This document shows positions 1 through 64,000 of a stretch of 64,000 bases of DNA, one piece after another. The notes under the pieces are model-generated. The model ran no database searches. It was not told the origin of the DNA and worked only from the letters and a program-made list of their open reading frames with translations. A program made the position numbers and the translations under genes. Source of the DNA: Candidatus Saccharimonadales bacterium (GTDB taxonomy: Bacteria > Patescibacteriota > Saccharimonadia > Saccharimonadales > JANWIN01); NCBI GenBank assembly GCA_025449905.1, contig JANWIN010000008.1, positions 4,642-68,641 on the forward strand, in the 5' to 3' direction. Numbering within the stretch: the stretch's first letter is position 1; the number at the start of each line of letters is the position of its first letter.

Positions 1-34
1 ACCGAGCCTTCGCCCATTTCGCGAGGTTTTAATT

Positions 35-271
35 ATGGGTATACGTGAAGGAATAAGTGATTTTGCGAAAGATGCGAAAGTGAAGCTCGAGGGTCGTTCA
101 GCTCTGTCCACAAATCGAATTGCAAATAATCGCGAGGCTTTAGGTACGGGCAGTTTCACAGAAGCTTGCATCGGGCGCATTTGCAACATAGGTGCGGAAG
201 CAGCAGCCCACTTTATCATTCCAGAAGCAAAACCAGAAGTGATTGATCCGGGAGCTATTTACTATGACTAG
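35..271 (+). CDS. hypothetical protein (78 aa)
   Basis: ORF track only; no recognisable motif; its stop overlaps the next ORF's ATG by 8 nt. Confidence 0.3.
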   Translation: MGIREGISDFAKDAKVKLEGRSALSTNRIANNREALGTGSFTEACIGRICNIGAEAAAHFIIPEAKPEVIDPGAIYYD

Positions 272-521
272 TTTAGGTCCAGAAACAGACCCATTTATCA
301 ATCTAGGACTTCCTCCAAATTTCTCTGATTTTGTGGTTACGGCGCTAAAGAGAGGACGAAACGCAGAAGGTTGTCCTATTAATGTAAGTAGATCTGATGG
401 TGAAGTAGTTCCAATTGAGCAGCAAGAACTAAGAATTATTAACGATGCTGCTAATTTTGTTTGTGGCCCCGATGGCCCTAGACAAGTTGTTTCACTAATT
501 GCAGATATTATTCTGGAATAA
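264..521 (+). CDS. hypothetical protein (85 aa from ATG 264)
   Basis: ORF 243..521; ATG 264 (MTSLGPE...) overlaps the upstream stop; ends 4 nt before fusA GTG 526. Confidence 0.35.
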
Positions 522-525
522 AATT

Positions 526-2613
526 GTGGCAGAGAAAAAATACGAACTAGAAAAGGTTAGAAATATCGGCATTATTGCCCATATTGACGCCGGCAAAACT
601 ACCACAACCGAAGGTATTTTGTATCGCACTGGCCTGAAACACAAGATCGGTGCTGTACATGAAGGTGAAACCACTACCGATTGGATGGCGCAGGAAAAAG
701 AGCGTGGAATTACCATTACCGCCGCCGCCGTCACCTGTTACTGGAAAGATCACAAAATCAACATTATTGACACACCGGGGCACATTGACTTCACAGTCGA
801 AGTCGAGCGATCACTTCGTGTTCTAGACGGTGCAGTTGTAGTATTTGACGGCAAAATGGGCGTGGAAAGCCAGTCCGAAACGGTTTGGCGCCAGGCTGAT
901 AAGTACAACGTGCCGCGGATCTGCTTTATTAACAAAATCAATCAAACTGGTGGTGACTTTTATAAATCGCTAGAAAGTATTCATAACCGCCTAAGTAAGC
1001 ACGCTCACCCGATTCACTTGCCGATTGGTTTCGAACAAGGTGTAAACGGAATAGTCGACCTTATTTCCATGAAGGCTTACACCTACAAGGAATTTACCGA
1101 TAAAGAGCTGACTGAAGGTGAAGTACCGGAAGATATGAAGGAAAAGGCTCAGCGCTACCGGTCACTATTGGTTGAAGCTACCGTCGAGTATGACGATGCC
1201 TTGCTTGAAAAGTACCTTGAAGAAGGTGAAGACTCCTTGAGCGAAGACGAAGTTAGAAAAGCCGTCCGTGCTGCTGTTTTGTCCGGACAATTTTACGCCG
1301 TTAGCGGCGGTGATGGTCGCGGCGTAATTGTCGAGAAGTTACTAGATGCCGTTGTTGATTTTTTGCCCTCGCCGCTGGACAAAAGTTCGGTTTGGGGCAC
1401 TCACCCCAAAACTGGTGATGAAATTGAGCGTAAACCTGACGAATCCGAGCCACTGGCCGGATTAGCATTTAAGATTGCTACCGACCCGTTTGTCGGCAAA
1501 CTCTGTTTTTACAGGATTTACTCCGGAAAACTCCAAGCTGGTTCGTACATTTTAAATGCCAGTACCGGTGAAAAAGAGCGTGTCGGTCGAATTGTGCGCA
1601 TGCACGCTAACGACCGTGAAGAAGTAACCGAAGTTGGAGCTGGTGATATTGCCGCCATTGTTGGCCTGAAAGGCACAACTACCGGTAACACTTTAAGTGA
1701 TCTTAATAATCCGATTGTGCTGGAAAGTATAACTTTCCCAGACCCGCCGGTTAGTATTGCGATTGAGCCAAAGACCAAGGCTGATCAGGAAAAAATGGGC
1801 ATCGCCCTGCAGCGCTTGGCTGAAGAAGATCCTACCTTTCAGGTTAAAGGTGATGAAGAAACCGGCCAAACAATTATTTCCGGCATGGGTGAACTGCATC
1901 TGGAGATTATTGTTGACCGCATGAAGCGTGAGTTTACAGTTGAAGCTAATGTTGGCGCACCGCAGGTGGCTTACCGTGAAACTATCCGCAAAGATGCTGT
2001 CGAGTCCGAAGGCAAGTACATAAAACAATCCGGCGGCCGCGGCCAGTATGGACATGTCTGGATTAGGTTAAGCCAAAACGAGCAAGGTAAAGGCTTTGAG
2101 TTTATCAATTCCATTAAAGGTGGCAACGTGCCCAGTGAATACATACAGCCGGTAAAGGCCGGTATTGAAGAGGCTATGAGCAACGGTGTGATCGCCGGCT
2201 ATCCGGTAGTAGATGTTAAAGCTGAGCTATATGACGGCAGTTATCACGATGTAGACTCTAGCGAGATGGCCTTTAAAATTGCCGGCTCTATGGCCCTGCA
2301 GTCAGGTGTAAAAAACGCTAGCCCAGTGTTACTAGAACCCATTATGAAAGTTGTGGTGGTAACGCCCGAAGCTTCAATGGGTGATGTTATTGGCGACCTT
2401 AACTCCAAGCGCGGACGGATTGAATCTATGGAAGACCTGCAAGCTGGGATAAAAGAAATTACAGCTTTTGTGCCGCTGGGCGAAATGTTTGGCTACACAA
2501 CCAACCTGCGCAGTATGACTCAAGGTCGTGCCAGCTCAAGTATGGAACTTGACCACTATGCCGACGTACCAAATAACGTCGCCGAAACAATCATTGCCAA
2601 AAGCGGTAAGTAG
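526..2613 (+). CDS. fusA: translation elongation factor G
   Basis: G1 motif AHIDAGKTT and DTPGHIDF; full-length EF-G-like sequence. The ORF opens at TTG 499, but GTG 526 ([16 protein letters not shown]) follows the upstream stop and fits the canonical N-terminus. Confidence 0.95.
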
Positions 2614-2621
2614 AGTGCAAA

Positions 2622-3311
2622 ATGGGAAATAAACTAAGGCCACCCCATAAATCAATTACCACTCGTCTGCTAGCAACTGTTGCTGGCTTGGTTACTGTGG
2701 CGGCTTGCTCAGGAGCCAACAATTCATTTTTGACGATTGAAGAGCGACCCAAATTACGAACCACCACGACAACAACTCCAGAATTTGATGATCATGGCTG
2801 GGGTCACCCCGAAGCACAAAGAAATTTAGATGCGGTTACCACAAATGCACTAGGTAATCGAGCTTTAGTAAGGGTACGGGCAGGTGTATGCATAGAGTAC
2901 AAGACAGAAAATGCTACTGTGGTTGTCCAACATCCAATAGATGTAATTGGACGCCCGGCGTCTAATGTCGAAGCCCAAGTATTGGGTGGTGTTGTGCCTT
3001 CAATGAATCGAGATGTGGACGGCATGCGTAAGCACAGCGATATTGCAATAAGAGAAGTTGATGGCCGACTAGAGTACGGAAAGTTGGGGCATATACCCGG
3101 CGAAGTTCCAAGAGAAGTAATCACCACCCTTGAGCGCAGCGATCTTCAAATGTCTAGAAGCGATGAAGAATACCTAGGTGCTAGTGAATACCCGCTTGGT
3201 GGGGTGGTAAGCCTGGCGCCAACGGTGCCTAATTCTGATATACCACCAGGAAATGTAGTTTACATTAGAGCTCAACCTGAACGCATTAACGATTATTGCT
3301 TAATAGAATAA
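2622..3311 (+). CDS. putative secreted lipoprotein, function unknown
   Basis: N-terminal signal with lipobox LVTVAA|C; no other motif; sits between fusA and tuf. Confidence 0.55.
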   Translation: MGNKLRPPHKSITTRLLATVAGLVTVAACSGANNSFLTIEERPKLRTTTTTTPEFDDHGWGHPEAQRNLDAVTTNALGNRALVRVRAGVCIEYKTENATVVVQHPIDVIGRPASNVEAQVLGGVVPSMNRDVDGMRKHSDIAIREVDGRLEYGKLGHIPGEVPREVITTLERSDLQMSRSDEEYLGASEYPLGGVVSLAPTVPNSDIPPGNVVYIRAQPERINDYCLIE

Positions 3312-3318
3312 CCCTTTA

Positions 3319-3381
3319 CCCCGCCTATTAAATTGACGTTGCTGACGCAAAACTTGTTTTGTGTCAATTTAAATGGCGGGG
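3319..3381. repeat. long imperfect inverted repeat (19-nt arms, 25-nt loop), possible terminator or operator
   Basis: ccccgcctattaaattgac (3319-3337) versus gtcaatttaaatggcgggg (3363-3381), differing only by a central at/ta swap; weak T-tract after it. Confidence 0.4.
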
Positions 3382-3382
3382 C

Positions 3383-3411
3383 TTTACAAACCTCTTAACT
3401 TTAGTTAAAAT
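3383..3411 (+). promoter_or_regulatory. sigma70-like promoter for tuf
   Basis: TTTACA (3383-88), 17-nt spacer, TAAAAT (3406-11), about 75 nt upstream of the tuf ATG. Confidence 0.45.
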
Positions 3412-3487
3412 ACTTCGGTAATCCGTGTGGGTATTGCTATACGTACGCGAAAAACTTATTAATATCAGAATGATAGGAGAAAATTAA

Positions 3488-4669
3488 ATGGCAGATTTTG
3501 ACCGCTCAAAGCCGCACATCAACGTTGGAACTATGGGTCACGTTGATCACGGCAAAACTACATTAACCGCTGCAATTACCGCAGTGCTAGCTAAGAAATT
3601 ACCTAGTGATGTGAACAAACCAGTTAGTTATGACCAAATTGACAATGCACCAGAGGAAAAAGCTCGGGGTATTACTATTGCGACCTCTCACCAGGAATAC
3701 GAGAGTGAAAAGCGTCACTACGCCCACGTTGACATGCCCGGACACGCCGACTATGTCAAGAACATGATTACCGGTGCCGCCCAGATTGATGGCGCTGTAT
3801 TGGTTGTTTCAGCTGCTGATGGCCCTATGCCGCAAACACGCGAACATGTTCTTCTTGCCAAGCAAGTTGGCGTACCTTCTATCTTAGTTTTCATGAACAA
3901 GATGGACCTGGCTGACCCTGAACTAGTTGAACTAGTAGAAGTTGATATCCGCGACCTGCTTAAAAAGTACGAATTTGACGAAAAAGCACCTATCATCAAG
4001 GGATCTGCGACTAAGGCTCTTGAAGGCTCGGCTTCTGACGAAGATGCCATTATGGAACTTGTAAAGGCTATGGATGACTACATTCCAGAGCCTAAGCGTG
4101 AGCTAGACAAGCCGTTCTTAATGCCAATTGAGGACGTCTTTTCAATTAAAGGTCGCGGTACTGTTGCTACCGGCCGTGTTGAGCAAGGCGTTGTTAAAGT
4201 TAACGAAGAAGTTGAAATTGTTGGCCTACGCGACACTAAAAAGACGGTTGTTACTGGTGTAGAAATGTTCAAGAAGAATCTCGACCAAGGCCAAGCTGGC
4301 GACAACGTTGGAGTTCTATTACGCGGTGTTGAGCGCGAAGACATCGAGCGGGGCCAAGTTTTGGCTAAGCCCGGAACCATTACGCCGCACACCGAATTTG
4401 ACAGTGAAGTCTACATTCTGACCAAAGAAGAAGGTGGACGACACACACCATTCTTCAAGGGCTACAAGCCACAGTTTTACTTCCGAACTACTGATGTAAC
4501 GGGTGAAGTTGAACTTCCAGAAGATAAAGAAATGGTTATGCCGGGGGACACAATTACCTTTAAAGTGAAATTACTTCAACCGATTGCTATGGAACAAGGA
4601 TTGCGCTTCGCCATCCGCGAAGGTGGCCGAACCGTCGGCGCTGGTGTCGTTACCAAGATTAACAAATAA
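3488..4669 (+). CDS. tuf: translation elongation factor Tu
   Basis: [22 protein letters not shown] motifs; 393 aa; strong SD (taggagaaa). Confidence 0.97.
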
Positions 4670-4673
4670 TAAG

Positions 4674-4862
4674 ATGGCTTTTACGGAAATTTTTACCGCT
4701 TTACAAGAACCAAACACTGCGGACATTGTGATAGTCCTAAGAGGTGATCAGGCAGAGATTGATGCTTCTCGCATGGAAACGGCTAAGCATATTGCATACG
4801 TAACATCTGGAGCTTTAACACTAGAGGAACTAGAAGCTCCTCTGATAGAATATGCTGAATAA
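4674..4862 (+). CDS. orphan small acidic protein (62 aa) between tuf and rpsJ
   Basis: ATG 4674 lies 4 nt after the tuf stop, in frame with ORF 4584..4862; its stop overlaps the rpsJ start (TAATG). Confidence 0.45.
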
Positions 4863-5197
4863 TGGTTGAGACAAAAAAAACCGAAGTAGCACCAAAGCAG
4901 CGGATAAGAATCCGTCTTAAGGCTTATGACCATAAGGTTATAGATCAATCAGCAAAACAGATTGTCGACACCGCGCTAAGAAATGGTGCCACAATTGCCG
5001 GCCCAATTCCTTTGCCAACAAGGCGCAGTACTTTTACGGTTGTTAAAAGCCCGCATGTTTATAAAAAGGGCCGCGAACAATTTGAAATGAGAGTCCACAA
5101 ACGTTTAATAGACGTATTAGACCCTTCGCCAAAAACCGTTGACGCACTTATGAACCTATCCCTGCCAGCCGGCTGTGACGCCGAAATCAAAATGTAA
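4862..5197 (+). CDS. rpsJ: 30S ribosomal protein S10 (uS10)
   Basis: [18 protein letters not shown]...[23 protein letters not shown] is a typical S10 sequence. Confidence 0.95.
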
Positions 5198-5238
5198 ATT
5201 GTACAAGATATTGACGATCGTCATTTCCTTGTACAATT
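5197..5238 (+). promoter_or_regulatory. nested-palindrome promoter/operator motif, copy 1
   Basis: ATTGTACAA (5198-5206), TGACGATCGTCA 12-bp perfect palindrome (5212-5223), TTGTACAAT (5229-5237). Contains TTGACG and TACAAT hexamers. Near-identical copy at 25504-25546. Confidence 0.6.
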
Positions 5239-5274
5239 TCCTAGAGATATAAAAGTCTGTTATAGAATAAGATA

Positions 5275-5751
5275 ATGAACAAGATTGTTCCAGCCATTGA
5301 TAAGGTAGATTTAAGGCGGGGGATTGATCATATTGGTGTTTCGGCTGTTTCAGTGGTGCATGATGGCAAAGGCAAAATCTTGCTTCACAAGCGCGGTAAG
5401 GGCGCACGTGACGAGCGTGGTCACTGGGATGTAATTGGTGGTGCCATTGAGTTTGGGGAGACTATTGAAGAAGCCATTACGCGCGAAATTAAAGAAGAAC
5501 TTTGCACTAAGCCATTAGATATGGTGTTTTTAATAGTATTTGATGCGCATCGCGTCAATCAAGACAAAGATAAAACTCACTGGATAGCCATCTTGTACGC
5601 CGTGAAAGTTGAACCAAAAACAGTTAAAATAGGTGAGCCGCATAAAATGGATGCCATTGGTTGGTTTGGTCTGAAAGATTTGCCAAAACCACCGCATTCA
5701 CAACTCCACAAAGCATTAAAAGTTGCTATGCAGACTAAGATTATAATCTAG
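5275..5751 (+). CDS. NUDIX hydrolase
   Basis: NUDIX box GGAIEFGETIEEAITREIKEELC; 158 aa; inserted between rpsJ and rplC. Confidence 0.85.
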   Translation: MNKIVPAIDKVDLRRGIDHIGVSAVSVVHDGKGKILLHKRGKGARDERGHWDVIGGAIEFGETIEEAITREIKEELCTKPLDMVFLIVFDAHRVNQDKDKTHWIAILYAVKVEPKTVKIGEPHKMDAIGWFGLKDLPKPPHSQLHKALKVAMQTKIII

Positions 5752-5768
5752 GTAGTTTTTACAACGCA

Positions 5769-5932
5769 TTGACAGAGGTAGCGGTCTTTTGTTACTCTAT
5801 TACGGTATCTAAATAATTTGAGGCAACTTTGCTTGGTGAATCGGAAGGTCCGGGTCACGCTCGGAAACCAGCGGACACCAAGTATTTTAGTGCCAAAGGA
5901 TGCATTAATGCATAGAAGCATAGGAAGGGTTT
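5769..5932 (+). promoter_or_regulatory. candidate promoter plus structured leader of the rplC-led operon
   Basis: TTGACA (5769-74), 18-nt spacer, TACTCT. A 7-bp closing helix CTTGGTG...CACCAAG and the 14-bp palindrome ATGCATTAATGCAT lie just before the rplC RBS. Confidence 0.3.
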
Positions 5933-6547
5933 GTGAAAGCACTAATTGCTCAAAAGTTGGGCATGACCAGTCTTATAAACGAAAACGGAACAGCGCAAGC
6001 TGTAACTCTTCTAGCTATTGGCGACAATACAGTCGTCCAAGTTAAAACAATTGAAAAAGATGGCTACACGGCCATACAGGTTGGTGCAAACAAGGTAAAA
6101 AAGAATAGCAAGCCTTTGAGTGGGCATCTGAAGCCAGCCAAAGTGAATGTCGGTATTATGCGCGAATTTCGCGCAGACGAGATTCCAGAAGACCTCAGTG
6201 TTGGAACCAAGCTAACACCCGAGGTCTTTTCAGTTGGTGATGTCGTGTCAGTAACGGCCAACAATAAAGGCAAAGGTTTTGCCGGCACTATTAAGCGCCA
6301 TAATTTTAACACTGGGCCTAAAACTCATGGTGGCCAAAGTTATCGCCGCCCGGGCTCTATTGGCTCAATGTATCCGCAGAAGATTTTTAAAGGTAAAAAA
6401 ATGGCTGGCCGCATGGGCAATGTCCGTACCACAACCAAAAACCTCAAGATTGCCCTAGTTGACAATGAAAATCAGGTTATTGGCGTAACCGGCGCCGTTC
6501 CCGGACCAAGAAAAGGTACAGTTTTAGTGAAAGGGGCTCAAAAGTGA
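5933..6547 (+). CDS. rplC: 50S ribosomal protein L3 (uL3)
   Basis: VKALIAQKLGMTS..., GKGFAGTIKRHNF; GTG start. Confidence 0.95.
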   Translation: MKALIAQKLGMTSLINENGTAQAVTLLAIGDNTVVQVKTIEKDGYTAIQVGANKVKKNSKPLSGHLKPAKVNVGIMREFRADEIPEDLSVGTKLTPEVFSVGDVVSVTANNKGKGFAGTIKRHNFNTGPKTHGGQSYRRPGSIGSMYPQKIFKGKKMAGRMGNVRTTTKNLKIALVDNENQVIGVTGAVPGPRKGTVLVKGAQK

Positions 6548-7206
6548 GTGTAGCAACTTTCACTAAAACGGGAACCAAGGCAACCGCTGAAGCCAAATTG
6601 CACAAGGCTATTTTTGGCGTAGAGGTTGGTAGCCATGAACTGCTAAAACAAGCTTACGTTGGGTATTTGGCTAATGGCCGCAGTGCAGGTGCTAAAACCA
6701 AGACTCGCGGCCTAGTACGTGGTGGTGGACGAAAACCACACCCCCAAAAGGGTACCGGCCGAGCCCGTTCGGGCTCAAAACGAAATCCCTTGTGGACAGG
6801 TGGAGGTATAATTTTTGGCCCAACTGGCAATCAGAATTATTCTAAAAAGCTTAGCACTCAAGCTAAGCGACAAGCTTTAAGGCAAGCTTTGAGCCTAGCT
6901 GCCAAAGAAGGGCAGCTTAAGATTATTGAAACTTTTGAATGCAAAGAAGGCCAAGTTAAGCCGACATTGAGTTTACTTAAAAAAATTGGTGCTGAGGGCA
7001 ATGTCCTATTAGTTGTTAGTGTGCTTGATGAGCTGGTAGGCCGAGCCACGCGCAATATCTCAAACATAGCTGCTGTTCAGGCTAAATATCTTAACGTTTA
7101 TGACATTTTGAATGCTGAAACGATCATAATTAGCCAAAAATCTTTGGCAGTTATTAATGACTGGCTGGGTGAAGCTAAGACCAAAAAGGTGACAAGCAAT
7201 GAGTAA
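6544..7206 (+). CDS. rplD: 50S ribosomal protein L4 (uL4)
   Basis: RGGGRKPHPQKGTGRARSGS motif; 4-nt overlap with rplC. Confidence 0.95.
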   Translation: MSVATFTKTGTKATAEAKLHKAIFGVEVGSHELLKQAYVGYLANGRSAGAKTKTRGLVRGGGRKPHPQKGTGRARSGSKRNPLWTGGGIIFGPTGNQNYSKKLSTQAKRQALRQALSLAAKEGQLKIIETFECKEGQVKPTLSLLKKIGAEGNVLLVVSVLDELVGRATRNISNIAAVQAKYLNVYDILNAETIIISQKSLAVINDWLGEAKTKKVTSNE

Positions 7207-7666
7207 ATCAATGACTCTAAACCCAGTAATGAGCGAGAAGGCTTACGCTAGTAGTAAGGACCTAAGAACCTACGTATTTAGCGTTCCAGACTCGGCCAAT
7301 AAATTATCGGTTGCCGAAGCCGTTAAAGCACAATTTAAAGTCGGGGTGGATAAGGTAAAAGTTGCAAATATAAAAGGTAAGTCTAAGCGCACTGTTCGTC
7401 AAGGTCGTCCGGTTTATGGCCAACGCGTCACCGTCAAAAAGGCTTATGTAACGCTGAAAGAAGGCGATAGTTTACCATTTTTTGCTGAAGTAGAAAAAGA
7501 TCAGGAAAAGGCCGAGAAAACTGAAGAAAAAGCCAAAGCTGAGCCTGAAAATACAGAGAAGAGTACCGCTAAAGTCATTGAAGCTCCAGCAAAAAAGAAG
7601 CGTGGTCTAAGTGGTGTGTTTAACAGAAGTTCCCGCCAAACTCAAAACCGCGGAGGAGAAAAATAG
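7199..7666 (+). CDS. rplW: 50S ribosomal protein L23 (uL23) with K/E-rich C-terminal tail
   Basis: uL23 core in the first ~95 aa, then ~55 aa of EKDQEKAEKTEEKAKAE...; S10-operon position. Confidence 0.9.
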   Translation: MSKSMTLNPVMSEKAYASSKDLRTYVFSVPDSANKLSVAEAVKAQFKVGVDKVKVANIKGKSKRTVRQGRPVYGQRVTVKKAYVTLKEGDSLPFFAEVEKDQEKAEKTEEKAKAEPENTEKSTAKVIEAPAKKKRGLSGVFNRSSRQTQNRGGEK

Positions 7667-8503
7667 ATGGCTATAAAAGCTTATAAACCCACTACTCCAG
7701 CCAGACGCGGCATGACAACTCAGGACATGTCAACGATAACCGCTAAAAAGCCGGTTAAATCCCTACGCGTTGTTAAAAACAGAATTAACGGCCGAAACAA
7801 CCAGGGCCGCATTACCGTTCGTCATCGCGGTGGCGGAGCGCGTAAGTTCTATCGAATTGTTGATTTTAAACTGGAATCAGGGACCACGGCGGTGGTTGAG
7901 CAGATCGAATATGATCCGAACCGCAGTGCCCGAATTGCTCGCATTAAGGATGACAATAATAGCTATCACTATATTTTGGCTGGTAAGGGAATGAAAGTGG
8001 GCAAGAAAATTTCTAGTGGCGATGAATCAGCCATTGCTAGCGGCAATCGCTTACCTCTAAAGAATATTCCAGCCGGTAGCTCGATTTATGCTATTGAAAT
8101 GCAACCTGGCAAAGGCGCCCAAATTGCCAGAAGTGCCGGCGCAAGTGCTACACTTATGGGTAAAGAGGGTAAGTTTGCGCAGCTTAGGATGCCGAGCGGT
8201 GAAATTCGCTTAGTAAATTTGGACTGTACAGCTAGCTTGGGTGTGGTTGGTAACGAGCAGCACCAAAACATTAAGGTTGGCAAGGCTGGACGAACCCGTA
8301 GAAAAGGTATTCGCCCGACCGTCCGAGGTGTGGTTATGAACGCCGCAGACCACCCGCACGGTGGTGGTGACGGTGGTCGTCACGGTTCCGGTAAAGACCC
8401 ACGCACCCCTTGGGGCCAGAAGACGCTGGGCTACAAAACTCGCCGACGCAAGAATACCAATCAGTTTATTGTTAAAAGCCGACAGGCAGCAAAGAGGAGA
8501 TAG
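7667..8503 (+). CDS. rplB: 50S ribosomal protein L2 (uL2)
   Basis: RHRGGGARKFYR and NAADHPHGGGDG motifs. Confidence 0.97.
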   Translation: MAIKAYKPTTPARRGMTTQDMSTITAKKPVKSLRVVKNRINGRNNQGRITVRHRGGGARKFYRIVDFKLESGTTAVVEQIEYDPNRSARIARIKDDNNSYHYILAGKGMKVGKKISSGDESAIASGNRLPLKNIPAGSSIYAIEMQPGKGAQIARSAGASATLMGKEGKFAQLRMPSGEIRLVNLDCTASLGVVGNEQHQNIKVGKAGRTRRKGIRPTVRGVVMNAADHPHGGGDGGRHGSGKDPRTPWGQKTLGYKTRRRKNTNQFIVKSRQAAKRR

Positions 8504-8505
8504 CG

Positions 8506-8754
8506 ATGAATACAGTTGATCAAGTAGCAATCCGGGAAGCCTGCGAAACTGGACGCAAGGAAGGAAGATACATAAAAGCTGAAATGCAATTTTTAACTCT
8601 TGAGCAGCAACATATGGTTCAGCTGGAAGTGGCTAGTGATTTGATAGCTAGTGATGGACTGAGCCACAGCAAAAATCAAGGGATTTTCTATGAAGCCGTA
8701 GGCACACCCTTGTGCTTTTTGAGAAAAGAGCTAGGGAAAGAATTGACAAAATGA
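8506..8754 (+). CDS. orphan protein (82 aa) between rplB and rpsS
   Basis: ATG 2 nt after the rplB stop; its stop overlaps the rpsS ATG (ATGA at 8751-8754); no recognisable motif. Confidence 0.5.
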
Positions 8755-9053
8755 GTAGATCACTTAAAAAAGGACCATTTGTAGAACCAAAGTTAGCTAA
8801 GAAAGTTGCTGCATTGGGCGCTGAAGACCGCACCATTATCAAGACTTGGGCGCGCTACAGTGTTATTTCGCCTGATTTTGTAGGCCGCACCATTGCCGTC
8901 CATAACGGCAAAGTTCATATTCCGGTATTTATTACTGAAAACATGGTTGGGCATAAGTTAGGTGAATTCTCACCAACCCGTAAATTCCGCGGGCATGGTG
9001 GTAGATTAGCTAAAGAACAAGGCACGACCGCGCCTAAGGAAGCAGGAGCTTAA
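8751..9053 (+). CDS. rpsS: 30S ribosomal protein S19 (uS19)
   Basis: [15 protein letters not shown] is the canonical N-terminus. The ORF track opens at 8712, but ATG 8751 is preferred. Confidence 0.95.
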
Positions 9054-9055
9054 GT

Positions 9056-9442
9056 ATGCCAGTTCGAGCCGTTAGCAAAGGAGTTAGCATTAGCCCCCGA
9101 AAAGTCGGCGTAGTGGCTGATTTGGTGCGCGGCTTCTCCGTTAAAGACGCTCTGACAATCTTAGAGCATACTCCGCGCCGCGCTGCTACAGCGGTTTCTA
9201 AGACTATTGCCAGCGCTAAAGCTAATGCCGATTATAACCACAATTACAAACCTGACACCTTAAGGATTACTGAGATAACTATCAATCACGGCCCACGCTC
9301 AAGGCGCTATCGCCCCGCTGCCCACGGCCGAGCCTTACCTTATCAAAAACGAACTTCGCACATTACAGTTATAGTTGACGGCGAAAAGCGTCAACCCAAA
9401 AAGCCCGTTGATAAAACTACTGCCAAAAAGGAGACCAAGTAA
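9056..9442 (+). CDS. rplV: 50S ribosomal protein L22 (uL22)
   Basis: uL22-like sequence (ISPRKVGVVADLVRG...); operon order. Confidence 0.95.
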   Translation: MPVRAVSKGVSISPRKVGVVADLVRGFSVKDALTILEHTPRRAATAVSKTIASAKANADYNHNYKPDTLRITEITINHGPRSRRYRPAAHGRALPYQKRTSHITVIVDGEKRQPKKPVDKTTAKKETK

Positions 9443-10068
9443 TGGGACAGAAGGTTAATCCAATTAGCATGCGGCTCCAAGTCAACAAAGACTGGCGCAG
9501 TAAGTGGTTTGCTAACAAGCGCGAATATGCTAAATATTTAGCTCAAGATTTGGCTACTAGAAAACTGATTCAAGACCGCGTCGGCAGCCGTGGAGCTATT
9601 AATAAAGTTGATATTGAACGCTCGCCTAACCTAGTAACTGTGACGATTAATACCGGTAAGGCCGGTGTAGTAATTGGCCGCGGTGGCACCGGTGCCCAAG
9701 AGCTTAAGGATGATATTGAGAAAATCTATGGCGTTGCCGCCCGCGTTAACATTGAGGAAATTAAAAAGCCCGAACTGCACGCTAAATTAGTTGCTGAAAA
9801 TATTGCCCACCAATTATCACGCCGCATGAGCTTCCGCCGAGCGATTAAATCCGCTTCGGCCGCTACTATGCGTGCCGGTGCCAAAGGTATCCGAATTGAA
9901 GTTGCCGGACGTTTAAACGGTGCGGAAATGAGCCGACGCGAAAAAGAAGTCGCCGGTAGTGTACCACTGCATACCATTAGAGCCGATATTGATTTTGCCC
10001 AGATTCATGCACAGACCGTAGCTGGCATTATTGGCGTTAAAGTCTGGATTTATAAGGGAGAAAACTAA
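9442..10068 (+). CDS. rpsC: 30S ribosomal protein S3 (uS3)
   Basis: [12 protein letters not shown]..., KH domain; TAATG overlap with rplV. Confidence 0.96.
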
Positions 10069-10481
10069 TGTTAATGCCGAGTCGGAGTAAGCACAGAAAA
10101 GTTCGAAAAGGCATTATTAAGGGTGTGGCTACTCGCGGCCAAACTATTGCTTTTGGCCAGTACGCACTACAGGCTCAGCAAAACGGCCGGATTAGCGCCC
10201 GAGAGATTGAAGCCGCTCGTCAGGCCATGACCCGATACGTCAAACGCGGTGGCAAAATTTGGATTCGTATTTTTCCGCACACGCCTATCACCCGTAAGCC
10301 CCAAGATGTCAAAATGGGTAGCGGCAAAGGCAACCCCGAATTTTTTGCAGCCAAAGTCTCACCCGGCACAATCTTGTTTGAAATGCAGGGCGTAACAGAA
10401 GAGATGGCCCGTGAGGCTATGCGCCTAGCTGGCCATAAGATGTCTGTTAAGACGGTGTTTTTAGTCAAGGAAGAGGTGTGA
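10068..10481 (+). CDS. rplP: 50S ribosomal protein L16 (uL16)
   Basis: [15 protein letters not shown]... is a typical L16 sequence. Confidence 0.96.
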
Positions 10482-10684
10482 TTATGAAGATTGTAGAAAT
10501 TCGTAAATTATCTACTGCCCAATTGACTACTGAGAGTACTAATTTACGTGAGGAAATTGCCGAAATGCGTCGCCGCTTACACCTGGGCGAACTGCAAAAT
10601 AACCGCGCCATTCGGGCTAAGCGCAAAGATTTAGCCCGAATGCTTACCGTTTTGAGTGAACAACTGACCAAGGAGACGGCGTAA
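10478..10684 (+). CDS. rpmC: 50S ribosomal protein L29 (uL29)
   Basis: 68-aa helical protein at the canonical position; [12 protein letters not shown] pattern. Confidence 0.9.
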
Positions 10685-11088
10685 TGGCAAAAGTACTTGT
10701 AGGTGTCGTAGCGGCCGATAAAGCTGATAAGACTATTACTGTCAGCGTCAGAACTCGTCGAACACACCCGATTTACCGCAAACAGTACACTGTTTCTAAT
10801 AAGATTTTGGCTCATGACGAAAAGAACGAAGCTAAGCTTGGCGATAAAGTGTCACTTAAAGAAACTCGGCCAATTAGCAAGCGAAAGAGCTTTACTCTGG
10901 AAAAGATTATTGATCGCCCGGCAATTCGCGAGGATCAAAGTGTTAGTGAAGTTACTAAAGCCGATGATGAAGTGGTGGAAAAGCCCAAGGTAGAGAAAGT
11001 TGTAAAAGCCGCGGAGTCAAAAGCCGAAAAAGAGGCCAAGAGGCCTGCTAAAAAAGAGCCAGCCAAAAAGAGCGAGGAAGAAGAATGA
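10684..11088 (+). CDS. rpsQ: 30S ribosomal protein S17 (uS17) with K/E-rich C-terminal tail
   Basis: uS17 core ([16 protein letters not shown]...HPIYRK) plus ~50 aa of K/E/A-rich tail. Confidence 0.92.
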
Positions 11089-11453
11089 TACAACAAGAAT
11101 CACGACTAACCGTCTGCGATAACAGCGGTGCCAAAGAAATTTTGTGCATACGCGTGCTTGGCGGCACAAGGCGCCGTTATGCTGGCATTGGTGATGAAAT
11201 AGTAGCCAGTGTTAAAGATGCTAGCCCTTCTGGCATGGTCAAAAAGAAAGCTGTGGTTAAGGCTGTGGTAGTACGAACTAAGAATTCTATTAAGCGTCCG
11301 GATGGTTCAACCCTGAAGTTTGACGATAACGCGGCTGTGATTTTGGATGAAAATAAACTCCCTAAAGCCACCCGCATCTTTGGTCCAGTGCCAAGAGAAT
11401 TGCGTGAACGTGGTTATAAAAAGATTATTTCCCTAGCACCGGAGGTTCTGTAG
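11085..11453 (+). CDS. rplN: 50S ribosomal protein L14 (uL14)
   Basis: [18 protein letters not shown]... is canonical. Confidence 0.97.
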
Positions 11454-11782
11454 TGAGTACTCAAGTTTATAAAATACGCCTGAAAAAAGGTGACGAAGTG
11501 ATTGTGCGTCTGGGTAAAGACAAAGGCAAAACTGGTAAAGTCACGGCAACCCACCCACGTCTTAATAAAGTGACTGTGGAAGGTGTCAACATTGCTAAGA
11601 AGCACGTTAAGCCCAATAAAGCCTACCCACAAGGTGATATTGTTGAGATTACGCGCCCAATTTGGGTATCTAAAGTGTCTATTGTTGACCTTAGCAGTAA
11701 AAAAGCTACCAAGATTGGCTACAAACAAGTTAATGATAAAAAAGTTAGAGTTTATAAATCTTCAGGTAAGGAGATAAAGTAA
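11453..11782 (+). CDS. rplX: 50S ribosomal protein L24 (uL24)
   Basis: KOW motif (KKGDEVIVRLGKDKGKTGKV). Confidence 0.94.
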   Translation: MSTQVYKIRLKKGDEVIVRLGKDKGKTGKVTATHPRLNKVTVEGVNIAKKHVKPNKAYPQGDIVEITRPIWVSKVSIVDLSSKKATKIGYKQVNDKKVRVYKSSGKEIK

Positions 11783-12369
11783 TGGCTACCTTACAGAATC
11801 GATCAGCTCAATCACGCCTGAAGAGAAGCTTTAACGAAAGCTATAGAGCAGAGCTTTTGAAGGATTTAAGCCTGAAAAATATTAATGAAGTTCCGAGCCT
11901 AGAAAAAATTGTGGTTAACGTTGGCCTGGGACGGGGCAAGGATGACAAGAAACTTTTCGAGGCTGCTTCCACCACACTTAGTAAGATAACAGGCCAAAAA
12001 CCAATTGATACCATTGCTAAGAAATCAATTGCGGCTTTCAAATTACGTGAGGGCAATAAAGTTGGGCTTAAAGTCACGCTGCGCGGTGAGCGAATGTACG
12101 AGTTTCTAGACCGAGTTATAAATGTGGTTTTACCTCGCCTGCGTGACTTTCACGGTGTATCTATCAAAGCTTTTGATAAGCAGGGTAACTACAGTCTGGG
12201 CTTTACCGATCAATCGGTCTTTCCGGAACTTACTTTTGAAGAAACCACCACACCACATGGCTTACAAGTAATCTTAGTGATTAATGCTAAAGATCCACAG
12301 CACAGCCGGGCATTACTAACTAAACTTGGTCTACCTTTCGAGAAAACTCATAAAAAGGAGGAGTCTTAA
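11782..12369 (+). CDS. rplE: 50S ribosomal protein L5 (uL5)
   Basis: uL5-like sequence; operon order. Confidence 0.95.
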   Translation: MATLQNRSAQSRLKRSFNESYRAELLKDLSLKNINEVPSLEKIVVNVGLGRGKDDKKLFEAASTTLSKITGQKPIDTIAKKSIAAFKLREGNKVGLKVTLRGERMYEFLDRVINVVLPRLRDFHGVSIKAFDKQGNYSLGFTDQSVFPELTFEETTTPHGLQVILVINAKDPQHSRALLTKLGLPFEKTHKKEES

Positions 12370-12639
12370 ATGGCTAAAAAATCAAACTTAGCACGCGACC
12401 TAAAGCGTCAGAAGATGATTGTAAAATATGCTGCTAAGCGAGCTGAGCTTAAAGCTATGGGTGATCAAGAAGGTCTGCGTAAATTACCGCGCAATTCTTC
12501 ACCAACCCGCTGGAAGAATCGCTGCCAGGAAACTGGGCGACCTCACGCCTATATGCGCACTTTTGGACTTTCCAGAATTTCATTTCGCGAACACGCCAGT
12601 AAAGGAGAAATACCAGGCATAACTAAATCAAGCTGGTAG
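12370..12639 (+). CDS. rpsN: 30S ribosomal protein S14 (uS14), Cys-free long form
   Basis: 89 aa ending ...IPGITKSSW; no CxxC pairs. Confidence 0.92.
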
Positions 12640-12649
12640 AAAGGAAACT

Positions 12650-13051
12650 ATGACTACAACATCAACTGACCCCATCGCCGACATGCTATCGCGAATTCGT
12701 AATGCCATTGCAGTTAATCAGACCGAGATTAGCTTCCCGCACTCTAAAATCAAGGAGTCGGTAGCAAAGTTGCTACGCGACAATAATTTTGTTAGCAAGG
12801 TTGATGTAACTGACGAAGGAATAGGCAAGGCTCTGAAGCTAGTTATTAATGAGCAATCAACCAATGCTAACATCACTGAAATTAAGCGTTTGAGTAAGCC
12901 GGGTAGCCGCTTCTATGTTGGTGCCAGCGGCATACCAACAGTCAAACAGGGCCGCGGTATAGTCATTATTTCAACATCACAAGGTCTAATGACCGGCGGC
13001 GAGGCTAAACTTAAGGGTGTCGGCGGCGAGTTAATTTGCGAGGTTTATTAA
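12650..13051 (+). CDS. rpsH: 30S ribosomal protein S8 (uS8)
   Basis: DPIADMLSRIRNA is the canonical N-terminus. Confidence 0.96.
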   Translation: MTTTSTDPIADMLSRIRNAIAVNQTEISFPHSKIKESVAKLLRDNNFVSKVDVTDEGIGKALKLVINEQSTNANITEIKRLSKPGSRFYVGASGIPTVKQGRGIVIISTSQGLMTGGEAKLKGVGGELICEVY

Positions 13052-13052
13052 G

Positions 13053-13595
13053 ATGAGTCGAGTTGGCAAACAACCAATCAAAGTTCCCAGCGGCGTAAAT
13101 GCCGCAATTGATGGCTCTAATGTAACTGTTAGCGGCCCTCAAGGTAATTTGTCACTCAAAACCTTGCCAGGTATGGTTATCAAGCAAGACGGTGATGAGA
13201 TAATTGTAAGCCGTAGCAATGAAGAAACAATGTCCAGAGCCCGTCATGGCCTAACCCGAACGCTTATAGACAATATGGTAGTTGGCGTCAGCCAGGGTTT
13301 TAATAAAAAGTTAGAAGTTAACGGTGTTGGCTTTCGTGTAAATCTAGCTGGACAGGATCTTAAGCTTAGCTTGGGCTATTCCCATGAAATAACTTATAAG
13401 ATACCAGAGACTGTAAAATTAGCTGTTGACCAGAACATCATCACGATTAGCGGCATTGATAAACAGCAGGTTGGCCAAGTGGCAGCTGAAATTCGAGCAC
13501 TTAAAAAACCCGAGCCATATAAGGGCAAAGGTATTAAATATGTTAATGAGCGAATTATTAGAAAAGCCGGCAAAAGCGCTAAGGATAAAGCATAA
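13053..13595 (+). CDS. rplF: 50S ribosomal protein L6 (uL6)
   Basis: MSRVGKQPIKVPSGV... is canonical. Confidence 0.96.
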   Translation: MSRVGKQPIKVPSGVNAAIDGSNVTVSGPQGNLSLKTLPGMVIKQDGDEIIVSRSNEETMSRARHGLTRTLIDNMVVGVSQGFNKKLEVNGVGFRVNLAGQDLKLSLGYSHEITYKIPETVKLAVDQNIITISGIDKQQVGQVAAEIRALKKPEPYKGKGIKYVNERIIRKAGKSAKDKA

Positions 13596-13708
13596 TGAGA
13601 ATTGAAGCTATAAGGGAAAAGAGAGCCCGAGAAAATGTATTTCATTGTTCCCGGCGTGATGAGAAAAACCGTAGGTTTGTCTCATGGAACTCTAAGGATA
13701 AGGCGTAA
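13595..13708 (+). CDS. candidate 37-aa basic micro-protein filling the rplF-rplR gap
   Basis: Hand-translated as MRIEAIREKRARENVFHCSRRDEKNRRFVSWNSKDKA. TAATG overlaps at both ends (rplF stop/ATG 13593-97; stop/rplR ATG 13706-10). Below the ORF-track size cutoff. Confidence 0.3.
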   Translation: MRIEAIREKRARENVFHCSRRDEKNRRFVSWNSKDKA

Positions 13709-14064
13709 TGAATAGACTAGCCGCCACGACCGGTCGAAGACAGGCCCGTAGCCGCCGTACTAGAGCTGTAGTTCGAGGTACTTCCGAACGGCCCCGACTC
13801 AATGTATTTATTAGCCAGCGGCATATCACTGCCCAGATAATTGATGACAGCAAGCATCAAACATTGGCTTATGTCACAACCGTTAGCCAAAAGTCCTTAC
13901 CGACTAACCTTACTGAGCGAGCCAACTGGGCTGGAGATGAAATAGCCAAGCTGGCAAAAACCGCTAAGGTAAAAAAAGTGGTTTTAGATCGCAGCAACCG
14001 CCTGTATCATGGGCGAGTAAAGGCTTTGGCAGAGGCAGCCCGCAAGTCAGGATTGGAGTTTTAA
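13708..14064 (+). CDS. rplR: 50S ribosomal protein L18 (uL18)
   Basis: Arg-rich N-terminus, RPRLNVFISQRHITAQIIDD. Confidence 0.95.
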   Translation: MNRLAATTGRRQARSRRTRAVVRGTSERPRLNVFISQRHITAQIIDDSKHQTLAYVTTVSQKSLPTNLTERANWAGDEIAKLAKTAKVKKVVLDRSNRLYHGRVKALAEAARKSGLEF

Positions 14065-14624
14065 TGGCCAACAATTTTAAAAACCGAGTTGATCGAGCCG
14101 TCAATATAACTGAAGAAAAGCAATTTGATGAGCGCGTTCTTAATATTGACCGTGTAGCTCGCGTGGTTAAAGGCGGCCGCCGTTTCCGTTTTCGTGCTCT
14201 AGTAGTAATGGGCGATAATAAAAGCAGAGTCGGCATTGGTTCGGCCAAAGGCGCAGATGTCACAGGTGCCATTAATAAGGCTACCGAAGTAGCTAAAAAG
14301 AATATGGTCACACTGCAGCTTTATAGAGAAACCCTGCCTCACGAGACCGAGGCGAAGGTTGCCGGCGCTCATATTTTGATAAAGCCAGCTAGCCCAGGTA
14401 CCGGTTTAATTGCCGGTGGCGCGGTCCGTACTATCTTAGAAGTAGCCGGTGTGCGCAATGCATTATCTAAATCGTTAGGCTCTAGCAATAAAACCAATAT
14501 TGCCTACGCTACGGTTAAGGCCCTAACACAACTGGTACCAGCTAATAAGTGGGTAATTCAGCCAAAGTCGAAGAAGACTTCTACGCCTGTCAAAAAAACT
14601 GCAAAAGAGGCGGTTGCCAAATGA
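14064..14624 (+). CDS. rpsE: 30S ribosomal protein S5 (uS5)
   Basis: VARVVKGGRRFRFRALVVMGD motif. Confidence 0.96.
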   Translation: MANNFKNRVDRAVNITEEKQFDERVLNIDRVARVVKGGRRFRFRALVVMGDNKSRVGIGSAKGADVTGAINKATEVAKKNMVTLQLYRETLPHETEAKVAGAHILIKPASPGTGLIAGGAVRTILEVAGVRNALSKSLGSSNKTNIAYATVKALTQLVPANKWVIQPKSKKTSTPVKKTAKEAVAK

Positions 14625-15097
14625 AATACAATACTTTGAAGGTAACTAAAAAAGGTTCGCTCAAAAGAGTTGGGCGCGGTATTGCTGCCGGACAGGGTAA
14701 AACAGCCGGTCGTGGCACCAAAGGCCAAAAATCTCGAGCTGGTGCTACTCGCAAGCTTGGTTTTGAAGGCGGCCAAAATCCGCTAATTCAGCGCTTACCG
14801 AAGCTTAGAGGCTTCAACAGACCCGATAGAAATCAAAGTAATGTTTATACCGACCAACTAGAAAAGATTAAATCTGCAATTGTTGATAATGCCGCTCTTG
14901 TTGAAGCCGGACTGATAGATAACGCCCACACGACAGTAAAACTCATTCAGCGGGGAGAACTTAAAAAGAAGCAAACCGTTAACCTCCAAGCCGCCAGCAA
15001 GGGCGCAATTGCTCAAATTGAAAAGGCCGGCGGTAAATTTACTGCAACGCCGCGAGTTGGACGAACAGCTAAGAAAAGCGCCAAAAAGGACAAATAG
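14621..15097 (+). CDS. rplO: 50S ribosomal protein L15 (uL15)
   Basis: MKYNTLKV...GRGIAAGQGKTAGRGTKGQKSR. ATG 14621 overlaps the rpsE stop (ATGA); the ORF-track start 14549 is rejected. Confidence 0.94.
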   Translation: MKYNTLKVTKKGSLKRVGRGIAAGQGKTAGRGTKGQKSRAGATRKLGFEGGQNPLIQRLPKLRGFNRPDRNQSNVYTDQLEKIKSAIVDNAALVEAGLIDNAHTTVKLIQRGELKKKQTVNLQAASKGAIAQIEKAGGKFTATPRVGRTAKKSAKKDK

Positions 15098-15099
15098 CG

Positions 15100-16551
15100 A
15101 TGACCTGGAGGGTAATCTGGCAATCACTAAAAACTAAGGACATGCAAAAGCGTATTTTTGCGGTTTTGGGCATGATTTTAGCTTTTAGAATCCTAGCACA
15201 CATACCTGTTCCACTAACCGATAATCCGCAAACTTTGCAGCAAGTCCTAAGCAACATATTTCATTCGCAAAATACCCCGGGACTCTTGAGTTTTATTAAC
15301 GTCCTGTCCGGCGGCGCACTGGCTAAATTTTCTATTGTTCTAGCGGGGCTGGGCCCATATATTAACGCCTCGATTATTATGCAGCTTTTGACGCGTGCTA
15401 TACCTAAGCTTGAAGCCCTGAATAAAGAGGGCGAATACGGCCGCAAGAAGATTAATCAATATACCCGCCTGCTGACCTTTCCGCTAGCCATCATTCAATC
15501 AGTTGGCTCGCTTTACCTAATACGCCAAACAGCCGCCAGCATTGGCGGTCTTAGTGATATTACCGCCCATACCTCGCTATCCCAGTGGATACTAATGGTC
15601 GCTGCTATGACCGGCGGCTCGATGATTTTGATGTGGCTTGGAGAACTGATTACCGAAAAGGGCATAGGTAATGGTATATCGCTAATTATTACTATTGGCA
15701 TTGTAAGTAGTCTGCCTAGCACCATCGCTAACCTGGTTGACGGGCCGGTGGGTGGAAACACGATTTTATTCGCGGCGCTGGTAATTTTATCAATCACAAT
15801 TATAACTATGCTGGTGGTAAAGCTAAATGAAGCCTCCCGAAAGATAACGGTCAATTACGCGAAACGGGTGCAAGGCAACAGAAGTTATGGTGGCGTGACC
15901 ACCGTATTACCAATCAAACTTATAACGGCAGGAGTGATTCCCATAATCTTTGCCGTAGCCTTTTTAAGTGTACCTAGCTTTGCCGGTCAGCTAATGGTCG
16001 GCTCGTCCAGTGAGCGTTTGCAACATATTGGCGCTAAATTAGTTGATATCTTTCAAAATCCGACGCAAGGCTCACTACAGGCCGGTGGTTTTAAGCCATT
16101 TATCTACCCGCTGGTTTATTTCATTATGGTCTTTGTCTTTACCTTCTTCTATACCAGTATCGCATTTAATGCCAAAGAAATAGCCGAAAACCTGCAAAAA
16201 CAAGGTGGATTTATTGCTGATGTTAGGAGCGGCAAGCAGACCGAAAAGTACCTTAGTAAGATAGTTAACCGTTTGACCTTATTTGGGGCTTTCAGCTTGG
16301 GCATGCTGGCACTGTTGCCGTTAATTGCCCAAATGTTCTTAAAAGCCAATGTGACCATTGGTGGAACCAGTATTCTTATCTTGGTATCGGTAGCGCTGGA
16401 AACACTTCGCCAGATTGAATCCAGGGCTTTAATGGTAACTTATGACCGATACAGCCAACCCGATTTCTTTTATGAGGGTGACGCTGTGGCTGCTCAACAC
16501 CTAAGACTTGGCAAAAGATTCAACAAACTACGCAGCAAAAAGCAGAAATAA
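15100..16551 (+). CDS. secY: preprotein translocase subunit SecY
   Basis: 483 aa, about 10 TM segments, SecY-like sequence; follows rplO. Confidence 0.95.
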   Translation: MTWRVIWQSLKTKDMQKRIFAVLGMILAFRILAHIPVPLTDNPQTLQQVLSNIFHSQNTPGLLSFINVLSGGALAKFSIVLAGLGPYINASIIMQLLTRAIPKLEALNKEGEYGRKKINQYTRLLTFPLAIIQSVGSLYLIRQTAASIGGLSDITAHTSLSQWILMVAAMTGGSMILMWLGELITEKGIGNGISLIITIGIVSSLPSTIANLVDGPVGGNTILFAALVILSITIITMLVVKLNEASRKITVNYAKRVQGNRSYGGVTTVLPIKLITAGVIPIIFAVAFLSVPSFAGQLMVGSSSERLQHIGAKLVDIFQNPTQGSLQAGGFKPFIYPLVYFIMVFVFTFFYTSIAFNAKEIAENLQKQGGFIADVRSGKQTEKYLSKIVNRLTLFGAFSLGMLALLPLIAQMFLKANVTIGGTSILILVSVALETLRQIESRALMVTYDRYSQPDFFYEGDAVAAQHLRLGKRFNKLRSKKQK

Positions 16552-16554
16552 CAC

Positions 16555-16583
16555 TTTACAACAGATAGAGCGTTTGTTATACT
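16555..16583 (+). promoter_or_regulatory. internal sigma70-like promoter ahead of infA
   Basis: TTTACA (16555-60), 17-nt spacer, TATACT (16578-83). Confidence 0.4.
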
Positions 16584-16602
16584 TACGTGTCGTTATCTAT
16601 TT

Positions 16603-16824
16603 ATGGCTAGTAGTAAGGAAGTAATCGAGCTAACAGGGACAATCACCGAGACTCTTCCGGGAACTCAGTTTCGTGTTGAGCTCGAAAATGGCCATCAAAT
16701 AATAGCTCATGTTGCCGGTAAGATGAGGAAACACTTCATCCGCATAGTACCGGGCGACAGCGTGACGGTTGAGTTGACCCCTTATGATCTTTCTAAGGGA
16801 AGAATCACCTATCGCAAAACCTGA
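16603..16824 (+). CDS. infA: translation initiation factor IF-1
   Basis: S1-like 73 aa, [25 protein letters not shown]... Confidence 0.96.
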
Positions 16825-16899
16825 ATAATCAGGAATATTAACTAAAGCAGTGTGCCCAGCCCTTCAAGAAGAGCTGGGTCCGTACAAAGGATTTCTTTA

Positions 16900-17016
16900 G
16901 TGAAAGTACGTGCTAGTGTCAAAAAAATTAGTCCCGATGACAAAATTGTCCGCCGTAAGGGCCGTCTTTATGTTGTTAACAAGCAAAAACCTAAGCACAA
17001 GCAAAGGCAAGGTTAA
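16900..17016 (+). CDS. rpmJ: 50S ribosomal protein L36 (bL36), Cys-free form
   Basis: Hand-translated from GTG 16900 as [38 protein letters not shown]. Not in the ORF track (38 aa). Confidence 0.9.
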
Positions 17017-17019
17017 TTC

Positions 17020-17406
17020 ATGGCCCGAATTTCTGGCGTAACCATTCCGGCCGAAAAGCAAGTCCATGTGGCCTTAACCTATATTTATGGCATTGGCCCC
17101 AAAACCAGTCAGGATGTTTTAGCTAAAGCTAAGATTGCCCCTGAAGTAAGGGTTAAAAACCTGACAGATGACGAAATTTCGCGAATTCAGGATGTTATAA
17201 GCGCCGATATCGAGGTTGAAGGCGACTTGCAGCGCCGCGTAACCGGCAATATCAAGCGACTCAAAGATATTAATGCTTACCGTGGCCTTAGACACAAGGC
17301 TAACTTACCGGCTCGTGGCCAACGCACCAGAACTAATGCTCGCACCAAGCGTGGTAAGAAAATAACCGTTGGCGGAACAGCTAAGAAAGTAGCGGCTAAG
17401 ACCTAA
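17020..17406 (+). CDS. rpsM: 30S ribosomal protein S13 (uS13)
   Basis: MARISGVTIP...YIYGIG is canonical. Confidence 0.96.
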   Translation: MARISGVTIPAEKQVHVALTYIYGIGPKTSQDVLAKAKIAPEVRVKNLTDDEISRIQDVISADIEVEGDLQRRVTGNIKRLKDINAYRGLRHKANLPARGQRTRTNARTKRGKKITVGGTAKKVAAKT

Positions 17407-17414
17407 GGCTTATT

Positions 17415-17876
17415 ATGGCAGACGATAAATCTACCGCAGTTGAAGATGTAGAAAAGACCGATGCCCCAGCGGATGCTGAGGCTCCGGAAAAAGAAGCTGC
17501 GCCTCGCAAGAAAAAATCCAAGCGCAGTGTGCCGATTGGTCAAGTCCACATTTTAGCTACTTTTAATAATACAATTGTGACTTTTACCGACCAAAAAGGT
17601 GGAGTTTTAACTACCGCTAGCGCTGGTAGCTGCGGCTTTCGCGGTTCTAAAAAAGGCACAGCTTACGCTGCTCAGACAGCCGCTGAAAAGGCCGGCCAAC
17701 TGGCTAAGCAACAACACAGCTTTAGCAAAGCCGATGTTTATGTCAAAGGCATTGGCCTTGGCCGAGAGTCTGCTATTCGCACCTTATCAACTCTAGGGAT
17801 CAATGTAGACACTATTCGCGATGTAACCGGCATTCCGAACGGCGGCGTTAGACCGCGGAAGGCAAGGAGAGTCTAA
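17415..17876 (+). CDS. rpsK: 30S ribosomal protein S11 (uS11) with acidic N-terminal extension
   Basis: Core GQVHILATFNNTIVTFTD..., preceded by ~35 aa rich in A/E/D/K. Confidence 0.94.
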   Translation: MADDKSTAVEDVEKTDAPADAEAPEKEAAPRKKKSKRSVPIGQVHILATFNNTIVTFTDQKGGVLTTASAGSCGFRGSKKGTAYAAQTAAEKAGQLAKQQHSFSKADVYVKGIGLGRESAIRTLSTLGINVDTIRDVTGIPNGGVRPRKARRV

Positions 17877-18502
17877 TGGCCCGCGACACAGCATCAATTG
17901 TTAAACGTTCTAGGCGAGAGGGCTATGCCCTTCACCCCAAAGCCCACAAAGCCCTAATTAAGCGCACCGGCCCACCAGGCCAACAGGCTGGCGGTCGCCG
18001 CGGCGGACGGATTAAGTCCAGCCAGTATTCACTGCAATTACGTGAAAAGCAGAAGGTTAAGCGCCTTTACGGTCTGCTAGAACGTCAATTTAGCAAATTA
18101 ATGGTTGAAGCCAGCCGTAGCAAAGGCCGCAGTGGCGAAGTCTTGCTGCAAATGCTGGAACGACGCTTAGATAACGTGGTTTACCGCAGTGGATTTGCTG
18201 TCAGCCGCCAAGCCGCCCGACAATTAGTGACTCACGGTCACTTTACACTTAACGGCCGCCGTGTTGACATCCCATCCATCCGAGTTGACATAAAAGATGA
18301 GATTGCAGTTCGCGCTCGAAGCTTAAAAACTGAATATTTCAAGAAAATTGATGAAGTTAGCCCCGCCAGCCCTAATGATCTGGCCGATTGGTTAAAAGTG
18401 GAACGTAAGAAATTTAATGTCACGGTTATCGGACTGCCCTCACGCGAAGCGGCCGAACCAGATATTAATGAACAATTAATAGTAGAATACTACTCGCGTT
18501 AA
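17876..18502 (+). CDS. rpsD: 30S ribosomal protein S4 (uS4)
   Basis: S4 domain, LERRLDNVVYRSGFA. Confidence 0.95.
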   Translation: MARDTASIVKRSRREGYALHPKAHKALIKRTGPPGQQAGGRRGGRIKSSQYSLQLREKQKVKRLYGLLERQFSKLMVEASRSKGRSGEVLLQMLERRLDNVVYRSGFAVSRQAARQLVTHGHFTLNGRRVDIPSIRVDIKDEIAVRARSLKTEYFKKIDEVSPASPNDLADWLKVERKKFNVTVIGLPSREAAEPDINEQLIVEYYSR

Positions 18503-18519
18503 AGGAGGCAAGAGTAAAT

Positions 18520-19452
18520 ATGAGCAAAGTAATTCACACCCCGGGACTGGTCAACATCAAGGACCACTCACCGATTAGCGCGACCTTTACGGTTGAGCCA
18601 CTGCACACTGGCTATGGCATGACACTCGGTAACTCCTTGCGACGTGTTTTGCTGTCCAGCATTGCCGGCGCGGCTATCACTGCGTTTAAGATTGAGGGTA
18701 TTACCCACGAGTTCACTTCGCTACCGGGAGTTAAAGAAGATGTTGTTGACGTTATGCTAAATCTTAAGAGTGTACGTTTTCGCTTGTTTAGTGCCGAGCC
18801 GCAAACTCTGCGCTTAACCAAAAGTGGCAAGGGGGTGGTTACCGCCGGAGATATTACGCTTAACGCCGATGTGGAAGTAGTAAATCCTAAACAGGTTATT
18901 GCTACTTTGGATGATTCTAAAGCCAAGTTGGTGGTTGATGTAGTTGTCGAGACCGGTCGTGGTTACCGCACAATTGACGATAGCTCCAGCAGCAAAGCCA
19001 GCGACATGGTGGCCATTGATGCCGTCTTTAGTCCAGTTAATCGAGTGCGTTACAAGGTAGAAAACACTCGTGTTGGCCAAATGACAGACCTCGACAAGCT
19101 GTTAATTACCATAGATACAGATGGCACGTTAACACCGCGGGAAGCTTTTGAAGAAGCTTCAGCTATTTTAGTTAACCAATACACGGCTCTCGCAGGCCAA
19201 ACCCGCGTTGAAACTACTGAACCTTTAACTAATGAGGGCGCGGCTGGCGATAATGACGAACCGCCGGAGTTAATGACACCAATTGAAGACCTTAACCTGT
19301 CAGCTCGTACCACAAACGCCTTAGTGAATAATGAAATTCACACTTTGAAAGACTTGTTTAGCCTAAGCGACGCTGAACTAAAAGACCTCAAAGGTTTTGG
19401 CAGTAAAGCTCTGGATGAAGTTAAAGAAAAGCTAGCGGAGTTGGAGCTATAA
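18520..19452 (+). CDS. rpoA: DNA-directed RNA polymerase alpha subunit
   Basis: 310 aa with N-terminal and C-terminal domains (LNLSARTTNALVNNEIHTLKDL). Confidence 0.95.
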   Translation: MSKVIHTPGLVNIKDHSPISATFTVEPLHTGYGMTLGNSLRRVLLSSIAGAAITAFKIEGITHEFTSLPGVKEDVVDVMLNLKSVRFRLFSAEPQTLRLTKSGKGVVTAGDITLNADVEVVNPKQVIATLDDSKAKLVVDVVVETGRGYRTIDDSSSSKASDMVAIDAVFSPVNRVRYKVENTRVGQMTDLDKLLITIDTDGTLTPREAFEEASAILVNQYTALAGQTRVETTEPLTNEGAAGDNDEPPELMTPIEDLNLSARTTNALVNNEIHTLKDLFSLSDAELKDLKGFGSKALDEVKEKLAELEL

Positions 19453-19453
19453 G

Positions 19454-19933
19454 ATGCATCGGCACGGATACAGCGGTCGAAAATTTGGACGAGAGACGGA
19501 TCAACGCCGAGCTTTGATTAAAAGCTTAGCCGAGGCGTTGATTATCAACGAGTCCATTGAGACCACCTTGCCAAAGGCCAAAGAGTTAGTGCCTTACATG
19601 GAAAAACTGATAACTAAAGCTAAGAAAGGCCAGCTCGCACAGCGCCGTCAGGTGGTTGTGGGCCTGCAAACTGTTTCCAGTGCTCACAAGCTGGTTGATG
19701 AGATTGCGCCCAAACTCAAAGGCCGGACTAGCGGACACTTAACTATTGAAAAAACGACGTTACGCCGAGGTGACTTGGCACAACTAGCCAGAGTTAGCTT
19801 TGTTGATGATTTAAAGGCTCAGTCGGCTAAAGTATCACCAGAAAATAAGACTCAAGTTGAAAAGCCTAAAGCTAACGTCAAGGCTCCGGTCAAAAAGACA
19901 TCAGCAAAGCCTAAAGTGGAGGCCAAGAAATGA
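19454..19933 (+). CDS. rplQ: 50S ribosomal protein L17 (bL17) with K-rich C-terminal tail
   Basis: MHRHGYSGRKFGRETDQRRAL... core plus ~40-aa tail. Confidence 0.94.
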   Translation: MHRHGYSGRKFGRETDQRRALIKSLAEALIINESIETTLPKAKELVPYMEKLITKAKKGQLAQRRQVVVGLQTVSSAHKLVDEIAPKLKGRTSGHLTIEKTTLRRGDLAQLARVSFVDDLKAQSAKVSPENKTQVEKPKANVKAPVKKTSAKPKVEAKK

Positions 19934-20370
19934 AGACTTTTAGCCTAAAACCAGCCGATGTGAAGCGCAGGTGGTATGAACTTGATGCCGCGGAAACAAC
20001 CCTTGGTCGCTTGTCGGTCGGCGCAGCCAAATTGCTAATTGGCAAATCAAAACCGGAGTATTCACCGCACGTAGATAACGGCGACTACGTAGTTATAACG
20101 AACGCCGCTAAGCTTAAAGTTACTAGCGATAAGCTGCTCAAAAAAACTTATTACCGACACAGCGGCTACCCTGGTAACTTGCGAAGCAAAACCTTAGCTG
20201 AAAAAATGGATGAATCACCTAGTGAAGTTGTTAGACTAGCTATTCGCGGCATGCTGCCAGTAAATAAGCTTCGCGATGGAAGGCTTGCCCGGCTTAAGAT
20301 CTACGACGGTCCAGAGCATGAAAACACTGCTCAAAAGCCTGAAAAGATTACTATCAAGGAGCTCAAATGA
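19930..20370 (+). CDS. rplM: 50S ribosomal protein L13 (uL13)
   Basis: uL13-like sequence (RWYELDA..., YYRHSGYPG). Confidence 0.95.
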   Translation: MKTFSLKPADVKRRWYELDAAETTLGRLSVGAAKLLIGKSKPEYSPHVDNGDYVVITNAAKLKVTSDKLLKKTYYRHSGYPGNLRSKTLAEKMDESPSEVVRLAIRGMLPVNKLRDGRLARLKIYDGPEHENTAQKPEKITIKELK

Positions 20371-20543
20371 CTCAGACACTTTTTCGCTTAGATGAGTACA
20401 AGGAAATACTGAAGCACGCAGCGAAGCGTGCGAAGTGGTACGCAGAACGAGTACTGGAAGTAATTGACGCAGTAATCACTAAGAGCATTCAAGTTGCTGC
20501 CCGCTTTGCTGGTGGACAGTTGAATGCGGCGAGGAGAGTCTGA
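20367..20543 (+). CDS. orphan helical protein (58 aa) between rplM and rpsI
   Basis: Hand-translated as MTQTLFRLDEYKEILKHAAKRAKWYAERVLEVIDAVITKSIQVAARFAGGQLNAARRV. Its ATG overlaps the rplM stop (ATGA); its stop lies 1 nt before the rpsI ATG. Confidence 0.4.
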   Translation: MTQTLFRLDEYKEILKHAAKRAKWYAERVLEVIDAVITKSIQVAARFAGGQLNAARRV

Positions 20544-20544
20544 A

Positions 20545-20940
20545 ATGGCTGCTAATTATACCTATGCTTTAGGCCGACGTAAAAGTGCTACTGCCAGGGT
20601 CCGTCTGACTCGCGGTAAGGGTCAGGTTACGATTAATGGTAAACCCGCAGAAGAATATGTAAAGAACAGCAAATACCTCTTAAAAGTGCTACAAGAGCCG
20701 TTCACTGCAATTGAGCAGAACAATAATTATGATGTTAGTGCTAAGGTAACCGGTGGCGGAACCAGCGGTCAGATTGATGCTATTCGTCTAGGAATTGCCA
20801 AAGCTCTTGCGACTTCTAATGACGATCTGCGCAGTACTTTACGCCGTGCTGAACTACTTGGCCGCGATCCGCGCGAGAAGGAACGAAAGAAATTCGGCCT
20901 CAAAGGCGCTCGTAAGAAACGACAATTCACCAAGAGGTAG
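20545..20940 (+). CDS. rpsI: 30S ribosomal protein S9 (uS9)
   Basis: MAANYTYALGRRKSATARVRL...KKRQFTKR. The ORF-track start 20524 is trimmed to ATG 20545. Confidence 0.95.
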   Translation: MAANYTYALGRRKSATARVRLTRGKGQVTINGKPAEEYVKNSKYLLKVLQEPFTAIEQNNNYDVSAKVTGGGTSGQIDAIRLGIAKALATSNDDLRSTLRRAELLGRDPREKERKKFGLKGARKKRQFTKR

Positions 20941-20944
20941 ATCC

Positions 20945-22078
20945 ATGGTCTTAGACACCCAAACAGCACTGGAATATTACTGGGCGCTAGATTCAATGTC
21001 AGCCGAAGTGTTTGCTTCAAGAATGGATGCTGCCGGCCAATCTCGGCGTTTAGAAGCTATCTATTCTCCTCTTGGCGAAATCGCAATTGATGATACCGTA
21101 GGCATGAGTCGGGATCGAATTGGCGCCATCTTTAGAGGCGAATCCAAAGAAAAGCTAATTGCCTTTGGACCTTGTTCGGATGGAAATGAACAGGATTTAC
21201 CGGTGCAATTAGATGAACTGTTTGATTTCATCGAAAAACTTCAAGAAACTTATCCAGGTGCACTTTTTGCAGTCAGGCTAAACGGCGCCAAACCTCGTAC
21301 CGGCCCCGACTGGACAGGCTCGTACTATAGCCTTAACCCTAACTCCAGAATGCACCTCATTGAACACTATATATCTGCAGCCAACCGAGGCATTCCTGCT
21401 CTTAGTGAAATAACACAAGAATCACAACTTGGCTTATTGGCACCATACCTAAGTGCTGCGTGGCTTGGAGCAAGAGATATGCAATCAACCACTCTGCGAA
21501 CTGCCCTTTCGGCTTATCATTTGCCAGCAGGTGTCAAAAATAGCATAAGCGGCCAGCCAAAGACCGTAGAAGATGCCGTCAGAACTATTAGAAGCAATTC
21601 TAAGGATAGAGGTAATACGGGTGTAGAACTTACTATTGCTGGACATATGGCGGATGTACCGCTGCCAGTTGGGCAAGGCAATAAAGACGTTGCAATTTTT
21701 GCTAGAGGACATGAGCTACGTAAAGGTACTTTAGCCGAGGAGGGACGAGCACTTGCCTTAGAGCATCTAGGTATAATGTGCACATTAGGTGTAGAGTTGG
21801 GTGCGACAGTCATTATTGATGGCTCACATGACGTACCAAAAATGTTTAACTTAGCTACGAGCGAGGGAAAAAAAGACCCTGACCGATTAGTCCCTGTTTT
21901 GCGTGAAATCCATAGAGGAATTGAAGAAGAAAGAGTAGAGAATGCTAGTCAGATTGGGGGTCTGATAGGCGAGGTTGGGCCTGACGTAGGCGACACAGAC
22001 CCAAACTTTATCTTGGACGAGGCGCATAAAGAACAGCTAATGAAAGTCGTTGACGAGTTCCTTAACCTAGAAATATAG
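20945..22078 (+). CDS. divergent class-I DAHP synthase family protein
   Basis: By-eye alignment to AroG-type landmarks: FGPCS, GAKPRTGPDWTG, AAWLGARDMQS, LPAGVKNSISG, VIIDGSHD. ATG 20945 lies 4 nt after the rpsI stop; the ORF-track start 20795 would overlap rpsI. Confidence 0.55.
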   Translation: MVLDTQTALEYYWALDSMSAEVFASRMDAAGQSRRLEAIYSPLGEIAIDDTVGMSRDRIGAIFRGESKEKLIAFGPCSDGNEQDLPVQLDELFDFIEKLQETYPGALFAVRLNGAKPRTGPDWTGSYYSLNPNSRMHLIEHYISAANRGIPALSEITQESQLGLLAPYLSAAWLGARDMQSTTLRTALSAYHLPAGVKNSISGQPKTVEDAVRTIRSNSKDRGNTGVELTIAGHMADVPLPVGQGNKDVAIFARGHELRKGTLAEEGRALALEHLGIMCTLGVELGATVIIDGSHDVPKMFNLATSEGKKDPDRLVPVLREIHRGIEEERVENASQIGGLIGEVGPDVGDTDPNFILDEAHKEQLMKVVDEFLNLEI

Positions 22079-22081
22079 ACG

Positions 22082-22237
22082 TTGACAAAGTTATTATTTG
22101 TAGTATATTAGTTTTTATGTCTAAAATGACAATCAACAATTCATTTTGGTTTACCGACACAACTCGTGGCGGTTTATTCCGTATGTTCTAAGATTGTCTA
22201 AAACCTATCGAAGAAGCCGCCACCAAGGCGGTTTTTT
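22082..22237 (+). promoter_or_regulatory. candidate leader-peptide attenuator upstream of the 72-aa ORF and trpS
   Basis: TTGACA (22082-87), 16-nt spacer, TATATT (22104-09), 7 nt, then a 24-codon ORF 22117-22191 (MSKMTINNSFWFTDTTRGGLFRMF). GTGGCGGTTT (22166-75) can pair with AAGCCGCCAC (22214-23), which overlaps the terminator. Confidence 0.5.
22216..22237 (+). terminator. intrinsic terminator
   Basis: GCCGCC / accaa / GGCGG(T) stem-loop followed by T6. Confidence 0.6.
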
Positions 22238-22274
22238 AATAATTTAAGTAATAATTTAAGAAAGGAATATAACA

Positions 22275-22493
22275 ATGGATAAAGATAAAAGGCCTAGGGG
22301 CATGATGATCATACCCCCTGGAGGAACAGAAGGTCTGATAGAAGACAAAGCAGAAATTGAGCGTTTAGATGCAGGACAATCTCAAAACCAAGATTTAGAA
22401 GTTGGAACGGAGCAAAATATTGGTACTGTCGCAACCAAAGCAGAGGCAGACAGATCTAATTCCCCATATTTCGTAAAACGTGCAGGAATTTAA
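22275..22493 (+). CDS. hypothetical protein (72 aa)
   Basis: ORF with upstream aaggaa RBS-like sequence; polar low-complexity protein; no motif. Confidence 0.3.
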   Translation: MDKDKRPRGMMIIPPGGTEGLIEDKAEIERLDAGQSQNQDLEVGTEQNIGTVATKAEADRSNSPYFVKRAGI

Positions 22494-22508
22494 GATATAA
22501 TTACAACA

Positions 22509-23768
22509 ATGAGTAAACCGGTAATACTTACAGGTCTTAGAGCTAATAACGACCTCCACCTAGGTAATTATTTGGGGGCCTTGCTACCTATGGTTGACAT
22601 GGCTAACAAACAAGCTGGCGAGCATCAAATTAATCTGTTCGTACCTGATTTACACAGCTTTACGACACCAATCGACCATTCTAAGCTTTACCAGCAAAGC
22701 ATTGATAATGTGAAAGTCTTTGTAGCTACCGGACTTCATATCGGACACGAAAATGTACACATATACCGTCAAAGTTTTATTCCAGCCCATTCGGAGCTGG
22801 CTATCATCCTTAATAGCTTTGTGGGCGTTGGTGAAATGGAGAGAATGACACAATACAAAGAAAAGATAGCAAGTTCAGTTGAAAAAGAAAGAGAGTTCGC
22901 TAAACACCTAGAGGAGCTATTCAGAAAAAATATAAATGAAAATAACGAGGTAAATGATGCAGTGGAAAGGATGACACAGTATAAGAAAAGAATTAAAATA
23001 AATGAAAAAAAATACTTAAGCCAACAAAAATATATGCAAAGTCTATCTGACATTGTTTTAGAAACAGAAAAAGGTGACATTTTCAACATTGAAGTCAAAT
23101 CAAAAAAAGATATTGGACCATCGGTAGGCCTTTTTGATTATCCTGTGTTGATGGCGGCTGATATTCTGCTTTATGGCGCCTCATATGTGCCCGTTGGCGA
23201 TGATCAGACTCAGCATCTAGAATTTACCCGCAATATAGCTGAGCGAATGAATAAAAAGTTTGGCGAGCTGTTTGTTGTGCCAAACCCTGTTGCTGAGCAG
23301 CACAAATTCTTTGGAAAAGACCAAGGTTTGCGCATTCGCGACCTTCTAGATCCAAATAAAAAGATGAGCAAATCCGACGACACCGGCAAAGGTGTGATTT
23401 TCTTAAGTGACAAGCCCGAAGAAGCAGCAAAAAAAGTAATGTCAGCTACTACGGATAGCCTTAATAAAATTGCACTGGATTTTGAGAAGCAACCTGGAGT
23501 TAGTAATTTATTGCAAATACATGCCTTGCTTTCTGGCGAAACTCTAGACGCCGTCACTAAACATCACGGTGGGGAAACAAACTACAGCGACCTTAAAAAA
23601 GAGGTGGCAGAACAAGTTAAAGAGTTCTTAAATGACTTCCAGGCAAAACTTTCAGCTGTAAACGAGCACGAAGTTATCAAAAAGCTGGAAGCCAGCGAAG
23701 CTGAAATGAATAGACAAGCCAACGAGACCCTAGCCAAGGTTCAAAAAGCCGTAGGCCTGCGCAAATAA
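22509..23768 (+). CDS. trpS: tryptophan--tRNA ligase with a large internal insertion
   Basis: Class I HIGH-type motif (NDLHLGNYLG), KMSKS (NKKMSKSD), YPVLMAADIL. 419 aa, with a ~80-aa K/E/N-rich insert. Confidence 0.9.
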   Translation: MSKPVILTGLRANNDLHLGNYLGALLPMVDMANKQAGEHQINLFVPDLHSFTTPIDHSKLYQQSIDNVKVFVATGLHIGHENVHIYRQSFIPAHSELAIILNSFVGVGEMERMTQYKEKIASSVEKEREFAKHLEELFRKNINENNEVNDAVERMTQYKKRIKINEKKYLSQQKYMQSLSDIVLETEKGDIFNIEVKSKKDIGPSVGLFDYPVLMAADILLYGASYVPVGDDQTQHLEFTRNIAERMNKKFGELFVVPNPVAEQHKFFGKDQGLRIRDLLDPNKKMSKSDDTGKGVIFLSDKPEEAAKKVMSATTDSLNKIALDFEKQPGVSNLLQIHALLSGETLDAVTKHHGGETNYSDLKKEVAEQVKEFLNDFQAKLSAVNEHEVIKKLEASEAEMNRQANETLAKVQKAVGLRK

Positions 23769-23771
23769 CCT

Positions 23772-24632
23772 ATGTTGAGATTTATCGTTGACGACGAACA
23801 TGACGGTCAGCGCGTGGACGTTTTTGTTGCGGAAAAACTTAAAGACTTGAGCCGATCATTTATTAACCAGTTAGCCGATGATGGTAGGATAAGTATTAAT
23901 AATAAAGTCGTTAAACCAAGCCACAAGTTAAAGATTGGCGACATCATCCAAGTTGATTTTGATCTGGAAACCCTAGAAAATGTACCGAAGGTTGATTTGC
24001 CAATACTTTATGAAGACAATGACGTCTTAGTTCTTGATAAACCAGCAGGGGTCTTGACGCACAGCAAGGGCTCATATAACCCAGAAGCTACTGTTGCTAC
24101 CTTTATTAAGGACAAAATTGCAAATATGGAAGGCAACCGCGGTGGCATTGCTCATCGCCTGGACAGATTTACTTCTGGAGTAATTATTACAGCTAAAAAC
24201 CCTGAAAGTTTAAAGTGGCTTCAAAAACAATTTTCTACCCGGAAAGTCCAAAAAACCTATATTGCCGTAGTTGAAGGAAAAGTTGAGCCGCCAGAGGCCA
24301 TAATTGATATGCCAATTGAACGCAACCCAAAAAAACCGCAGACTTTTAGAACCGGGCCCAACGGCAAACCAGCAATTACTAAATATAAAACCCTAGAATC
24401 AAATGAAAAATATAGTTTATTGCAACTTAGGCCTAAGACAGGTAGAACACATCAACTGCGAGTGCACTTAAAACAGTTAAATCATCCGATTGTTGGCGAC
24501 TTACTTTATGGCGGTAAGCCAAGCGACAGGCTCTATTTGCATGCATTGAACTTGAAGTTGACTATGCCGAGCGGTGAACAACGGAAATTTGAAGCCCAAT
24601 TGCCCGATGAATTCAATAAAATGGTTAAATAG
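23772..24632 (+). CDS. rluD: RluA-family 23S rRNA pseudouridine synthase (RluD-like)
   Basis: N-terminal S4 domain, HRLDRFTSGVII catalytic motif, TGRTHQLRVH. Confidence 0.85.
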   Translation: MLRFIVDDEHDGQRVDVFVAEKLKDLSRSFINQLADDGRISINNKVVKPSHKLKIGDIIQVDFDLETLENVPKVDLPILYEDNDVLVLDKPAGVLTHSKGSYNPEATVATFIKDKIANMEGNRGGIAHRLDRFTSGVIITAKNPESLKWLQKQFSTRKVQKTYIAVVEGKVEPPEAIIDMPIERNPKKPQTFRTGPNGKPAITKYKTLESNEKYSLLQLRPKTGRTHQLRVHLKQLNHPIVGDLLYGGKPSDRLYLHALNLKLTMPSGEQRKFEAQLPDEFNKMVK

Positions 24633-24636
24633 ACTC

Positions 24637-25503
24637 ATGGATTTAGTCTTAAACCCAAAGGTTAAGGGTGAAATAGAGCAGTTTTTGAATAAACCATCGC
24701 ATGCTTTGCTGCTAGTTGGGCCCGTAGGTAGCGGGAAAAACACATTAGCAACTTATATTTCCGCCAATATCTTAGATTTAAGCGAAGAAAAGCTAAAACA
24801 TTACCCCCATTTTCTTACGCTGGAACCGGACGGACCCAGCATTTCGATAGACGACATTAGAAAGCTGCACAGCTTTGTAAGCTTGAAAACACCGGGTACA
24901 AAATCGATACGCAGAATAGTGGTAGTTCAAAACGCTCAAACTCTGACAATTGAAGCCCAAAACTCTTTTCTAAAACTCCTAGAGGAACCACCGGCTGATA
25001 CGCTATTTATTATGACCGCTTCAGATACTAATTCACTGCTACCAACGGTCTTATCAAGAGTTAGAAGATTAAACGTTTTGCCACCAGACAGAGTTAAATT
25101 TAACGATTATCTTCAAAATAAAGGTTACAAAGTCAGTGACATAGAACGAGCTTTAAATGTTTCCGGCGGACTGCCTGGGCTAGCGACAGCAATTTTAGAG
25201 GCCGATGAAGAGCACCTGCTGGTTAGTCAGATTGAACGAGCCAAGCAACTAATATCTTCAACTATGTTTGAGAGACTAAACGAAGTTAATAACCTGGCAA
25301 AGAACAAGGATGAACTTCCAACCTTATTAATGGCCATCCGGCGCGTCAGTCGAGCAATGTTAACTCAAGCTGCCGAAAAACACAGCCAAGCCGAAGTCAG
25401 AAAGTGGCACTCAATTTTATCGAATGTTGTGCGATCTGAAGACTTGCTGGGTAAAAACCCCCAGCCAAAGTTGCTACTGACTAACCTCCTCATCCAGTTT
25501 TAA
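24637..25503 (+). CDS. holB: DNA polymerase III delta' subunit
   Basis: LLLVGPVGSGKNTLA, FLKLLEEPP, LLPTVLSRVRRL. ATG 24637 lies just after the rluD stop; the ORF-track start 24574 is rejected. Confidence 0.7.
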   Translation: MDLVLNPKVKGEIEQFLNKPSHALLLVGPVGSGKNTLATYISANILDLSEEKLKHYPHFLTLEPDGPSISIDDIRKLHSFVSLKTPGTKSIRRIVVVQNAQTLTIEAQNSFLKLLEEPPADTLFIMTASDTNSLLPTVLSRVRRLNVLPPDRVKFNDYLQNKGYKVSDIERALNVSGGLPGLATAILEADEEHLLVSQIERAKQLISSTMFERLNEVNNLAKNKDELPTLLMAIRRVSRAMLTQAAEKHSQAEVRKWHSILSNVVRSEDLLGKNPQPKLLLTNLLIQF

Positions 25504-25546
25504 AATTGTACTAGATATTGACGATCGTCACGAAGTTGTACAATTT
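25504..25546 (+). promoter_or_regulatory. nested-palindrome promoter/operator motif, copy 2
   Basis: AATTGTACTAGATATTGACGATCGTCAcgaagTTGTACAATTTC. Matches copy 1 except for one arm base and the 5-nt spacer segment; 38 nt upstream of the TPR gene. Confidence 0.6.
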
Positions 25547-25582
25547 CAGGGGTGATTTGTGGGTTTGCTATAATGAAGTTGC

Positions 25583-26236
25583 ATGTTAGAACTTGCATTA
25601 GTCTTAGGCTTTGGAGCGCTGGCAGTCAGAAGCGCCAAAGTACGAGAAGATGAACTATCCCCATTGCCACGCCGTCTGAGTGACCGTATGGGCAAGCTTT
25701 GGGATATCGCCCATCAGGGCATGCGCGATAATCGGTTTTTGCGAGCTGAAAAAGCCCTTCTAACTATCCTAAAGATTGATCAAAAAAACGCAGCTGCTTA
25801 TAACCGTCTAGGCATTCTATATGCCAAACAAAAAGAATATCGAGACGCGATTGACTGTTTTGAGATAGCTTCCAGCATAGAGGCTACGCCATCGAGCCTC
25901 CATAACCTTGGCTTAATTTATTATGAAACCGAGAATTACGATAAGGCGGCTGTGGCCTTCGAGCAGGCCTTGAAGCTAGAGGATGACCTAGCCGCCAGGC
26001 ACGTGGCTTACGCCAAAGTTCAGGAAAAATTGGGTAACCATAAAATTATGCTGCAAGAGCTAGAGAAGGCGGTTGAACTAGAACCCAACCATGAAACTTT
26101 TAATTTACTTAAAAAGGCTTACGAGAACTTGGGACTTACTGAAGAGGCCAAAGCCGTTGAAAAACGGGTTGATAAAATGATTGTAACTTCAGGTAAGCGT
26201 AAGCGTATGCTTAGGCCGCGTCGAGTTGTAATCTGA
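25583..26236 (+). CDS. TPR repeat protein
   Basis: Repeated AxxYxxLGxxYxxxxxYxxAxxxFxxAL pattern; N-terminal hydrophobic segment. Confidence 0.8.
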   Translation: MLELALVLGFGALAVRSAKVREDELSPLPRRLSDRMGKLWDIAHQGMRDNRFLRAEKALLTILKIDQKNAAAYNRLGILYAKQKEYRDAIDCFEIASSIEATPSSLHNLGLIYYETENYDKAAVAFEQALKLEDDLAARHVAYAKVQEKLGNHKIMLQELEKAVELEPNHETFNLLKKAYENLGLTEEAKAVEKRVDKMIVTSGKRKRMLRPRRVVI

Positions 26237-26268
26237 CCCCTGTTTTGGTAAACTTCAGCAGTATCAGC

Positions 26269-26344
26269 GCCGACGTAGCTCAGTGGCTAGAGCGGCTGTT
26301 TTGTAAACAGCGGGTCGTGGGTTCGAATCCCTCCGTCGGCTCCA
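26269..26344 (+). tRNA. tRNA-Thr (anticodon UGU)
   Basis: Cloverleaf folded by eye; acceptor gccgacg/cgtcggc; anticodon loop TTTGTAA; CCA encoded; one T-stem mismatch. Confidence 0.85.
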
Positions 26345-26348
26345 TATT

Positions 26349-26434
26349 GCAGGGTTAGTGAAGCGGTCAAACACGGCAGACTGTAAATCTGTTGGCATTC
26401 GCCTTCGTAGGTTCGAATCCTACACCCTGCACCA
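26349..26434 (+). tRNA. tRNA-Tyr (anticodon GUA)
   Basis: Acceptor gcagggt/accctgc; anticodon loop CTGTAAA; long variable arm; CCA encoded. Confidence 0.85.
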
Positions 26435-26500
26435 ATTTAGTGGTAAATCGAGCACTTGCAGACTAAGCACTCCGGACTATTGTAATTCCGTAAATTTTTA

Positions 26501-26968
26501 TTATTCCGACTTATTCCTTCGATACCAAGGTTTTTGCGTCAGTGCATAATTTTGAACGCAAGTATCCTCACTACTAGCTATCCACCCGATATGAGAATTC
26601 TCATATAGGAAAAAATATCGCTCCTCTTCGCCCAGTTCATCTACAACTTCTTGTCCGAGGTCTTCGGCAACTCCAAAGAAATCCAGAGTTGTTAAACATA
26701 GCCGTCCACATGTTTTAACAGGACATTGATTTACTTGAACAGGAATTTCACCGTTCCCATTAGAGGACTCTTGGGCTAAATCAGTTTCATTGGAATGTGA
26801 TGCGATGTAATCATCTATCGCAATAGGGAATAAAAAGGAATTGAAAGCATTTCCATCTACATAATTTAGTAATTCAAGTAAACAAGTAGGAGGTCTATCT
26901 GCCTCTAATTGACTTCCTGCTGCATCAGCGAATTTATCATGTAAATCGACAAATTCTTTAAATTCCAT
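26501..26968 (-). CDS. hypothetical protein (155 aa), possibly SMI1/KNR4 (SUKH)-like
   Basis: AT-rich ORF. Weak resemblance only (LLELLNYVDGNAF..., ...FFLYENSHIGWIASS); not verified. Confidence 0.35.
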   Translation of the reverse strand: MEFKEFVDLHDKFADAAGSQLEADRPPTCLLELLNYVDGNAFNSFLFPIAIDDYIASHSNETDLAQESSNGNGEIPVQVNQCPVKTCGRLCLTTLDFFGVAEDLGQEVVDELGEEERYFFLYENSHIGWIASSEDTCVQNYALTQKPWYRRNKSE

Positions 26969-27099
26969 ACCACATTAATAACATTAAGGTGACGATTAGT
27001 CAATAATATCACCTGCACTTCAGATGTATCGAAAAGTGTTTTCAGTTTAACGGACGTAGCTAAAAGATTCCTACGACACCAATCACGCTAAACCAAAAA

Positions 27100-27128
27100 T
27101 TGACACAGTAGTAATCCAGTATTATAAT
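27100..27128 (+). promoter_or_regulatory. consensus sigma70 promoter
   Basis: TTGACA (27100-05), 17-nt spacer, TATAAT (27123-28). The ATG of the next gene is 9 nt after the -10 box, with no SD. Confidence 0.6.
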
Positions 27129-27137
27129 AGGTTTATT

Positions 27138-27548
27138 ATGGCAAACGAAACTTTATCGCCAATGACTGACGAAGTAGCGCATTTGCGTCAGCAGCTTGCT
27201 GATACTCTAACTCATTTAGAAGAGCATCCAGAAGATGATAGTTCACTTTCTTTGTCACTATATGACTTAAGGAAAGAGGTTAGACACTATGATGCGGTTG
27301 TAAGCGGAGAAATAAGCTCCTTTCAAGTAGACTCACTTGCTGATATCCCTAAAGTACTAGTAGACGTGCGCCGGGCACGACACATGAGCCGAGTAGAGTT
27401 ATCGCAAGCGTGGGGTCTCTCAGAAGAGAATCGTCAGAGGCTTCTTGCTGATGAAGAGAACTTTTATGCCGGAATGTCTTTAGCGGGAGTTGTTTCTGCC
27501 GCAATAATTCTAGGCGCTGAGCTTAAAGGCGATATAAAGGTAGAGTAG
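27138..27548 (+). CDS. XRE-type helix-turn-helix protein (136 aa)
   Basis: C-terminal half RRARHMSRVELSQAWGLSEENRQRLLADEEN fits an HTH_XRE pattern. Confidence 0.5.
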   Translation: MANETLSPMTDEVAHLRQQLADTLTHLEEHPEDDSSLSLSLYDLRKEVRHYDAVVSGEISSFQVDSLADIPKVLVDVRRARHMSRVELSQAWGLSEENRQRLLADEENFYAGMSLAGVVSAAIILGAELKGDIKVE

Positions 27549-27630
27549 CTAAGTAGAAAAGTTTCAACTTGTTAGATAACGCTGCACCAAAATTTACCGA
27601 CTTGATCTAAAGTGCTATAGTTAAAAATAG

Positions 27631-27960
27631 ATGGGGGAAACAAAAACTGGCTCAACTGCTTACTTAGCGTACGAAAGAGGTCCATTTACGGTTCGTGTTA
27701 ATGCAGACTCCTGGCGAGCTGAAGAGGATGCCTATCTTTATCTACGTGGACATAATTTTTTTGGTGAAACTTTTCGTAGGCAATATGAAGCTACACTCCC
27801 ATTAGTTATAATTAGACCCCTCACTACTGAGGAGGTGCATATTAGTGGTAATGGCCAAGAGACAAAACTCATTTCTCACCTATTAAACCGAACGCCTGAA
27901 AGGCTAACAGATGCTACGCCAACTCAAGCTGTTCATCTTGGGCAGCTTAGCCTTATTTAA
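27631..27960 (+). CDS. hypothetical protein (109 aa)
   Basis: ORF track only; follows the HTH gene. Confidence 0.4.
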   Translation: MGETKTGSTAYLAYERGPFTVRVNADSWRAEEDAYLYLRGHNFFGETFRRQYEATLPLVIIRPLTTEEVHISGNGQETKLISHLLNRTPERLTDATPTQAVHLGQLSLI

Positions 27961-27977
27961 AGTTAAAAATTATCTCT

Positions 27978-27986
27978 TGATATAAT
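27978..27986 (+). promoter_or_regulatory. extended -10 promoter for tRNA-Thr(GGU)
   Basis: TGaTATAAT, 9 nt upstream of the tRNA 5' end. Confidence 0.45.
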
Positions 27987-27995
27987 TTCATAGGT

Positions 27996-28070
27996 GCCGT
28001 CGTAGCTCAGTGGTAGAGCACCTCCATGGTAAGGAGGGGGTCACGAGTTCAACTCTCGTCGACGGCTCCA
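27996..28070 (+). tRNA. tRNA-Thr (anticodon GGU)
   Basis: Acceptor gccgtcg/cgacggc; anticodon loop ATGGTAA; CCA encoded. Confidence 0.88.
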
Positions 28071-28118
28071 CACTTACTTATTGCATAAACAGCTCACCTC
28101 TGTTAAACTTACAATCTA

Positions 28119-28322
28119 ATGAAATACCTGCAAAAGTCTAATAAGAATAAGAAATGGGCTGGTGTTTGCGGCGGCTTTGCTGAGTATTTTGAAATAGATC
28201 CTACACTAGTCAGAGCCATTTATATCTTTATAACCATAGTTACCGGTATAATTCCCGGTTTGCTGGCATACTTTGTGCTTGCTTGGATAATGCCATCTCA
28301 GGGACAAGCTAAAAATGGCTAA
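28119..28322 (+). CDS. PspC-domain small membrane protein
   Basis: KWAGVCGGFAEYFEIDPTLVRAIYIF... is a typical PspC domain; overlaps the rpmG start by 8 nt. Confidence 0.8.
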   Translation: MKYLQKSNKNKKWAGVCGGFAEYFEIDPTLVRAIYIFITIVTGIIPGLLAYFVLAWIMPSQGQAKNG

Positions 28323-28515
28323 GACAAGCAAGCGTAAAATTGTGGGATTGGTAAGTGAAGCTAGCGGCCACCGCAGTTATTACACGACTAAAAACCCGCA
28401 AAATGTCACTGAGAAACTCAAGCTGCGGAAGTATGACCCAATTGTTAGGAAACATGTGTTCTATGTTGAGACCAAGAAAAACTTAGGCCGCAACGAAGTA
28501 AAACCAAAGAAATAA
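28315..28515 (+). CDS. rpmG: 50S ribosomal protein L33 (bL33), Cys-free form
   Basis: ...SYYTTKNPQNVTEKLKLRKYDPIVRKHVFYVETK; the CxxC pairs are replaced. Confidence 0.88.
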   Translation: MAKTSKRKIVGLVSEASGHRSYYTTKNPQNVTEKLKLRKYDPIVRKHVFYVETKKNLGRNEVKPKK

Positions 28516-28545
28516 GCTTAAACATACTGTAATATAGGTTGTGTT

Positions 28546-28622
28546 AGGGGTGTAGCTCAGTTGGCTAGAGCGACGGTCTCCAAAACCGTAGGTCGGGGGT
28601 TCAAGTCCCTCCACCCCTGCCA
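28546..28622 (+). tRNA. tRNA-Trp (anticodon CCA)
   Basis: Acceptor aggggtg/cacccct; anticodon loop CTCCAAA; CCA encoded. Confidence 0.88.
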
Positions 28623-28683
28623 AATTATTAATTGAGGGAATTGAATCCCCTGGCGGGTTAGCGCTGCACGAAGACAGAGCGCT

Positions 28684-28701
28684 GTCCCTCCACCCCTGCC
28701 A
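28684..28701 (+). repeat. 18-bp direct duplicate of the tRNA-Trp 3' end
   Basis: gtccctccacccctgcca at 28605-28622 and again at 28684-28701. Confidence 0.85.
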
Positions 28702-28740
28702 TTTATAAAACTCCTATAATCTGTTATAAATACTATTGAT

Positions 28741-29406
28741 ATGGCTAAGATAAACCTCACAAAACCAATTATTATATTACCGTATGGTTATCCAGGGGCT
28801 GGCAAAACTTATTTTTCGAGCCAGTTAGGCGACTATATCAATATTGCCCATTTAAGTAGTGACCGCTTGCGCCATGAAATAAACGAAAAACCAACTTATA
28901 GCCGGCAGGAAGATGAACTGGTTGAGAGGTTAATGCAGTATTTGGCGGAAGAGTTCCTGCGGGCAGGCACCAGTGTGGCTTATGATGCCAATCTTTCGCG
29001 GCTGGGTACGCGGCGACAATTGCAAGCTATTGCCCGACAGTATCACGCCGTTCCGTTGACTATTTGGTTTCAGATTGATATTGAGGCTGCCTTTTATAGG
29101 ATCGCCAAGCGGGACAGACGTAAAATTGAGGATAAGTACGCTACGCCTTATGACCGCTCAACCTTTGATGATTACTCTAAAACTATGCAAACTCCCCGGA
29201 ACGAGGATTACATAGTACTGAGCGGCAAACACACCTTTAATACTCAAAAGAGTGCATTAGTTAATAAGCTCTATGCCATGGGTCTAATTAGTGGTGATAG
29301 TGCCTCATCACAAGTTATTAAGCCCGGAATGGTAAATCTAGTAGCTTCGCAGCAGCTAAGGGCGGGCCGAGTGGATACATCGCGCCGCAATATAGTTATA
29401 CGCTGA
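28741..29406 (+). CDS. P-loop kinase (AAA_33 / polynucleotide-kinase-like)
   Basis: Walker A YGYPGAGKTY; about 220 aa; family assignment by eye. Confidence 0.6.
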   Translation: MAKINLTKPIIILPYGYPGAGKTYFSSQLGDYINIAHLSSDRLRHEINEKPTYSRQEDELVERLMQYLAEEFLRAGTSVAYDANLSRLGTRRQLQAIARQYHAVPLTIWFQIDIEAAFYRIAKRDRRKIEDKYATPYDRSTFDDYSKTMQTPRNEDYIVLSGKHTFNTQKSALVNKLYAMGLISGDSASSQVIKPGMVNLVASQQLRAGRVDTSRRNIVIR

Positions 29407-30098
29407 TGGCCTTTAAAGAATTTGATTTACAAGGCGTGGGTAAAGTTAAGATTTATAAACGGCGCGGTACCAGGGGGCTGCGTTTAAGTTTGCACCCAGA
29501 GAATTACGTAAGAGTTACAATGCCAACTTGGCTACCATATAAGACTGGCCTGGATTTTGCGCGTTCCAGGAGGACCTGGATTAACCAACACCGCCAGCCC
29601 CTACGCCTACTGCGGCAAAATATGAAAATTGGCAAGCAGTATCAGCTGAAGTTTATCGCTAGCAATATAAAGCAGCCTCGAACAGCTATAGCAGCGTCCA
29701 GAATTATGGTTCAGTATCCGTCAATTAGTTCCATCTACAGCGCTGATGTTCAAAATATGGCCAGAAAAGCCTCGCTAAGAGCCTTAAAGAAAGAAGCGCC
29801 GCAACTACTAAGTCTGCGGCTAGAACAGCTAGCAAAACAACATAGATTTAAATATAAAATTGTTAAATTTCGTTATCTTAAATCGCGCTGGGGCAGCTGT
29901 ACGTCTAAAAAAGAGATAACCCTAAACATCATGCTGCTGAATTTGCCCTGGCAACTTATTGATCATGTAATACTCCACGAGCTTTTGCACACTAAAGTCT
30001 TAAAACATGGGCCAAAGTTTTGGAAAGAATTTGAAAAAATTGAACCCGAAGCAAAGTCTCTTCAAAAAAAACTCCGCCATCATCAACCAGCATTCTAG
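29406..30098 (+). CDS. YgjP-like (DUF45/M48-type) zinc metallohydrolase
   Basis: HELLHTKVLKHGPKFW zincin motif near the C-terminus; TGATG overlap with the kinase gene. Confidence 0.75.
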   Translation: MAFKEFDLQGVGKVKIYKRRGTRGLRLSLHPENYVRVTMPTWLPYKTGLDFARSRRTWINQHRQPLRLLRQNMKIGKQYQLKFIASNIKQPRTAIAASRIMVQYPSISSIYSADVQNMARKASLRALKKEAPQLLSLRLEQLAKQHRFKYKIVKFRYLKSRWGSCTSKKEITLNIMLLNLPWQLIDHVILHELLHTKVLKHGPKFWKEFEKIEPEAKSLQKKLRHHQPAF

Positions 30099-30121
30099 AT
30101 TAAGCAAGTTTATGTAATAAT

Positions 30122-30212
30122 GCGGCTTTGCCTTATAAGACAAAACTACGTTTTTTCTCACCAAAGCCGGAAAAATGAAATACATTTTAGTCGGGCTGCT
30201 CTTTTTCCTTAA
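30122..30212 (-). repeat. ~91-bp hairpin-bearing repeat element, copy A
   Basis: About 80 of 91 positions match the reverse complement of 45064-45154 by eye. Internal helix GGCTTTG...CAAAGCC. Flanked by the 12-bp direct repeat TTATGTAATAAT (30110-21, 30224-35). Confidence 0.75.
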
Positions 30213-30242
30213 GCTGCTTCAAATTATGTAATAATAAGGCAT

Positions 30243-31349
30243 ATGCTTAGACAGACTCTTAGTGGAAGCCGCCCGGCAATCGTGGAGCGCGAGCGACTCA
30301 CTAGTCTTATTAACAGCATGGCTGACGGAGTGATTGCGACTGACGACAAGGTTAACATCTTACTTTATAACGGCGCTGCGCTAAATATTCTAGACTCAAA
30401 TAGCATGATAGGCGGCAAATCATTGTCAAGTATATTGCAGCTAAAAGACAAGAATGACCGACCGGTAGATGTTCAAAAGTTAGTTCTGGGCGCCAAAACA
30501 CCAATTGTATCGCGCGAAATGCGTATACATTACGGTGATAGCAGTACTATAAATCTGTATATTAGCATCGCGCCGGTAAAGTTTGGCTTTGGCCATATGG
30601 GCAATGCTGGGTATGTAATTGTGCTGCGTGATATTACTCGTGAAAAATCTCTGGAAGAAGAACGTGATGAATTCATAAGCGTAGTTAGCCATGAGCTTCG
30701 CACTCCAATTACTATAGCTGAAGGTAATATAAGTAACGCTAAACTTATGGCTCAGCAAGGAACGGACCTGACTAAAATTGAGGAGGCGCTGGAGCATGCC
30801 CATAACCAAGTAGAGTTTTTGGCCGGTTTAATAAATGATTTGGCCACTTTGTCTCGTGCTGAACGCGGCAAACTAACAGTCGATATAGAGACTATAAACG
30901 TCCATGACCTAGTTAACGAACTGGCCGAAAATTACTTACCAGAAGTTCGCGGTAAAGGTCTAGAGCTTAAAATTTTCCTGGACCCAACACTGCAGGCTAT
31001 TAATTCGAGCAAGCTCTACGTACGCGAAATTTTGCAAAACTTTATAACTAACTCCATCAAGTATACTGATCACGGCTCGATAACCATTAGTGCCCAGCGC
31101 CGGGAAGGCGGAGTTCTATTTGAAGTTAGTGATACGGGTATTGGCATTAGCAAGCAGGATCAAGGCAAGATTTTTGAAAAATTCTTTAGGTCTGAAGATT
31201 ACCGTACTAAGAAAACTAGTGGCACTGGGCTTGGACTTTATGTAACTAAAAAATTACTTTCTTTACTGCACGCTCAAATGAGTTTTGAGAGTGAGCTTAA
31301 TAAGGGCACGACCTTTAAGGTTTTTATACCAAGCTTAAAATTAATGTAA
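30243..31349 (+). CDS. cytoplasmic PAS-domain sensor histidine kinase (orphan)
   Basis: H-box SHELRTPIT; N, G1 (DTGIGI) and G2 (GTGLGL) boxes; no TM segment; no adjacent response regulator. Confidence 0.88.
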   Translation: MLRQTLSGSRPAIVERERLTSLINSMADGVIATDDKVNILLYNGAALNILDSNSMIGGKSLSSILQLKDKNDRPVDVQKLVLGAKTPIVSREMRIHYGDSSTINLYISIAPVKFGFGHMGNAGYVIVLRDITREKSLEEERDEFISVVSHELRTPITIAEGNISNAKLMAQQGTDLTKIEEALEHAHNQVEFLAGLINDLATLSRAERGKLTVDIETINVHDLVNELAENYLPEVRGKGLELKIFLDPTLQAINSSKLYVREILQNFITNSIKYTDHGSITISAQRREGGVLFEVSDTGIGISKQDQGKIFEKFFRSEDYRTKKTSGTGLGLYVTKKLLSLLHAQMSFESELNKGTTFKVFIPSLKLM

Positions 31350-31392
31350 GTCTTGACTGTAATTTTCTATCTGTTATATACTTGATTCAGCG

Positions 31393-31419
31393 AAACCTGT
31401 CTGTATGATAGGTTTTTTT
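31393..31419 (+). terminator. intrinsic terminator after the histidine kinase
   Basis: AAACCT / 11-nt loop / AGGTTT followed by a T-run. Promoter-like TTGACT-N16-TATATA (31353-80) sits just upstream, so its role is ambiguous. Confidence 0.45.
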
Positions 31420-31469
31420 AATTCACCTGCCTAAAATTTCGAAGAAACTTTAGTAGGTTAAGGAGTTAG

Positions 31470-31805
31470 ATGGCGGAAGAAGTTAAGAAAAGGCGCCTGC
31501 AAGCGGCCAACGAGCCAACAAAGGCTGAAAAAAAAGCTGACAAGCCTAAAGCCAGCCATTCTGCTGTTGGTAAAGTTTTCCATGTCATATTTTATCCTTT
31601 CAGGATTTTTAAGTTCTTGAAATTCTTAGTTCCATCTTACTTTAAGAATGCCTTTAAAGAACTCCGTCTAGTAACTTGGCCGTCGCGTAAGGAAACTATG
31701 AAGCTGACCTTTGCAGTTTTCATGTTTGCTATCATATTCGGAGCTTTTATAACCGCCCTAGACTACATACTTAACAATATATTTAAAAGGATATTACTAC
31801 GATGA
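31470..31805 (+). CDS. secE: preprotein translocase subunit SecE with K-rich N-terminal extension
   Basis: C-terminal VTWPSRKETMKLTFAVFMFAIIFGAFITALD is typical of SecE. Confidence 0.85.
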   Translation: MAEEVKKRRLQAANEPTKAEKKADKPKASHSAVGKVFHVIFYPFRIFKFLKFLVPSYFKNAFKELRLVTWPSRKETMKLTFAVFMFAIIFGAFITALDYILNNIFKRILLR

Positions 31806-32344
31806 CAAAACGTTATGACACAACCAAACACTGGTACGCTATCCACACTTATAGCGGTTACGAAGAAAAAGTAGCCGAGAGTATCCGCCAGCGAGCCGAC
31901 AGCCTAGATATGAAAGACAAGATCTTTCAAGTTTTAGTACCTAAAGAAAAAATGATTGAGATTAAAAACGGCAAGCGTAAAGTCGTAGAAAAGCGTATTT
32001 TTCAGGGTTATGTACTGGTTGAAATGAAATTATCCGAAGACGCCTGGTATATTGTCCGAAATACACCAAGTGTAACCGGCTTTGTCGGCAGTGGTACCGA
32101 ACCCACGCCAATTAGTGACGACGAGATGGAAAAGATTAACAAACGTATGGGTCTGGAACAGCCCAAGCACAAGATTGACTTCAAAGTTGGTGAAGTGGTG
32201 AACATTACTGATGGGCCGTTTAAGGGCTTTGATGGCAGTATAAACGATATTGACACTCAAAAAGGCAAGCTAAAGGTCTTAGTTAACATGTTCGGCCGCG
32301 AAACACCGGTTGAACTGGATAGCTTACAGGTTAAGAGAGTATAG
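31802..32344 (+). CDS. nusG: transcription termination/antitermination factor NusG
   Basis: HWYAIHTYSGYEEKV NGN domain and C-terminal KOW; ATGA overlap with secE. Confidence 0.95.
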   Translation: MTKRYDTTKHWYAIHTYSGYEEKVAESIRQRADSLDMKDKIFQVLVPKEKMIEIKNGKRKVVEKRIFQGYVLVEMKLSEDAWYIVRNTPSVTGFVGSGTEPTPISDDEMEKINKRMGLEQPKHKIDFKVGEVVNITDGPFKGFDGSINDIDTQKGKLKVLVNMFGRETPVELDSLQVKRV

Positions 32345-32353
32345 AGCTAAAAT

Positions 32354-32590
32354 ATGGCTTCTGAACAACAGCCTTCACCAGAGCAAGACATTGCGGACTA
32401 CAAAAGAAAGTTGAAAGTAGCGCGTGGCACGGCCGCGATCTGTCTTGGATTTGGAGTAGGCAATGGTCTCAAAGCAGTAGTTGAAGCAGTAAATGGTGAT
32501 TGGCATCAAGCTGGTGAGTCTGCAGGTTTAGGTGCTATCTTTTTTGGTAAGTTCAGTAATGCCGATAGGTATAGCAAGAGATTACGGTGA
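32354..32590 (+). CDS. orphan small protein (78 aa) between nusG and rplK
   Basis: ORF track; Gly/Ala-rich hydrophobic stretches; no motif. Confidence 0.35.
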   Translation: MASEQQPSPEQDIADYKRKLKVARGTAAICLGFGVGNGLKAVVEAVNGDWHQAGESAGLGAIFFGKFSNADRYSKRLR

Positions 32591-32648
32591 CTCAATTGCG
32601 GAAATTGCTAGACAACAGGGGTCGAATCCTGTAGAATAGGCTAAATTT

Positions 32649-33071
32649 ATGGCAAAACAAGTTACAGCAAATCTTAAGATGAAAATACCAGCCGGCAAAG
32701 CCAGTCCAGCACCGCCTGTGGGCAGTATTTTAGGCCAATATGGTGTTAATATGATGGATTTTATTAATCCGTTTAACGAGCAAACCAAAGAGTTAAAAGG
32801 TACCGTGACTGCCCATATCCGCATTTATGATGACAGAACTATGGATTTCAGGGTCATCAGCCAGCCCACAGATGACCTTATCAGGGCAAAATTAGGCATA
32901 GAGAAGGGCTCAGGTGTCCCCAACCGCGAGAAAATAGAGAAAAAGCTGTCAGATGCCCTATTGACCGAAATAGCTGAGGAAAAGGCTAAGGATATGAATA
33001 CTGAAGATATTGAGGCTGTAAAGAAGATTGTCGCTGGCACAGCCCGCAGCATGGGTGTGGAGATAGGATAA
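32649..33071 (+). CDS. rplK: 50S ribosomal protein L11 (uL11)
   Basis: IPAGKASPAPPVGSILGQYGVNMMDF is canonical. Confidence 0.96.
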   Translation: MAKQVTANLKMKIPAGKASPAPPVGSILGQYGVNMMDFINPFNEQTKELKGTVTAHIRIYDDRTMDFRVISQPTDDLIRAKLGIEKGSGVPNREKIEKKLSDALLTEIAEEKAKDMNTEDIEAVKKIVAGTARSMGVEIG

Positions 33072-33075
33072 GAAT

Positions 33076-33420
33076 ATGGGGGTTAATATCGAGACATTAG
33101 GTGCTTCAGGCTATAAATACGCTGTGTCTGAATTTACCGGGTTTAGATTTGGGGATATAGAGCTGCACGGAACCGTGAGAATCGGCACAGATATTAGACT
33201 TTCGGACTCATGGAAAGAAGATTTTGAAAAATTAAATGGTATACACCCGGATGAGCAGGTAAGGAGAGATTCTGGTAATTTAGTAGAAGGCTATGATGAT
33301 TGGGACAGGAAAGTTCGTGAGCTTGAAGCGAGCAGAATCCCACGGTTCATAGCAACTGCAGCTCACTTGAGAACGCAATTGGGTATGCAACCATTAGGTG
33401 AAATAACAGACGGAAAATAA
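33076..33420 (+). CDS. orphan protein (114 aa) between rplK and rplA
   Basis: ATG 4 nt after the rplK stop; no motif. Confidence 0.45.
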   Translation: MGVNIETLGASGYKYAVSEFTGFRFGDIELHGTVRIGTDIRLSDSWKEDFEKLNGIHPDEQVRRDSGNLVEGYDDWDRKVRELEASRIPRFIATAAHLRTQLGMQPLGEITDGK

Positions 33421-33472
33421 ATTAAATTTGTGGGAGAGTTAGAAACTCGTAAGTACCACGAAAGGAGTCATT

Positions 33473-34387
33473 ATGGCGGAAACCAAAAAAACAGCTGAGA
33501 AAACTGAAGAAAAACCAAAAACTGTCAAGAATAAAGTAGAAACTAAACCTGCTGCTGAAGAAAAGGTAGTGGCGAAGGCTGGCAAACGCAGCGCCAAAGC
33601 CATTAAAGAGTCTGAAGAGAAAGTAGCTAAAGAAGAGCGTAAAGCAGTAAAAGCTAGTGACAAAGAAGCTGATAAGCCTAAGAAACCTGTCAAGCCGGCC
33701 CGTAGCCGGTTGGAGCGTCGTAGTAAAAAGTACCGTGAAAGCGCAAAGCTTATAGATAAAACTAAGCAATACGCACTTAAAGATTCACTTGAGCTAGCTA
33801 TAAAAACATCTACAGTTAAGTTTGATGCATCAGTTGAGATGCATGTTCGTTTAGGCGTAGATCCAAAGACGGCTGATCAGAACATTCGTGACACCGTTAC
33901 CTTACCAGCCGGTACCGGTAAGGATGTCAAAATAGCAGTTTTTACAGATGAACCTGCCGATAAGATAAAGCAAGCTGGCGCTGACATCGTCGGCAATGAA
34001 GATTTTCTGGCTCAACTGGAGAAAGAAAACCTAAACTTTGACGTTTTAATAACCTCACCGCAAATGATGGCTAAATTAGCTAAATATGCGCGTATTTTAG
34101 GTCCGCGAGGTCTTATGCCCAATCCAAAAAGCGGCACAGTGGCAAAAGATTTAACAGCAGCAGTAAAAGGCGCCAAAGGCGGCCGCGTAGAATACCGAGT
34201 AGATAGTGAAGGCATAATCCACTTGGCTATTGGTAAGGTTAGCTTTGGGCCTGAAAAACTCCAGCAAAACGCCGAGGCTATAGTCAAAAGTATAAAAGCT
34301 GCTAAACCCAGCTCTATCAAAGGCATTTACATTCAGTCTACATATATTACAACCAGCATGGGACCAAGCATTAAAGTCGAGCTATAA
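33473..34387 (+). CDS. rplA: 50S ribosomal protein L1 (uL1) with ~80-aa K/E-rich N-terminal extension
   Basis: uL1 core from RSKKYRESAKLID...; SD aaggag; 304 aa. Confidence 0.93.
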   Translation: MAETKKTAEKTEEKPKTVKNKVETKPAAEEKVVAKAGKRSAKAIKESEEKVAKEERKAVKASDKEADKPKKPVKPARSRLERRSKKYRESAKLIDKTKQYALKDSLELAIKTSTVKFDASVEMHVRLGVDPKTADQNIRDTVTLPAGTGKDVKIAVFTDEPADKIKQAGADIVGNEDFLAQLEKENLNFDVLITSPQMMAKLAKYARILGPRGLMPNPKSGTVAKDLTAAVKGAKGGRVEYRVDSEGIIHLAIGKVSFGPEKLQQNAEAIVKSIKAAKPSSIKGIYIQSTYITTSMGPSIKVEL

Positions 34388-34394
34388 TAGCGAG

Positions 34395-35036
34395 GTGAGT
34401 CAAAAACAAGGTCGAGTTATTGCCTTTGACGGACCGGATGGTGTTGGTAAAAGCAGCCAATTAAAACTTTTGGCCAACTACTTATTAGGAAAGGGCTATA
34501 AGGTATTTAAAACCCGCTCGGCCGGCGGAACGCCAATAGGTGTAGCTTTAAGGGCTGCTTCGCTTTTAAACGTTCCGCGCCAACCAGAAACTGATCTTTA
34601 TATTTCCTTAGCCGGTCAAACTGATGTTGGCTACCAAATTAAGAACCGTAAAAGTACAGGCGAGATTATTCTAGTGGACCGTAGCCCTTTAACAATTATT
34701 GCCTATCAAGTTTTTGCCAGTAATCTACCAATACCAAAACAGGGCTACGACGCCTGTGAAAAAATGTTAAAGTTATGGAGTATTGACGACCTAATAGTTT
34801 TTGATGCTCCAGAGTCTATACTTAAGGGCCGCCGCGACAAGCGAAAGCAGGAAGATAAATCAGCTGCCAACAACTATTTTGAACGGCAAAACGACAATTA
34901 TCACAAGCAAACCCAAGCTGGTTACCGTGAAGCGACTAAATTTGCTCAAAAACTTGGTGTTAATACTGTCAAGATTGATGCTTCGCCTACGATTGATATA
35001 ATTCAGGATGACATCCGAAATAAGCTGGGACTTTAG
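34395..35036 (+). CDS. tmk: thymidylate kinase (paralog 1)
   Basis: VIAFDGPDGVGKSSQ P-loop, DRSPLTIIAYQ; GTG start. Confidence 0.8.
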   Translation: MSQKQGRVIAFDGPDGVGKSSQLKLLANYLLGKGYKVFKTRSAGGTPIGVALRAASLLNVPRQPETDLYISLAGQTDVGYQIKNRKSTGEIILVDRSPLTIIAYQVFASNLPIPKQGYDACEKMLKLWSIDDLIVFDAPESILKGRRDKRKQEDKSAANNYFERQNDNYHKQTQAGYREATKFAQKLGVNTVKIDASPTIDIIQDDIRNKLGL

Positions 35037-35096
35037 ACTCGTTGTAATATCTGCGGGAGGCCTTGAATAGTTTTCAAGTTATTACGTACAATATAT

Positions 35097-35822
35097 TTGA
35101 GCGAGGTATTTTTGGGAGTTTATAGCAATACACAAATTAGACAAGCAATTAAAGAAGGTCATATCGTCCTTCACCCTTACAATGACAAAAACATTGCCGG
35201 TAGTAGCGTTGACGTTACCCTAGGCTATTATTTCTATCGTTTGGAGCGGCCAAGTGAGGGCGGTTTTTATAATCCATTTGATGAAAAAGCTGTTAAATCA
35301 TACTTTCGCGGTGGACCATACCACGCCGAGCCGCATGAGAAATGGGTTAAGCAACATGGCCGGCAATTATTTAAGAATATCCCGCCAAAACATCCAATCA
35401 TTGTCTTAAGGCCAGGCGAGCGCATACTTAGTCATACTCATGAATTTATAGGCATTCGAGCCCCCGGCACTAGCACTATGCAAGCCCGCAGTACCTGGGG
35501 TCGCAACGGCGTCTCGGTTTGTTTAGACGCCGGGTGGGGTGATCCTGGTTATATAAACCGCTGGACGATGGAAGTTTATAATATGAACCAATATGAAAGC
35601 GTTGTACTGCCTGTTGGTGAACGAGTCGCGCAAATGGTCTTCTACGAAACAGGCCCCGTTAGCAGCGAGTACACCAAGCTAAGCGGCAAATATCAGAGCC
35701 GCCCCAGCCAGGATCTGCAAACCATTATTAAGACTTGGTCGCCGGAACAGATGCTCCCCCGAGCTTACAAAGATAGTCGCCAGATGCCTAAAATCATCAA
35801 AGGCTTGAAAGGCTACAAGTGA
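35097..35822 (+). CDS. dcd: dCTP deaminase / dUTPase-superfamily protein
   Basis: GSSVDVTLG and an ERVAQMVF-type C-terminal segment. Start uncertain: TTG 35097, or TTG 35112 which has GAGG 5 nt upstream. Confidence 0.7.
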   Translation: MSEVFLGVYSNTQIRQAIKEGHIVLHPYNDKNIAGSSVDVTLGYYFYRLERPSEGGFYNPFDEKAVKSYFRGGPYHAEPHEKWVKQHGRQLFKNIPPKHPIIVLRPGERILSHTHEFIGIRAPGTSTMQARSTWGRNGVSVCLDAGWGDPGYINRWTMEVYNMNQYESVVLPVGERVAQMVFYETGPVSSEYTKLSGKYQSRPSQDLQTIIKTWSPEQMLPRAYKDSRQMPKIIKGLKGYK

Positions 35823-38167
35823 AACCGGCAAGTAAGAGTAGGGGTGCATTTATTGTTATTGAAGGTACTGATGGCTCGGGCAAAGGTACGCAATTTGAAT
35901 TATTGACCGAAAGGTTACGCCAAGCCGGACACCAAGTAGAGACTTTTGATTTTCCTCGTTATGATGAGCCTTCCAGCTACTTTGTGAAGGAGTACTTAAA
36001 TGGTAAATACGGCAGTTCGGAAGAGGTTGGACCTTATACCGGTTCGCTATTTTACGCGATTGACCGCTACCAAGCCGCACCGCAAATCAGGCAGGCGCTA
36101 GAAGAAGGCAAGGTTGTGCTGGCTAATCGTTTTACCGGTTCAAATATGGCTCATCAGGGTACTAAGTTTGCTTATCCTGAAGAGCGGCGCGGTTATTTTA
36201 TCTGGCTGGATAATTTGGAGTTTGAAATGCTGGGAATCCCGCGGCCGGACAGGAGTTTTGTGCTGCGCGTGCCAGCCGAGATTGCCCAGCAATTAATTGA
36301 TAGAAAGGCCGCCCGCAGTTATACCGATAAGAAGCGTGACTTGCACGAGGCTGATTTTAAGCACTTAAAGCTTTCAGTTGAGGTTTATGACGACCTATGC
36401 CGATTATTCCCGCGTGATTTTCAGCGCCTTGACTGTGTGCGCAGCGGAAAAATGATGACTAAAAGCGTAGTTGCCGACATGATTTGGAAAAATGTCGAGC
36501 CGTTGTTACCCGAGCCGATGCCTATTACCAAAGGAACTAAACCCAAGCCGCAGGTTGAAAAGCCAAAAAATCCTTATATTCACAAGACGAACGCCGGCTA
36601 CGAAATAACTTCGGAGGGTAAGCGCTTTTTGGAAGAAGCCGTAACTAATGCCAGTGGTAATGTCTATGGTTTTAAGGACAAGTTGACGGCTACAACCATA
36701 GCAGCAGCTATGGCGCGATTGAGTCGCCGCGGTGATGATATGCGCGTAACTATTTTGGACGAGTTTGCCGCCACCGAAGGCAAAGATGAAAAGCTGCTCC
36801 AGCGGGTTATAACGGCTTATGGTGATGACTCTGTTCAACAGTTGGTTGGCCAGCATATAGTTGTTGAGAACGCCTCTAACCTGCTTATAAAGAAACTGGA
36901 GTGGGGCAGGCTGGCCGCCTATCTGGAACAATCGACGCGCTACATTTATTTCGATCAAAAAGATAACGAAGGACGATACAAATATCATATCCCGGAGCAT
37001 TTTGACGAAGATACACTCCAAGTCTATGTCAAAGTCATGGATGAAATCTTTGACACTTATTCAGTTATTGTCAGAAAGGCTACAGACTATGTGCGTACTA
37101 ACTCTAAAGTTCCAAAAGATGAGCAAGATGTTGCCTGGCAAGGGGCGACTCGGGCCCAAGCTTGTGACGCCGCTCGCCATGTTCTGCCCGTAGCCACCAC
37201 TGCCACCGTGGGTATTTATGCTTCAGGCCAAGCTCTAGAAAGTCTTATCATGCACCTAATGAGCGAAGAGTTCGTTGAAGCTCGTATAACCGGACAGAAA
37301 CTCTTAGACGAAGGTCGGCAAATGATTCCAATGTTCTTGGAGCGAGCCGATAAGCCGGATCGCGGCGGCGCAGCCATTGCTTATCGAGCCAACACCAAAC
37401 AAGGCGTAAAAAAATTAGCCGAGAAATATTTACCTAATAATTTTGGTCAGCATGAAGCGCCGGTTAGGCTAACAGGCGTCTGGCCTCGCAACGAAGTGGA
37501 CTTAGTGCCAGATATGCTCTATGAGCACAGTAATTTATCGTTAGACGAGATTAAGGATTCAGTTAGTAAATGGTCATATGATAAAAAAGCTTCGGTGCTG
37601 CTGGCCTATATCGGTGAACGCTTAAACCGGCGCCACAAGCCCGGGCGAGCACTAGAAAAAGCCCATTACAGCTGGGATTTGGTTTGTGATTACGGCATCT
37701 TTCGAGATTTACAACGTCACCGCATGGTTGATGATTTAGAGTGGCAGGAGTTAACCCCTCGCTATGGCTATGAAATACCAGAGCTTATTGAAGAAGCCGG
37801 GCTAGCTGAATTATATGAAAAGTGCTTTGACATGAGCTTGGCGCTTCATAGCAAGTTACAGGCAGCTGGCTACGGGGTTGAGGCGCAATACGCTACGCTT
37901 TTGGGGCATAAAATGCGGTGGAAAATGACTTTTAATGCCCGCGAGGCATATCATTTTGTTGAACTTAGGACTTCGCCGCAGGGACACCCTGGCTACCGCA
38001 AACTAACTCAACAAATGTATGAAAAGTTAGCAGAAGTACATCCGCTACTTGCTCAGGGTATGAAGTTTGTCAATCAAGGCGAAGACGAAGAATTAACGCG
38101 TTTGGCGGCTGAAAAGTATACACAGTTTAAGCTTCAACAGATTGATCAGGCTGAGAAGAAACGCTAG
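35819..38167 (+). CDS. fusion protein: thymidylate kinase (N-terminal) plus tandem ThyX-like flavin-dependent thymidylate synthase domains
   Basis: N-terminus FIVIEGTDGSGKGTQ (Tmk). C-terminal ~550 aa carries two ThyX-like halves: WGRLAAYLEQSTRY and QRHRMVDD...TPRY, and YHFVELRTSPQGHPGYR. GTGA overlap with dcd. Confidence 0.6.
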   Translation: MKPASKSRGAFIVIEGTDGSGKGTQFELLTERLRQAGHQVETFDFPRYDEPSSYFVKEYLNGKYGSSEEVGPYTGSLFYAIDRYQAAPQIRQALEEGKVVLANRFTGSNMAHQGTKFAYPEERRGYFIWLDNLEFEMLGIPRPDRSFVLRVPAEIAQQLIDRKAARSYTDKKRDLHEADFKHLKLSVEVYDDLCRLFPRDFQRLDCVRSGKMMTKSVVADMIWKNVEPLLPEPMPITKGTKPKPQVEKPKNPYIHKTNAGYEITSEGKRFLEEAVTNASGNVYGFKDKLTATTIAAAMARLSRRGDDMRVTILDEFAATEGKDEKLLQRVITAYGDDSVQQLVGQHIVVENASNLLIKKLEWGRLAAYLEQSTRYIYFDQKDNEGRYKYHIPEHFDEDTLQVYVKVMDEIFDTYSVIVRKATDYVRTNSKVPKDEQDVAWQGATRAQACDAARHVLPVATTATVGIYASGQALESLIMHLMSEEFVEARITGQKLLDEGRQMIPMFLERADKPDRGGAAIAYRANTKQGVKKLAEKYLPNNFGQHEAPVRLTGVWPRNEVDLVPDMLYEHSNLSLDEIKDSVSKWSYDKKASVLLAYIGERLNRRHKPGRALEKAHYSWDLVCDYGIFRDLQRHRMVDDLEWQELTPRYGYEIPELIEEAGLAELYEKCFDMSLALHSKLQAAGYGVEAQYATLLGHKMRWKMTFNAREAYHFVELRTSPQGHPGYRKLTQQMYEKLAEVHPLLAQGMKFVNQGEDEELTRLAAEKYTQFKLQQIDQAEKKR

Positions 38168-38351
38168 ATTGAGGTGAATTTACCTCTTGATCGAGGTCAA
38201 TTAATCGAGATTTTCCAGATGCAAACTCTCCTAATAATAAGTTCCTCGAGCTAGCTTCAGCGTGCACGCTCGCAAGTTCTTCAGCTATTCCTGTTTGCTT
38301 ATCATCTCTGTGTGTTAAGTCTATTTCTGTGACTGCCATAACTCTTACCAA
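38127..38351 (-). CDS. hypothetical protein (74 aa), doubtful
   Basis: Convergent ORF overlapping the 3' end of the tmk-thyX fusion by 41 nt; no motif. Confidence 0.2.
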   Translation of the reverse strand: MVRVMAVTEIDLTHRDDKQTGIAEELASVHAEASSRNLLLGEFASGKSRLIDLDQEVNSPQSSVSSQPDQSVEA

Positions 38352-38422
38352 AAACTAATACTACACCGAATTTTTAAGAACGCAAGCAATAGTTTTTGAA
38401 TATTGTATTTTTCAGTCAAGAG

Positions 38423-38574
38423 TGATAACCTCTAAATCACTATGGGTTTTAACCAGAAGCACTCTTCGAGTCTCCTACTTATCCTTCAAGGGCTGTGCTT
38501 CAAATTGGTTGAAGCCTGAGCGTACAGATACGTTTTGCACAGCCCCACAATCAGGCCTCAACGCCTGATTTTTT
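38423..38574 (+). promoter_or_regulatory. Leu-rich leader peptide attenuator candidate
   Basis: TGaTAACCT (38423-31). ORF 38442-38519 MGFNQKHSSSLLLILQGLCFKLVEA. Alternative pairings 38490-98/38537-45 and 38514-19/38551-56, then a terminator. Confidence 0.6.
38551..38574 (+). terminator. intrinsic terminator 17 nt upstream of the leuA-family start
   Basis: TCAGGC / ctcaac / GCCTGA followed by T6. Confidence 0.7.
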
Positions 38575-38591
38575 AATTTAAGGAGAACTAA

Positions 38592-39761
38592 ATGAGTGAA
38601 GTTAATCTAACAATTTTTGATACAACCTTGCGTGATGGAGCACAATCGTTGCCTGAGCAAAATCAGTTTCCGAAAGGAACAAAGGCTGATATTGCCGGTG
38701 AAATAGCTGCTTTGGGCATAGGTGTCATAGAAGCAGGATTCCCTAGAACAGTTGGCGATGCAGACGAAGTACGTATGGTGTCTAAGCTAGTGGGTAACAA
38801 TGAATATGCTATTTCTGAATGGCGCAATAACCACGCTGTTGGCAAGGTAGGCGCTACCCCAACTATTGCGGGGCTTTGCCGAACAACCCGCAGGGACATT
38901 GATGTGGCCTGGGAGGCTGTACAGGATGCTATATTCCCGCGAATTCACACATTCGTGTCGACAGATAGAGAGCACATGGCAGCAAAATTTCCGGGCAAAA
39001 CACCAGAAGAAGTACACCTAATGGGTCGAGATGCAGTTATGCACGCCAAATCATTGATGATTGACAGGCCCCAAGCAACAGTGGAATTTTCGGCAGAGGC
39101 GGCTAGTACCACAGAAGAAAAATACTTAGAAGGAGTAATGAAGTCAGCTGTTGATGAAGGAGCTGATGTAATTAATGTACCCGACACCGTTGGCCAGCGT
39201 AATCCATTCTGGATGCGTGATTTCTATAGTCGAGTAATTGATTGGGTAGTAAGGGCAAATCCTGATGTAACAATTTCAGCTCATAACCACAACGATCTAG
39301 CTATGGCAACTGCCAATAGTTTTAGCTTGGTTAGTGCAGCTGCCGAATACGCCAAAATACAAGCTAAGCCAATAAATATTCAAATAGAAACTACTATTTC
39401 TGGTCTGGGTGAACGAGCTGGGAATGCTGATGTCTTCTCAGTTGCAGCCAGTATTTTTAAATTTGCCGAAGATCTCCCAGTTGATATTTATTGGCGTTTT
39501 AACCCTGAAAGATCTGTAAAAACCGCCAATCGCGTACTAAGTATGGCTGGTATCGAGGTCCACAGGCAAGCTCCGGTTGTTGGCCGAGATACGCTAGTAC
39601 ACCGTTCTGGAATTCATAGTGATGGTGTCATAAAAGGGGGTCATCGTATATACACCCCCCATGACCCAACCTTCTGGGGCCAAGGCGCCGATGCTATACA
39701 CGAAGAAGGTAGGTATCAGGGTAAGAGTGGACGAGCAGCCATTGCCCGAACATCCCAATAG
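38592..39761 (+). CDS. short 2-isopropylmalate / citramalate / homocitrate synthase family protein (HMGL-like)
   Basis: DTTLRDGAQS, HNHNDLAMATANS, GLGERAGNADV, HRSGIHSDGVIK. 389 aa with no LeuA C-terminal regulatory domain; strong SD aaggag. Confidence 0.8.
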   Translation: MSEVNLTIFDTTLRDGAQSLPEQNQFPKGTKADIAGEIAALGIGVIEAGFPRTVGDADEVRMVSKLVGNNEYAISEWRNNHAVGKVGATPTIAGLCRTTRRDIDVAWEAVQDAIFPRIHTFVSTDREHMAAKFPGKTPEEVHLMGRDAVMHAKSLMIDRPQATVEFSAEAASTTEEKYLEGVMKSAVDEGADVINVPDTVGQRNPFWMRDFYSRVIDWVVRANPDVTISAHNHNDLAMATANSFSLVSAAAEYAKIQAKPINIQIETTISGLGERAGNADVFSVAASIFKFAEDLPVDIYWRFNPERSVKTANRVLSMAGIEVHRQAPVVGRDTLVHRSGIHSDGVIKGGHRIYTPHDPTFWGQGADAIHEEGRYQGKSGRAAIARTSQ

Positions 39762-39762
39762 C

Positions 39763-39897
39763 TTGACATACCCCTATAGATATTTAAAATACTATCTATG
39801 GCTCAAACAACAATTATTAAAATTATTCGAGATTCCGTCTAGCGCGGTAGAGCTTTTATTTGTCAACAAACAGCTCCGCGCAGGGGCTGTTTTAAAT
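39763..39897 (+). promoter_or_regulatory. Thr/Ile-rich leader peptide attenuator candidate
   Basis: TTGACA (39763-68), 16-nt spacer, TAAAAT (39785-90), 7 nt, then ORF 39798-39842 MAQTTIIKIIRDSV. Mutually exclusive hairpins 39842-81 and 39868-92. Confidence 0.5.
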
Positions 39898-39909
39898 ATG
39901 AGGAGGACG

Positions 39910-40137
39910 ATGGAAGGTCAAATAAGCGAACCTGTTTCTAGCCAAGAACCAATAGTAGACCCTGAAGTCTATAGGCTACTTGAAATTGGTGAAAAACTTA
40001 AAGCCTTTGGCCTATTAAGTCGAGAGATAAGACTTGAGCTTATACACGGTGCGCCTTGTGGCGAACAATGGAGTGTCAGGCTAATGCGCTGGTACCCGAA
40101 ACCAACGGTTGACGAAACATCTGAATCTAATCTATAA
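39910..40137 (+). CDS. hypothetical protein (75 aa)
   Basis: ATG 39910 preceded by AGGAGG at 4 nt. The longer ORF-track frame (39661) runs through the leuA-family 3' end and the leader region. Confidence 0.45.
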   Translation: MEGQISEPVSSQEPIVDPEVYRLLEIGEKLKAFGLLSREIRLELIHGAPCGEQWSVRLMRWYPKPTVDETSESNL

Positions 40138-40139
40138 TA

Positions 40140-40234
40140 TACTGGTTACCAGAGACAGTGGCGGCGAAAGCTTAATTATGCCACCGAGGTAGAAACAACT
40201 TTTCTATGTCTTTGGTATGCGCCAAAGATTTTTT
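40140..40234 (+). promoter_or_regulatory. rplJ (L10) leader-like structured 5' region with terminator-type hairpin
   Basis: GTGGC...GCCAC helix (40159-40185). TCTTTGG/tatgcg/CCAAAGA plus T6 (40209-40234), 16 nt before the rplJ ATG. L10-leader autoregulation is known in other bacteria. Confidence 0.45.
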
Positions 40235-40250
40235 AATTTTAAGAGGTAAG

Positions 40251-40781
40251 ATGGCTTTAACGAAAGAAAAAAAGCAAGAAATTATCGAGCAGGTTGCGAG
40301 CTATCTCGATAATACTAAGATGACTGTAATGGCTCACTATGATGGTGTATCGGTTCAGGCTATGCAGGATCTGCGTCGTCAAATTAAAGATTCAGGGACT
40401 AGCGTAAGGGTCATCAAGAATAACCTGTTTGTCAAAGCCCTGGATAAAAACGACAAATTTAAGGACATTGAACGCAAAGTCATTGAAGGACAGCTGTTGT
40501 TTGCCTTTAATCCTGATGACGAGGTTGCTCCGGCTCAAGCCCTGGCCGGTTTTGCTAAAAGTGGTCAAAAAGTTGACTTTGTCGGTGCTATTACAGAAGA
40601 GGGCCAATTTGTTGAGGCTGAAGACGTCAAGTCAATGGCCAACCTACCGTCCAAAGAGCAACTGCGCGGCCAATTGGTTGGCCTATTTAGTTCACCGCTC
40701 AGCGGTTTGGTAAGTGTCTTAAACGGTAATGCCCGAGGTGTTTTGCAGGTACTGCAAGCTCGCGCTGAATCGATAAGCTAA
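40251..40781 (+). CDS. rplJ: 50S ribosomal protein L10 (uL10)
   Basis: MALTKEKKQEIIEQV... is the canonical N-terminus; SD aagagg. The ORF-track start 40206 is rejected. Confidence 0.94.
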   Translation: MALTKEKKQEIIEQVASYLDNTKMTVMAHYDGVSVQAMQDLRRQIKDSGTSVRVIKNNLFVKALDKNDKFKDIERKVIEGQLLFAFNPDDEVAPAQALAGFAKSGQKVDFVGAITEEGQFVEAEDVKSMANLPSKEQLRGQLVGLFSSPLSGLVSVLNGNARGVLQVLQARAESIS

Positions 40782-40808
40782 TAATTTGTTAATAAGAAAG
40801 GAAATAAT

Positions 40809-41342
40809 ATGGCTGATGAAGACGTAAAGCAAGAAGAGAAAAAAGAAGAGAAGCCGGTTGAAGAGCAAGCACCTGCTGAAAACGCACCAAAAGAGGAAGT
40901 TAAAGTAGAGGAACCCAAAGAAGAGACTAAGAAAGAGAAGAAATCTGACGCGAAAGTCCCTAAAGAGTTTGAAAAACTGGTCAGTGAGCTTGATAAGATG
41001 TCAGCCTTAGACATCAGTAAGTTCGTGAAGTTACTAGAAGAGCACTGGGGCGTGAGCGCCGCTGCACCGGCTGCAGCCGTTGCTGCCGCACCGGCTGGTG
41101 GTGGTGAAGAAAGTGCCGCAGCTGAGGAAAAAGCCGAGTTTGACGTTAACCTGAAAGACGCTGGCGCTCAAAAAGTAGCCGTAATTAAGGCTGTTAAAGA
41201 AGTGACTGGTCTTGGTCTGGGTGAAGCTAAAGCTTTAGTAGACGGTGCGCCTAAGGTCGTTTTGGAAAAAGCTAAGAAAGAAGACGCTGACAATGCCAAG
41301 AAACTACTTGAAGAAGCCGGCGCAACTGTAGAGCTATCGTAA
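40809..41342 (+). CDS. rplL: 50S ribosomal protein L7/L12 (bL12) with ~50-aa K/E-rich N-terminal extension
   Basis: C-terminal domain [28 protein letters not shown]...; 177 aa. Confidence 0.93.
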
Positions 41343-41448
41343 ACTGCTTAAAAAGTAAACTTTTTATCCACAGGTCTTTTGACTTGACGGTGTAAAAATG
41401 GTAATTTTACTGTTGAGTGTCCGTAAACAAACACTTTAGAGGTACCTC

Positions 41449-41958
41449 ATGACCGACGTAGCAGATAAGCAGATTAAGAGACTGCGGAGCCTATTGCAAG
41501 AAGCCGAAACCAGTTTGGGAGCGGCTAAAGAGTTATTGGTGAGCCTGGTTGGCGATGACGCTGAAGCTACTGCTTTGGCTAAAGATGAATCCTTGGGCAA
41601 GGTTATTGAAGGTGTATTTGATGGTCAAAATATGGTTGGCTCTGATGGTAAAACTTATCCGGTACCGGCCAACTACGCATCTAAGTCAAAATTAGTCCAA
41701 GGTGATATCTTAAAGCTAACTATTGCCGACGACGGTGCTTTTATGTATAAGCAAATTGGTCCTATCGCCCGAAAACAGGTCGTCGGCGTACTGGAGTTAA
41801 AGGATGGCCATTACTTTGTAAACGTCGGCAAGAAGCAATATAGAATTTTGCTAGCCAGTGTGACTTACTTCAAGGCTAAGCCAGGGGATCAAGTTAGCGT
41901 AAACATCCCAGAAGATGACGAAAATGCCGAGTGGGCTGCGCTCGAAGCCGCATTATAA
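41449..41958 (+). CDS. hypothetical protein (169 aa)
   Basis: ORF track; sits where rpoB would be expected after rplL. Confidence 0.5.
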   Translation: MTDVADKQIKRLRSLLQEAETSLGAAKELLVSLVGDDAEATALAKDESLGKVIEGVFDGQNMVGSDGKTYPVPANYASKSKLVQGDILKLTIADDGAFMYKQIGPIARKQVVGVLELKDGHYFVNVGKKQYRILLASVTYFKAKPGDQVSVNIPEDDENAEWAALEAAL

Positions 41959-42211
41959 ATTACGAGTTTCAAAAAAGTTTTTAATTACTTTGAGTGCACT
42001 TATAGTCGTTTTCTTAGCTGGGCACTTTATTCCAATTGAAAGTATAGCGAGACCAGACTGGTGCGCTTATGATAATTTTAAAGGAAGATACTACAAAGTC
42101 TTGGGACAAGAGTCTGAATTCGACAACTGGCAAGGCGGGGTCACTCTCGCTATCGGTTGTGGCGTTGATCTTGATAATTCCACTAAGTCTGCCAAATTAT
42201 ATCTCTGGTAA
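41915..42211 (+). CDS. hypothetical membrane-anchored small protein
   Basis: ORF track; hydrophobic segment FLITLSALIVVFLAG; start uncertain; overlaps the upstream gene by 44 nt. Confidence 0.35.
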   Translation: MTKMPSGLRSKPHYKLRVSKKFLITLSALIVVFLAGHFIPIESIARPDWCAYDNFKGRYYKVLGQESEFDNWQGGVTLAIGCGVDLDNSTKSAKLYLW

Positions 42212-42258
42212 TTTCTACAATCTAATTTCAAATATCATTCGTCTATAATTGATAGGGC

Positions 42259-43665
42259 ATGAGTCAGGCTTTATACCGTAAATATCGATCTAAGAAGTTT
42301 AGCGAGGTTGTTGGACAGCAGCATATCACTCGGACACTAAGTAATGCTATTAAAAGTGGGCGAGTTAACCATGCCTATTTATTTACCGGTCCGCGTGGCG
42401 TTGGCAAGACTAGTGTGGCGCGTATTTTAGCTCACGAAGTTAACAATATTAAGTATGACGAAACCAAAACGTATCTCGACATCATTGAAATTGACGCCGC
42501 AAGTAATCGACGTATTGACGAGATACGTGACCTGCGCGAAAAAGTCCATATTGCCCCAACTTCTGCCAAATATAAGGTCTACATTATTGACGAAGTCCAC
42601 ATGCTTACTAAAGAAGCTTTTAACGCACTCCTTAAAACCCTGGAAGAACCACCGGGCCACGTTATTTTTATTCTGGCCACAACCGAAGCCCATAAACTGC
42701 CAGAGACCATTGTCAGCCGCACCCAGCGCTTTAGTTTTAAGCCAATTAGTAAAAGCGACGCAATAAAGCATCTCAAAGAGATTGCTAAAACAGAAGGTGT
42801 AAAGATCGATGATGAAGCTGTTGAACTACTAGCCAGCCACGGAGCAGGGAGTTTTCGTGACAGTATTAGCCTACTCGACCAAGTCAGTACCGGCGGTGAT
42901 GTAAAAGTTGACGATGTAAGAAAAATGCTAGGGATTGCACCAGCTGAGGCGATTGAGGCAATAGGCACAACTGTAGATTCTGGCACCCCAGAGCAGCTAC
43001 TTGGTAAATTAGAAGAGATTCGCCTCAAAGGCTATCATCCGCCAACAATCGCCAAGCAGTTAAGCGCTTATTATAGAAGCAGGCTTATTAATGACCAAGC
43101 CGATAGACAAGAAGTTATTAGTCTTCTAAAAAAACTCTTAGCCGTACCGGCTAGCCAAGACCCAGACCAGTTACTGGAGCTGATTTTACTGGATAAATTA
43201 CTGCAATCCGCACTAACAGCCACTCCAGTAGAAAAAACACCGGAAAACAATGTCAAAATCGAACCTGACAAGCCGACGGCCGAGGTAAAACCAGAACCAG
43301 TAAAAGCCAGCCGTAAGAGTGAAAGTGCTTGGGATAAAATTCTGGAGGCTCTAAAAGACCAACATAATACGCTATACAGCACATTGCGTATGGCTAAGGC
43401 TGAATTCAGCGGCAAGCAAGTGCTGAAGCTGACATTTAATTTTGCTTTTCATAAAAAACGTCTAGATGAAGCCAAAAACCTCGAAATATTAGCGGCTACC
43501 GCTAAACAAATTGTGGGTAAGCCGGTTAAAATTATTACTGTTGTAGAAACCGGTGGCATCCCTTTGAAGTCATCTGATAAACCGACTGTGGACGGTACTG
43601 TGGAGAACGGCGAACTACAAACCATTAGCAATATATTCGGCGATGCTGAAGTGCTAGACTCCTAA
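42259..43665 (+). CDS. dnaX: DNA polymerase III subunit gamma/tau
   Basis: FTGPRGVGKTS Walker A, IIDEVHML, LLKTLEEPP, SRTQRF. Confidence 0.93.
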   Translation: MSQALYRKYRSKKFSEVVGQQHITRTLSNAIKSGRVNHAYLFTGPRGVGKTSVARILAHEVNNIKYDETKTYLDIIEIDAASNRRIDEIRDLREKVHIAPTSAKYKVYIIDEVHMLTKEAFNALLKTLEEPPGHVIFILATTEAHKLPETIVSRTQRFSFKPISKSDAIKHLKEIAKTEGVKIDDEAVELLASHGAGSFRDSISLLDQVSTGGDVKVDDVRKMLGIAPAEAIEAIGTTVDSGTPEQLLGKLEEIRLKGYHPPTIAKQLSAYYRSRLINDQADRQEVISLLKKLLAVPASQDPDQLLELILLDKLLQSALTATPVEKTPENNVKIEPDKPTAEVKPEPVKASRKSESAWDKILEALKDQHNTLYSTLRMAKAEFSGKQVLKLTFNFAFHKKRLDEAKNLEILAATAKQIVGKPVKIITVVETGGIPLKSSDKPTVDGTVENGELQTISNIFGDAEVLDS

Positions 43666-43695
43666 GACAACTACCGCGTTTATTAAGAGGGGGAA

Positions 43696-45051
43696 ATGGA
43701 CAGCGACGACGCCAAGTTACCACCACAAAACACCGACGCCGAAGCCAGTTTATTGGGAGCTTTACTAATTGACAGTGACGCTATAGTTAAAATAGCCGAT
43801 GCTATTACCGTAAAAGATTTTTACGATGAAAAGCACCAGCGAATTTATGAGGCCGTAAACACTCTTTATGAAAAGCATAGTCCAGTTGATGTATTAACCC
43901 TATCTAACCATTTAAAAGACAGCGGCAATTTGGATTTTGTCGGTGGTTCGGCTTATTTAACAGAACTGACTAACTATGTACCGACAGCTGCTCATGTTGA
44001 GCGTTATGCTGACATTGTTGCTCAAAAAGCCTTAAGACGCCGATTAATCGCTGCTTCCCAGGATATAACTAATTTAAGTTACGACGAAGGCAGAAACTTA
44101 GATGAGCTAATCGAAAATGCCGAAAGCCGTTTATTTGAAATCAGCCAAAAGCATGTTGGCCAAGATGTCACTAGTCTAGAGACCGTCCTGAGCGAAAGTT
44201 TTGACCGACTTGACGAACTTCATAAAGACAAAGGTAAAATCCGAGGTATTCCAACAGGCTATAAAGATTTGGATAACGTTCTGGCCGGTTTGCAGCGTTC
44301 TGACTTGGTTGTTTTAGCAGCTCGACCATCAATGGGTAAAACCGCCTTAGCTCTTAATATTGCCCATAACGTCGCGCTGGGAGCAGACCAGCCGGTGCTA
44401 ATTTTTAGCCTGGAGATGAGCAAGGAACAGCTGGTTGACCGCATGCTAGCTATGGAGTCTGGAGTTGATGCTTGGGCGCTCCGCACCGGAAATCTAACCG
44501 ATGCTGACTTTGAAAAAATTAGCCAAGCCATGGGCGCCTTAGGTGAAGCAAAAATATACATTGATGATACGCCAAGTATTACTGTTAGTGAGCTACGGAC
44601 TAAAGCTCGCCGCGAGGCTCATATCCGCGAACTTGGTTTGATAGTGGTTGATTATCTGCAGCTCATGAGTGGTGGCCGTTATGGCGGCGACGGTAACCGC
44701 GTACAGGAAATATCTGAGATCTCGCGCGGCCTGAAAGGTATAGCCCGCGAGCTAAATGTGCCGGTGCTGGCACTAAGTCAACTTAGTCGTTCGGTTGAAA
44801 ACCGTCCAGATCGAATCCCACAATTAGCCGACCTACGTGAATCTGGCTCAATCGAGCAAGATGCCGACGTGGTAGCATTTATCTATAGAGACGACTACTA
44901 TAAGCCGGACACTGACCGTAAAAATGTCGCCGATATCCTAATAAAGAAACAGCGTAACGGTCCAACTGGTGCAGTCGAGCTTTACTTTGACAAAGAGAAG
45001 CAACGCTTTAGGAGCTTAGAAACCAAGCAAGCTTCGCCATTCCCAGAGTAG
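43696..45051 (+). CDS. dnaB: replicative DNA helicase DnaB
   Basis: AARPSMGKTALALN Walker A, VVDYLQLM, SQLSR, ESGSIEQDADVV. Confidence 0.95.
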   Translation: MDSDDAKLPPQNTDAEASLLGALLIDSDAIVKIADAITVKDFYDEKHQRIYEAVNTLYEKHSPVDVLTLSNHLKDSGNLDFVGGSAYLTELTNYVPTAAHVERYADIVAQKALRRRLIAASQDITNLSYDEGRNLDELIENAESRLFEISQKHVGQDVTSLETVLSESFDRLDELHKDKGKIRGIPTGYKDLDNVLAGLQRSDLVVLAARPSMGKTALALNIAHNVALGADQPVLIFSLEMSKEQLVDRMLAMESGVDAWALRTGNLTDADFEKISQAMGALGEAKIYIDDTPSITVSELRTKARREAHIRELGLIVVDYLQLMSGGRYGGDGNRVQEISEISRGLKGIARELNVPVLALSQLSRSVENRPDRIPQLADLRESGSIEQDADVVAFIYRDDYYKPDTDRKNVADILIKKQRNGPTGAVELYFDKEKQRFRSLETKQASPFPE

Positions 45052-45063
45052 ACATCTTACCCG

Positions 45064-45154
45064 TTAAGGAAAAAGAGCAGCCCAAGACAAATGTATTCCA
45101 TTTTGCAGGCTTTGGTGAGAAAAACGTAGTTTTGTCTTATAAGGCGAAGCCGGC
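45064..45154 (+). repeat. ~91-bp hairpin-bearing repeat element, copy B
   Basis: Reverse-complement match to 30122-30212; internal helix GGCTTTG...CGAAGCC (one G-U). Confidence 0.75.
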
Positions 45155-45179
45155 AAAATGCTATACTTAAATTCGTTAA

Positions 45180-46370
45180 ATGGTTAAAGAAATACGTTTG
45201 AAGCTTGGTGGTTCTTGGCAACCAATTATAGGTTATTTTGCTGGTATTGCTGCAGTTATGAGTTTGCTAATTTTCAAGCTTGGGTCAATTGTCCCTGGCC
45301 TAAGCCCTTACGAAGCATCTTCACTGGCTAACACCTCGGATGTTCACCATATTCTTAATAATCCGGTTAACGCCCCTTTTAATCTTATGCAGTGGCTTTT
45401 GCATTACTTTAGCTGGACCACCCCCGCACAGGTTCGTGGTGTGAGTGTATTCTTTGCTTTTATCGCCGCCGGGCTATTCTATTATGTATTAAAAAATTGG
45501 CACACTTGGCGAATCGCAGTACTAGGCACTGCCTTGTTCGCTAGTTCAGCCTGGTTTTTTCATATTGCCCGCCAGAGTACGCCAGATGTCTTGTTGATAT
45601 TCGCCATCATTGCAGTTCTAGCTTATGGCACTTGGCTAAAGCTGACTAAGCGTGTCAGCTGGGCTTTGTTTGTTGGCGCATTATTGCTTAGCATTCTTGT
45701 TTACGTCCCGGGAGTTATCTGGATCTTGGCTGCTGGTTTAGTTTGGCAACGAAAATTGTTGCTTGCCCTTTTTAAACGAGCTAATTGGTTGAGTAAAATC
45801 TTATCAATTTTTATATGTTTTTTAGCCTTATCAGCCCTAGGCTGGGCAATATTTAGGCAACCCTCGGTTGCCCGGTCAATAGCAGGCCTACCCCTAAACG
45901 GCATTTTTAGCCCCAGAGATAGCCTTGTGAATCTGGCTAAAATTCCAGTTCGGATTTTCTACCGTGGACCTAGCGATCCAACGTTTTGGCTCGGGACTTT
46001 GCCGCTGCTAGGAATTTTTGCTACGGTCACCAGCATCATTGGCGCCTATGCCTATTGGCTGGGGCGTAAACTCGACAGGACCAAAGTCTTAATTGGGCTT
46101 TTTATAATGACCACGGTTTTATCAGCACTTAGCGGCCTGATTAGCCTGGCTCTACTTTTACCGTTGATGTATTTACTAGTAATAAGAGGGGTTACGCTAC
46201 TACTGCAACAATGGCTAACTGTCTTTCCCAGGAACCCATTGGCCCGTGGGGTAGGCCGCGGCTTAATCACCGTGGTTATTATTCTGGCGACATTCTATAA
46301 CATTAATCATTATTTTGTGGCTTGGCCAAACGCACCAGAGACTAAAGCCGCCTTTACCATTCAACAATAA
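45180..46370 (+). CDS. polytopic integral membrane protein (possibly GT-C/ArnT-like)
   Basis: About 10 hydrophobic segments; family guess only. Confidence 0.5.
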   Translation: MVKEIRLKLGGSWQPIIGYFAGIAAVMSLLIFKLGSIVPGLSPYEASSLANTSDVHHILNNPVNAPFNLMQWLLHYFSWTTPAQVRGVSVFFAFIAAGLFYYVLKNWHTWRIAVLGTALFASSAWFFHIARQSTPDVLLIFAIIAVLAYGTWLKLTKRVSWALFVGALLLSILVYVPGVIWILAAGLVWQRKLLLALFKRANWLSKILSIFICFLALSALGWAIFRQPSVARSIAGLPLNGIFSPRDSLVNLAKIPVRIFYRGPSDPTFWLGTLPLLGIFATVTSIIGAYAYWLGRKLDRTKVLIGLFIMTTVLSALSGLISLALLLPLMYLLVIRGVTLLLQQWLTVFPRNPLARGVGRGLITVVIILATFYNINHYFVAWPNAPETKAAFTIQQ

Positions 46371-46568
46371 AGCTCATTTGCTACAATAAAGAGGTACACA
46401 CGCCTTCCGCACTTGGATGCAGTGCAAGTAAGAAACAAGCAACAGAGTGAGCTGTATATATTAATACTGTGAGCGAGTAGCGGAGTTTCTGAAATGGCAA
46501 TGCGCCAAGAACACTAGCGGGTTGACAGCTTTGCTGTCAAACAGGCTGTGTGGTGCGAAAGGAGTGAA

Positions 46569-46862
46569 ATGAGTAAGTTTGATCAGGCGAAGATGCTAAT
46601 GAAGGTTAAGAAGCTGCAAAAAGAACTGCAGAAAGAGACAATTACAGTTCAAGCCGGCGACGGTGCAGTAAAAGTAGAGATTACCGGCGAACAAAAAATA
46701 AAGAAAGTTAATATAGATCCGGAAAGTGTTGACTTAGACGATATCGGACAATTAGAGCGTTGGATAGAGGACGCTGTTAAAGAAGCCATCAACCAAAGCC
46801 AAAAGCTGGCGGCCGCAAAAATGCAGCCGGTGATGGGTTCATTAGGGGATTTAGGGCTTTAA
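46569..46862 (+). CDS. ybaB: nucleoid-associated protein YbaB/EbfC
   Basis: MSKFDQAKMLMKVKKLQKELQK...VKVEITGEQKI; SD aaaggag. The ORF-track start 46548 is trimmed. Confidence 0.88.
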   Translation: MSKFDQAKMLMKVKKLQKELQKETITVQAGDGAVKVEITGEQKIKKVNIDPESVDLDDIGQLERWIEDAVKEAINQSQKLAAAKMQPVMGSLGDLGL

Positions 46863-46863
46863 T

Positions 46864-47037
46864 ATGAAAAATTCACATTATAGGCTGTTGTGTACCATAT
46901 CTTTTGTGATTCTGTTTTTTGGGCTGCTAGGACTTAGCGATAATATGCGTGAGCGAACCACAGCTTACATTTTTGTCCTAGTGATCAGTGCGCTAGTTCT
47001 AGGCTACGCATCTGCTAAATATAATCGTAAAAAGTAA
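46864..47037 (+). CDS. orphan two-TM micro-protein (57 aa) between ybaB and recR
   Basis: Hand-translated as MKNSHYRLLCTISFVILFFGLLGLSDNMRERTTAYIFVLVISALVLGYASAKYNRKK. ATG 1 nt after the ybaB stop; its stop overlaps the recR ATG (TAATG). Confidence 0.45.
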   Translation: MKNSHYRLLCTISFVILFFGLLGLSDNMRERTTAYIFVLVISALVLGYASAKYNRKK

Positions 47038-47651
47038 TGCCCGATAAGGTTCTGCCACCCGCGTTACTTGAATTAATTGAGGCTTTATCGGCTTTGCCTG
47101 GTGTTGGTCCTAGGTCTGCTGAACGATATGCCTACTATTTGTTGCGCAGTGATCACTTAAATGCCGACCGGCTAGCTATAAGTCTAGAGAAACTGCATGC
47201 CGGCATTGACTACTGCCAGAAGACTTTTGCGTTGGTACCTAAGGGTCAAAAGCTTTCCAGTCTTTACACGGACAACGACCGTGACAAGCAACTAGTCGCG
47301 GTGGTAGCTGATCCGTTCGACATCGTTTCAATTGAAAAAACCAACGACTACAAAGGTACTTATCATGTGCTTGGTGGTTTAATATCACCAATTGATGATA
47401 TTAGCCCGGAGCAACTAAAAATACGAGAGCTTATTAAGCGAGTTAAAGATGACAAGGTAAAAGAAATAATACTGGCTACCAATGCCAGCGTAGAGGGTGA
47501 GTCAACCGCTCTTTATATTCAGCAGCAACTTGTCGGGCTGAAGGTTAAATTAAGCCGTTTGGCACGAGGACTGCCAATCGGTGTTGATCTCGAATATGCC
47601 GATCAAATTACTTTGTCGCGTGCTTTAGAGGGCAGACAGACAATCAATTAG
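47037..47651 (+). CDS. recR: recombination protein RecR (zinc-finger cysteines largely lost)
   Basis: HhH LPGVGPRSAERYAYYLL and a Toprim domain. Only one Cys remains where the C4 finger normally sits. Confidence 0.9.
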   Translation: MPDKVLPPALLELIEALSALPGVGPRSAERYAYYLLRSDHLNADRLAISLEKLHAGIDYCQKTFALVPKGQKLSSLYTDNDRDKQLVAVVADPFDIVSIEKTNDYKGTYHVLGGLISPIDDISPEQLKIRELIKRVKDDKVKEIILATNASVEGESTALYIQQQLVGLKVKLSRLARGLPIGVDLEYADQITLSRALEGRQTIN

Positions 47652-47669
47652 TCCGTTATAATAGAGAAA

Positions 47670-48677
47670 ATGAGCAAATACCCGGAAGCTGAGCAAATTC
47701 AGACTATTTTAGATGGTGCTAAGACTATTGTAGTTATGCAGGCCGATAATCCAGATGGCGACAGCTTGGCGAGTAGCTTGGCACTGGAGCAAATCCTGGG
47801 TGACGCGGGCAAAGAAATCGTACTTTACTGCGGCGTTGATATTCCTTCGTATCTAACTTATTTGAAGGGCTGGGATAGAGTCACCAAGGATCTGCCAACA
47901 AATTTCGATTTAAGTATTGTAGTGGATGTCAGTGCTATTAGTTTGTTTGAGAACCTGCAGAAATCCGGTCAGCTGGGTTGGGTAGCCTCCAAGCCTTCAA
48001 TTATCATCGACCATCACGCTGTTGACGTCAGCATTCTTTTTGCTACTGTCATCTGTAATAAGCCGGCCGTAGCTACCGGCGAGGTTATATATGAACTGGC
48101 ACAGCAGCTAAAATGGCCCTTGAATGAGCAGGCTAAAAATATGCTGTCAATTTCGATTTTATCGGATAGTCTGGGCTTAATTAGCGAGGGTACAACGGCC
48201 CGCAGTATTCACATTATTGCAGAGCTTGTAGAAAGCGGCGTTAAGCTGGCGGAACTGGAAAATGCTCGCCGGGAAATGATGCGCAAATCCATCGAGCTAA
48301 TTCGTTACAAAGGCAAGCTGCTAGAGCGAATTGAGTACTTTAACGATAACCGCATAGCCGTAGTAACCATCCCATGGGAAGAAATTGAAAAATACAGCCA
48401 TGCCTATAATCCTTCAATGCTGGTTATTGACGATATGCGCCTAACCGAAGGCACCGACGTAGCGATTGCTTTTAAGCTGTACCGTGACGGCAAGGTTACG
48501 GCTAAAATACGCACCAACTATGGCAAGAATATTGCCGGTGACCTGGCCGCTCATTTTGGCGGCGGCGGCCACCCTTACGCCAGCGGTTTTAAGATAACTA
48601 GCGGCAAGAAATTTGATGAAGTTAAAAACGAAACGATTGAAGTAGCTGCTAAATTACTTGCTAAACTAGACGGGTAA
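47670..48677 (+). CDS. nrnA: DHH/DHHA1 phosphoesterase (NrnA-like)
   Basis: DNPDGDSLAS, IIIDHHAVD, GGGGHPYASGF. Confidence 0.85.
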   Translation: MSKYPEAEQIQTILDGAKTIVVMQADNPDGDSLASSLALEQILGDAGKEIVLYCGVDIPSYLTYLKGWDRVTKDLPTNFDLSIVVDVSAISLFENLQKSGQLGWVASKPSIIIDHHAVDVSILFATVICNKPAVATGEVIYELAQQLKWPLNEQAKNMLSISILSDSLGLISEGTTARSIHIIAELVESGVKLAELENARREMMRKSIELIRYKGKLLERIEYFNDNRIAVVTIPWEEIEKYSHAYNPSMLVIDDMRLTEGTDVAIAFKLYRDGKVTAKIRTNYGKNIAGDLAAHFGGGGHPYASGFKITSGKKFDEVKNETIEVAAKLLAKLDG

Positions 48678-48679
48678 TT

Positions 48680-49567
48680 ATGATTAACATACCTACAAAG
48701 AAGTTAAAAAATGGCTTTGAGCTTCCAGTCTACGGATTGGGACTTTGGCAGGTAGGTGGTCGCTACGAGCCAGATACAAGCCACGATAAAGAAGAAATAG
48801 ACGCAATCCGTTTTGCGCTTGATAGTGGCATCACACATATTGATACTGCTGAAGGCTATGCTAGAGGCCATTCGGAAGAATTGCTGGGACAAGCCATTAC
48901 AGGCTATGACAGAAAAAAGCTAATAATTGCTACAAAGGTCTCTGGAACTAATCAGTCATACAAAGATCTAGGTCAATCCTGTGAAGCAAGCTTAAAACGA
49001 CTTGGAGTTGACTATATAGATTTGTATTTGCTGCACCGTTACCCGGAGGCTGGCATACCAATTGCAGATACCATGAGAGCTATGGATGAACTTGTCGAAC
49101 GCGGTTTAGTTAAGAATATTGGCGTATGTAATCTAACACCTCGACGATTTGCTGAGGCGCAAAAACACACTAAAAATAAATTAGTCTGTAATCAGGTTCA
49201 TTACAATGTTCAGTATCGTGAAATGGAAGAAACCGGCGTCCTGAAGTACTGCCAGGAAAATGATGTTATGTTAGTTGCCTGGCGTCCCTTACAAAAAGGA
49301 TCTTTGCCAAAGTCAATGTTATTAGAAGAGCTTGCAAGGAGGTATAAAAAAACGGTCCCTCAAGTAGTAATAAATTGGCTTATCTCGCAGCAAAAAGTAG
49401 TTACGCTTGCTAAAACCAGTAACATCGACCATCTAAAAGAAAACCTGGGAGCGGTAGATTGGAGCTTAGAACCAGATGACGTAGAGAAAATCCGTAAAGA
49501 TTTTCCCGATCAAAAGTTAGTTTCTGATGCATTTGCCTTAAACTATAAGGCAGATATCAAGCCATGA
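48680..49567 (+). CDS. aldo/keto reductase
   Basis: GITHIDTAEGYARGHSEELLG, IDLYLLHR, IGVCNL. Confidence 0.88.
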   Translation: MINIPTKKLKNGFELPVYGLGLWQVGGRYEPDTSHDKEEIDAIRFALDSGITHIDTAEGYARGHSEELLGQAITGYDRKKLIIATKVSGTNQSYKDLGQSCEASLKRLGVDYIDLYLLHRYPEAGIPIADTMRAMDELVERGLVKNIGVCNLTPRRFAEAQKHTKNKLVCNQVHYNVQYREMEETGVLKYCQENDVMLVAWRPLQKGSLPKSMLLEELARRYKKTVPQVVINWLISQQKVVTLAKTSNIDHLKENLGAVDWSLEPDDVEKIRKDFPDQKLVSDAFALNYKADIKP

Positions 49568-50949
49568 AGCTATACAACAGCCTAAGTAGAAAAGCTGAAG
49601 AAATTATGCCCATCCAAGATGGTCAAGTTGGTTTATATACCTGCGGGCCGACAGTTTATGACCATGTTCATATTGGCAATCTTAGAACATATATTAATGA
49701 AGATATACTAAGGCGAACTCTTAAAGCCAACGGGCTAAAAGTTAAGCATGTTATGAACATCACTGATATTGAAGACAAGATTTTTGCTCGCTCAAAAGAA
49801 ACAAATAAGCCGTATAAAGAATTAACCAGCCATTTTGAAAAAGTTTTCTTAGATGACGTTAAACGAGTCGGCATTGATCTTAGCGAATCCACCTTAGTTC
49901 GGGCCAGCGAAGCTATTGAGGACATGCAACAAGTCATTATTAAGATTCCTAATAAGTACGTAGCCGAGGACGGCATATATTTTGATATTGCTAAGTATCC
50001 AGAATATGGGGTTTTTGTAAAATTGGACCGCAGTCACAGTCACCACCGTATTAATAATGATGAGTACGATAAAGAACATGTCGCTGACTTTGCGCTTTGG
50101 AAAGCCAAGCAACCAGATGAGCCCAGCTGGGACTTTGAAGTTGATGGGCGAAATATCGAAGGCCGGCCGGGCTGGCACATTGAGTGCTCGGCAATGTCAG
50201 CAAAGCACTTAGGCCAGCCCTTTGACATACACACCGGCGGCGTCGACTTAAAGTTTCCGCACCACGAAAACGAAGTGGCCCAAAGCCACTCAGCTAGTGG
50301 CAAGAAACTAGCCAATTACTGGGTACATTCCGAGCATTTGCTGGTAGATGGTAAAAAAATGAGCAAAAGTCTGAAAAATTTCTACACCTTAGCTGATGTT
50401 ATTGATAAGGGTTTTGACCCGCTGGCGCTGCGTCTTTTGGTCCTCCAGGCACATTACCGAACGGAGGCCCATTTTACCTGGGACAACCTAGAGGCCGCTC
50501 AGAATCGCCTAAATGATTATCGGGCAATGGCCGCTTTGCGCTGGCAGCCCAGAAAGCACCTGAAGGATGCTAGTACCTACATTTTGAGGGACATTCCCAA
50601 GCAGTTCGCTGCCATTTTAGCCAACGACCTTGATACCCCCGGCGCCCTAAGCCTTCTCAGCAATATTGCTACTCAGCTTGGTGCTTTAGATCTTGATTCC
50701 GAAAATGCCAACCGCTATAACAACGTCCAGGATTTTACTAAACTATTAGAATTTTTGGATGATCTACTAGGACTTAAATTAATGAATGTTGATGACATTT
50801 CTGACGAGCAAAAAGACTTTATAAACCAGCGTGAAAAGGCTCGCGAGGACAAAGATTGGACTAAAGCTGACGAGCTGAGAAAACAACTAGAAGAAGCTAA
50901 AATTGGTCTAAATGATACAGATCATGGGGTTATTTGGTATCCGCTGTAG
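49564..50949 (+). CDS. cysS: cysteine--tRNA ligase
   Basis: CGPTVYDHVHIGN (HIGH), GWHIECS, KMSKSL. Confidence 0.94.
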   Translation: MKLYNSLSRKAEEIMPIQDGQVGLYTCGPTVYDHVHIGNLRTYINEDILRRTLKANGLKVKHVMNITDIEDKIFARSKETNKPYKELTSHFEKVFLDDVKRVGIDLSESTLVRASEAIEDMQQVIIKIPNKYVAEDGIYFDIAKYPEYGVFVKLDRSHSHHRINNDEYDKEHVADFALWKAKQPDEPSWDFEVDGRNIEGRPGWHIECSAMSAKHLGQPFDIHTGGVDLKFPHHENEVAQSHSASGKKLANYWVHSEHLLVDGKKMSKSLKNFYTLADVIDKGFDPLALRLLVLQAHYRTEAHFTWDNLEAAQNRLNDYRAMAALRWQPRKHLKDASTYILRDIPKQFAAILANDLDTPGALSLLSNIATQLGALDLDSENANRYNNVQDFTKLLEFLDDLLGLKLMNVDDISDEQKDFINQREKAREDKDWTKADELRKQLEEAKIGLNDTDHGVIWYPL

Positions 50950-52057
50950 GAGCGGTCGTTGAAACTTCGGCTGGATCCATCAATTTGCGGCGCTGGATAA
51001 AATCCAACACCAAAACCCTAAGACAGCCAGCCACTGGAATGGCTATCAGACCACCAATTAAGCCGTTCAAGCTGGCACCAATTAAGACAGCTGTGAAAAC
51101 CAACAGTGGGGACATATTTGTAGCATTAGCCTGAATCCGGGGTTGGACTAAGTAATTTTCTATTTGCTGGTAGGCCACATAATAGACAAAAATCACTGCG
51201 CCGGCAGTTACGGAGTGGAGCAGAGCAATAATACTTACCACAATGGCACCTATGGTATGGCCAACCAATGGAATCAAACCGAAGATAAAAACCAGCACCA
51301 TTAGCGCTACCGGGTAGCTAACGTGTAATATCTGCAGCGGCACAAAGATAAATATTGCCGCTAAGGTAGCTAATATCAACTGGCCGTTGACGTAGCCGCG
51401 CACGACGTTGTACATATCTTTAGCCAGCTTTGCGGTATGGTCGCGGTGAACACGGGGCACCAAGCGGCGGCTCACATCAATCCAACGCGGTCCTTCCAGT
51501 AGCATCATAAATGTTAATACAATAATGGCTAGCACCGCAAAAATACTGCTAGTAATTTTTGAAATCGTCCCTACAAGCGAGCCGCTTAAATGTCCAAGAC
51601 GATCGGAAATTTGATCCGACAGCTTATCGACTTCATCTTCAAGTTTATGCTCTCTAACAAAACGGCCTAGGCTGGAGTTTTGGTCGCGCAAATCTTCCAC
51701 TAATCCTGGTGCTGCATCAATAAAGTTATTGGTCTGCTTTACGAGCGGCGGAATAATAATCGCAAAAAACGCTGTAAAGGCGAAAACTACGGCAACAAAT
51801 GACAAAGTTATAGCTATGGTGCGGTTTCCACGTTTTTTTCCGGGTAAATGCTGGCTCAGGCGGTGAACCGGTTCGTTAAGGGCTAAGGCTAGAATAAAAG
51901 CCACCAGTATAAGAGTTAGGGCGTAGTGTGCCTGTTTAATGGCGGCTAGAACTAGCAACGAACCAAGTATCACGGCAACAACTCTAAAAATTGTCTTAGT
52001 CGAAACAGTTACTTCAACATGTCGTTGTTTTTTATTTTCGCTAAACCAACCCAGCAT
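50930..52057 (-). CDS. AI-2E family transporter (PerM/UPF0118)
   Basis: 375 aa, about 8 TM; typical family layout; converges on cysS with a 20-nt overlap. Confidence 0.8.
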   Translation of the reverse strand: MLGWFSENKKQRHVEVTVSTKTIFRVVAVILGSLLVLAAIKQAHYALTLILVAFILALALNEPVHRLSQHLPGKKRGNRTIAITLSFVAVVFAFTAFFAIIIPPLVKQTNNFIDAAPGLVEDLRDQNSSLGRFVREHKLEDEVDKLSDQISDRLGHLSGSLVGTISKITSSIFAVLAIIVLTFMMLLEGPRWIDVSRRLVPRVHRDHTAKLAKDMYNVVRGYVNGQLILATLAAIFIFVPLQILHVSYPVALMVLVFIFGLIPLVGHTIGAIVVSIIALLHSVTAGAVIFVYYVAYQQIENYLVQPRIQANATNMSPLLVFTAVLIGASLNGLIGGLIAIPVAGCLRVLVLDFIQRRKLMDPAEVSTTAPTADTK

Positions 52058-52143
52058 AGTTTTATTATCTCACGCTCCGTCAGTCTTGCAATGCCTAACT
52101 GTTATATTAATGTCAAAAATGGTATAGTAGGCGTTTAAGACTT

Positions 52144-53094
52144 ATGGAGCAGGTAAATTTTCTCAATAATTCGGGAATGCTAAAGGTTTCCGGTGGGCAC
52201 CATCTTTACTGGGAAGATTGGGGTAACAAACAATCCAAAGTACCTATCTTTTATTTACACGGTGGTCCAGGTGAGGGTTTTAAGGCTAAAGATGGGCTAA
52301 TGTTTGATCCGAAGAATCAACGCATTATATTTTATGATCAGCGCGGATCCGGCAAGAGTAGGCCCTACGCCAGTCTAAAAAATAACACAACCCAGGATTT
52401 AGTAGACGATATAGATCGTATACGGAAACATTTAAACATCGGGGTTATACACTTAGCTGGCGGTTCTTGGGGATCAACTTTAGCTTTAAATTATGCAACC
52501 GCTAATCCCGAGGTTGTTCAGAAAATGTTGCTTTGGGGTATTTTTCTTGGACGAGAGGAAGATATTAACTATCTCTACCAAGGTGAGGGTCACAAGTTCA
52601 ACTTTCCTGACGTTTGGCAGAGATACGTTGACATGGTTCCGCAAATGGAACGCTCAAATATTGCGGCTTATTACACAAAACAACTGGAGCATAGAGATCC
52701 GGCAGTCCGACAGCGTTATGTCAACGAGTGGTTGCTTTATGAAAATTCGCTACTCGAGATTGACAGCAAAATCGAAAGAAAAATCCTAGAATCAGACCTA
52801 AAGGATGACCCCTACGCGCTAGCCTTCGCCAAACTTGAAGCTCACTATGGTGCAAATAAGTATTTCATGTCTGAAAACCATCTTCTAAAGAATGCTAAAG
52901 TTTTACGCCATATTCCCATCATCTTAGTTCACGGGCGATTCGATTTTGTCTGCCCCCTAAGCGGTGCCTTTGAATTACAAAAGGAAATTGGCGATAATTC
53001 ATATCTTCATATAGTTCCAGCAGGGCATGCCAGAAGTGATGCAGTCTATCGTGAGGTTGTAAAAGCCTACGCTCGCAGTTTTTTATTGAGCTGA
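52144..53094 (+). CDS. pip: proline iminopeptidase (alpha/beta hydrolase)
   Basis: HGGPG, GGSWGSTLAL nucleophile elbow, C-terminal GHA. Confidence 0.85.
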   Translation: MEQVNFLNNSGMLKVSGGHHLYWEDWGNKQSKVPIFYLHGGPGEGFKAKDGLMFDPKNQRIIFYDQRGSGKSRPYASLKNNTTQDLVDDIDRIRKHLNIGVIHLAGGSWGSTLALNYATANPEVVQKMLLWGIFLGREEDINYLYQGEGHKFNFPDVWQRYVDMVPQMERSNIAAYYTKQLEHRDPAVRQRYVNEWLLYENSLLEIDSKIERKILESDLKDDPYALAFAKLEAHYGANKYFMSENHLLKNAKVLRHIPIILVHGRFDFVCPLSGAFELQKEIGDNSYLHIVPAGHARSDAVYREVVKAYARSFLLS

Positions 53095-54065
53095 GTTCGT
53101 AGTTTAACCGGTAGTAACTTAGTTAGCTCTTTTTGATTACTCATCAGAACGGTCGAGGGCTGACTGGATTTGACGCTTAGTCGAATAAAATCGTTATAAG
53201 TAACTCGCATATGTTGTTCGTGAGCGTGTCGATTGAACTTCTTGCCACCTGCACGGCTTATATGCCAAACCGGCAAGTCAATTTGGACTCTGCAGTTATC
53301 CAGCTTTAGCTGCTGCAAGACGCTGTAAAGGTAAGTTCTGGTGCTAGCCGCGCGCAGTTGTTTAGCCTCAACTTCGGCAAGGCTAGATTTTTCGACCACA
53401 TTTAGATTATTAAAGTCGTGACCTAGATTTTTTTGATAATATTTTTTTAATATCTTAGGTCTAAAAGCTAACTGCCTGATAAGCGGTGCGGTTACACGGG
53501 TGGAAAATATCTCAGTTAACATTGCAAGTAGGGCTTTATGCGATTTAGACATAACCAAGTCTTCATGGTGGGTAAAGCCCTCAACGCTAACAACCAAATC
53601 AACCCTTGATGCTATTTCTGGATGATTTTGTAGCATTCGAGTCAGCGCAACGAAGCCGAAGCCCCAGCCGACAACCGTTAATCGCCGTCTTTTATAGCGC
53701 AGCTTAACAATAGCTGCCAAATAATCGGCAAAGTTATTTATAGTAGGTTTTTGACCAATTTTATAAAAACTATCCATGCCGCCAACACCTGGTAGGTCTG
53801 GCACCGTAACGGATCCGTATTTATTGAGTAAAATTGCAACTTGGTGAATTTGCTCCAGGCTGCCAGGCATGTCGTAAACAAGCAAAATATCTCGACTCTT
53901 AGTGCCCTTAGCTGGCAATCGTAGCATTCGGCCGCTCATGCCGTTGACGTTCAAGGGTACTATAAATTTAACCGGTATATTAGAGATATACTCGTTCATT
54001 TCTTTAAACTCTAAAGATAGATTACGATATCTTTGCAAAATCAGCAACATTCGCGTAAATAGCAT
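53067..54065 (-). CDS. alpha/beta-hydrolase-fold-like protein lacking the nucleophile serine
   Basis: LLVYDMPGS...VPDLPGVGGMD resembles an a/b-hydrolase N-terminus. The elbow reads GWGFG instead of GxSxG. Confidence 0.45.
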   Translation of the reverse strand: MLFTRMLLILQRYRNLSLEFKEMNEYISNIPVKFIVPLNVNGMSGRMLRLPAKGTKSRDILLVYDMPGSLEQIHQVAILLNKYGSVTVPDLPGVGGMDSFYKIGQKPTINNFADYLAAIVKLRYKRRRLTVVGWGFGFVALTRMLQNHPEIASRVDLVVSVEGFTHHEDLVMSKSHKALLAMLTEIFSTRVTAPLIRQLAFRPKILKKYYQKNLGHDFNNLNVVEKSSLAEVEAKQLRAASTRTYLYSVLQQLKLDNCRVQIDLPVWHISRAGGKKFNRHAHEQHMRVTYNDFIRLSVKSSQPSTVLMSNQKELTKLLPVKLRTQLNKKLRA

Positions 54066-54091
54066 AAGTTTAATGTTAGAGTATAGGGTAG

Positions 54092-54808
54092 GTGAAAAAG
54101 CACATTTTACTTGTACTGGCCGTTATCTTGGTTATCCTCGTTAGGCAGGTTGATTTTTTTAAGTTCAAAGATCATACTAATGGACCCAAAGTTTTTGATA
54201 AAACGACTCACTCTCTAAGTGACCCGGCAAGTCTCTGGATTATTGTTAATAAAAAGCGGCCACTTAACCCTCCTAATTACGAGCCAAACGATTTAACTAT
54301 GCCAAAAGTGCCTCTGCGCCGAGAGCCTAGTTCGGTCGAAATGAAGGTTAGGGCATCTGCTGCCAAAGCCATGGAAGAGCTATTTGATAGCGCTAAACAT
54401 GACGGCTTAAGCTTAGCTTTAGCCAGCGGCTACCGCTCTTATGATATGCAAAAAACAACGTACGATACTGAAGTTATTGGTTATGGTAAAAAGTTCGCTG
54501 ACACCGAAAGTGCTCGGCCAGGCTATAGCGAACATCAAACCGGCTGGGCGGCTGATGTTGGGCCTGAAAATGGCGAATGTGTGGTGCTGGACTGCTTTGC
54601 TAATACACCGGAGGGTAAGTGGTTAGCAATACACGCCTGGCAGCACGGTTTTGTAATTCGCTATCGGCAAAGCACTAAAGCTATTGTCGGTTATAAGTAC
54701 GAGCCTTGGCACATCAGGTACGTCGGTAAAGAACTAGCCAATGAGATTCACAAAACCAATCTGACATTAGAGCAATTTTTTGATTTACCAGCTGCACCCA
54801 ACTACTAA
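54092..54808 (+). CDS. VanY-type D-alanyl-D-alanine carboxypeptidase (M15B)
   Basis: SGYRSY, SEHQTGWAADV, EPWHIRYVG; N-terminal membrane anchor; GTG start. Confidence 0.88.
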   Translation: MKKHILLVLAVILVILVRQVDFFKFKDHTNGPKVFDKTTHSLSDPASLWIIVNKKRPLNPPNYEPNDLTMPKVPLRREPSSVEMKVRASAAKAMEELFDSAKHDGLSLALASGYRSYDMQKTTYDTEVIGYGKKFADTESARPGYSEHQTGWAADVGPENGECVVLDCFANTPEGKWLAIHAWQHGFVIRYRQSTKAIVGYKYEPWHIRYVGKELANEIHKTNLTLEQFFDLPAAPNY

Positions 54809-54810
54809 CG

Positions 54811-54884
54811 TGGCTTCGGGACTAGGATTCGAACCTAGATTGCCGGGACCAAAACCCGGTGTCCTACCATTAGACGATCCCGAA
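54811..54884 (-). tRNA. tRNA-Gln (anticodon UUG)
   Basis: The reverse complement folds as a cloverleaf: acceptor ttcggga/tcccgaa (U1-A72), anticodon loop TTTTGGT, CCA encoded. Confidence 0.8.
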
Positions 54885-54996
54885 ATACTCTAACTATTCT
54901 GCCAGATAATCATCAGCTAATCTACAGTGTGAAAATAATTACTGCGCGATAAGTCATAAAACTGTATGATTTGGACTGTTAAAAAGGAGTGTTTTT

Positions 54997-55152
54997 ATGG
55001 CTAAATATGGCGCAAAAGCTCAGCAGAAGGTTAAAAAGAATTTGCATGAGCATAAACATGAGGGTAAATTTCAAAGCCGCAAGCAAGCTATAGCGGCCGG
55101 CTTAAACCAAGCTCGGAAAGCCGGCGGCAAAGTTCCGGCCAATAAAAGCTAG
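54997..55152 (+). CDS. small basic protein (51 aa)
   Basis: Hand-translated as MAKYGAKAQQKVKKNLHEHKHEGKFQSRKQAIAAGLNQARKAGGKVPANKS; SD aaaggag. Resembles a widespread small-protein family by memory only. Confidence 0.55.
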   Translation: MAKYGAKAQQKVKKNLHEHKHEGKFQSRKQAIAAGLNQARKAGGKVPANKS

Positions 55153-55224
55153 TATTAACTTTTAGATTGACAAAAGTAAACGCACAGCTAATAATCAACC
55201 TTATAAATTAACGGAGGTTTTATT

Positions 55225-55632
55225 ATGGCAACAACTAAAGAACCGACCGGCTGGATTGGCTGGGTTGGTTTTGCAAGTTTTATGCTACTGCTGGGCGGTA
55301 TGTTCGCACTACTCGCCGGCGTTGTAGCATTGTTCAAGGACACTACGGTCTATAACTCGGCAACCAACAATGCCTTTATTTTGAGTTATGACCAGTGGGG
55401 CTGGGCGCACATCCTAATCGGCTTATTGGCTGTTTGGGCTGGTTCGTCACTGATGCGAGGTGGTATGTACGGTAGAATTATTGCTGTTTTGGTAGCGTTG
55501 GTAAGTGCCGTGGTTAATGTGGCATTCATTCCTGTCTATCCAATCTGGGCAACAATCATCGTCGTAGTAGATGTACTTGTGATTTTTGCGGTGACGGTTC
55601 ATGGTAGGGAAATGAAGGGCTTAAGCGAATAA
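55225..55632 (+). CDS. integral membrane protein (135 aa, 4 TM)
   Basis: ORF track; SD acggagg; hydrophobic profile. Confidence 0.6.
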   Translation: MATTKEPTGWIGWVGFASFMLLLGGMFALLAGVVALFKDTTVYNSATNNAFILSYDQWGWAHILIGLLAVWAGSSLMRGGMYGRIIAVLVALVSAVVNVAFIPVYPIWATIIVVVDVLVIFAVTVHGREMKGLSE

Positions 55633-55697
55633 TAGCTTTTCAACTATAAACAAAATGGGTCCAGAGAAATCCGGACCTATTTTAATTTTAACGAGGT

Positions 55698-57470
55698 TTA
55701 ATTCCAGCGAACGTCGTCGATGTAAGCCAAAATACCAGCGTTAGCACTGTTTATTATCTGTAGACTAGCCGATTTAACGTTAGCTGAACTGGCTACGTAT
55801 TTAACCACCACGTTGCCTTTGCCAACAGCGTGAACAGTAGCCTTGTACTGGCCGGAAATCCACTGGCCATTGGCGTCATACTCATCAATGTAAAAACCTA
55901 CGCCGCTGCTAGTGGTAGTAACTTTTTTAGCATTAACGTAGGTAGAGATAGTGTATGTCTGGCCGTAATTTATGCCGATTTTAGAGGAAAACAGGTGCGT
56001 ACTTTTAGTTCCAGAGACAAACTTTACCGAGTTGACCGGGTTGGCCGGGCTGCCATTATTTAAACTATCAGCTGTAATATTGGCTGGACCATCGGTAGTC
56101 CAACCGCCGCTAATGCCAGCGTCAAAGCTGCCATTTGGTATAAAAGTCACTCCAGATGGAGGCGTTGGGGCGGTTGAATATAGCGGAAACCATTGGCTAT
56201 TGTCCAAGTAGGCGGTAATGCCCGAGTTGCCAGTCACGTAAACTTGTAAGCTAGCAGACTTAACATCATCGGAAGTCGGCTTATAGCTAAAGTTCATTTC
56301 CTCTACAAAGACGCTTTTTTCAGCGGCCTTGAATTGGCCGGATACCCAGTTGCCAAAACCGTCATATTCATCAATGTAAAAACCAACTTCGCCGCCAGAC
56401 AGCTGGGCAACATTTAAGAAGTTTTTAAGCATGTAGGTAGTATCAGGGTCTACTTCAACTTGTGGTGAGAACAAATGGCCGGTTTGCGAGTCAGCAGTCA
56501 GTTTAACCGCGTTGGCCGGGTCAGGATAACTGCCATTATTAGCACTGTCAGCAGTAATGCCGGTTGGGCTGTCGGTAGACCATCCATCCCCTAAGCCATT
56601 ATTAAAACTCGGGTTGGCTAACAGATTAACGTCACTGCGTACCAGTCCATCGTTGACTTTAACAACGTTAATATTCTTGGATTTAACATAAGCCGCCACT
56701 TGATCTAGATTGCCAGTGCTGTATTCATAATCGTCGGCTCTGGTACTGGCCTTGGTTTTAATGTCATGGAAAACTAAAACCAACCACTGATTGTTAGCGG
56801 CCGCGGCATCTACGTAGCCTTTGATAGTCGCCACGCTGGTTTGGCCGGAAACTGTCTGGACTTTCAGGAAGTAATCGCTATTGGGCCAGCTGTTATAGCC
56901 AACGTCGTTAAAACCGCGCTGGCTAGAGTAATACTTGGCAATTTCAGCTAGAATCTTTGGACTATAGTCGCCGTAAGGGGTAGAGAAGTTTGCGGCGTTG
57001 ATGCCGTGAGCGCTTAGCGCTGCTTTGCTTTGACTTAATTCATTGGTTACTTGATCAGGGGTTAAGACATTTGGCTGGCCTTCAGCCGGGTCACTTGTAG
57101 CTAACAACGGGTGACTGACGGTATGCGAGCCAATTTCCCAACCATAGCTATTTTGCAGTTGGGTTATTTGAGCCCAAGTCAGATAAGTCTTGTCTGAGTC
57201 AGCCTTACAGGCATTGCGGATTTTAGTCATGCCAACGCAGTTAGTGATAACGTAATCGGTGCCCACAAAGCCGTACTTAGCCAGGGTCGGTGCCGCCGTA
57301 GTTAAAGCGCTGGTGTAGCCATCATCAAAGGTAAAAGATACTTTAGCGGCTGGCACTGCATTGATAGTTAGGGCCGAAGCTCGCAAAGGAGTAGCAATCA
57401 ATAGAAGGCTCCAGACAGCGGCGACACTTAGGATAGACAGCTTGCGGGCTTTTTGGTTGTTTGGTTGCAT
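55698..57470 (-). CDS. secreted polysaccharide deacetylase (NodB domain) with two tandem CBM-like jelly-roll repeats
   Basis: Signal peptide from ATG 57470 (MQPNNQKARKLSILSVAAVWSLLLIA...); FTFDDGY and GSHTVSHP motifs. Two ~150-aa repeats share GFYIDEYD...W(V/I)SGQ(F/Y)KA...VKSASLQ. Confidence 0.82.
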   Translation of the reverse strand: MQPNNQKARKLSILSVAAVWSLLLIATPLRASALTINAVPAAKVSFTFDDGYTSALTTAAPTLAKYGFVGTDYVITNCVGMTKIRNACKADSDKTYLTWAQITQLQNSYGWEIGSHTVSHPLLATSDPAEGQPNVLTPDQVTNELSQSKAALSAHGINAANFSTPYGDYSPKILAEIAKYYSSQRGFNDVGYNSWPNSDYFLKVQTVSGQTSVATIKGYVDAAAANNQWLVLVFHDIKTKASTRADDYEYSTGNLDQVAAYVKSKNINVVKVNDGLVRSDVNLLANPSFNNGLGDGWSTDSPTGITADSANNGSYPDPANAVKLTADSQTGHLFSPQVEVDPDTTYMLKNFLNVAQLSGGEVGFYIDEYDGFGNWVSGQFKAAEKSVFVEEMNFSYKPTSDDVKSASLQVYVTGNSGITAYLDNSQWFPLYSTAPTPPSGVTFIPNGSFDAGISGGWTTDGPANITADSLNNGSPANPVNSVKFVSGTKSTHLFSSKIGINYGQTYTISTYVNAKKVTTTSSGVGFYIDEYDANGQWISGQYKATVHAVGKGNVVVKYVASSANVKSASLQIINSANAGILAYIDDVRWN

Positions 57471-57588
57471 AGTAGTAAGATTTTTCCTTAAAACCCCACG
57501 TTTATCGTTAGTATACAATACTTGTGCATTATTAGCAATACTATGACGCTTAGCTTTATTGGTCGCTGCGCAGGAGACGTTCATCAGC

Positions 57589-58860
57589 TTAAGCACCAAC
57601 CCTTATTGGCGATATCCACTTACCGCCGGCATCTGACTGCTGGGTTATATCTTTATAGTTAGATAAGCATTTAAAAACCGCTATTACCTGAATAACCGTC
57701 ATCACGTAAAACAGCGGGTAAAGTGCTGGCGTTAGCAAAGACAAGGCAATTTTTTCTTTAAAGCTGAAGTACTCATCACCCCAGATTGCGAACAGTAGGA
57801 CAATCATTACCACTGCGCAGGCACCGGTGTAAAAGGCTGGGTTTAGGTTAACAATAGCTAGGTAAAACAGAGCAATAATTAATAGCGGCTCGAGTATTAG
57901 TTGTATTTCGCCCCATAGCGCTAGCGGCAGTTTGAACCAGCTAAGCATTTTACTGTGCCGAGACTGAGTACTAAACACCAGCTTACGATTAAGATAGATG
58001 GCTTGCAGGGCGCCTAGTTTCCAGCGGTAACGTTGGCGAAGCAGATTCTTATAAGTCGGTGCCGGTTCGGTATAAACCACCACATCGCTGCCGTATAACA
58101 AGCGGTTTACTTTATTACCCAACCTGGTAATTGCTAGGCTAATGGCGATATCTTCGGTCTGCATACTGCGCAGGTAATGCTTAACCTGGTTAAATACTTC
58201 CTTTCGGTAAAATGCGCCGGCGCCGCCGATGATGTACTCACAGTTAGCGTCGGAATTTAGTTTTTTGCTTCTAAAGCCGATTAAAAAGTCGAACTTTTGC
58301 AATATACCAATCAGCGTATAGCTGGGTAAAATCCGGACATTAGAGGCTAGTGCGGCTGTTTTTTCGTCGCTGAAGTAACGCACGGCATTCTTTATGGCGT
58401 TTTTCTCAATCTTGCAGTCTGCATCAAGGGTCATAACCAACTCGCCAGCCGGGAAGCGCTGGATGCCGTAGTGCAGAGCCTCGCCCTTACCGCCGTTAGC
58501 GCGCCGGGTTATTAGTTTTATATCTTTACTGGGATGCGTTTTAATAAAACGTCTAACTATTTCGCTGGTTTTATCAGTTGAGCCATCATCAACCACCACT
58601 ATTTGATACTTTCGGTAGGAACTTTTAACAATGCTTGTCAAACACCTCTCAATAACCCGCTCTTCATTGTTAGCGGCAATTAAAATCTTTACCGTTGGGC
58701 GATAGGCAAAGTATTTACCGCTCGGGTGCTTTTTTTGCTTTTTAAGCCGGTGAGTAGCTCGAATATCATAGATGTTGGCAAATATTAAGATTAAAGCCAT
58801 GTAAGTCAGGCTAAGAAGGGCTAGGCTTATAAAAATGTAGGTCAAAATTTGATGAGTCAT
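57589..58860 (-). CDS. processive family-2 glycosyltransferase (PgaC/IcaA/NodC-like)
   Basis: VVVDDGSTD, TLDADC, QTEDIA, QRYRWKLG (QxxRW); TM segments at both ends. Confidence 0.85.
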   Translation of the reverse strand: MTHQILTYIFISLALLSLTYMALILIFANIYDIRATHRLKKQKKHPSGKYFAYRPTVKILIAANNEERVIERCLTSIVKSSYRKYQIVVVDDGSTDKTSEIVRRFIKTHPSKDIKLITRRANGGKGEALHYGIQRFPAGELVMTLDADCKIEKNAIKNAVRYFSDEKTAALASNVRILPSYTLIGILQKFDFLIGFRSKKLNSDANCEYIIGGAGAFYRKEVFNQVKHYLRSMQTEDIAISLAITRLGNKVNRLLYGSDVVVYTEPAPTYKNLLRQRYRWKLGALQAIYLNRKLVFSTQSRHSKMLSWFKLPLALWGEIQLILEPLLIIALFYLAIVNLNPAFYTGACAVVMIVLLFAIWGDEYFSFKEKIALSLLTPALYPLFYVMTVIQVIAVFKCLSNYKDITQQSDAGGKWISPIRVGA

Positions 58861-58863
58861 GGC

Positions 58864-59454
58864 TTAGCTCACCTTCAGCAATCTAAAGGTCATTATTCGA
58901 CGGTACTGGTAAAATGTGCCTTCACAAGTCATTAGCCGGATTTCCGGCTTTTCAGCCGCTAAACCAAGAATGTTAGTGTCGGTCGGGTTAGCGTAATTAT
59001 CGTGAACGTAGTAATACTCAAACAGCTTGCCATTTCGGCCTTTAATCAGTAGTTGATCACCTTCAACCAGCTTTTCAGTCTTCTTCAGTACATCAGCCCG
59101 GTTGTGACCATATATTAAAGTGTTACTTTTTTTACTACTCAGCGGCGTGGTTACGTCACTGGCGTAAAAGACGCTGTCATTAGACAACGTCCACAGCCGT
59201 GTGGTTGGATTATAATGGCCGTCCTGAACATCGAGGTTAATACCTAGACGCGGTAGGCTAATACTGGCTGGCAGAGCTGTCTGCGTAGGTTTGGCAGCCG
59301 GACTCTCTATTGTTTGGTTAATTCTAACGTCGTTGGTGGCAATAACTCTTTTTATTGATAGCGACTTATAAAAATAGGGAAAAGTAAAGGCCAGAAGTGT
59401 CAGGCCGTATAGCGGCATTATCTTTAAAACAAAGGTTTTACGTGAGGCTTCCAT
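58864..59454 (-). CDS. sortase
   Basis: N-terminal anchor, catalytic IYGHN, LMTCEG and a downstream Arg (YRRIMTF). Confidence 0.85.
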   Translation of the reverse strand: MEASRKTFVLKIMPLYGLTLLAFTFPYFYKSLSIKRVIATNDVRINQTIESPAAKPTQTALPASISLPRLGINLDVQDGHYNPTTRLWTLSNDSVFYASDVTTPLSSKKSNTLIYGHNRADVLKKTEKLVEGDQLLIKGRNGKLFEYYYVHDNYANPTDTNILGLAAEKPEIRLMTCEGTFYQYRRIMTFRLLKVS

Positions 59455-59524
59455 TTGCGTATCTAGTGTAAATAACAGCCCCTGAAGACTGTTATTTTAC
59501 GGTTAACTTTTAGCTAACTTCCAA

Positions 59525-59707
59525 TTATTTAGAAGTCATTTTGTAGACACGGCTAGCTGCGTGGGTAAGCAAGATTGCACCTATCGCAAACAAGCTGACA
59601 ATAGCGATTATTCCTAGGCTTCCATGTGTATCTGGAAGTAAGGCAACGCCACCGGCTACTGCTGCAGCTCCACCGCCGAATCCACCTACGGGTAAAGTAC
59701 CTGACAT
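59525..59707 (-). CDS. 60-aa mini-protein consisting essentially of a Gly/Ala-rich segment plus an LPxTG-type sorting signal
   Basis: MSGTLPVGGFGGGAAAVAGGVALLPDTHG-SLGIIAIVSLFAIGAILL-THAASRVYKMTSK: LPDTHG, then a hydrophobic helix, then a basic tail. Perfect SD aaggag 5 nt upstream; first gene of the sortase operon. Confidence 0.6.
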   Translation of the reverse strand: MSGTLPVGGFGGGAAAVAGGVALLPDTHGSLGIIAIVSLFAIGAILLTHAASRVYKMTSK

Positions 59708-59810
59708 TTTAACTCCTTAAGATTTAGTTCAAAAAATACTTTATAGGATTTTTGACGTTTAGTCAATTAGATTTTTGCAATTCAGCGATTATACCTCTAA
59801 TAATATAAAC

Positions 59811-59839
59811 TTGACATTTATAGTATTATTGTGTATAGT
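59811..59839 (+). promoter_or_regulatory. sigma70-like promoter of the collagen-like gene
   Basis: TTGACA (59811-16), 17-nt spacer, TATAGT (59834-39). Followed by a ~100-nt 5' UTR with hairpins GCCGAG...CTCGGC (59856-83) and GGCGG/ttg/CCGCC (59899-911). Confidence 0.5.
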
Positions 59840-59945
59840 GCTAATTCAAGGGTAAGCCGAGTTGTCTTATATAACCGCTCGGCATCAACATTAAATGCGG
59901 CGGTTGCCGCCTCTCGCAGAGAGTAAAGAAGGAGTTTTATTACTC

Positions 59946-61061
59946 ATGAAAGCAAAGCTTTTTAATCAAGATTTACTAACCAAGAGTTTATTGGTTGTTC
60001 TAGCCTTACTATTAGTATGGTTTGTAATGTTTTTATTCGACATGCCCAAGAAAACCAACGGTGTTGTTCTGGGCGAATCAGCCAGCGTAGTCAGTGGCAC
60101 ACAAGGTCCACAGGGGATCCCCGGTTTAGACGGTCTTCAAGGAGTACAGGGAATACAAGGTATTCAGGGCGTCGCTGGCGTTAACGGCCAAGACGGTAAA
60201 GATGGAAACGATGGCGCAACTGGCGCTCAAGGTGTTCAGGGAGTTCAAGGTGAAACTGGTGCTCAGGGCGCACAAGGTCCACAGGGTGACACTGGTCAAA
60301 CTGGTGCTCAGGGACCACAGGGTGTTCAAGGTGTAAAAGGTGACACCGGAGCAACCGGTGCGCAAGGTCCGCAGGGCGACACTGGTGCTACCGGCGCTCA
60401 AGGTCCTCAAGGTGATAAAGGTGATATTGGTTTAACCGGTCCTCAAGGTGTTCAGGGTGAAACCGGTCCACAGGGAATTCAAGGTCCTATCGGTTTAACC
60501 GGTGCACAAGGACCACAGGGAATTCAAGGTCCTCAGGGTGACACCGGTCTTCAAGGTCCAACTGGTCAAACCGGTGCTATTGGTCTTACTGGTCCTCAAG
60601 GTCCAGCCGGAATCCAAGGTCCTATTGGCTTAACTGGCCCAACTGGTGCTACTGGTGCGCAAGGTCCTATCGGCTTAACAGGTCCAACCGGTCCTGCCGG
60701 TGCTACTGGTGCGCAAGGTCCTATTGGTCTAACCGGTCCCCAGGGTCCAGCTGGTCCAGCTGGTGCTGCCGGAGCCAACGCTTCAGCTTCACTAGAAACT
60801 GTTACTGCCACCTCAGGTACCGCAACTGGTTCGCCAGAAACTGCTTCTGCAACAGTTAGCTGTACGGGTTCTAAAAAGATCCTAGGCGGTGGCTACTTAG
60901 TTAACGCTGGTGTCGCTTCAGCCTCTAACAACCCAGGTGAAGTTAGCGTTGTGGAAAACCGTGCCGCTAGCGCTACTAGCTGGATAGTTCGAGCCTTCAC
61001 TGATAACAGCGGTGACGTAGGTAGCTGGACAATTACGGCTTACGCAATTTGTAGCCTGTAA
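59946..61061 (+). CDS. membrane-anchored collagen-like (G-X-Y repeat) protein with 94-aa C-terminal globular domain
   Basis: About 75 uninterrupted G-X-Y triplets (nt 60096-60776). N-terminal anchor [17 protein letters not shown]. The alternative in-frame ATG 59895 lacks an SD. Confidence 0.85.
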
Positions 61062-61117
61062 TCGAGCAGTTGCCCACAGGTTTACACACAGCTTTTACAC
61101 AAATTTTAAAAAAACAG

Positions 61118-61256
61118 TTGACACCAAAATAGAGCAGATGGTACATTAGTACATGCCATCGTGAGGTGGCAATGGGGATATCAGCAATGATATTTCCAGG
61201 AAAGGACCCCGTAAAAAGGGTTCTTTTCAATTTTAGGGCCCATTTTGGGCCTTTTT
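61118..61256 (+). ncRNA. candidate small RNA or cis-leader (orphan promoter-to-terminator unit)
   Basis: TTGACA (61118-23), 18-nt spacer, TACATT (61142-47). Hairpins GGATATCA/gcaa/TGATAT and GACCC...GGGTT, then terminator GGCCCA/ttt/TGGGCC plus T5 (61237-56). No ORF. Confidence 0.4.
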
Positions 61257-61305
61257 GCGTGCTATACTAAGCAAGCTTATTTATAAATATTAGGAGGAAT
61301 AACAG

Positions 61306-61779
61306 ATGTCCAGTACTGCAAAATCTCTAATTATCGCAGCAGTGGTGGCCGTCCTAGGTGTGGGAGCATTTTTAGCTTTTGGCGGCGGCAATGATAACAA
61401 AAATGAAACGACCGAGCCAACCACACAGACTCAAACACAACCCTCACAATCTTCAAATGATTCAACCTCAAATCAGAGTAATTCTGGCGAGTGTCTTGAT
61501 AACAAGACAGCTAGCGCTACCGTAACCTACACAAACAATGGTTTTGAGCCAGCAACCAGTACTATCAAGGTAAATGGCTTCATAAAATTTGTAAATAACT
61601 CTGATAATCCTTTCCAGCTGGATTCTGATCCGCACCCGGTACACACTGATGAGCCGGAGCTTAATGTCGGTGAGATTCCTAAAGGTTCAAGTTGTACAAT
61701 CACTATCACCGAGAAGGGTGACTGGGGCTTTCATAACCACCTCAACTCTGTTGATCGAGCCAGAGTAACCGTAAATTAG
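61306..61779 (+). CDS. secreted cupredoxin-fold-like protein
   Basis: Signal/anchor, S/T/Q-rich linker, and a ~95-aa beta domain with ...DSDPHPVHTDEPELNVG...HNHLN. Fold guess only. Confidence 0.5.
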   Translation: MSSTAKSLIIAAVVAVLGVGAFLAFGGGNDNKNETTEPTTQTQTQPSQSSNDSTSNQSNSGECLDNKTASATVTYTNNGFEPATSTIKVNGFIKFVNNSDNPFQLDSDPHPVHTDEPELNVGEIPKGSSCTITITEKGDWGFHNHLNSVDRARVTVN

Positions 61780-61809
61780 CCCTGGTATTAAGAGTTCTCG
61801 CGGTACAAT

Positions 61810-64000
61810 ATGCCTGTGAGCAAGTTTGAGAGCGAATACAAAAAGCTTAATCCAGCCCAAAAGCAGGCTGTTGACTATATTGAGGGCCCTTTGCTGGTTA
61901 TCGCCGGGCCGGGCACCGGTAAAACCCAACTTCTGACAACTCGGGTAGCCAATATTCTCTATAAAACTGATGTCCAGCCACAAAATATTCTATGCCTGAC
62001 CTTTACTGAGTCAGCTGCCTATGAAATGCGTCAACGCTTGGTCAACATGATTGGCCAACGAGCTTACAACATAACTATCAATACTTACCATGCTTTTGGC
62101 AGTGAGCTAATCGGTCGTTTTCCGGAATATTTTACAGATACCACGGACCTCCGGCCAGTTGATGAACTTGGACAGCATAGCATCGTCAAAAACATAATTG
62201 ATAATTTAAATTATGATAATCCTTTGAAAAATGCTAACAACTACGTCAAGGATGTCGTTGGTACGATTAGCGAGCTAAAAGTCGCTCTGCTAGAGCCTGA
62301 AGATATCAAAAAAATAGCTCAAGCTAACCTTAAGGACCTAGCTTTATTAAGCAAGCATACTAAGGTTGAGTTAAGCGGCCTGGTTCGGATAAGTTCTAAA
62401 TCAATTGACCTTTTTAAAAAGCTAGCCACCGCCACCAAGAAACTTAACAGCTCAAAGTATATAAGCCCGGGAATTTTAAGCTTGCCAAGCCTTTGGCAAC
62501 AGCAGTTGGAAGAGGCCCTTGAGCAGTGCGCCGTAAGTGGTAAAACTAAACCGCTAACCGAGTGGAAAAATAATTGGCTAATACGGGATGCTTCTAATAA
62601 TTTTGTGGCTGAAGGCGTTAATACTAATAAAAAGCTAGCGGCCCTAGCCGATATCTACGCCAGTTATCTCGAAAACCTAACAAGCCAAAAGCTGTTCGAT
62701 TACGACGATATGATACTGCATGCCGTAAGCGGGCTGGAAAAGTCACTGGAGCTACGCTACCGCTTACAAGAACAATATATGTACATCCTGCTGGACGAAT
62801 TTCAAGACACCAACGCCGCCCAACTAAAAATGGTTAAGCTGTTAAGCGACAACCCGTTGTTTGAAGGCAAGCCCAATGTCTTGGCAGTTGGCGACGACGA
62901 TCAGGCCATTTACGCTTTTCAGGGGGCCAACTACTCACATATGCTGACGTTTATGGCTATGTATAAGGGTGTTGAGCCAATCTCATTAACTGAAAACTAC
63001 CGCTCACATAAAGATGTTCTGCATCTTACCCATGGTATAGCCGAGCAGATTGAGGAGCGGCTGCACCATCACCTGAAAGATATAAATAAGCTGCTAAGCG
63101 CCGAAAACCGCCAGCTACCAGCCAAAGCTAGGGTTGAGCGACATGAGTTTAAGAGTGATGTTAGCGAATATGCTTGGATAGCTAAGCAAATAAGCACGTT
63201 AATAAAAAAGGGTGTTAAGCCCAGCGAAATCGCCGTATTAGCCCCAAAGCACCGCTATTTGGAGCCACTGGTGCCTTATTTAACCCGGGCCAACATTCCG
63301 CTGCGTTATGAAAAACGCGAAAATATCCTAGAAGACCCGCACATTAGCCAGTTAATTAGAATGAGCCAGCTGGTAATCTGCCTTCAGCAGAAAAATTACG
63401 GCGAGGCGGCCAGCTTGTGGCCAGAGGTTTTAAGCTACGATTTTTGGCAGCTGCCGACCGATCTTATCTGGCAATTATCGTGGCAAGCCAACGACACGCG
63501 ATCTGACTGGACTAACTTATTAGCCAACAATAGCCAAACTAAGCCGATAGCTATGTTTTTTAGTCGTCTTAGTAATCTTTTAAAAACTGAGACCCTGGAG
63601 ACCATACTTGATAGCTTAATTGGCATTACCCCACTGGACGCTACTGACTCCAAAAAGGCCTTCAGCTCACCGTTTTATGAGTATAATTTTGGCAAACCTG
63701 CCCGGGCTAAAAATTTACGTGGTTTTTGGAGCTTATTGTCCAATTTGACCGTCCTAAGACAACACTTACGCGAATATCGCCAAGCCGAAGATCAGGCCTT
63801 AATTCTGCCAGACCTTGTAAAATTCGCCGACGAGCACCGCGAGGCCAATATCAAAATACTTAACACCAGTCCTTATCACGAATCAGCTGAAGCCGTCCAA
63901 ATTATGACCGCCTACCGGGCTAAAGGTCAGGAGTTTGAGCACGTTTTTATTACGGCTTGCGTCGATGAAGTGTGGGGCTCCAAGGCTTCGTCGCAGTCTA
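61810..64000 (+). CDS. UvrD/PcrA-family helicase (3' end truncated by the window edge)
   Basis: Hand-translated from ATG 61810 as MPVSKFESEYKKLNPAQKQAVDYIEGPLLVIAGPGTGKTQLL...LTFTESAA...ILLDEFQDTN...GDDDQAIY. Open to the window end, so absent from the ORF track. Confidence 0.85.
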   Translation, partial: MPVSKFESEYKKLNPAQKQAVDYIEGPLLVIAGPGTGKTQLLTTRVANILYKTDVQPQNILCLTFTESAAYEMRQRLVNMIGQRAYNITINTYHAFGSELIGRFPEYFTDTTDLRPVDELGQHSIVKNIIDNLNYDNPLKNANNYVKDVVGTISELKVALLEPEDIKKIAQANLKDLALLSKHTKVELSGLVRISSKSIDLFKKLATATKKLNSSKYISPGILSLPSLWQQQLEEALEQCAVSGKTKPLTEWKNNWLIRDASNNFVAEGVNTNKKLAALADIYASYLENLTSQKLFDYDDMILHAVSGLEKSLELRYRLQEQYMYILLDEFQDTNAAQLKMVKLLSDNPLFEGKPNVLAVGDDDQAIYAFQGANYSHMLTFMAMYKGVEPISLTENYRSHKDVLHLTHGIAEQIEERLHHHLKDINKLLSAENRQLPAKARVERHEFKSDVSEYAWIAKQISTLIKKGVKPSEIAVLAPKHRYLEPLVPYLTRANIPLRYEKRENILEDPHISQLIRMSQLVICLQQKNYGEAASLWPEVLSYDFWQLPTDLIWQLSWQANDTRSDWTNLLANNSQTKPIAMFFSRLSNLLKTETLETILDSLIGITPLDATDSKKAFSSPFYEYNFGKPARAKNLRGFWSLLSNLTVLRQHLREYRQAEDQALILPDLVKFADEHREANIKILNTSPYHESAEAVQIMTAYRAKGQEFEHVFITACVDEVWGSKASSQS

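Follow-up and report, generated by a model that had tools for sequence, protein, structure and literature searches.

A tripartite palindrome repeated ahead of two leaderless genes in a Saccharimonadales chromosome, possibly a lineage-specific cluster of protein-binding dyads

Introduction

What does a 44-bp palindromic unit do that occurs twice in the chromosome of a Saccharimonadales bacterium, each time just behind one gene and a short distance ahead of a housekeeping gene? An earlier reading of this DNA, here called the preliminary description, took the unit for the promoter of the two downstream genes, overlapped by operators and defining a small regulon under a dimeric DNA-binding protein. 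Gene regulation in Patescibacteria is almost unexplored: the genomes are tiny, regulators are few and the organisms are hard to grow. If the unit is a protein-bound cassette that has been copied in front of genes, it would be a concrete and testable case of regulation gain, and would also hint that housekeeping genes can come under antitoxin-type repressors. A small selfish palindrome or a hairpin, by contrast, would be nothing out of the ordinary for a genome.

The window, by which we mean the whole 64-kb stretch of DNA that was analysed, belongs to a compact bacterial chromosome on which nearly all genes share the same strand. Among its genes are the S10/spc/alpha ribosomal operons, secY, fusA, tuf and rpsJ, as well as secE-nusG-rplK-rplA, rplJ-rplL, dnaX, dnaB and recR. 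Homologues of the NUDIX and TPR proteins encoded in it bear source names that point to Saccharimonadales. A phage origin was considered and ruled out, as a megablast search against phage records gave no match and the window is full of chromosomal genes (ribosomal operons, secY, dnaB).

Results

A 44-bp unit occurs twice in the window

The repeat unit lies at positions 5197–5240 (copy 1, AATTGTACAAGATATTGACGATCGTCATTTCCTTGTACAATTTC) and 25504–25547 (copy 2, AATTGTACTAGATATTGACGATCGTCACGAAGTTGTACAATTTC), both on the + strand, and the two copies are identical at 38 of 44 positions. Both sequences quoted in the preliminary description were found, although the spans it gave (5197–5238 and 25504–25546) were slightly short. 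Each unit has the layout TTGTACAA-N5-TGACGATCGTCA-N5-TTGTACAA, with the left box of copy 2 as the one exception. In copy 1, the left outer box TTGTACAA, a self-complementary 8-mer, occupies 5199–5206, the central 12-bp perfect palindrome TGACGATCGTCA occupies 5212–5223 (with the preceding T it reads TTGAC-GATC-GTCA) and the right outer box TTGTACAA occupies 5229–5236, where it forms TACAAT (5232–5237) with the next T. The 12-nt outer arms of this copy, 5196–5207 and 5228–5239, are perfectly complementary. In copy 2 the left outer box TTGTACTA is found at 25506–25513, the central palindrome TGACGATCGTCA at 25519–25530 and the right outer box TTGTACAA at 25536–25543; the boxes of both copies are assigned to neither strand. 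Neighbouring box centres are 15 bp apart, which places the outer-box centres 30 bp apart (5202.5 and 5232.5 in copy 1, with the same spacing in copy 2) rather than the approximately 31 bp given earlier.

The copies differ at six positions, not five: the whole right spacer (TTTCC in copy 1, CGAAG in copy 2), which differs at 5/5 positions, and a single base of the left box in copy 2; left spacer and flanks show no difference. Because TTGTACTA has one mismatch to TTGTACAA, this box is not self-complementary, so the description of two self-complementary flanking boxes per copy holds for copy 1 but fails for the left box of copy 2. In both copies AATT adjoins GTAC...GTAC on both sides.

The repeat is real and non-random. 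A repeat finder run on the window grouped the two copies as a 45-nt family with 87% identity, and in a palindrome search no other palindrome of the 64 kb was as long. The half-pattern TTGACGATCGTCA-N5-TTGTACAAT, allowed up to 3 mismatches on both strands of the window, matched only at the two copies, and gave 0.00 matches in 100 dinucleotide-preserving shuffles. No further copy was present in the window at ≤3 mismatches, or at ≤8 mismatches over the 28 box positions. TGTACA and CGATCG occur at their expected frequencies, and restriction-site avoidance was ruled out on these counts.

Embedded in each unit are two σ70-like hexamers on the + strand, TTGACG and TACAAT, at 5211–5216 and 5232–5237 in copy 1 (5211–5237 overall) and at 25518–25523 and 25539–25544 in copy 2. 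Each matches the consensus hexamer at 5/6 positions. The 15-nt spacer between them, correctly noted before, is outside the 16–18 nt range, and a promoter consensus scan with 16–18-nt spacers did not report the pair.

The downstream genes appear to have their own promoters

Both units begin 1–2 nt past a stop codon. Copy 1 follows rpsJ (ribosomal protein S10; 4862–5197, + strand; PF00338, E = 3.7e-35; TAA 5195–5197) and copy 2 follows holB (DNA polymerase III δ′; 24574–25503, + strand; PF13177; TAA 25501–25503). The gene downstream of copy 1 encodes a NUDIX hydrolase (5275–5751, + strand), in an S10-NUDIX-L3 order that is kept in relatives, and the gene downstream of copy 2 encodes a 217-aa TPR protein (25583–26236, + strand) that is highly conserved across Saccharimonadales. 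The distance from unit end to start codon is 34 nt for NUDIX (ATG 5275) and 35 nt for TPR (ATG 25583), a little shorter than the 37–38 nt reported earlier.

Between unit and start codon, each gene has a candidate −10 element of its own. For the NUDIX gene this is TGtTATAGAAT (5258–5268, + strand), with TAGAAT ending 6 nt before the ATG; for the TPR gene it is an extended −10, TGcTATAAT (25566–25574, + strand), whose end lies 8 nt from the ATG. Neither gene has a Shine-Dalgarno (SD) sequence, which suggests a leaderless layout for both. The 45 nt upstream of 76 window genes were scored for a −10-like hexamer and an SD sequence. A −10-like hexamer ending 4–12 nt before the start codon was seen for 16/76 genes, compared with 3.7% of random positions, and none of these 16, which include both NUDIX and TPR, has an SD sequence. 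A further 31/76 have an SD sequence but no start-adjacent −10, and no gene has both. The genome thus appears to mix leaderless and SD-led genes.

Judged by these sequence features, the NUDIX and TPR genes have their own promoters downstream of the unit, contrary to the proposal that the motif itself is their promoter. With the native −10 elements next to the ATG, the palindrome would span about −78 to −35 from the expected start. The distance from the end of the right box to the native −10 is 26–27 nt in both copies. Among the full promoters of the window, TTGACA-17-TATAAT is the clearest. A start at the embedded hexamers would give a leader of approximately 30 nt lacking a ribosome-binding site, a class otherwise absent from the window.

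The unit is absent from sampled relatives

The palindrome is missing at the orthologous spacers of all six relatives sampled (L017–L022). Around the NUDIX gene, whose product is 75% and 71% identical in L017 and L018, respectively, the S10-NUDIX-L3 order is conserved in both. L017 has an additional ORF between S10 and NUDIX and no palindrome. In L018, the S10-NUDIX spacer is only 12 bp and reads TAA-TACAAT-ttaggt-ATG, with TACAAT 6 nt before the ATG, again without the palindrome; this is the only one of the two with a clear hexamer at the place equivalent to the NUDIX −10. The holB-TPR order is kept in L019 and L020 (TPR 95% identical) and in L022 (84%). In L021 (88%), the arrangement is alike by alignment, the ORF upstream of the TPR gene being unannotated, and the spacer holds a different insert consisting of an unrelated hairpin followed by a T-run. 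The TPR −10, TGnTATAAT, lies 9–10 nt before the ATG in the holB-TPR relatives (including L019, L021 and L022), all of which lack the palindrome.

DNA identity between the window and the nearest relative is approximately 69% across the 2.4-kb aligned holB-TPR region, even though the TPR protein is 95% identical, so the spacers cannot be aligned base by base, which weakens any argument from a precise empty site. The absence of the unit from every sampled relative, together with the conservation of the native −10, indicates from these comparisons that the palindrome is a lineage-specific gain rather than a conserved operator. The regulon proposed in the preliminary description is thus not borne out as a conserved one: the motif is missing at the orthologous spacers of 6/6 relatives, which largely amounts to the lack of conservation that the preliminary description itself named as counting against it, and the one other carrier that emerged from the collection scans described below has no gene after the motif.

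A third copy in a distant lineage

The exact pattern TGACGATCGTCA-N5-TTGTACA was searched for in 185,579 species-representative genomes (GTDB, 596 Gb; a collection without the source genome). Four loci were found, in Gemmatimonadales and Methanomethylophilaceae, and none in a CPR genome; as approximately 4 chance matches are expected for 19 fixed bases in 596 Gb, this is the chance result. The same pattern in the JGI metagenomes (241 million records) gave 12 loci from approximately seven unrelated families. Only one of them, L008, has the second outer box in register, reading TTGTACAA-ATATC-TGACGATCGTCA-ATTAT-TTGTACAA. The chance of such a full match is approximately 1e-4, given approximately seven independent families and eight extra fixed bases, and the L008 copy is also present in an independent assembly (L031).

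Compared with copy 1, the boxes of L008 are identical at 28/28 positions, while each spacer matches at 0–2 of 5 positions and the flanks are unmatched; the motif is the sole nucleotide similarity between the L008 contig and the window. The Fic protein on this 13-kb contig has its closest homologues under the names Daviesbacteria or Microgenomates, which places it in a different class of Patescibacteria. Relatives of L008 (Fic 81–83% identical, same Fic-RRM order) do not carry the motif, and compared with them L008 has approximately 750–815 bp of extra DNA, with the motif 36 nt inside its edge. The copy lies between convergent genes, with no gene downstream, beside a second tripartite palindrome centred on CGATCG (6228–6267) and a GC-rich palindrome. 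In all three copies TTGACG-N15-TACAAT is found on exactly one strand, which in the window is the strand facing the downstream gene.

Other searches added no copies. No further one was found at ≤8/28 box mismatches in 256 kb of loci, and three exact patterns had no match in viral contigs. A plasmid and phage blastn search with a 50-mer returned chance matches only (E ≥ 0.3), including a 19-nt Enterococcus match inside a coding region. Rfam families were found neither at the motif nor close to it, whether in the window or in L008. The motif bears no resemblance to the GAAC-type LexA box. A literature search for TGACGATCGTCA found no paper containing the sequence, and one for TTGTACAA alone returned Gateway att primers.

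Resemblance to yefM operators and CRP/FNR sites

The outer boxes recall the operators of yefM-yoeB and axe-txe, which are built on TGTACA-core palindromes. The L repeat of E. coli yefM-yoeB is TCATTGTACAATGA, with the experimentally defined core ATTGTACAAT, and covers the −10 element TACAAT (PMC1802561, PMC7730913), as the right box does in the window unit. That extended core, ATTGTACAAT, occurs with one edge mismatch at 5198–5207, 5228–5237 and 25535–25544, and with two at 25505–25514. The YefM operator of S. aureus in the crystal structure is TTATTGTACAGATATTTGTACAATTG, in which YefM dimers read ATTGTACA (PMC7544224); it shares 16 consecutive bases with the L008 copy. As in yefM operators, the boxes are mutually inverted and the spacer sequences vary between genomes. 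The differences are equally clear. yefM operators have two palindromes with a precisely maintained centre spacing of 12 bp (PMC1802561, PMC7730913), whereas the outer boxes of the window units are 30 bp apart centre to centre and enclose an extra 12-bp palindrome. The genes that follow are NUDIX and TPR rather than a toxin-antitoxin pair (in L008 there is none), and the window unit is upstream of another, native promoter. No YefM homologue was detected in the window or L008 by phmmer (best E-value 0.88, with an approximate E. coli YefM query), Pfam and NCBIfam found no YefM/Phd or CRP/FNR gene among the window ORFs tested, and Pfam found no YefM in L008. On sequence grounds, the likeness to yefM operators is a resemblance and not membership.

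The same applies to the central dyad. The FNR-like HcpR/Anr consensus is TTGACnnnnGTCAA (PMC1274295, PMC4974557), and the central box with its left neighbour, TTGAC-GATC-GTCA(T/C/G), agrees with it at 9/10 consensus positions in a 5-4-5 dyad, in the window copies and in L008. Like class II sites, the dyad also lies across a −35-like hexamer. On the other hand, no copy has an A at the outermost position of one half-site, and the dyad centres (5217.5 and 25524.5) are approximately 57 nt before the native and approximately 26 nt before the embedded starts that we would expect, positions that fit neither −41.5 (class II) nor −61.5, −71.5 and so on (class I). FNR-like sites at ≤1 mismatch occur three more times in the window, about the chance level. 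The likeness to CRP/FNR sites, read from the sequence, is thus also one of resemblance rather than membership. L008 encodes a CRP/FNR-family regulator (1612–2289), 4 kb from its motif copy.

Two further candidates were set aside. A class II FNR geometry could be drawn for copy 1 using TATAAA at 5248–5253, and was dropped as copy 2 has no equivalent. A candidate regulator near copy 2, ORF 27138–27548, seemed by eye to carry an HTH at its C-terminus; sequence searches of Pfam, NCBIfam and the PDB were all negative and the AlphaFold model (pLDDT 43) was unusable.

Discussion

We favour, at a probability of roughly 40%, the explanation that the unit is a lineage-specific set of protein-binding dyads, copied to sites just ahead of the leaderless promoters native to two housekeeping genes. 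Three dyad-symmetric recognition boxes, TTGTACAA, TGACGATCGTCA and TTGTACAA, would have been gained in this Saccharimonadales lineage and now occupy two intergenic sites, where the unit fills the gap between the upstream stop codon and the leaderless promoter of the downstream gene. One dimer may bind each ATTGTACAAT-type outer dyad in the manner of Phd/YefM-family antitoxins, and a second specificity may bind the central TTGAC-N4-GTCA dyad in the manner of CRP/FNR-family regulators. The bound complex would sit directly upstream of the native −10 elements and on top of the weak embedded promoter (TTGACG, 15 nt, TACAAT). From there it could modulate expression of both housekeeping genes or insulate them, through occlusion or by forming a roadblock against read-through, instead of acting as their primary promoter. 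The unit could have spread as a block, within the genome or horizontally, leaving a distant CPR lineage with the same boxes and close relatives without them. We infer protein binding, and with it the identity of the protein, the regulatory effect and the mode of spread.

Protein recognition is the best fit because the boxes are strictly conserved while the spacers are random between copy 1 and L008. It is also favoured by the self-complementarity of each outer box (chance 1/256 for an 8-mer), a symmetry that a hairpin does not need, and by the single box difference in copy 2, which breaks a pair and is uncompensated. The pattern within the window, in which the right spacer differs throughout while the left spacer and flanks are identical, fits a role at the DNA level, and the presence of native promoters downstream of the unit and its equal position relative to the native −10 at both sites also count in favour. 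The dimeric DNA-binding protein suggested in the preliminary description is a reasonable idea and the best fit, given the dyad-symmetric boxes, their full identity in L008 and the resemblance to the YefM core and to FNR/HcpR sites. Several observations count against protein-bound dyads: a cognate binding protein was not found in the window ORFs scanned, the outer dyads are spaced at 30 bp and not 12, a centre near −57 is non-canonical, and the L008 copy has no gene to regulate. With three copies known, two of them related by descent, the argument from conservation rests on very few independent observations.

A bolder version of the same idea is that the unit is a portable operator cassette moving between Patescibacteria lineages. 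Its two YefM-like dyads and one FNR-like dyad, once inserted between a stop codon and a leaderless promoter, would bring housekeeping genes (here a NUDIX hydrolase and a core TPR protein) under a regulator that stems from a toxin-antitoxin module or another mobile one. We consider this improbable; if true, very small genomes would be enlarging their regulons through the transposition of operators. For the three-part layout itself, in which YefM-type dyads at 30-bp spacing flank an FNR-like one and which two distant CPR lineages share, we found no described counterpart.

Rather than a binding site kept for its regulatory effect, the unit may represent a miniature dispersed palindrome of the REP or MITE kind, selfish or neutral and copied by an enzyme encoded elsewhere, with the boxes as the recognition sites of that enzyme and any regulation incidental. 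Its distribution fits such an origin: at neither locus do any of the relatives sampled have it, despite conserved gene order, and it is patchy across two distant CPR lineages while missing from relatives of both. So does its placement, as both window copies come straight after stop codons, with identical boundaries that coincide with the palindrome ends, and the L008 copy is close to the edge of the extra DNA, with two palindromes adjacent, between convergent genes. Like REP/BIME elements, it measures a few tens of bp, forms an imperfect palindrome, is strictly intergenic, follows immediately on stop codons and varies in its presence between related genomes; in L008 it is clustered with other palindromes between convergent genes. 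The AATT on both sides of the window copies might be a target duplication, although this is unproven, as AATT is a palindrome in its own right and is not seen at L008. Copy number, low wherever it can be seen, counts against such an element, with two copies in 64 kb, one in the 13 kb of L008, none more in 256 kb of loci at ≤8/28 mismatches, one contig with the exact pattern in 241 million metagenome records, and no CPR carrier in the 185,579 species-representative genomes. REP/BIME elements also differ in that the unit has no GTAG-type head and no RAYT in view, and in the conservation of its box sequence across CPR classes. No transposase, RAYT or recombinase was present in the window ORFs, and a transposon end has no need of self-complementary outer boxes. 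Overall, we regard a mobile palindrome as somewhat unlikely.

Two other explanations give the unit a function in transcription or in the transcript. The unit may itself be a promoter (TTGACG, 15 nt, TACAAT) with overlapping operators, driving a NUDIX/TPR regulon under one dimeric repressor, much as the E. coli yefM promoter uses the same TTGTACAAT sequence as −10 and operator. The equal start-codon distance at both sites and the presence of the hexamers on one strand in all three copies, facing the gene in the window, are consistent with this, but the 15-nt spacer compares poorly with the 17 nt of the clearest window promoter. The leader of approximately 30 nt would lack an SD sequence, whereas window genes have either an SD sequence (31/76) or an ATG-adjacent −10 (16/76) and never both. 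Moreover, NUDIX and TPR already have a −10, that of TPR being conserved in relatives without the unit; the unit is not conserved at orthologous sites, and there is nothing downstream of the L008 copy for it to drive. We regard the promoter reading as improbable. Alternatively, an RNA hairpin formed at the 3′ ends of the rpsJ and holB transcripts could terminate transcription or protect the mRNA, and so insulate the next promoter. The start of both copies 1–2 nt past a stop codon, as in intrinsic terminators, is consistent with this, as are the predicted folds of copy 1 (−17.1 kcal/mol, z = −4.8) and L008 (−20.9 kcal/mol, z = −6.0), the unrelated hairpin and T-run in the holB-TPR spacer of L021, and another hairpin that abuts the rpsJ −10 element. 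Yet the unit lacks a U-tract (its tail is UUUC) and its outer stem is AT-rich, while the clear terminators of the window have GC-rich stems with 6–7 U, and a terminator scan of the window reported neither unit. Copy 2 on the + strand folds no better than shuffles (−11.4 kcal/mol, z = −1.1) and its single stem difference is uncompensated. Box sequence, and not pairing alone, is conserved between distant lineages, and the outer arms are each self-complementary, which is unnecessary for a stem. We conclude that a pure RNA hairpin or terminator is unlikely, the least probable of the readings weighed here.

As a by-product of the analysis, the leader scoring suggests that about one-fifth of window genes are leaderless, with a −10 element beside the ATG, which matters for promoter annotation in this group.

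Start-proximal −10 hexamers and Shine–Dalgarno sequences

Among the 76 window genes scored, 16 (about a fifth) have a −10-like hexamer ending 4–12 nt 5′ of the start codon and lack a Shine–Dalgarno (SD) sequence; examples lie at window positions 4862, 22509, 27138, 27631, 34395, 42259 and 47670. These start-proximal hexamers frequently carry a TGn extension. An SD is present in 31 other genes, and the two classes share no gene. This separation suggests that leaderless mRNAs are widespread in this Saccharimonadales genome.

Ribosomal protein gene regions

The usual S10 operon is split in the window by a NUDIX hydrolase gene lying between rpsJ (S10) and rplC (L3) (4862–6547), an order that is kept in the two relatives compared at this locus (L017 and L018). 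The spacer 5′ of rplC is 181 nt long (5752–5932), has a strong predicted fold (−48 kcal/mol) and begins with TTGACA-18-TACTCT. A search of Rfam with this spacer returned no family matches; it could be a ribosomal protein leader. Upstream of rplJ, Rfam identified an L10 leader (RF00557, 66 bits) at 40131–40244, which overlaps the end of a doubtful ORF (39661–40137).

Palindromes at other loci

On the Microgenomates-like metagenome contig L008, the copy of the 44-bp tripartite palindrome is adjoined by two more palindromes (6191–6267), and the 360-bp gap between the convergent genes holds all three. One is a second tripartite palindrome with the same CGATCG centre as the motif (AGTGCACGCATTTCTTGCGA / TCGTTAAAAATGCGTACACT), while the other is a perfect, GC-rich 22-bp palindrome. 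In L021, a relative compared at the holB–TPR spacer, a different insert of approximately 60 bp with a hairpin and T-run occupies that spacer (895–995; TPR 88% identical), which seems to take up insertions repeatedly.

The exact-pattern scans also returned an element from several Gemmatimonadales MAGs (approx. 70% GC), where AT-rich TTGACGATCGTCAA, followed by N4 and TTGTACAAT, is conserved in a divergent intergenic region (L001, L004, L005, L006, L009 and L011; for example, L004 6890–6920). TTGACGATCGTCAA is a perfect 14-bp FNR-like palindrome, and the element is probably an unrelated promoter–operator that matched the search pattern by chance.

Other features of the window

A 782-aa ORF (35819–38167) fuses a thymidylate kinase domain (residues 14–172) with ThyX (591–742), leaving some 400 residues between them with no assigned domain; a second, separate thymidylate kinase gene lies at 34395–35036. 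Another nested palindrome, with a GATC centre (TTGATCGAGGTCAA, within a longer hairpin), lies in 38168–38215 and begins approximately 20 nt 3′ of the Tmk–ThyX stop codon. Across the whole window, GATC is rarer than expected from trinucleotide counts (118 observed versus approx. 167), and neither TGTACA nor CGATCG is depleted. The collagen-like triple-helix repeat protein gene (59895–61061) contains periodic repeats of 9, 36 and 45 nt (family D1 of the repeat scan).

Follow-up and report, generated by a model that had tools for sequence, protein, structure and literature searches.

An open reading frame between rplB and rpsS of a Saccharibacteria S10 operon represents a new small-protein family and a junction of probable gene turnover

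To our knowledge, the genes rplB and rpsS for the ribosomal proteins uL2 and uS19 are otherwise neighbours throughout bacteria, archaea and plastids, and their adjacency is among the most conserved in biology. The stretch of DNA analysed here, hereafter the window (64,000 nucleotides), carries an S10 operon of Saccharibacteria (TM7) in which an open reading frame (ORF) separates the two: rpsJ, a Nudix-like ORF, rplC, rplD, rplW, rplB, the ORF, rpsS, rplV, rpsC and onwards. The preliminary description had presented this ORF as an oddity of the locus, wedged exactly into the junction, without recognisable family and translated at ribosomal-protein levels. Its presence raises the questions of whether it is a gene, what kind of protein it might encode, and how such a gene can reside within so conserved a gene pair.

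The ORF does fit the rplB-rpsS junction exactly, leaving 2 nt to rplB and sharing ATGA with rpsS, between flanks that Pfam identifies as L2 and S19 (Table 1). Translational coupling of the termination-reinitiation type needs overlaps or very short distances between genes (PMC6728339, PMC10666635), and the window ORF shows, on both sides, the stop-start overlap or few-nucleotide same-strand spacing of coupled pairs. The Shine-Dalgarno element within rplB is strong and well spaced for the inserted ORF, and the comparison of junctions revealed that the same rplB-internal element serves rpsS in insert-free relatives. The N-terminus of rpsS in the window is common to all relatives. Given that its own purine-rich stretch is weak and lies at an unfavourable distance, rpsS is probably translated through coupling to the ORF. 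We propose that ribosomes would load at the Shine-Dalgarno element in the end of rplB, or would go on straight from rplB termination 2 nt upstream, then end the ORF at the TGA lying over the rpsS ATG and reinitiate there. The output of the ORF product would thereby match that of uS19 at roughly one to one, and the expression of rpsS would hinge on the ORF staying open, so that any insert at this position would have to remain open. From this anatomy, as read from the DNA, it is reasonable to expect translation at ribosomal-protein levels. The composition of the inserted ORF is ordinary for this genome (GC3 0.38, codon adaptation 0.67). The insert contains no promoter or terminator, as the scan stayed at background and the few consensus matches all lie outside it. 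Rfam returned nothing for the insert at the gathering score or at E-values up to 1, and its RNA shows no excess of structure (folding z = -0.67). No paralogue of the window protein was found elsewhere within the 64-kb window.

Table 1. Features around the rplB-rpsS junction of the window, and small ORFs at other junctions of the same operon in relatives
Feature	Position or junction	Strand	Remarks
rplB (uL2), upstream flank	7667..8503	+	Pfam Ribosomal_L2_N, E 9e-27; Ribosomal_L2_C, E 1e-50; stop codon TAG at 8501-8503
Shine-Dalgarno GAGGAG	8494..8499	+	from the sequence; within the last codons of rplB, 6 nt 5' of the ORF ATG
Inserted ORF, family A member	8506..8754	+	82 aa, pI 5.6; ATG at 8506-8508, 2 nt past the rplB TAG
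GGGAAAG	8734..8740	+	sole purine-rich stretch 5' of rpsS; weak, poor spacing (10 nt to ATG)
ATGA overlap	8751..8754	+	from the sequence; ORF TGA 8752-8754, rpsS ATG 8751-8753; predicted termination-reinitiation junction
rpsS (uS19), downstream flank	8751..9053	+	Pfam Ribosomal_S19, E 2e-34
ORF in L157	rplC-rplD		78 aa
ORF in L048	rplW-rplB		85 aa
ORF in L025	rplV-rpsC		109 aa
ORF in L004	rpsQ-rplN		72 aa

Searches started from the window protein alone found little: a word-indexed protein search returned the self-match only, NCBIfam returned nothing, and Pfam offered DUF7397 alone at an E-value of 0.2, far under the cut-off. Searching related loci by tblastn, we identified two homologues with 37-38% identity (L034 and L049), and a profile of three sequences brought the number of members to four, one of them newly added. 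An exhaustive HMMER profile scan of 1.84 billion representative proteins then gave 24 hits, of which 22 are true members of 76-104 residues that align end to end. The two long hits (P0023 and P0024) are DUF7453 or eight-lipocalin-domain repeat proteins in which one short motif matched repeatedly, and were rejected as spurious. We call the resulting group of 22 unannotated clusters, defined at 50% identity and with proteins of about 80 residues, family A. The window protein aligns to its profile over positions 1-81 with an E-value of 4e-33. The description of the ORF as an orphan without recognisable family is therefore accurate for the curated libraries, as Pfam, NCBIfam, PHROGs (queried with 24 family A members), Rfam and the PDB yielded nothing, whereas the 22 related clusters show that it is no orphan.

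In the alignment of 24 sequences, G16, A43, Q58, G59 and L69 are invariant and I9, R10 and P68 nearly so, and the family carries the motif QG[IVFM][WF][HY]xV..PL[CS]. The window protein matches the family along its full length and has the conserved positions. Most of the conserved residues are small or core residues, including a GxxxG in helix 1, a few are polar, and no catalytic constellation is visible in the alignment. Family A was found only in the rplB-rpsS junction of Saccharibacteria. All 12 clusters with a readable genomic context lie there, namely the window, L034, L049, P0004 (on three contigs), P0005, P0009, P0013, P0017, P0018, P0021, P0022 and P0026. Every member whose context could be read starts 0-4 nt past the rplB stop, and its end overlaps rpsS by ATGA, ATGTCTAG or 1 nt unless a second inserted ORF follows directly. 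The family is rare, being present in only 2 of 79 species representatives.

We modeled the structure of the window protein with AlphaFold2. Four sequences sufficed for a pLDDT of 92, and with 24 sequences all five models reached a pLDDT of 93-94 and a pTM of 0.83. The model consists of four helices (residues 3-27, 32-48, 51-64 and 69-81). Foldseek searches of the PDB, with two models, and of BFVD gave best E-values of 0.5-3 and TM-scores of at most 0.55, the best E-value against the PDB being 2.2, and a sequence-profile search of the PDB with family A found nothing. Neither Pfam, NCBIfam, the PDB profile search nor Foldseek against the PDB revealed any similarity between the window protein and ribosomal proteins or assembly factors already known. 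From the model and the alignment we conclude that the window protein is small, helical and compactly folded, probably has no enzymatic activity, and belongs to a new family.

As for the coding status of the ORF, when the 247-nt insert was shuffled, just 0.9% of the resulting sequences had any frame open across 95% or more of the length. The sole close pair of slot ORFs within the family, from L034 and L081, has a dN of 0.109 and a dS of 0.364, and the resulting dN/dS of 0.30 comes from this one pair and 36 substitutions. The non-synonymous changes in this pair are below the neutral expectation (p = 0.004), and the same two genomes have dN/dS values of 0.037 for uL2 and 0.034 for uS19. The remaining family A pairs are saturated at synonymous sites yet retain 25-45% amino-acid identity. 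Judged from these substitution patterns, the window gene is shown to be under purifying selection. The preliminary description had suggested examining the conservation of the frame and its dN/dS in related genomes; the frame is intact in all family members found, although these are not close relatives, as the nearest L2 in scans of species-representative genomes and metagenomes is just 78% identical to that of the window. We conclude with high confidence that the window ORF is a real coding gene of family A.

To see how the junction is arranged in relatives, we sampled 80 species-representative genomes and 80 metagenome contigs, covering about 3 kb on each side of rplB. The loci were picked by uL2 similarity to the window, so the sampling is biased: all are Saccharibacteria, with uL2 68-78% identical to that of the window. 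The gap between rplB and rpsS is bimodal in the 154 loci that contain both genes, including five fetched via family A proteins, with 114 gaps below 30 nt, none of 30-99 nt and 40 of at least 100 nt. Once those five loci are removed, the gap is at least 100 nt in 35 of 149 loci (23%), and the slot is empty in about 77%. The occupied junction that had been singled out in the window is thus real but not peculiar to this genome: about 23% of the sampled Saccharibacteria have it filled, usually by an unrelated ORF. Among the distinct inserts of at least 200 nt, 34 of 35 have one frame that is open for 95% or more of the insert, where shuffles predict 0.72. The open frame begins with an ATG 2-3 nt past the rplB stop and its end overlaps the rpsS start, in almost all cases by ATGA, ATGTCTAG or 1 nt. 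The inserts occur in many independent assemblies, including the complete chromosomes CP025011.1 (L058) and OY970327.1 (L070).

The slot proteins comprise 50-147 residues, those encoded by the long inserts 76-147, and mostly have a pI of 4-5. All 35 slot ORFs, singletons included, show codon periodicity, with a G frequency of 0.40 at position 1 and 0.18 at positions 2 and 3. Because this periodicity appears in every case, the slot ORFs look like evolved coding sequence, beyond mere stop-free DNA. They fall into family A, the clear families B-E, a looser group F with the N-terminal MIxFxNxPP in common, and about 14 singletons, hence at least six families. A single superfamily for all slot ORFs was considered and rejected, as the profile of family A detects none of the others (best E 0.09). 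The families may nevertheless be too finely split, since sequence comparison misses relationships among helical proteins that evolve fast. Neither Pfam, including its Imm families, nor PADLOC (0 of 30) recognised any of 30 slot ORFs outside family A.

The rplB-rpsS junction stands out within the operon. Inserts of at least 200 nt occupy 39 of 156 rplB-rpsS junctions and at most one at every other junction from rplC to rplX; the rpsJ-rplC gap is large in all cases. The rare inserts elsewhere are small acidic ORFs overlapping both neighbours (Table 1). In insert-free genomes, a real spacer exists at rplB-rpsS alone, with a median of 11 nt, and the medians of the other junctions lie between -5 and +1.5. 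DNA may therefore enter at this junction without harm to overlapping codons, as the spacer suggests.

The content of the slot changes between close relatives. In the three genomes L048, L157 and L080, the final 300 nt of rplB are 91-94% identical at the nucleotide level and the concatenated ribosomal proteins 93-94% identical. The slot of L048 contains a 291-nt ORF of family B and that of L157 an unrelated ORF of 246 nt, and that of L080 is empty, with a spacer of 3 nt. The 291-nt and 246-nt ORFs are 48% identical at the nucleotide level, which is the random level. Similarly, L045 and L130 are 91% identical and have different slot ORFs, and the pairs L012/L029, L152/L161, L126/L140 and L133/L071 each consist of one filled and one empty slot. 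Of 28 genomes with a filled slot, 16 have a nearest sampled neighbour whose slot is empty; in 10 the neighbour carries a different ORF and in 2 one of the same family. Cassettes can also be stacked within one slot: L168 contains a family A ORF followed, 1 nt on, by a family-E-like ORF ending in the rpsS overlap, and the contig bearing P0013 has a second ORF in its slot. Because point mutation cannot erase the similarity of ORFs whose flanks are more than 90% identical, these cases show replacement.

Members of the same family are scattered over a neighbour-joining tree of 11 proteins, the deep nodes of which are unreliable. The scatter of family A could accordingly reflect ancient presence and many losses without any exchange, and the weak correlation between the identities of slot proteins and uS19 (rho 0.41) fits some vertical descent. 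In no pair of the same family does the slot exceed the flanks in similarity, so that recent transfer was not directly seen. We looked for traces of mobile elements and found no target-site duplications, the ORF start and the rpsS start sharing at most 6 nt including the ATG in 34 cassettes (3-4 nt in 28), no flanking repeats in the window, and no integrase or transposase beside the slot, whose neighbours are ribosomal-protein genes only. Comparing the inserts with their own loci by blastn and tblastx revealed no links, except that a hairpin arm in L075 matches other hairpins of that locus. Because a mobile-element signature is absent, we infer that cassettes would be exchanged by homologous recombination across the conserved rplB and rpsS flanks, plausibly following DNA uptake. 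Taken together, the rplB-rpsS slot very probably behaves as an exchangeable site for accessory genes.

Two alternatives deny the protein any role of its own. One holds that the insert is no gene but a frame open by chance, a structured RNA or leader that regulates rpsS, or an artefact of assembly, in keeping with the shortness of the protein and with the lack of an annotation or name in any source. It is extremely unlikely in the face of a shuffle p of about 0.009 for the window and 34 open inserts in relatives where 0.72 are expected, of membership of a 22-cluster family, of the silent Rfam and folding results together with the missing promoter and terminator, and of inserts recurring in independent assemblies and complete chromosomes. 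The other alternative takes the insert for a spacer that is stop-free only since a premature stop would uncouple rpsS, its amino-acid sequence being irrelevant. The extreme diversity of the sequences and lengths at identical start and stop geometry would suit such a spacer, and even short hairpin-type inserts at this junction (151 nt in L052, 107 nt in L032) are open from the ATG to the rpsS overlap, whereas similar hairpins at other junctions are not. Within 8 nt, codons 1-3 of rpsS (ATGAGTAGA or ATGTCTAGA) moreover close one or both of the alternative reading frames with a stop. However, a spacer does not account for amino acids in family A that are conserved across lineages with saturated synonymous sites, for its dN/dS, or for a confident and reproducible fold prediction. 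Neither would the absence of stops alone produce the position-1 G bias and the acidic composition of the 35 long ORFs, and families B-E keep protein similarity between genomes that are only about 70-80% identical in uL2. We therefore consider the spacer reading very unlikely, if slightly less so than the absence of a gene.

A more serious alternative accepts the protein and assigns it to the ribosome, either as a lineage-specific component or as a dedicated escort, an acidic helical protein that binds newly made, highly basic uL2 or uS19 or the assembled ribosome, co-located for matched dose, time and place. The confinement of family A to the ribosomal-protein operon in 12 of 12 clusters, the strict coupling to rpsS and the occurrence of the rare ORFs of the same style at other junctions of this operon all point in this direction. 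So does the pI of 4-5 of most slot proteins, opposite in charge to ribosomal proteins, and the products of overlapping, coupled genes are often subunits of the same complex (PMC10666635). On the other hand, the window protein shows just a slight acidity (pI 5.6) and resembles no ribosomal protein or assembly factor in fold or sequence, and the operon location is equally explained if cassettes move only between homologous flanks. A ribosomal protein would be expected to be conserved throughout the lineage, whereas the slot is filled in 35 of 149 loci, and close relatives hold unrelated proteins, which is unlike the evolution of ribosomal proteins or their dedicated partners. We regard this alternative as improbable. 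That the slot proteins are missing from three quarters of the genomes and replaced by non-homologous ones speaks against a core ribosomal role; a link to the translation apparatus or its attackers is plausible, given the acidic charge and the operon-only distribution. Our tentative proposal, and the weakest step of our account, is that the window gene encodes a dispensable binding protein without enzymatic function, whose production keeps pace with that of ribosomal proteins, possibly as something other than a core component of the ribosome. We draw this functional statement from four features only, namely how small and how charged the proteins are, that they lack conserved catalytic residues, and that they turn over. 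As a whole, we find it likely that the ORF encodes a genuine, translated, small soluble four-helix protein, translationally coupled to its neighbours, that sits in a swappable slot and serves as a dispensable, non-ribosomal binder.

Several further readings of the junction can be entertained. It might be a dedicated exchange site in an essential operon, at which at least 20 unrelated small acidic proteins are swapped among lineages by recombination across the conserved flanks and made one-for-one with ribosomal proteins, a view that we hold to be rather doubtful. The slot proteins may be guards or immunity modules, each able to stand in for another, that shield the translation machinery of these epibionts when hosts, competitors or phages direct toxins or antibiotics at the ribosome. 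The slot ORFs may also be orphan immunity genes. The junction may also be a nursery of genes, in which new DNA would have to be translated, and strongly so, for rpsS to stay coupled, and could evolve into folded proteins like those of family A. The guard and nursery readings are non-exclusive.

A hot spot of gene turnover at rplB-rpsS is unexpected, given how conserved this adjacency is. It implies that an essential coupled operon can host exchangeable accessory genes, provided that each insert restores the coupling. Family A adds a new small-protein family with a confidently predicted fold for which no relatives were found. At least 20 further small proteins in the slots are unannotated and, to judge from the arrangement of their genes, would probably be among the most highly expressed in these cells. 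For annotation, slot ORFs should be called as genes, and phylogenies or binning based on blocks of ribosomal-protein genes should not presume an empty rplB-rpsS junction. Saccharibacteria have by now become genetically tractable, which makes directly testable whether the slot proteins contact the ribosome, protect it or merely use the expression level of the site. Full-text literature searches and an analysis of ribosomes of the candidate phyla radiation (CPR; PMC9297842) yielded no account of an ORF between rplB and rpsS in Saccharibacteria or CPR.

The slot can be compared with several known systems. As in coupled gene pairs (PMC6728339, PMC10666635), the stop of the ORF overlaps the rpsS start, the ORF begins 2 nt past the rplB stop, and the downstream gene, rpsS in the window, lacks a good Shine-Dalgarno element of its own. 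Unlike in these pairs, the middle gene of the slot is dispensable and non-homologous among relatives, so that the predicted coupling is constant while the protein is variable.

Ribosomal-protein operons are known to contain non-ribosomal genes, such as secY, adk, map and infA in the spc/alpha cluster, or ybxF beside rpsL in Bacillus. The slot gene is likewise non-ribosomal, co-transcribed with ribosomal-protein genes and placed in a translation-related neighbourhood. However, those embedded genes are conserved, have known functions and keep fixed positions over large clades, whereas the slot is filled in about 23% of the genomes, and by at least 20 unrelated ORFs. Small ribosomal proteins that were found late, such as bS22 and bL37 of mycobacteria and Bacteroidota, offer another comparison, as they too are small, lineage-restricted and missed by standard annotation. 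They are short, very basic, rRNA-binding and conserved within their lineage, whereas the slot proteins, at 50-147 residues, are neutral to acidic, predicted to be globular and helical, and patchy in distribution.

The closest likeness in behaviour is to hot spots of accessory genes and cassette loci, such as integron arrays, anti-CRISPR loci and the orphan immunity-gene arrays of polymorphic toxin systems. Shared features are the fixed position between conserved genes, the small, mostly acidic and unrelated ORFs, their presence, absence or replacement among close relatives, and the tandem stacking seen in L168 and on the P0013 contig. In contrast to such loci, the slot has no integrase, attC-like repeats, target-site duplications, toxin or marker gene. 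No cognate toxin gene lies beside a slot ORF, the flanks being rplB and rpsS, and neither the window protein nor 30 other slot ORFs have a Pfam match. The slot also resides inside an essential, tightly coupled operon, in which each cassette must preserve the coupling; hot spots between core genes are known, but we know of none inside a translationally coupled essential operon. Coupling is thus ordinary, and non-ribosomal genes in such operons are familiar; what is new is the variable slot and its protein family, and the guard or immunity reading and the gene-nursery reading would, if true, both be new as well.

At two loci, L168 and the contig carrying P0013 (a family A protein cluster from the profile scan), the rplB-rpsS slot holds two ORFs in tandem. 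In L168, a member of family A, the approximately 80-residue slot protein family including the window ORF, is separated by 1 nt from a downstream ORF, which is related to family E, another slot ORF family, and has the motif EPP[LM]T.[ED]E in common with it. On the P0013 contig, the ORF downstream of the family A member encodes 97 residues, and a Pfam search returned no matches for it.

Between L034 and L081, a close genome pair with family A slot ORFs, the synonymous divergence of rplB (dS 1.45) far exceeds the values for the slot ORF (0.36) and for the beginning of rpsS (0.28). Either a recombination boundary close to the 3' end of rplB or an RNA-level constraint could account for this drop.

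Small acidic ORFs similar in style to those of the slot exactly occupy other operon junctions, with a single case for each junction (L048, L157, L025, and L004; 72–109 residues, pI 4.1–5.2). The rplB-rpsS slot is also occupied in three of these four genomes.

Non-coding inserts of about 100–160 nt were observed at many S10 operon junctions in a subset of related Saccharibacteria, including rplC-rplD, rplW-rplB, rpsS-rplV, rplV-rpsC, rpsC-rplP, rplP-rpmC, and rpmC-rpsQ. Besides L052, the loci L032, L006, L013, L075, and L077 carry them, at several junctions per locus. Each insert takes the form of a long hairpin, in which one arm consists of tandem 7–8-nt units (e.g., repeated GGTCAAT) and the other is its reverse complement; next comes a GGAG Shine-Dalgarno sequence. 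A second type without repeats, GGGAAAAGAGCAGCC...GATGAGAAAAACCGTAGGTTTGTCTCAT, is found in L013 and L006. The window's own operon contains no inserts of these kinds.

Coordinates and sizes of features in the window and related loci
Locus	Feature	Position	Strand	Size	Remark
Window	Nudix-family hydrolase ORF	5275-5751	+	158 aa	MutT-like box; NCBIfam matches
Window	rplW (uL23)	7199-7666		155 aa	
Window	rpsQ (uS17)	10684-11088		134 aa	
Window	L10_leader (Rfam)	40131-40244	+		66 bits; gathering score 44
L168	Family A member	452-718			
L168	Family E-related ORF	720-1046		108 aa	
L052	Hairpin inserts	1793-1906, 4265-4421, 4815-4944, 5575-5722			
L048	rplW-rplB insert			256 nt	
L157	rplC-rplD insert			235 nt	
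L025	rplV-rpsC insert			328 nt	
L004	rpsQ-rplN insert			217 nt	

The Nudix ORF of the window resides between rpsJ and rplC, and its NCBIfam matches (E-values around 1e-10) all fall under their cut-offs. Because a wide rpsJ-rplC gap was present in all 31 related loci showing both genes (median 646 nt among 25 species-representative loci), an additional gene at this position seems usual in this group. The L10_leader match is an ordinary ribosomal-protein leader unrelated to the slot finding. Two ribosomal proteins of the window, uL23 and uS17, bear long C-terminal extensions rich in Lys, Glu, and Ala; these proteins typically measure about 100 and 85 residues, respectively.

Follow-up and report, generated by a model that had tools for sequence, protein, structure and literature searches.

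What occupies the space between rplF and rplR at this locus, and what does the small open reading frame found there do? In the 64-kb stretch of DNA that we analyzed (the window), rplF (L6; positions 13053–13595, plus strand) encodes a protein with 70% identity to L6 of an uncultured Candidatus Saccharimonas sp., and rplR (L18; 13708–14064, plus strand) was identified from the ORF list and from tblastn matches to the L18 sequences of relatives. The 112-nt gap between them stands out, as an earlier note on this DNA had remarked, whereas elsewhere between rpsS and secY neighboring genes overlap by up to 4 nt or are separated by no more than 10 nt. The same note described a basic micro-ORF filling this gap, judged it to be ribosomal-protein-like in composition and coupling, and expected that standard annotation would miss it.

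Translation of the micro-ORF (13595–13708, plus strand) yields 37 codons encoding MRIEAIREKRARENVFHCSRRDEKNRRFVSWNSKDKA, with eight arginine and four lysine residues, the 12 basic residues reported earlier. Its ATG (13595–13597) shares a base with the TAA of rplF (13593–13595), and its own TAA (13706–13708) shares a base with the ATG of rplR (13708–13710). The resulting TAATG overlaps at 13593–13597 and 13706–13710 are therefore as first described, and their source is discussed below. An AAGGA Shine–Dalgarno sequence lies 9 nt ahead of the micro-ORF ATG, and the spacing ahead of the rplR ATG is identical. Exact-sequence look-ups of L6, L18 and the micro-ORF returned no contig on record.

The spacer is an insertion that duplicated the gene junction

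The gap consists of 93 nt of inserted DNA (13599–13691, plus strand) together with a 20-nt duplicate of the old junction between the rplF stop and the rplR start. A repeat search recovered the two copies of this junction as a direct repeat (family D1) with a spacing of 113 nt and 90% identity. The upstream copy, CTAAGGATAAAGCATAATGA (13579–13598, plus strand), contains the AAGGA Shine–Dalgarno sequence and the stop codon of rplF, along with an orphan duplicate of the rplR start, while the downstream copy, CTAAGGATAAGGCGTAATGA (13692–13711, plus strand), contains the working Shine–Dalgarno sequence and start codon of rplR. No inverted repeats flanking the 93-nt insert were found in this search. 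Thus, DNA carrying a structured element, described below, was inserted into an rplF/rplR junction that already overlapped as TAATG, duplicating 20 nt, and this duplication produced both TAATG overlaps. Given a spacing of 113 nt (2 mod 3) and an element without stop codons in the corresponding frame, the 37-codon ORF of the decoy ATG ends exactly on the rplR start; it runs from the duplicated rplR start codon, through the element, to the duplicated rplF stop that overlaps the true rplR ATG.

Comparison with relatives, which the earlier note had suggested as a check on conservation of the frame, shows that the spacer itself is not conserved. In approximately 28 Saccharibacteria loci, the spacer is missing and the rplF–rplR gap measures −1 to 10 nt; no relative compared has a homologous spacer, and the element was found at the rplF–rplR junction in none of 80 spc-operon loci. 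The only other large rplF–rplR gap among the relatives (locus L002) holds an unrelated insert, which is likewise bridged by an ORF. We had also considered that the spacer might derive from a duplicated and decayed rplF 3′ end, based on a 13-nt repeat (D5), and dropped this idea when its core proved to match an element family of independent origin. Neither a sigma-70-like nor a terminator-like site was found in the spacer.

The inserted DNA carries a conserved two-hairpin element

The element is 78 nt long; a purine-rich tail at its 5′ end is followed by two hairpins, P1, which is variable, and P2, which is conserved. A covariance model, R1, built solely from metagenome sequences and without the window sequence, detects it in the spacer at 13610–13686 on the plus strand (copy A; cmsearch, 75.7 bits, E = 4e-19, model positions 1–78). 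In this copy, the purine tail AGGGAAAAGAG occupies 13613–13623, P1 spans 13625–13657 and P2 spans 13659–13685, all on the plus strand. Single-sequence folding of the spacer is not significant (z = −0.19 and −0.97), so the evidence for structure comes from covariation only. In an alignment that was fitted to the model and carries no phylogenetic correction, the paired fraction of base-pair cells is 96.4%, compared with 78.5% in shuffles, both sides change in 21 of 23 base pairs, and 384 compensatory cells are observed against 96 in shuffles. None of 500 shuffles reached the observed covariation values, and controls with a slid register were 27–60% paired. One P2 pair has 16 G–U variants and no non-standard pair, which indicates that the sense strand is the one that folds, most simply as RNA. 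Element lengths range from 77 to 80 nt and are not restricted to multiples of three.

The purine tail probably docks on P2. The length of its A-run equals the number of A–U pairs in P2 in 87 of approximately 91 copies, and position 7 of the tail covaries with one base pair of P2; together, these correlations suggest docking of the tail along P2, possibly as a triple helix. A strand-swap helix, in which the tail pairs with the 3′ strand of P2, would explain the run-length covariation as well, yet it leaves unexplained both the covariation of position 7 with positions 61–67 and a mirror-image variant (L172), so that the triple-helix reading appears to fit these sequence patterns better. The motif is apparently undescribed so far. 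Scans of the spacer against Rfam 15 gave no match at E up to 10, scans of canonical copies gave none at the gathering score or at E up to 5, and no ribosomal leader, ribozyme or intron was matched in the element scans; nor did we find a description of the motif in the literature searched. A sigma-70 promoter was rejected as an identity for the element, as the closing pairs of P2 covary through the T of the would-be −10 box, and no −10 box was found at a fixed distance upstream of the copies.

Element copies accompany genes of the translation apparatus

The window holds three copies of the element. Copy B (30134–30212, minus strand; blastn and cmsearch, 62.9 bits) is antisense to its neighbors, a DUF45-like ORF (29406–30098) and a sensor kinase (30243–31349), and is flanked by a 12-nt repeat, ATTATTACATAA, at 30224–30235 and 30110–30121. 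Copy C (45064–45141, plus strand; blastn and cmsearch, 49 bits) lies between dnaB (43696–45051) and a membrane-protein gene (45180–46370); it has lost one A in P2 and has no bridging ORF. Outside the window, up to four copies occur within 10 kb. A pattern scan of metagenomes recovered at least 120 Saccharibacteria-like contigs, and R1 matched 120 times in the first 100 of the metagenome loci listed, in a sample that was seeded with the exact P2 pattern and is uncorrected for phylogeny. Viral contigs gave a single pattern match, probably by chance.

In the metagenome loci, the element lies just upstream of tRNA, 5S, 23S, tmRNA and ribosomal-protein genes. The genes that it precedes include those for at least 12 tRNA isotypes, 5S, 23S, tmRNA, S10, L4, L2, S17, S18, L11, EF-Ts, GroEL, DnaJ and SSB, and it is also found at the rpoB|rpoC junction. 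Upstream of tRNA genes, its orientation is biased 27 to 1. Copies also sit in short insertions within 23S genes, one of them in a hairpin loop at Rfam LSU model positions 575–600, which we take to be helix 25, and others at two further sites. The position of the element just 5′ of mature RNA ends had made a self-cleaving ribozyme or a processing site attractive as an identity; this reading fits poorly with selection for read-through ORFs and has no support from Rfam.

Approximately 10% of copies are flanked by direct repeats of 12–43 nt, while shuffled controls score 9 at most. In all six strong-repeat cases, one repeat edge falls exactly at a start codon, a placement that is not explained by selection alone. 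The element has the character of a conserved cis-element in transcripts of the translation apparatus and, at the same time, of a target-duplicating insertion. It occurs in large numbers, shows strong covariation, is missing from Rfam and is associated with almost all classes of translation-apparatus gene. A more inclusive reading, which we hold only tentatively and rate at well below even odds, is that the element defines a new class of structured RNA, with its tail docked on a hairpin possibly as a triple helix. It would then be a Saccharibacteria cis-module that heads tRNA, rRNA, tmRNA, ribosomal-protein, RNA-polymerase and chaperone transcripts, also sits in 23S insertions, spreads by target-duplicating insertion, and is crossed in coupled operons by hundreds of micro-ORFs that form a dedicated relay. 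The role of such a module could lie in RNA stability, processing or the control of elongation.

ORFs that bridge the element recur in operons

Element-spanning ORFs with an ATG start are found at 8 of 20 operon copies versus 5 of 70 copies elsewhere (Fisher p = 0.001), and six of the eight bridging operon ORFs stop exactly on the downstream start codon. The remaining 12 of the 20 operon copies have no bridging ATG-ORF, so bridging is not obligatory. The ORFs that we examined at the DNA level fill the L5|S14, S12|S7, L29|S17 and rpoB|rpoC junctions, where they abut or overlap both neighbors by 0–4 nt (with one 2-nt gap before S7), and each of them overlies an R1 match. Additional bridged contexts are L3|L4 and L23|L2, with L3 and L23 identified from operon order only. 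The chance that an insertion is bridged in frame is approximately 5%, the product of 1/3 for frame and 0.15 for 31 open codons, and the bridging arrangement recurs across loci far above this level. In insertions flanked by repeats of at least 20 nt, the repeat spacing is 2 mod 3 in six of six cases (chance p = 0.0014). Two of these six strong-repeat insertions are antisense, and there the decoy ORF ends at an ATGA on the true start.

At the protein level, a search with a profile of seven peptides, rather than with the 37-residue peptide alone, matched 455 database ORFs; lengths fall between 33 and 43 residues in 112 of the best 120 of these, and the called ORFs share the conserved core REKSSQS...LRDEKNRRFVS. 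The peptide from the window is itself already public (P0004, from an NCBI source in a public protein collection). Together with the 455 similar called ORFs of approximately 33–43 residues, this runs counter to the expectation that such an ORF would be missed by standard annotation.

A probable translated relay across the insertion

Ribosomal-protein operons use translational coupling, in which termination at a stop codon is followed by reinitiation at an overlapping start, as in TAATG or ATGA. The micro-ORF resembles a coupled cistron in that its start overlaps the stop codon of the gene before it, its stop overlaps the start codon of the gene after it, and a Shine–Dalgarno sequence precedes its ATG as it does that of rplR; these are the signals found at the other junctions of the same operon. 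It differs from coupled cistrons in having no evident product function, in being present only where an insertion has split the junction, and in having its sequence dictated by the element. Judging from its own Shine–Dalgarno sequence, the stop/start coupling at both ends and the recurrence and operon enrichment of the arrangement, translation of the micro-ORF is plausible. We favor, with a probability of about 0.68, the reading that the micro-ORF is a translated relay that carries ribosomes across the inserted element and keeps L18 coupled to L6, its peptide being incidental. Ribosomes ending rplF would restart on the micro-ORF, unwind the element as they traverse it, stop at the second TAATG and restart on rplR. 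In this way, the micro-ORF would restore the translational coupling that the insertion broke, and insertions left unbridged would presumably have been lost. Essential coupled operons in a minimal genome would tolerate insertions if the ORF of the decoy start terminates on the true start, for which a repeat spacing of 2 mod 3 provides a simple rule.

A less probable reading, though one that retains some weight, is that the ORF is incidental, being either untranslated or irrelevant. The duplication of TAATG supplies the left ATG and the right TAA automatically, and only the open frame would have to be lucky, with odds of roughly one in twenty per insertion; the majority of operon copies that lack an ATG-bridging ORF are in keeping with this view. 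The same odds, however, do not readily account for the enrichment of bridging ORFs in operons, for the uniform 2 mod 3 spacing of the strong-repeat insertions, or for the bridging of antisense copies and of the unrelated insert at L002. In addition, the decoy ATG has retained an intact Shine–Dalgarno sequence at an rplR-like spacing.

We regard it as improbable that the product of the micro-ORF is a small basic protein with a function of its own, in association with the ribosome or in RNA binding, and that protein coding accounts for the nucleotide conservation. Such a protein could be argued from the 455 called ORFs with their uniform length and shared core, from the location of every copy examined in a highly expressed, coupled operon, and from the micro-ORF's own Shine–Dalgarno sequence. 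However, the nucleotides are equally conserved where there is no ORF, before genes for tRNA, 5S, 23S and tmRNA as well as within 23S loops, and the 77–80-nt element lengths ignore frame. Compensatory base-pair changes force the amino-acid changes, such that N-to-K always accompanies R-to-S, matching a C–G to A–U exchange in P2. Frameshifted variants (NRQVCLI) keep the open ORF and its end point while the peptide sequence changes, antisense insertions are bridged by very different peptides, and the ORF is absent from the rplF–rplR junction in the approximately 28 relatives. No Pfam, NCBIfam or PDB match was obtained at E up to 10.

The basic character of the peptide is the purine-rich tail and P2 read in one frame: AGG GAA AAG gives REK in the tail, and GAT GAG AAA AAC CGT AGG TTT GTC TCA gives DEKNRRFVS in P2. 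Of the earlier ribosomal-protein-like reading, then, the existence of the ORF, its coupling and the plausibility of its translation hold, whereas the interpretation as a ribosomal-protein-like gene finds no support, the composition being that of the element read in frame. Two of the observations that the note had listed as counting against its reading, a spacer that relatives do not share and a conserved RNA structure, were in fact made. Under the relay reading, the peptide is most likely a by-product, although some peptide function may ride on the RNA constraint, as the peptides form a well-conserved family of uniform length. Hundreds of CPR "hypothetical proteins" of 33–43 residues are probably relay ORFs over an RNA element and not protein genes, and such ORFs do not belong in counts of new ribosomal proteins.

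The earlier note had named a regulatory RNA of the L18/S8 type as the alternative to a coding spacer, and of this the conserved RNA structure is borne out; that the spacer is an operon-specific autoregulatory leader, mimicking an rRNA binding site to control rplR and the genes downstream, is very improbable, for while the structure does lie directly upstream of rplR and insertions in 23S rRNA do contain copies, the element is also found ahead of many unrelated genes, is absent from the rplF–rplR junction in all relatives and matches no ribosomal leader in Rfam.

Comparison with known systems

HK022 put, lambda nut and rrn boxA–boxB are leader RNAs that work in cis on the transcription complex, and put consists of two hairpins one nucleotide apart. 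The element similarly has a conserved single-stranded block followed by hairpins, with one nucleotide between the two; it heads stable-RNA and ribosomal-protein units, occurs inside long operons and is orientation-specific. The element has no sense-strand sequence similarity to these sites: a boxA-like UGCUCUUU occurs only on the antisense strand of the element. Furthermore, tRNA genes hardly need antitermination. RNA triple-helix stabilizing elements, exemplified by ENE/poly(A) and the 3′ end of MALAT1, offer a parallel to the docking along P2 that the A-run and the covariation of position 7 suggest. The element would differ in its purine-motif geometry, with the tail antiparallel to the purine strand, and in the location of the tail at the 5′ side, whereas ENE and MALAT1 form a U.A–U clamp on a 3′ A-tract.

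As an insertion, the element resembles the Rickettsia palindromic elements (RPEs) and the Correia and ERIC MITEs (reviewed in PMC10969869). All are short structured repeats (~100–150 bp) in a reduced genome, with many copies per genome, presence or absence that differs between relatives, target duplications at their flanks and co-transcription with host genes. They are also compatible with translation, as in locus L012, where one element copy is read as a C-terminal extension of rpsE. Unlike RPEs and MITEs, no terminal inverted repeats were found at the 93-nt insert. The duplications are long, vary from 12 to 43 nt and have one of their edges at a start codon, whereas those of classical MITEs are fixed, and the strong orientation bias before tRNA genes is a further difference. 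Copies within one genome have diverged while their base pairs are kept by compensatory changes, and the element therefore does not have the look of a recent burst. In contrast to RPEs, an insertion usually gives rise to a separate relay ORF and not to an in-frame fusion.

The copies in short 23S insertions recall intervening sequences, although, unlike classical ones, the element is also scattered through operons and tRNA leaders. In a survey of rRNA insertions in Saccharibacteria, 64 of 66 were short, non-intron and without an endonuclease gene, and no shared motif was described (PMC11270868). The element provides a concrete identity for short non-intron insertions of this kind in Saccharibacteria rRNA genes.

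The rplF–rplR spacer is an insertion

The ribosomal-protein cluster of the window is of the S10/spc type from Saccharibacteria (TM7, candidate phyla radiation), and its L6 is at most 70% identical to that of any GTDB species representative. The micro-ORF at 13595-13708 on the forward strand, which fills the gap between rplF (L6) and rplR (L18), has 37 codons and encodes 12 basic residues (8 Arg and 4 Lys), as had been claimed. It is joined to both neighbors by TAATG, with one A common to its ATG and the rplF stop and another common to its own stop and the rplR ATG. The gap does measure 112 nt; at the remaining junctions between rpsS and secY, neighboring genes overlap by up to 4 nt or stand at most 10 nt apart. 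We found no support, however, for the proposal in the earlier note that the ORF is a ribosomal-protein-like gene: the spacer is an insertion carrying a structured element, and peptides of this type gave no match in Pfam, NCBIfam or the PDB. An identical peptide is present in a public protein collection (P0004, NCBI source). The basic composition arises because the purine-rich element is read in the micro-ORF frame, its tail giving REK(S/R)... and its second hairpin DEKNRRFVS.

A 20-nt direct repeat flanks the spacer, its two copies being CTAAGGATAAAGCATAATGA (13579-13598) and CTAAGGATAAGGCGTAATGA (13692-13711) at a spacing of 113 nt, and both contain the Shine–Dalgarno sequence AAGGA, a TAA and an ATG. 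Taking out one copy together with the intervening 93 nt restores an ordinary rplF-TAATG-rplR junction. Comparison with about 28 Saccharibacteria relatives showed that the spacer is not conserved, the rplF–rplR gap being -1 to 10 nt; the sole relative with a large gap carries an unrelated, palindromic insert. The flanking repeat and these small gaps identify the spacer as a lineage-specific insertion with target duplication, which is by itself a sufficient explanation for the TAATG at both ends. The unrelated insert, in the second-closest relative (L002, 3040-3144), is 96 nt long and highly palindromic with ACAGT/AGCTGT repeats; it occupies the same junction and has a bridging ORF of its own, 34 codons long, which runs from TAATG to 7 nt into rplR.

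Elsewhere in the cluster, rpmD (L30), the loss of which has been described for CPR bacteria, is absent between rpsE and rplO (14064-15097). S17 (10684-11088) has a long C-terminal tail rich in Lys and Glu, and S11 (17415-17876) has an acidic extension at its N terminus.

The spacer contains a member of a structured element family

At least 120 metagenome contigs contain a 20-base pattern taken from the common hairpin. Among the matches listed, the architecture is uniform: a purine tail (AGGGAAAAGAGCAG), a variable hairpin P1, one nucleotide, and a conserved hairpin P2 with the consensus AUGAGA-A-AAACC-GUA-GGUUU-G-UCUCAU. For this 78-nt element we built a covariance model, R1, on 25 copies from metagenomes, leaving the window out. 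Its best match in the window is full length and lies inside the spacer at 13610-13686 on the forward strand (copy A; 75.7 bits, E 4e-19). The only other matches in the window are copy B, at 30134-30212 on the reverse strand (62.9 bits), in antisense orientation with a DUF45-like ORF on one side and a PAS/histidine-kinase ORF on the other, and copy C, at 45064-45141 on the forward strand (49 bits), between dnaB and a membrane-protein gene. An exact direct repeat of 12 nt (ATTATTACATAA, at 30224-30235 and 30110-30121) lies on both sides of copy B, and no ORF bridging it as far as the kinase start was found. Copies B and C, as well as many metagenome copies, are followed by a GGCGAAGCC mini-hairpin.

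Among the R1 matches listed (117 distinct), 96.4% of pair cells are paired versus 78.5% in shuffles, with both-sided changes at 21 of 23 pairs. Compensatory cells number 384 versus 96 in shuffles, none of 500 shuffles scoring as high, in an alignment that was fitted to R1 and with kinship ignored. A slid-register control gave 27-60% paired, and the compensatory changes are plain in the raw ungapped sequences too. At one P2 pair, 16 variants are G-U and none is non-standard, which identifies the sense strand as the folding strand. Neither the spacer nor canonical copies of the element matched Rfam 15, and we found no description of the motif in the literature.

The tail A-run matches the number of P2 A-U pairs according to a length rule in 87 of about 91 copies, with combinations of four and five (n = 71), five and six (n = 15, in four sequence contexts), and two and three (n = 2); the association has a Fisher p of 6e-14 with kinship ignored. 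Copy C, which is short of one A in P2, breaks the rule. Tail position 7 (G or A) likewise tracks P2 pair 61-67 (C-G or A-U; counts 92/3/3/12), and one variant pairs the tail GGGGAGAG with the P2 strand GAGAGGGG. The tail thus mirrors the purine strand of P2, an arrangement that would suit an intramolecular purine-motif triple helix better than it would a strand swap. Reverse-complemented, the canonical tail (model positions 8-17; 13617-13625 in copy A) reads UGCUCUUU and matches the boxA consensus of rrn and lambda in its core, but this strand is antisense to the genes downstream. In copy A one C of this stretch is missing (GCUCUCUUUUCCCU), and the likeness is probably a coincidence.

A permuted architecture also exists, with the tail directly beside P2 and a long hairpin upstream, and it shows tail and P2 to be the core of the element. 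Permuted copies occur on GC-richer contigs (L091, L129, L134, L138, L146, L147, L151, L167, L181, L183, L188 and L192), where a long GC-rich hairpin precedes a purine tail adjoining an extended P2, usually 55-80 nt downstream of an ORF on the same strand.

Genomic settings and possible roles of the element

Among the metagenome copies listed, the element lies 2-10 nt upstream of tRNA genes in 27 cases, which cover 12 or more isotypes; the orientation is same-strand in 27 and opposite in 1. It also precedes 5S rRNA (by 3-15 nt), the 23S 5' end (by 4-12 nt) and tmRNA. Short insertions within 23S genes on metagenome contigs carry further copies at their 3' side (L100 3701-3790; L164, L085, L119, L176 and, antisense, L130). 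The sites are a hairpin loop at Rfam LSU model positions 575-600, presumably helix 25, and points near L100 1992/2003 and near 2448/2457, the antisense copy being at one of these last two. The copies agree with PMC11270868, in which 64 of 66 rRNA insertions in Saccharibacteria are described as short and free of introns or endonuclease genes. The protein genes directly downstream, named by eye with ten confirmed by Pfam, serve mostly translation and chaperone functions (S10, L4, L2, S17, S18, L11, L18, EF-Ts, GroEL, DnaJ, HrcA, SSB and an aminoacyl-tRNA synthetase).

Unlike many on metagenome contigs, none of the five tRNA genes of the window (26269-28622 and 54811-54884) has the element upstream, and of 80 spc-operon loci just one more carries it, at a different junction; the element is therefore accessory and not universal. 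At that locus, from a Patescibacteria bin (L012, 3398-4003), the rpsE–rplO element has been absorbed as a C-terminal extension of S5 (...APHDEKETK), an in-frame capture as in RPE.

Two sets of features point in opposite directions. Base pairs long kept despite divergence of the copies within one genome, a strict orientation and a fixed closeness to stable-RNA 5' ends are signs of a functional sense-strand RNA. Target duplications, presence or absence among relatives, tandem copies, insertions into rRNA loops (once antisense) and the S5 capture are signs of an inserting element. We give roughly one chance in three to a cis-acting RNA module for stability or processing of the downstream RNA, and a selfish insertion that is tolerated and does nothing for the host is equally probable. 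A polymerase-directed leader of the put/nut kind is unlikely, and we hold some other function to be just as doubtful; a sigma-70 promoter and an intrinsic terminator were ruled out.

Bridging ORFs recur across element copies

The object of interest is the element family together with the rule by which relay ORFs, proposed to carry ribosomes across the insert, are formed; we found a prior description of neither in the tools and libraries searched. Counting an ORF as spanning when its ATG lies within 30 nt upstream of the element, we observed spanning ORFs at 8 of 20 copies between close co-directional ORFs, versus 3 of 37 before RNA genes and 2 of the remaining 33 (Fisher p = 0.001 for the enrichment between co-directional ORFs). 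Of these eight ORFs, six end precisely at the start codon downstream and five begin at the upstream stop. Searching with a profile built on seven bridging peptides yielded 455 called proteins (E up to 1), among them P0004, the peptide identical to the micro-ORF of the window, and 112 of the best 120 matches are 33-43 aa long; the C-termini of the matched peptides (KEAK, KEIK and similar) are the downstream Shine–Dalgarno AAGGAG read in frame. Those ORFs for which DNA was fetched fill the L5–S14, S12–S7, L29–S17 and rpoB–rpoC junctions, abutting or overlapping both neighbor genes (0-4 nt) with the single exception of a 2-nt gap before S7, and a full-length R1 match lies beneath every one. At one rpoB–rpoC junction (L208, 1501-1695), two tandem elements lie under one 64-aa ORF that overlaps each gene by one base.

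Several observations indicate selection on the frame and not on the peptide. Flanking direct repeats of 12-43 nt are retained at about 10% of copies, with shuffled controls scoring at most 9. The spacing is 2 mod 3 in all six repeats of at least 20 nt (chance 0.0014), exactly what puts the decoy ATG, a duplicated copy of the downstream start codon, in frame with a stop overlapping the true start; in all six, one duplication edge falls exactly at a start codon. Two of the six insertions (loci L115 and L155) run antisense to the gene they affect. In both, the orphan ATG copy with 12-14 codons leads into an ORF that passes through the antisense element and ends ATGA on the true start, encoding a different peptide (..YETNLRFFSSRR..). 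P2 variants with one extra base (NRQVCLI...) also leave the ORF open with the same end point and an altered peptide, and N-to-K and R-to-S changes always co-occur, representing a C-G to A-U swap at one P2 pair.

The chance of bridging is about 5% for a single insertion, so the argument for a relay draws on recurrence and not on this locus by itself. Most likely, the micro-ORF is a translated relay whose peptide is incidental, and its translation would preserve termination–reinitiation coupling. The coupling suggested for both ends is plausible, as is translation itself. At L22–S3, a 45-46-codon ORF with no R1 match fills the junction with one-base overlaps at both ends in two further loci (L206, 752-889; L207, 2-142), and is either an insert of another kind or a real small gene.

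Follow-up and report, generated by a model that had tools for sequence, protein, structure and literature searches.

One of the described systems closest to the locus analyzed here is the trpL attenuator of Escherichia coli, with which it has in common a short leader ORF carrying the regulatory codon, three alternative helices (1:2, 2:3, and 3:4), an intrinsic terminator, and a region 1 that would be covered by a ribosome halted at the Trp codon. The differences are that trpL has two tandem Trp codons, while the Saccharibacteria unit has one and is probably leaderless, with no Shine-Dalgarno (SD) sequence, and that attenuators of the trpL type control biosynthesis genes, whereas the Saccharibacteria unit would control the operon of an aminoacyl-tRNA synthetase. 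Control of a synthetase by a leader peptide is represented by pheST of the gamma-proteobacteria (pheM leader), in which, as proposed here, the sensed amino acid matches the synthetase regulated, and by the trpS and leuS attenuators predicted in Streptomyces (PMC1262725). These systems come from other phyla and have no detectable sequence relation to the Saccharibacteria unit, which differs from them further in possessing a variable extra cistron before trpS and a -10-like element belonging to trpS itself. Another example is the ilvBNC operon of Corynebacterium glutamicum, whose attenuator combines three hairpins with a leader peptide translated from a leaderless mRNA (PMC11857589). Here the common features are the leader ORF, leaderless in ilvBNC and probably so in Saccharibacteria, and the set of anti-antiterminator, antiterminator, and terminator hairpins, but the ilvBNC attenuator senses branched-chain amino acids, controls biosynthetic genes, and belongs to Actinobacteria, and it is modeled with a first hairpin that additionally prevents initiation of translation (PMC11857589), which is not indicated for the Saccharibacteria unit. 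In mycobacteria, leaderless short ORFs encoding polycysteine occupy the position of the first cistron and act through stalling on the codons of one amino acid (10.1101/834739); however, they unmask a downstream ribosome-binding site and involve no terminator (10.1101/834739), in contrast to the terminator/antiterminator pair present here. Finally, the trpS T-box of Firmicutes follows the same logic, low charged tRNA-Trp leading to read-through, and has the same terminator/antiterminator output, but it senses by direct binding of the tRNA, with a Stem I and a specifier loop, neither of which is present in the Saccharibacteria unit, where sensing would be by the translating ribosome.

Saccharibacteria are ultra-small organisms that live on other bacteria and possess reduced genomes, lacking amino acid biosynthesis and being auxotrophic for tryptophan, and, to our knowledge, they have few recognizable regulators. 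The locus in question is located upstream of trpS in a 64,000-nt stretch of a Candidatus Saccharimonadales genome (contig JANWIN010000008.1; from here on, the window), and all of the coordinates below refer to the forward (+) strand of this window. We consider it highly probable that this unit acts as a Trp attenuator of the classical, ribosome-mediated type, in which the supply of charged tRNA-Trp is sensed and decides on read-through into the trpS operon, because of the elements it is composed of, their conservation, the covariation of three helices, the reading frame, the geometry, and the linkage to trpS. The mechanism is a textbook one; what is new is a family of Trp attenuators in Saccharibacteria, which extends the range of the known mechanism. 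In the library searched, attenuators of Saccharibacteria or of the candidate phyla radiation are not the subject of any paper that we found.

The unit in the window and the genes around it

The -35 hexamer TTGACA (22082..22087) and the -10 hexamer TATATT (22104..22109), separated by a 16-nt spacer, agree with the consensus at 11 of 12 positions and constitute the top-ranking promoter-like site over the 18-27 kb part of the window. Seven nt past the -10 hexamer, with no SD, an ATG (22117) opens a mini-ORF of 24 codons plus a stop (MSKMTINNSFWFTDTTRGGLFRMF; 22117..22191), whose stop codon (22189..22191) falls within the 5' strand region of the extended antiterminator described below. The sole Trp codon of this ORF, UGG (22147..22149), is the putative regulatory codon and stall site. 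The promoter and the mini-ORF with its single Trp codon had been proposed in the initial annotation of this sequence, and both are borne out.

The gene order in the window is rpoA-rplQ-rplM-rpsI, a divergent DAHP_synth_1-like gene (20945-22078), and then the attenuator unit, which is followed by an ORF of 72 aa, by trpS, and by a gene that starts 4 nt past the trpS stop codon. The first cistron past the attenuator (22275..22493), preceded by an SD, AAGGA (22262..22266), is an orphan: no Pfam family is recognized in its 72-aa product, and its only database match is itself. The trpS gene (22509..23768), encoding tryptophanyl-tRNA synthetase (TrpRS; Pfam tRNA-synt_1b, E = 3e-50), has close relatives that are all from Saccharibacteria MAGs. 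It has no SD, and a TATAAT (22496..22501) ends 7 nt before its ATG. As a TATAAT is found 7-12 nt before the trpS ATG in nearly all Saccharibacteria, whether the attenuator is present or absent, its conservation points to a possible trpS-proximal (leaderless) promoter, which is probably weak and would provide basal expression, with the strong, attenuator-controlled promoter adding inducible read-through; part of trpS expression may thus bypass the attenuator. Neither an nhmmer profile nor a generic scan (a -10 element, an ATG, a short ORF, and a terminator) detected further copies of the attenuator in the window.

A family of leaders linked to trpS

Homologs were first sought by nhmmer with the window element, in the regions 5' of trpS in other Saccharibacteria, and copies at the trpS loci were counted using a profile and a covariance model. 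Twenty-five copies were present at 22 of the 49 Saccharibacteria trpS loci, and no unit was found within 4 kb upstream of trpS at the remaining 27. Metagenome contigs were also scanned, with no anchoring on trpS, by the pattern TGGTTTACCGAC..GGCGGT..ACCGCC, which itself contains the UGG; this returned 86 matches, approximately 81 of them with the full architecture. In all, 97 copies from Saccharibacteria were aligned to a covariance model. Their common layout consists of -35 and -10 elements, an ATG a few nt on, a short ORF that encodes [Y/F]-W-F-T, then a GTGGCGGT box followed by a stop codon, a spacer, the hairpin ACCGCCAC..GGCGG with its U tract, and, in nearly all copies, an AAGGAG-like site and the ATG of the next gene 3' of the terminator. 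Recurring as a complete unit in 97 aligned copies, the arrangement is not one of chance, and in the comparative check suggested by the initial annotation both the Trp-containing mini-ORF and the pairings are conserved upstream of trpS in related genomes. The family is not matched by any entry in Rfam 15. Within 21500-23000, no leader, T-box, or sRNA family was detected at E up to 10, the matches there being weak and terminator-driven (osmY and P9), and a scan of the whole window at the gathering score recovered an L10 leader elsewhere and no other leader, T-box, or sRNA family.

In the unanchored metagenome set, 22 non-redundant contigs continue for 2.5 kb or more past the unit, and all 22 carry trpS 3' of it in the same orientation, at distances of 204-3433 nt, so that the amino acid proposed to be sensed and the gene proposed to be regulated match well beyond the window. 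The interval between the terminator and trpS always contains at least one other cistron, and these are of different kinds: unrelated ORFs of 50-150 aa, a divergent DAHP_synth_1-like gene, an amino-acid racemase-like gene, or a gene of unknown function together with an M20 deacylase gene. No homology was found among the small ORFs in this position. An extra copy of the unit at one locus (L020) precedes genes for LysE and prephenate dehydratase.

These neighborhoods bear on an alternative already raised in the initial annotation, in which the hairpin serves only to end transcription of the DAHP-synthase-like gene 5' of it; the promoter-like site and the mini-ORF would then have arisen by chance. 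The hairpin is indeed positioned 133-159 nt past the stop codon of this gene (22078), and no other terminator follows the gene. However, the upstream genes differ among genomes, which contradicts this alternative: elsewhere the unit follows other genes, for example, directly past rpsI at two loci (L027 and L084), and the DAHP-like gene, 5' of the attenuator in the window, is 3' of it in some other genomes. It is trpS, rather than the gene upstream, that the attenuator accompanies, and, with the promoter, the ORF frame, and the helices conserved in 97 copies, the probability of this alternative appears close to negligible.

The same data speak to the possibility of an independent small-RNA gene, producing either a trans-acting RNA of ~120 nt or a functional 24-aa peptide, the proximity to trpS being incidental. 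The unit does begin with a strong promoter and end with a terminator of its own, the degree of sequence conservation across the phylum is unusual, and in Sinorhizobium a terminated attenuator RNA, rnTrpL, is reported to act in trans (PMC6614838). Against this stand the position of the unit 5' of trpS on the same strand in 22 of 22 cases and the SD and ATG that come directly past the terminator in nearly all copies. Considered along with the evidence from pairing and reading frame given below, a separate small-RNA gene seems very unlikely; a trans role of the leader RNA might exist alongside attenuation.

Three alternative helices and their covariation

The leader contains four segments that can pair in alternative ways. 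Region 1 (ACCGACAC; 22153..22160), the anti-antiterminator strand, pairs with the first part of region 2 (22166-73). Region 2 (22166..22187; core GTGGCGGTTTATTC, 22166-79), the 5' strand of the antiterminator, thus doubles as the 3' strand of the 1:2 hairpin. Region 3 (22202..22223; core GAAGAAGCCGCCAC, 22210-23), which supplies the other strand of the antiterminator, shares positions with the 5' arm and the loop of the intrinsic terminator (22211..22237; stem 22211-21/22227-37, loop ACCAA, U6), whose stem amounts to 11 bp with the A-U pairs to the U tract included. The initial annotation had described a 10-bp antiterminator formed by GTGGCGGTTT (22166-75) and AAGCCGCCAC (22214-23), complementary with one G-U pair, and a terminator GCCGCC/accaa/GGCGG plus T6. 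Both structures are present, the former with compensatory changes in the family, but both had been drawn too short: the antiterminator continues to 22187/22202, and the terminator stem extends over the positions given above. Region 1 had not been noticed, and it is the addition of this region that makes the structure a full three-hairpin attenuator.

Structure prediction, which had been suggested as a check, recovered the terminator and the alternative helices. The fold of the whole leader has an energy of -34.5 kcal/mol (z = -3.6), not equaled by any of 200 shuffles, and the local energies in the window are -7.5 kcal/mol for the 1:2 helix, -20.7 kcal/mol for the antiterminator, and -15.6 kcal/mol for the terminator. 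For the free leader RNA of the window, the predicted fold consists of the 1:2 helix and the terminator, and when positions up to 22160 are masked, the minimum-energy fold becomes the antiterminator, also in the full-length RNA. Across the family, masking raises the number of copies folding into the antiterminator from 21 to 63 of 95. The complete switch seen in the window, in which masking region 1 replaces a terminator by an antiterminator as the minimum-energy fold, occurs in only 42 of these copies. Little energy thus separates the two states in many copies, and the decision between them must be kinetic.

The helices are supported by covariation in two alignments. In a MAFFT alignment of 23 sequences, the antiterminator (2:3) was 88.7% paired, with five pairs changed on both sides, a covariation matched by none of 500 shuffles, and slid controls gave 29-64%. 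In the alignment of 97 copies, which was fitted to the terminator and the 1:2 helix and not to the antiterminator, the 14-bp antiterminator (22166-79/22210-23) was 84% paired, with 10 covarying pairs, and its extension to 22187/22202 was 74% paired versus 30-49% in slid controls. One example is presented by the pairs 22166/22223 and 22167/22222, which covary (GC 59, CG 10, UA 4, AU 1); as positions 22222-23 are situated in the terminator loop, their covariation is not explicable by the terminator. The 1:2 helix was paired in 94% of cells, with four double-change pairs (slid controls, 18-62%), one pair, 22160/22166, being represented by CG 64, GC 13, AU 2, and UA 1, and the core stem of the terminator was 99% paired across the family. 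The three regions even change in concert, the alignment containing the combinations CAC/GTG/CAC, CAG/CTG/CAG, and CAA/TTG/CAA across regions 1, 2, and 3. Covariation thus supports three mutually exclusive helices, 1:2, 2:3, and 3:4. It also weighs against a small-RNA gene, as a plain sRNA needs no covarying 2:3 pairing in competition with its terminator.

Two further structural features were considered and set aside. One is an outer helix of the window fold (22128-34/22193-99) that, at 29% paired, equals the controls and is not conserved. Another is the complementarity between the terminator loop ACCAA and UUGGU, which includes the Trp codon; loops vary in the family, and we treat this match as a coincidence.

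Reading frame, footprint, and the mode of sensing

Of 95 copies, 94 have the UGG at a distance of 27, 30, or 33 nt from the ATG, and 93 have it in frame. This length changes by whole codons only, a signature of a translated frame. In the set anchored on trpS, which is free of the bias from a search pattern that contains UGG, only the UGG comes close to invariance, being present in 24 of 25 copies; Y, F, S, or T is encoded directly 5' of it, and mostly F directly 3' of it. The number of Trp codons per leader is one in 81 of 95 copies, two in 12, and three in one, tandem W-W being confined to one variant (L047). As textbook attenuators have tandem or multiple codons, a single Trp codon may translate into low sensitivity. 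From region 1 onward three frames are used (RGG, VAV or LAV, and WR, in 44, 37, and 14 copies, respectively), and, since this is so, box 2 and the sequence downstream of it must be conserved as RNA and not as peptide. A conserved functional peptide was rejected on the same grounds, box 2 onward being read in three frames, and with it the 24-aa peptide variety of the small-RNA gene, whose C-terminal half would not be conserved.

The geometry is equally constrained. Counted from the first base of the UGG, region 1 begins at 6 nt in all but one of the 95 copies and box 2 at 17-20 nt, and the stop codon is positioned 14-17 nt past the 10-nt box 2 in 67 of the 95. A ribosome with UGG in its A site protects ~12-13 nt downstream, so that region 1 would be hidden under a stalled ribosome while box 2 stayed accessible.

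The alternative to sensing by translation would be antitermination by direct binding, either of uncharged tRNA-Trp, as in a T-box, or of a Trp-binding protein, as with TRAP, UGG and UGGC then representing the binding sites. T-boxes are the usual means of trpS control in Firmicutes (PMC1262725), and there is a superficial likeness, UGGUUUACCG along with the UGGC of box 2 recalling the UGGN-ACC string of T-boxes, and the L047 variant reading GGTGGTACCGCG. However, no T-box or other Rfam match was obtained at E up to 10 for either the window element or L047, the T-box model at its gathering score found no match in 16 related loci, and the ~30 nt from the predicted transcript start to the UGG leave no room for a Stem I or a specifier loop. 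L047 was accordingly rejected as a T-box, since, besides having no Rfam match, it shares the promoter of the family, and its mini-ORF, likewise leaderless, contains tandem W-W. TRAP binds arrays of (G/U)AG repeats, and the leader has none. Variation of the ATG-to-UGG distance in whole codons, in 94 of 95 copies, argues for translation, and we regard a translation-free device as highly improbable.

A nascent-peptide sensor of the TnaC type, in which W-F-T-D would sense free tryptophan in the exit tunnel and stall the ribosome, would involve translation. TnaC has a length of 24 aa, as does the leader, and the W-F-T-D string is conserved. But the T-D that comes after W-F corresponds to the region 1 codons ACC GAC, conserved for pairing, and the later residues, the C-terminus, and the stop context vary because the frame differs among copies. 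What follows is an intrinsic terminator with a covarying antiterminator and not a Rho site, and the logic would be inverted, free Trp inducing TrpRS. We thus see very little chance that the leader works in this way, and classical attenuation through charged tRNA-Trp remains the reading we prefer.

Proposed mechanism and its implications

In the scheme proposed, transcription from the strong promoter would start from or beside the AUG at 22117, producing a leaderless mRNA on which a ribosome would translate the 24-codon mini-ORF. When Trp-tRNA is scarce, the ribosome would stall with the UGG (22147-49) in its A site, its footprint covering region 1 (22153-60); region 2 (22166-87), thus freed, would pair with region 3 (22202-23) to form the antiterminator, and, with the 5' arm of the terminator sequestered, RNA polymerase would read into the 72-aa ORF, trpS, and the later genes. 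When Trp-tRNA is plentiful, the ribosome would pass over the sequence of the antiterminator's 5' strand, reach the stop codon (22189-91), and then leave; region 1 would pair with region 2, the 3:4 terminator (22211-37) would form, and a transcript of ~120 nt would end at the U tract, at ~22237. We infer the transcription start, the leaderless translation, the stalling, and the response to tryptophan from the sequence and its conservation.

Conservation of such an attenuator suggests that Saccharibacteria monitor the charging of tRNA-Trp and adjust the expression of TrpRS and neighboring genes, and it offers a concrete handle on how these organisms sense nutrients supplied by their hosts. The set of approximately 100 members, with three covarying helices, amounts to an RNA family ready for a covariance model and usable in annotating Saccharibacteria genomes. 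A more speculative and, in our estimate, rather unlikely extension is that the unit is the core of a phylum-wide Trp-starvation regulon, possibly among the very few amino acid sensors of Saccharibacteria. If this were the case, more than TrpRS would be induced, and the interposed genes would represent a Trp-scavenging set fed by host-derived compounds (the divergent DAHP-synthase-like enzyme, the amino-acid racemase-like protein, the M20 deacylase, and LysE with prephenate dehydratase), and the terminated 120-nt leader RNA, abundant in that case, might act in trans besides.

A probable leaderless start

Seven nt separate the -10 element from the ATG in 55 of 88 copies, and in 70 of them the gap is 6-8 nt if this range is allowed, with no SD; TATATT is the commonest -10 element in the family (29 of 88), and a perfect TTGACA is present in 42 of the 88. 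Judging from these sequences, the mini-ORF is probably leaderless, with the transcript starting at or beside the AUG, a feature absent from the initial annotation. The family adds to the evidence for leaderless mRNAs being common in the phylum: many of the first-in-operon genes in the window likewise lack an SD and have a TATAAT at 6-12 nt from the ATG, on its 5' side.

Variant and serial Trp leaders

Several of the 49 Saccharibacteria trpS loci used for comparison (L001-L049; coordinates local to each locus) depart from the window's form of the Trp leader, the proposed tryptophan-sensing leader-peptide attenuator upstream of trpS. One example is the leader of L027 (3602-3738), in which the segment encoding SNYWFTDF is duplicated in tandem, so that the Trp codon and region 1 (the anti-antiterminator strand just after that codon) each occur twice in a single leader. 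A variant leader in L047 (1229-1381) carries tandem Trp codons, MNHRIQTATLWWYRA, and its stop codon lies 5' of box 2 (the partner of region 1 and antiterminator 5' strand), with the pairing being GTGACGGT/ACCGTCAC. The string GGTGGTACCGCG in this leader is identical to the T-box consensus; despite this, no T-box is recognized by Rfam, and a T-box identity was rejected.

In some Saccharibacteria genomes, two Trp leaders are found in series within one trpS-proximal gene cluster, as in L043 (906-1026 and 2205-2327), L029 (1852-1978 and 3142-3270) and L020 (1387-1509 and 3064-3193), with a different gene following each leader: DAHP-like, a gene for an unknown 320-aa protein, racemase-like, or LysE along with prephenate dehydratase. 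The second leaders of these pairs often possess two to four Trp codons.

Genes flanking the Trp leader

In the window, a divergent DAHP_synth_1-like gene (20945-22078) starts 4 nt after rpsI, with a Pfam score of 44.8 bits, and falls far under every NCBIfam cut-off. Its homologues in other Saccharibacteria are positioned directly 3' of the Trp leader, between the leader and trpS. A member of this enzyme family would not be expected in Saccharibacteria, which as a phylum are not known to synthesize aromatic amino acids.

The first cistron past the terminator of the leader is a small ORF of 50-130 aa with a good Shine-Dalgarno (SD) sequence, both in the window (22275-22493) and at the equivalent position in L002, L006, L010, L013, L027, L028, L030, L031, L034, L035, and L044. 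The ORFs occupying this slot in different loci show no relation to each other, and no homologue of the 72-aa ORF of the window was found among 5.8 billion proteins. The slot between the terminator and trpS is a fast-turnover position, and its small ORF may serve in translational coupling into trpS.

The TrpS of the window is 419 aa long, versus about 340-345 aa in most relatives, due to an insertion of roughly 75 aa (within 22830-23100) encoded by DNA of low G+C (0.28 at 22900-23099), in which the motif ERMTQYK(E/K)(K/R)I is repeated.

Promoter-like elements and translation starts

Upstream of the trpS ATG in the window, a TATAAT is present at a 7-nt spacing (22496-22508 with the spacer), with no SD. 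Almost every Saccharibacteria locus likewise has TATAAT, often as GGTATAAT, at a distance of 7-12 nt from the start of trpS, and several of these loci possess an SD-like GGAG/AAGGA between the hexamer and the ATG. The sequences suggest a putative trpS-proximal promoter without a -35 element, which would produce a leaderless or short-leader transcript. Many first-in-operon genes in the window also have a TATAAT-like hexamer 6-12 nt before the start codon and no SD (for example, those starting at 5275, 25583, 27138, 29406, 34395, 42259, and 47670), in contrast to operon-internal genes, which have AAGGA/GGAGG. Judging by these patterns, leaderless mRNAs appear to be common in this genome.

Other elements in the window

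The Trp leader is followed, some 6 kb downstream, by a tRNA-Trp (CCA) gene (28546-28622) that is clustered with tRNA-Thr and tRNA-Tyr. Upstream of rplJ, 40131-40244 matches Rfam RF00557 at 66 bits; this is the ribosomal protein L10 leader, an ordinary, already known element.
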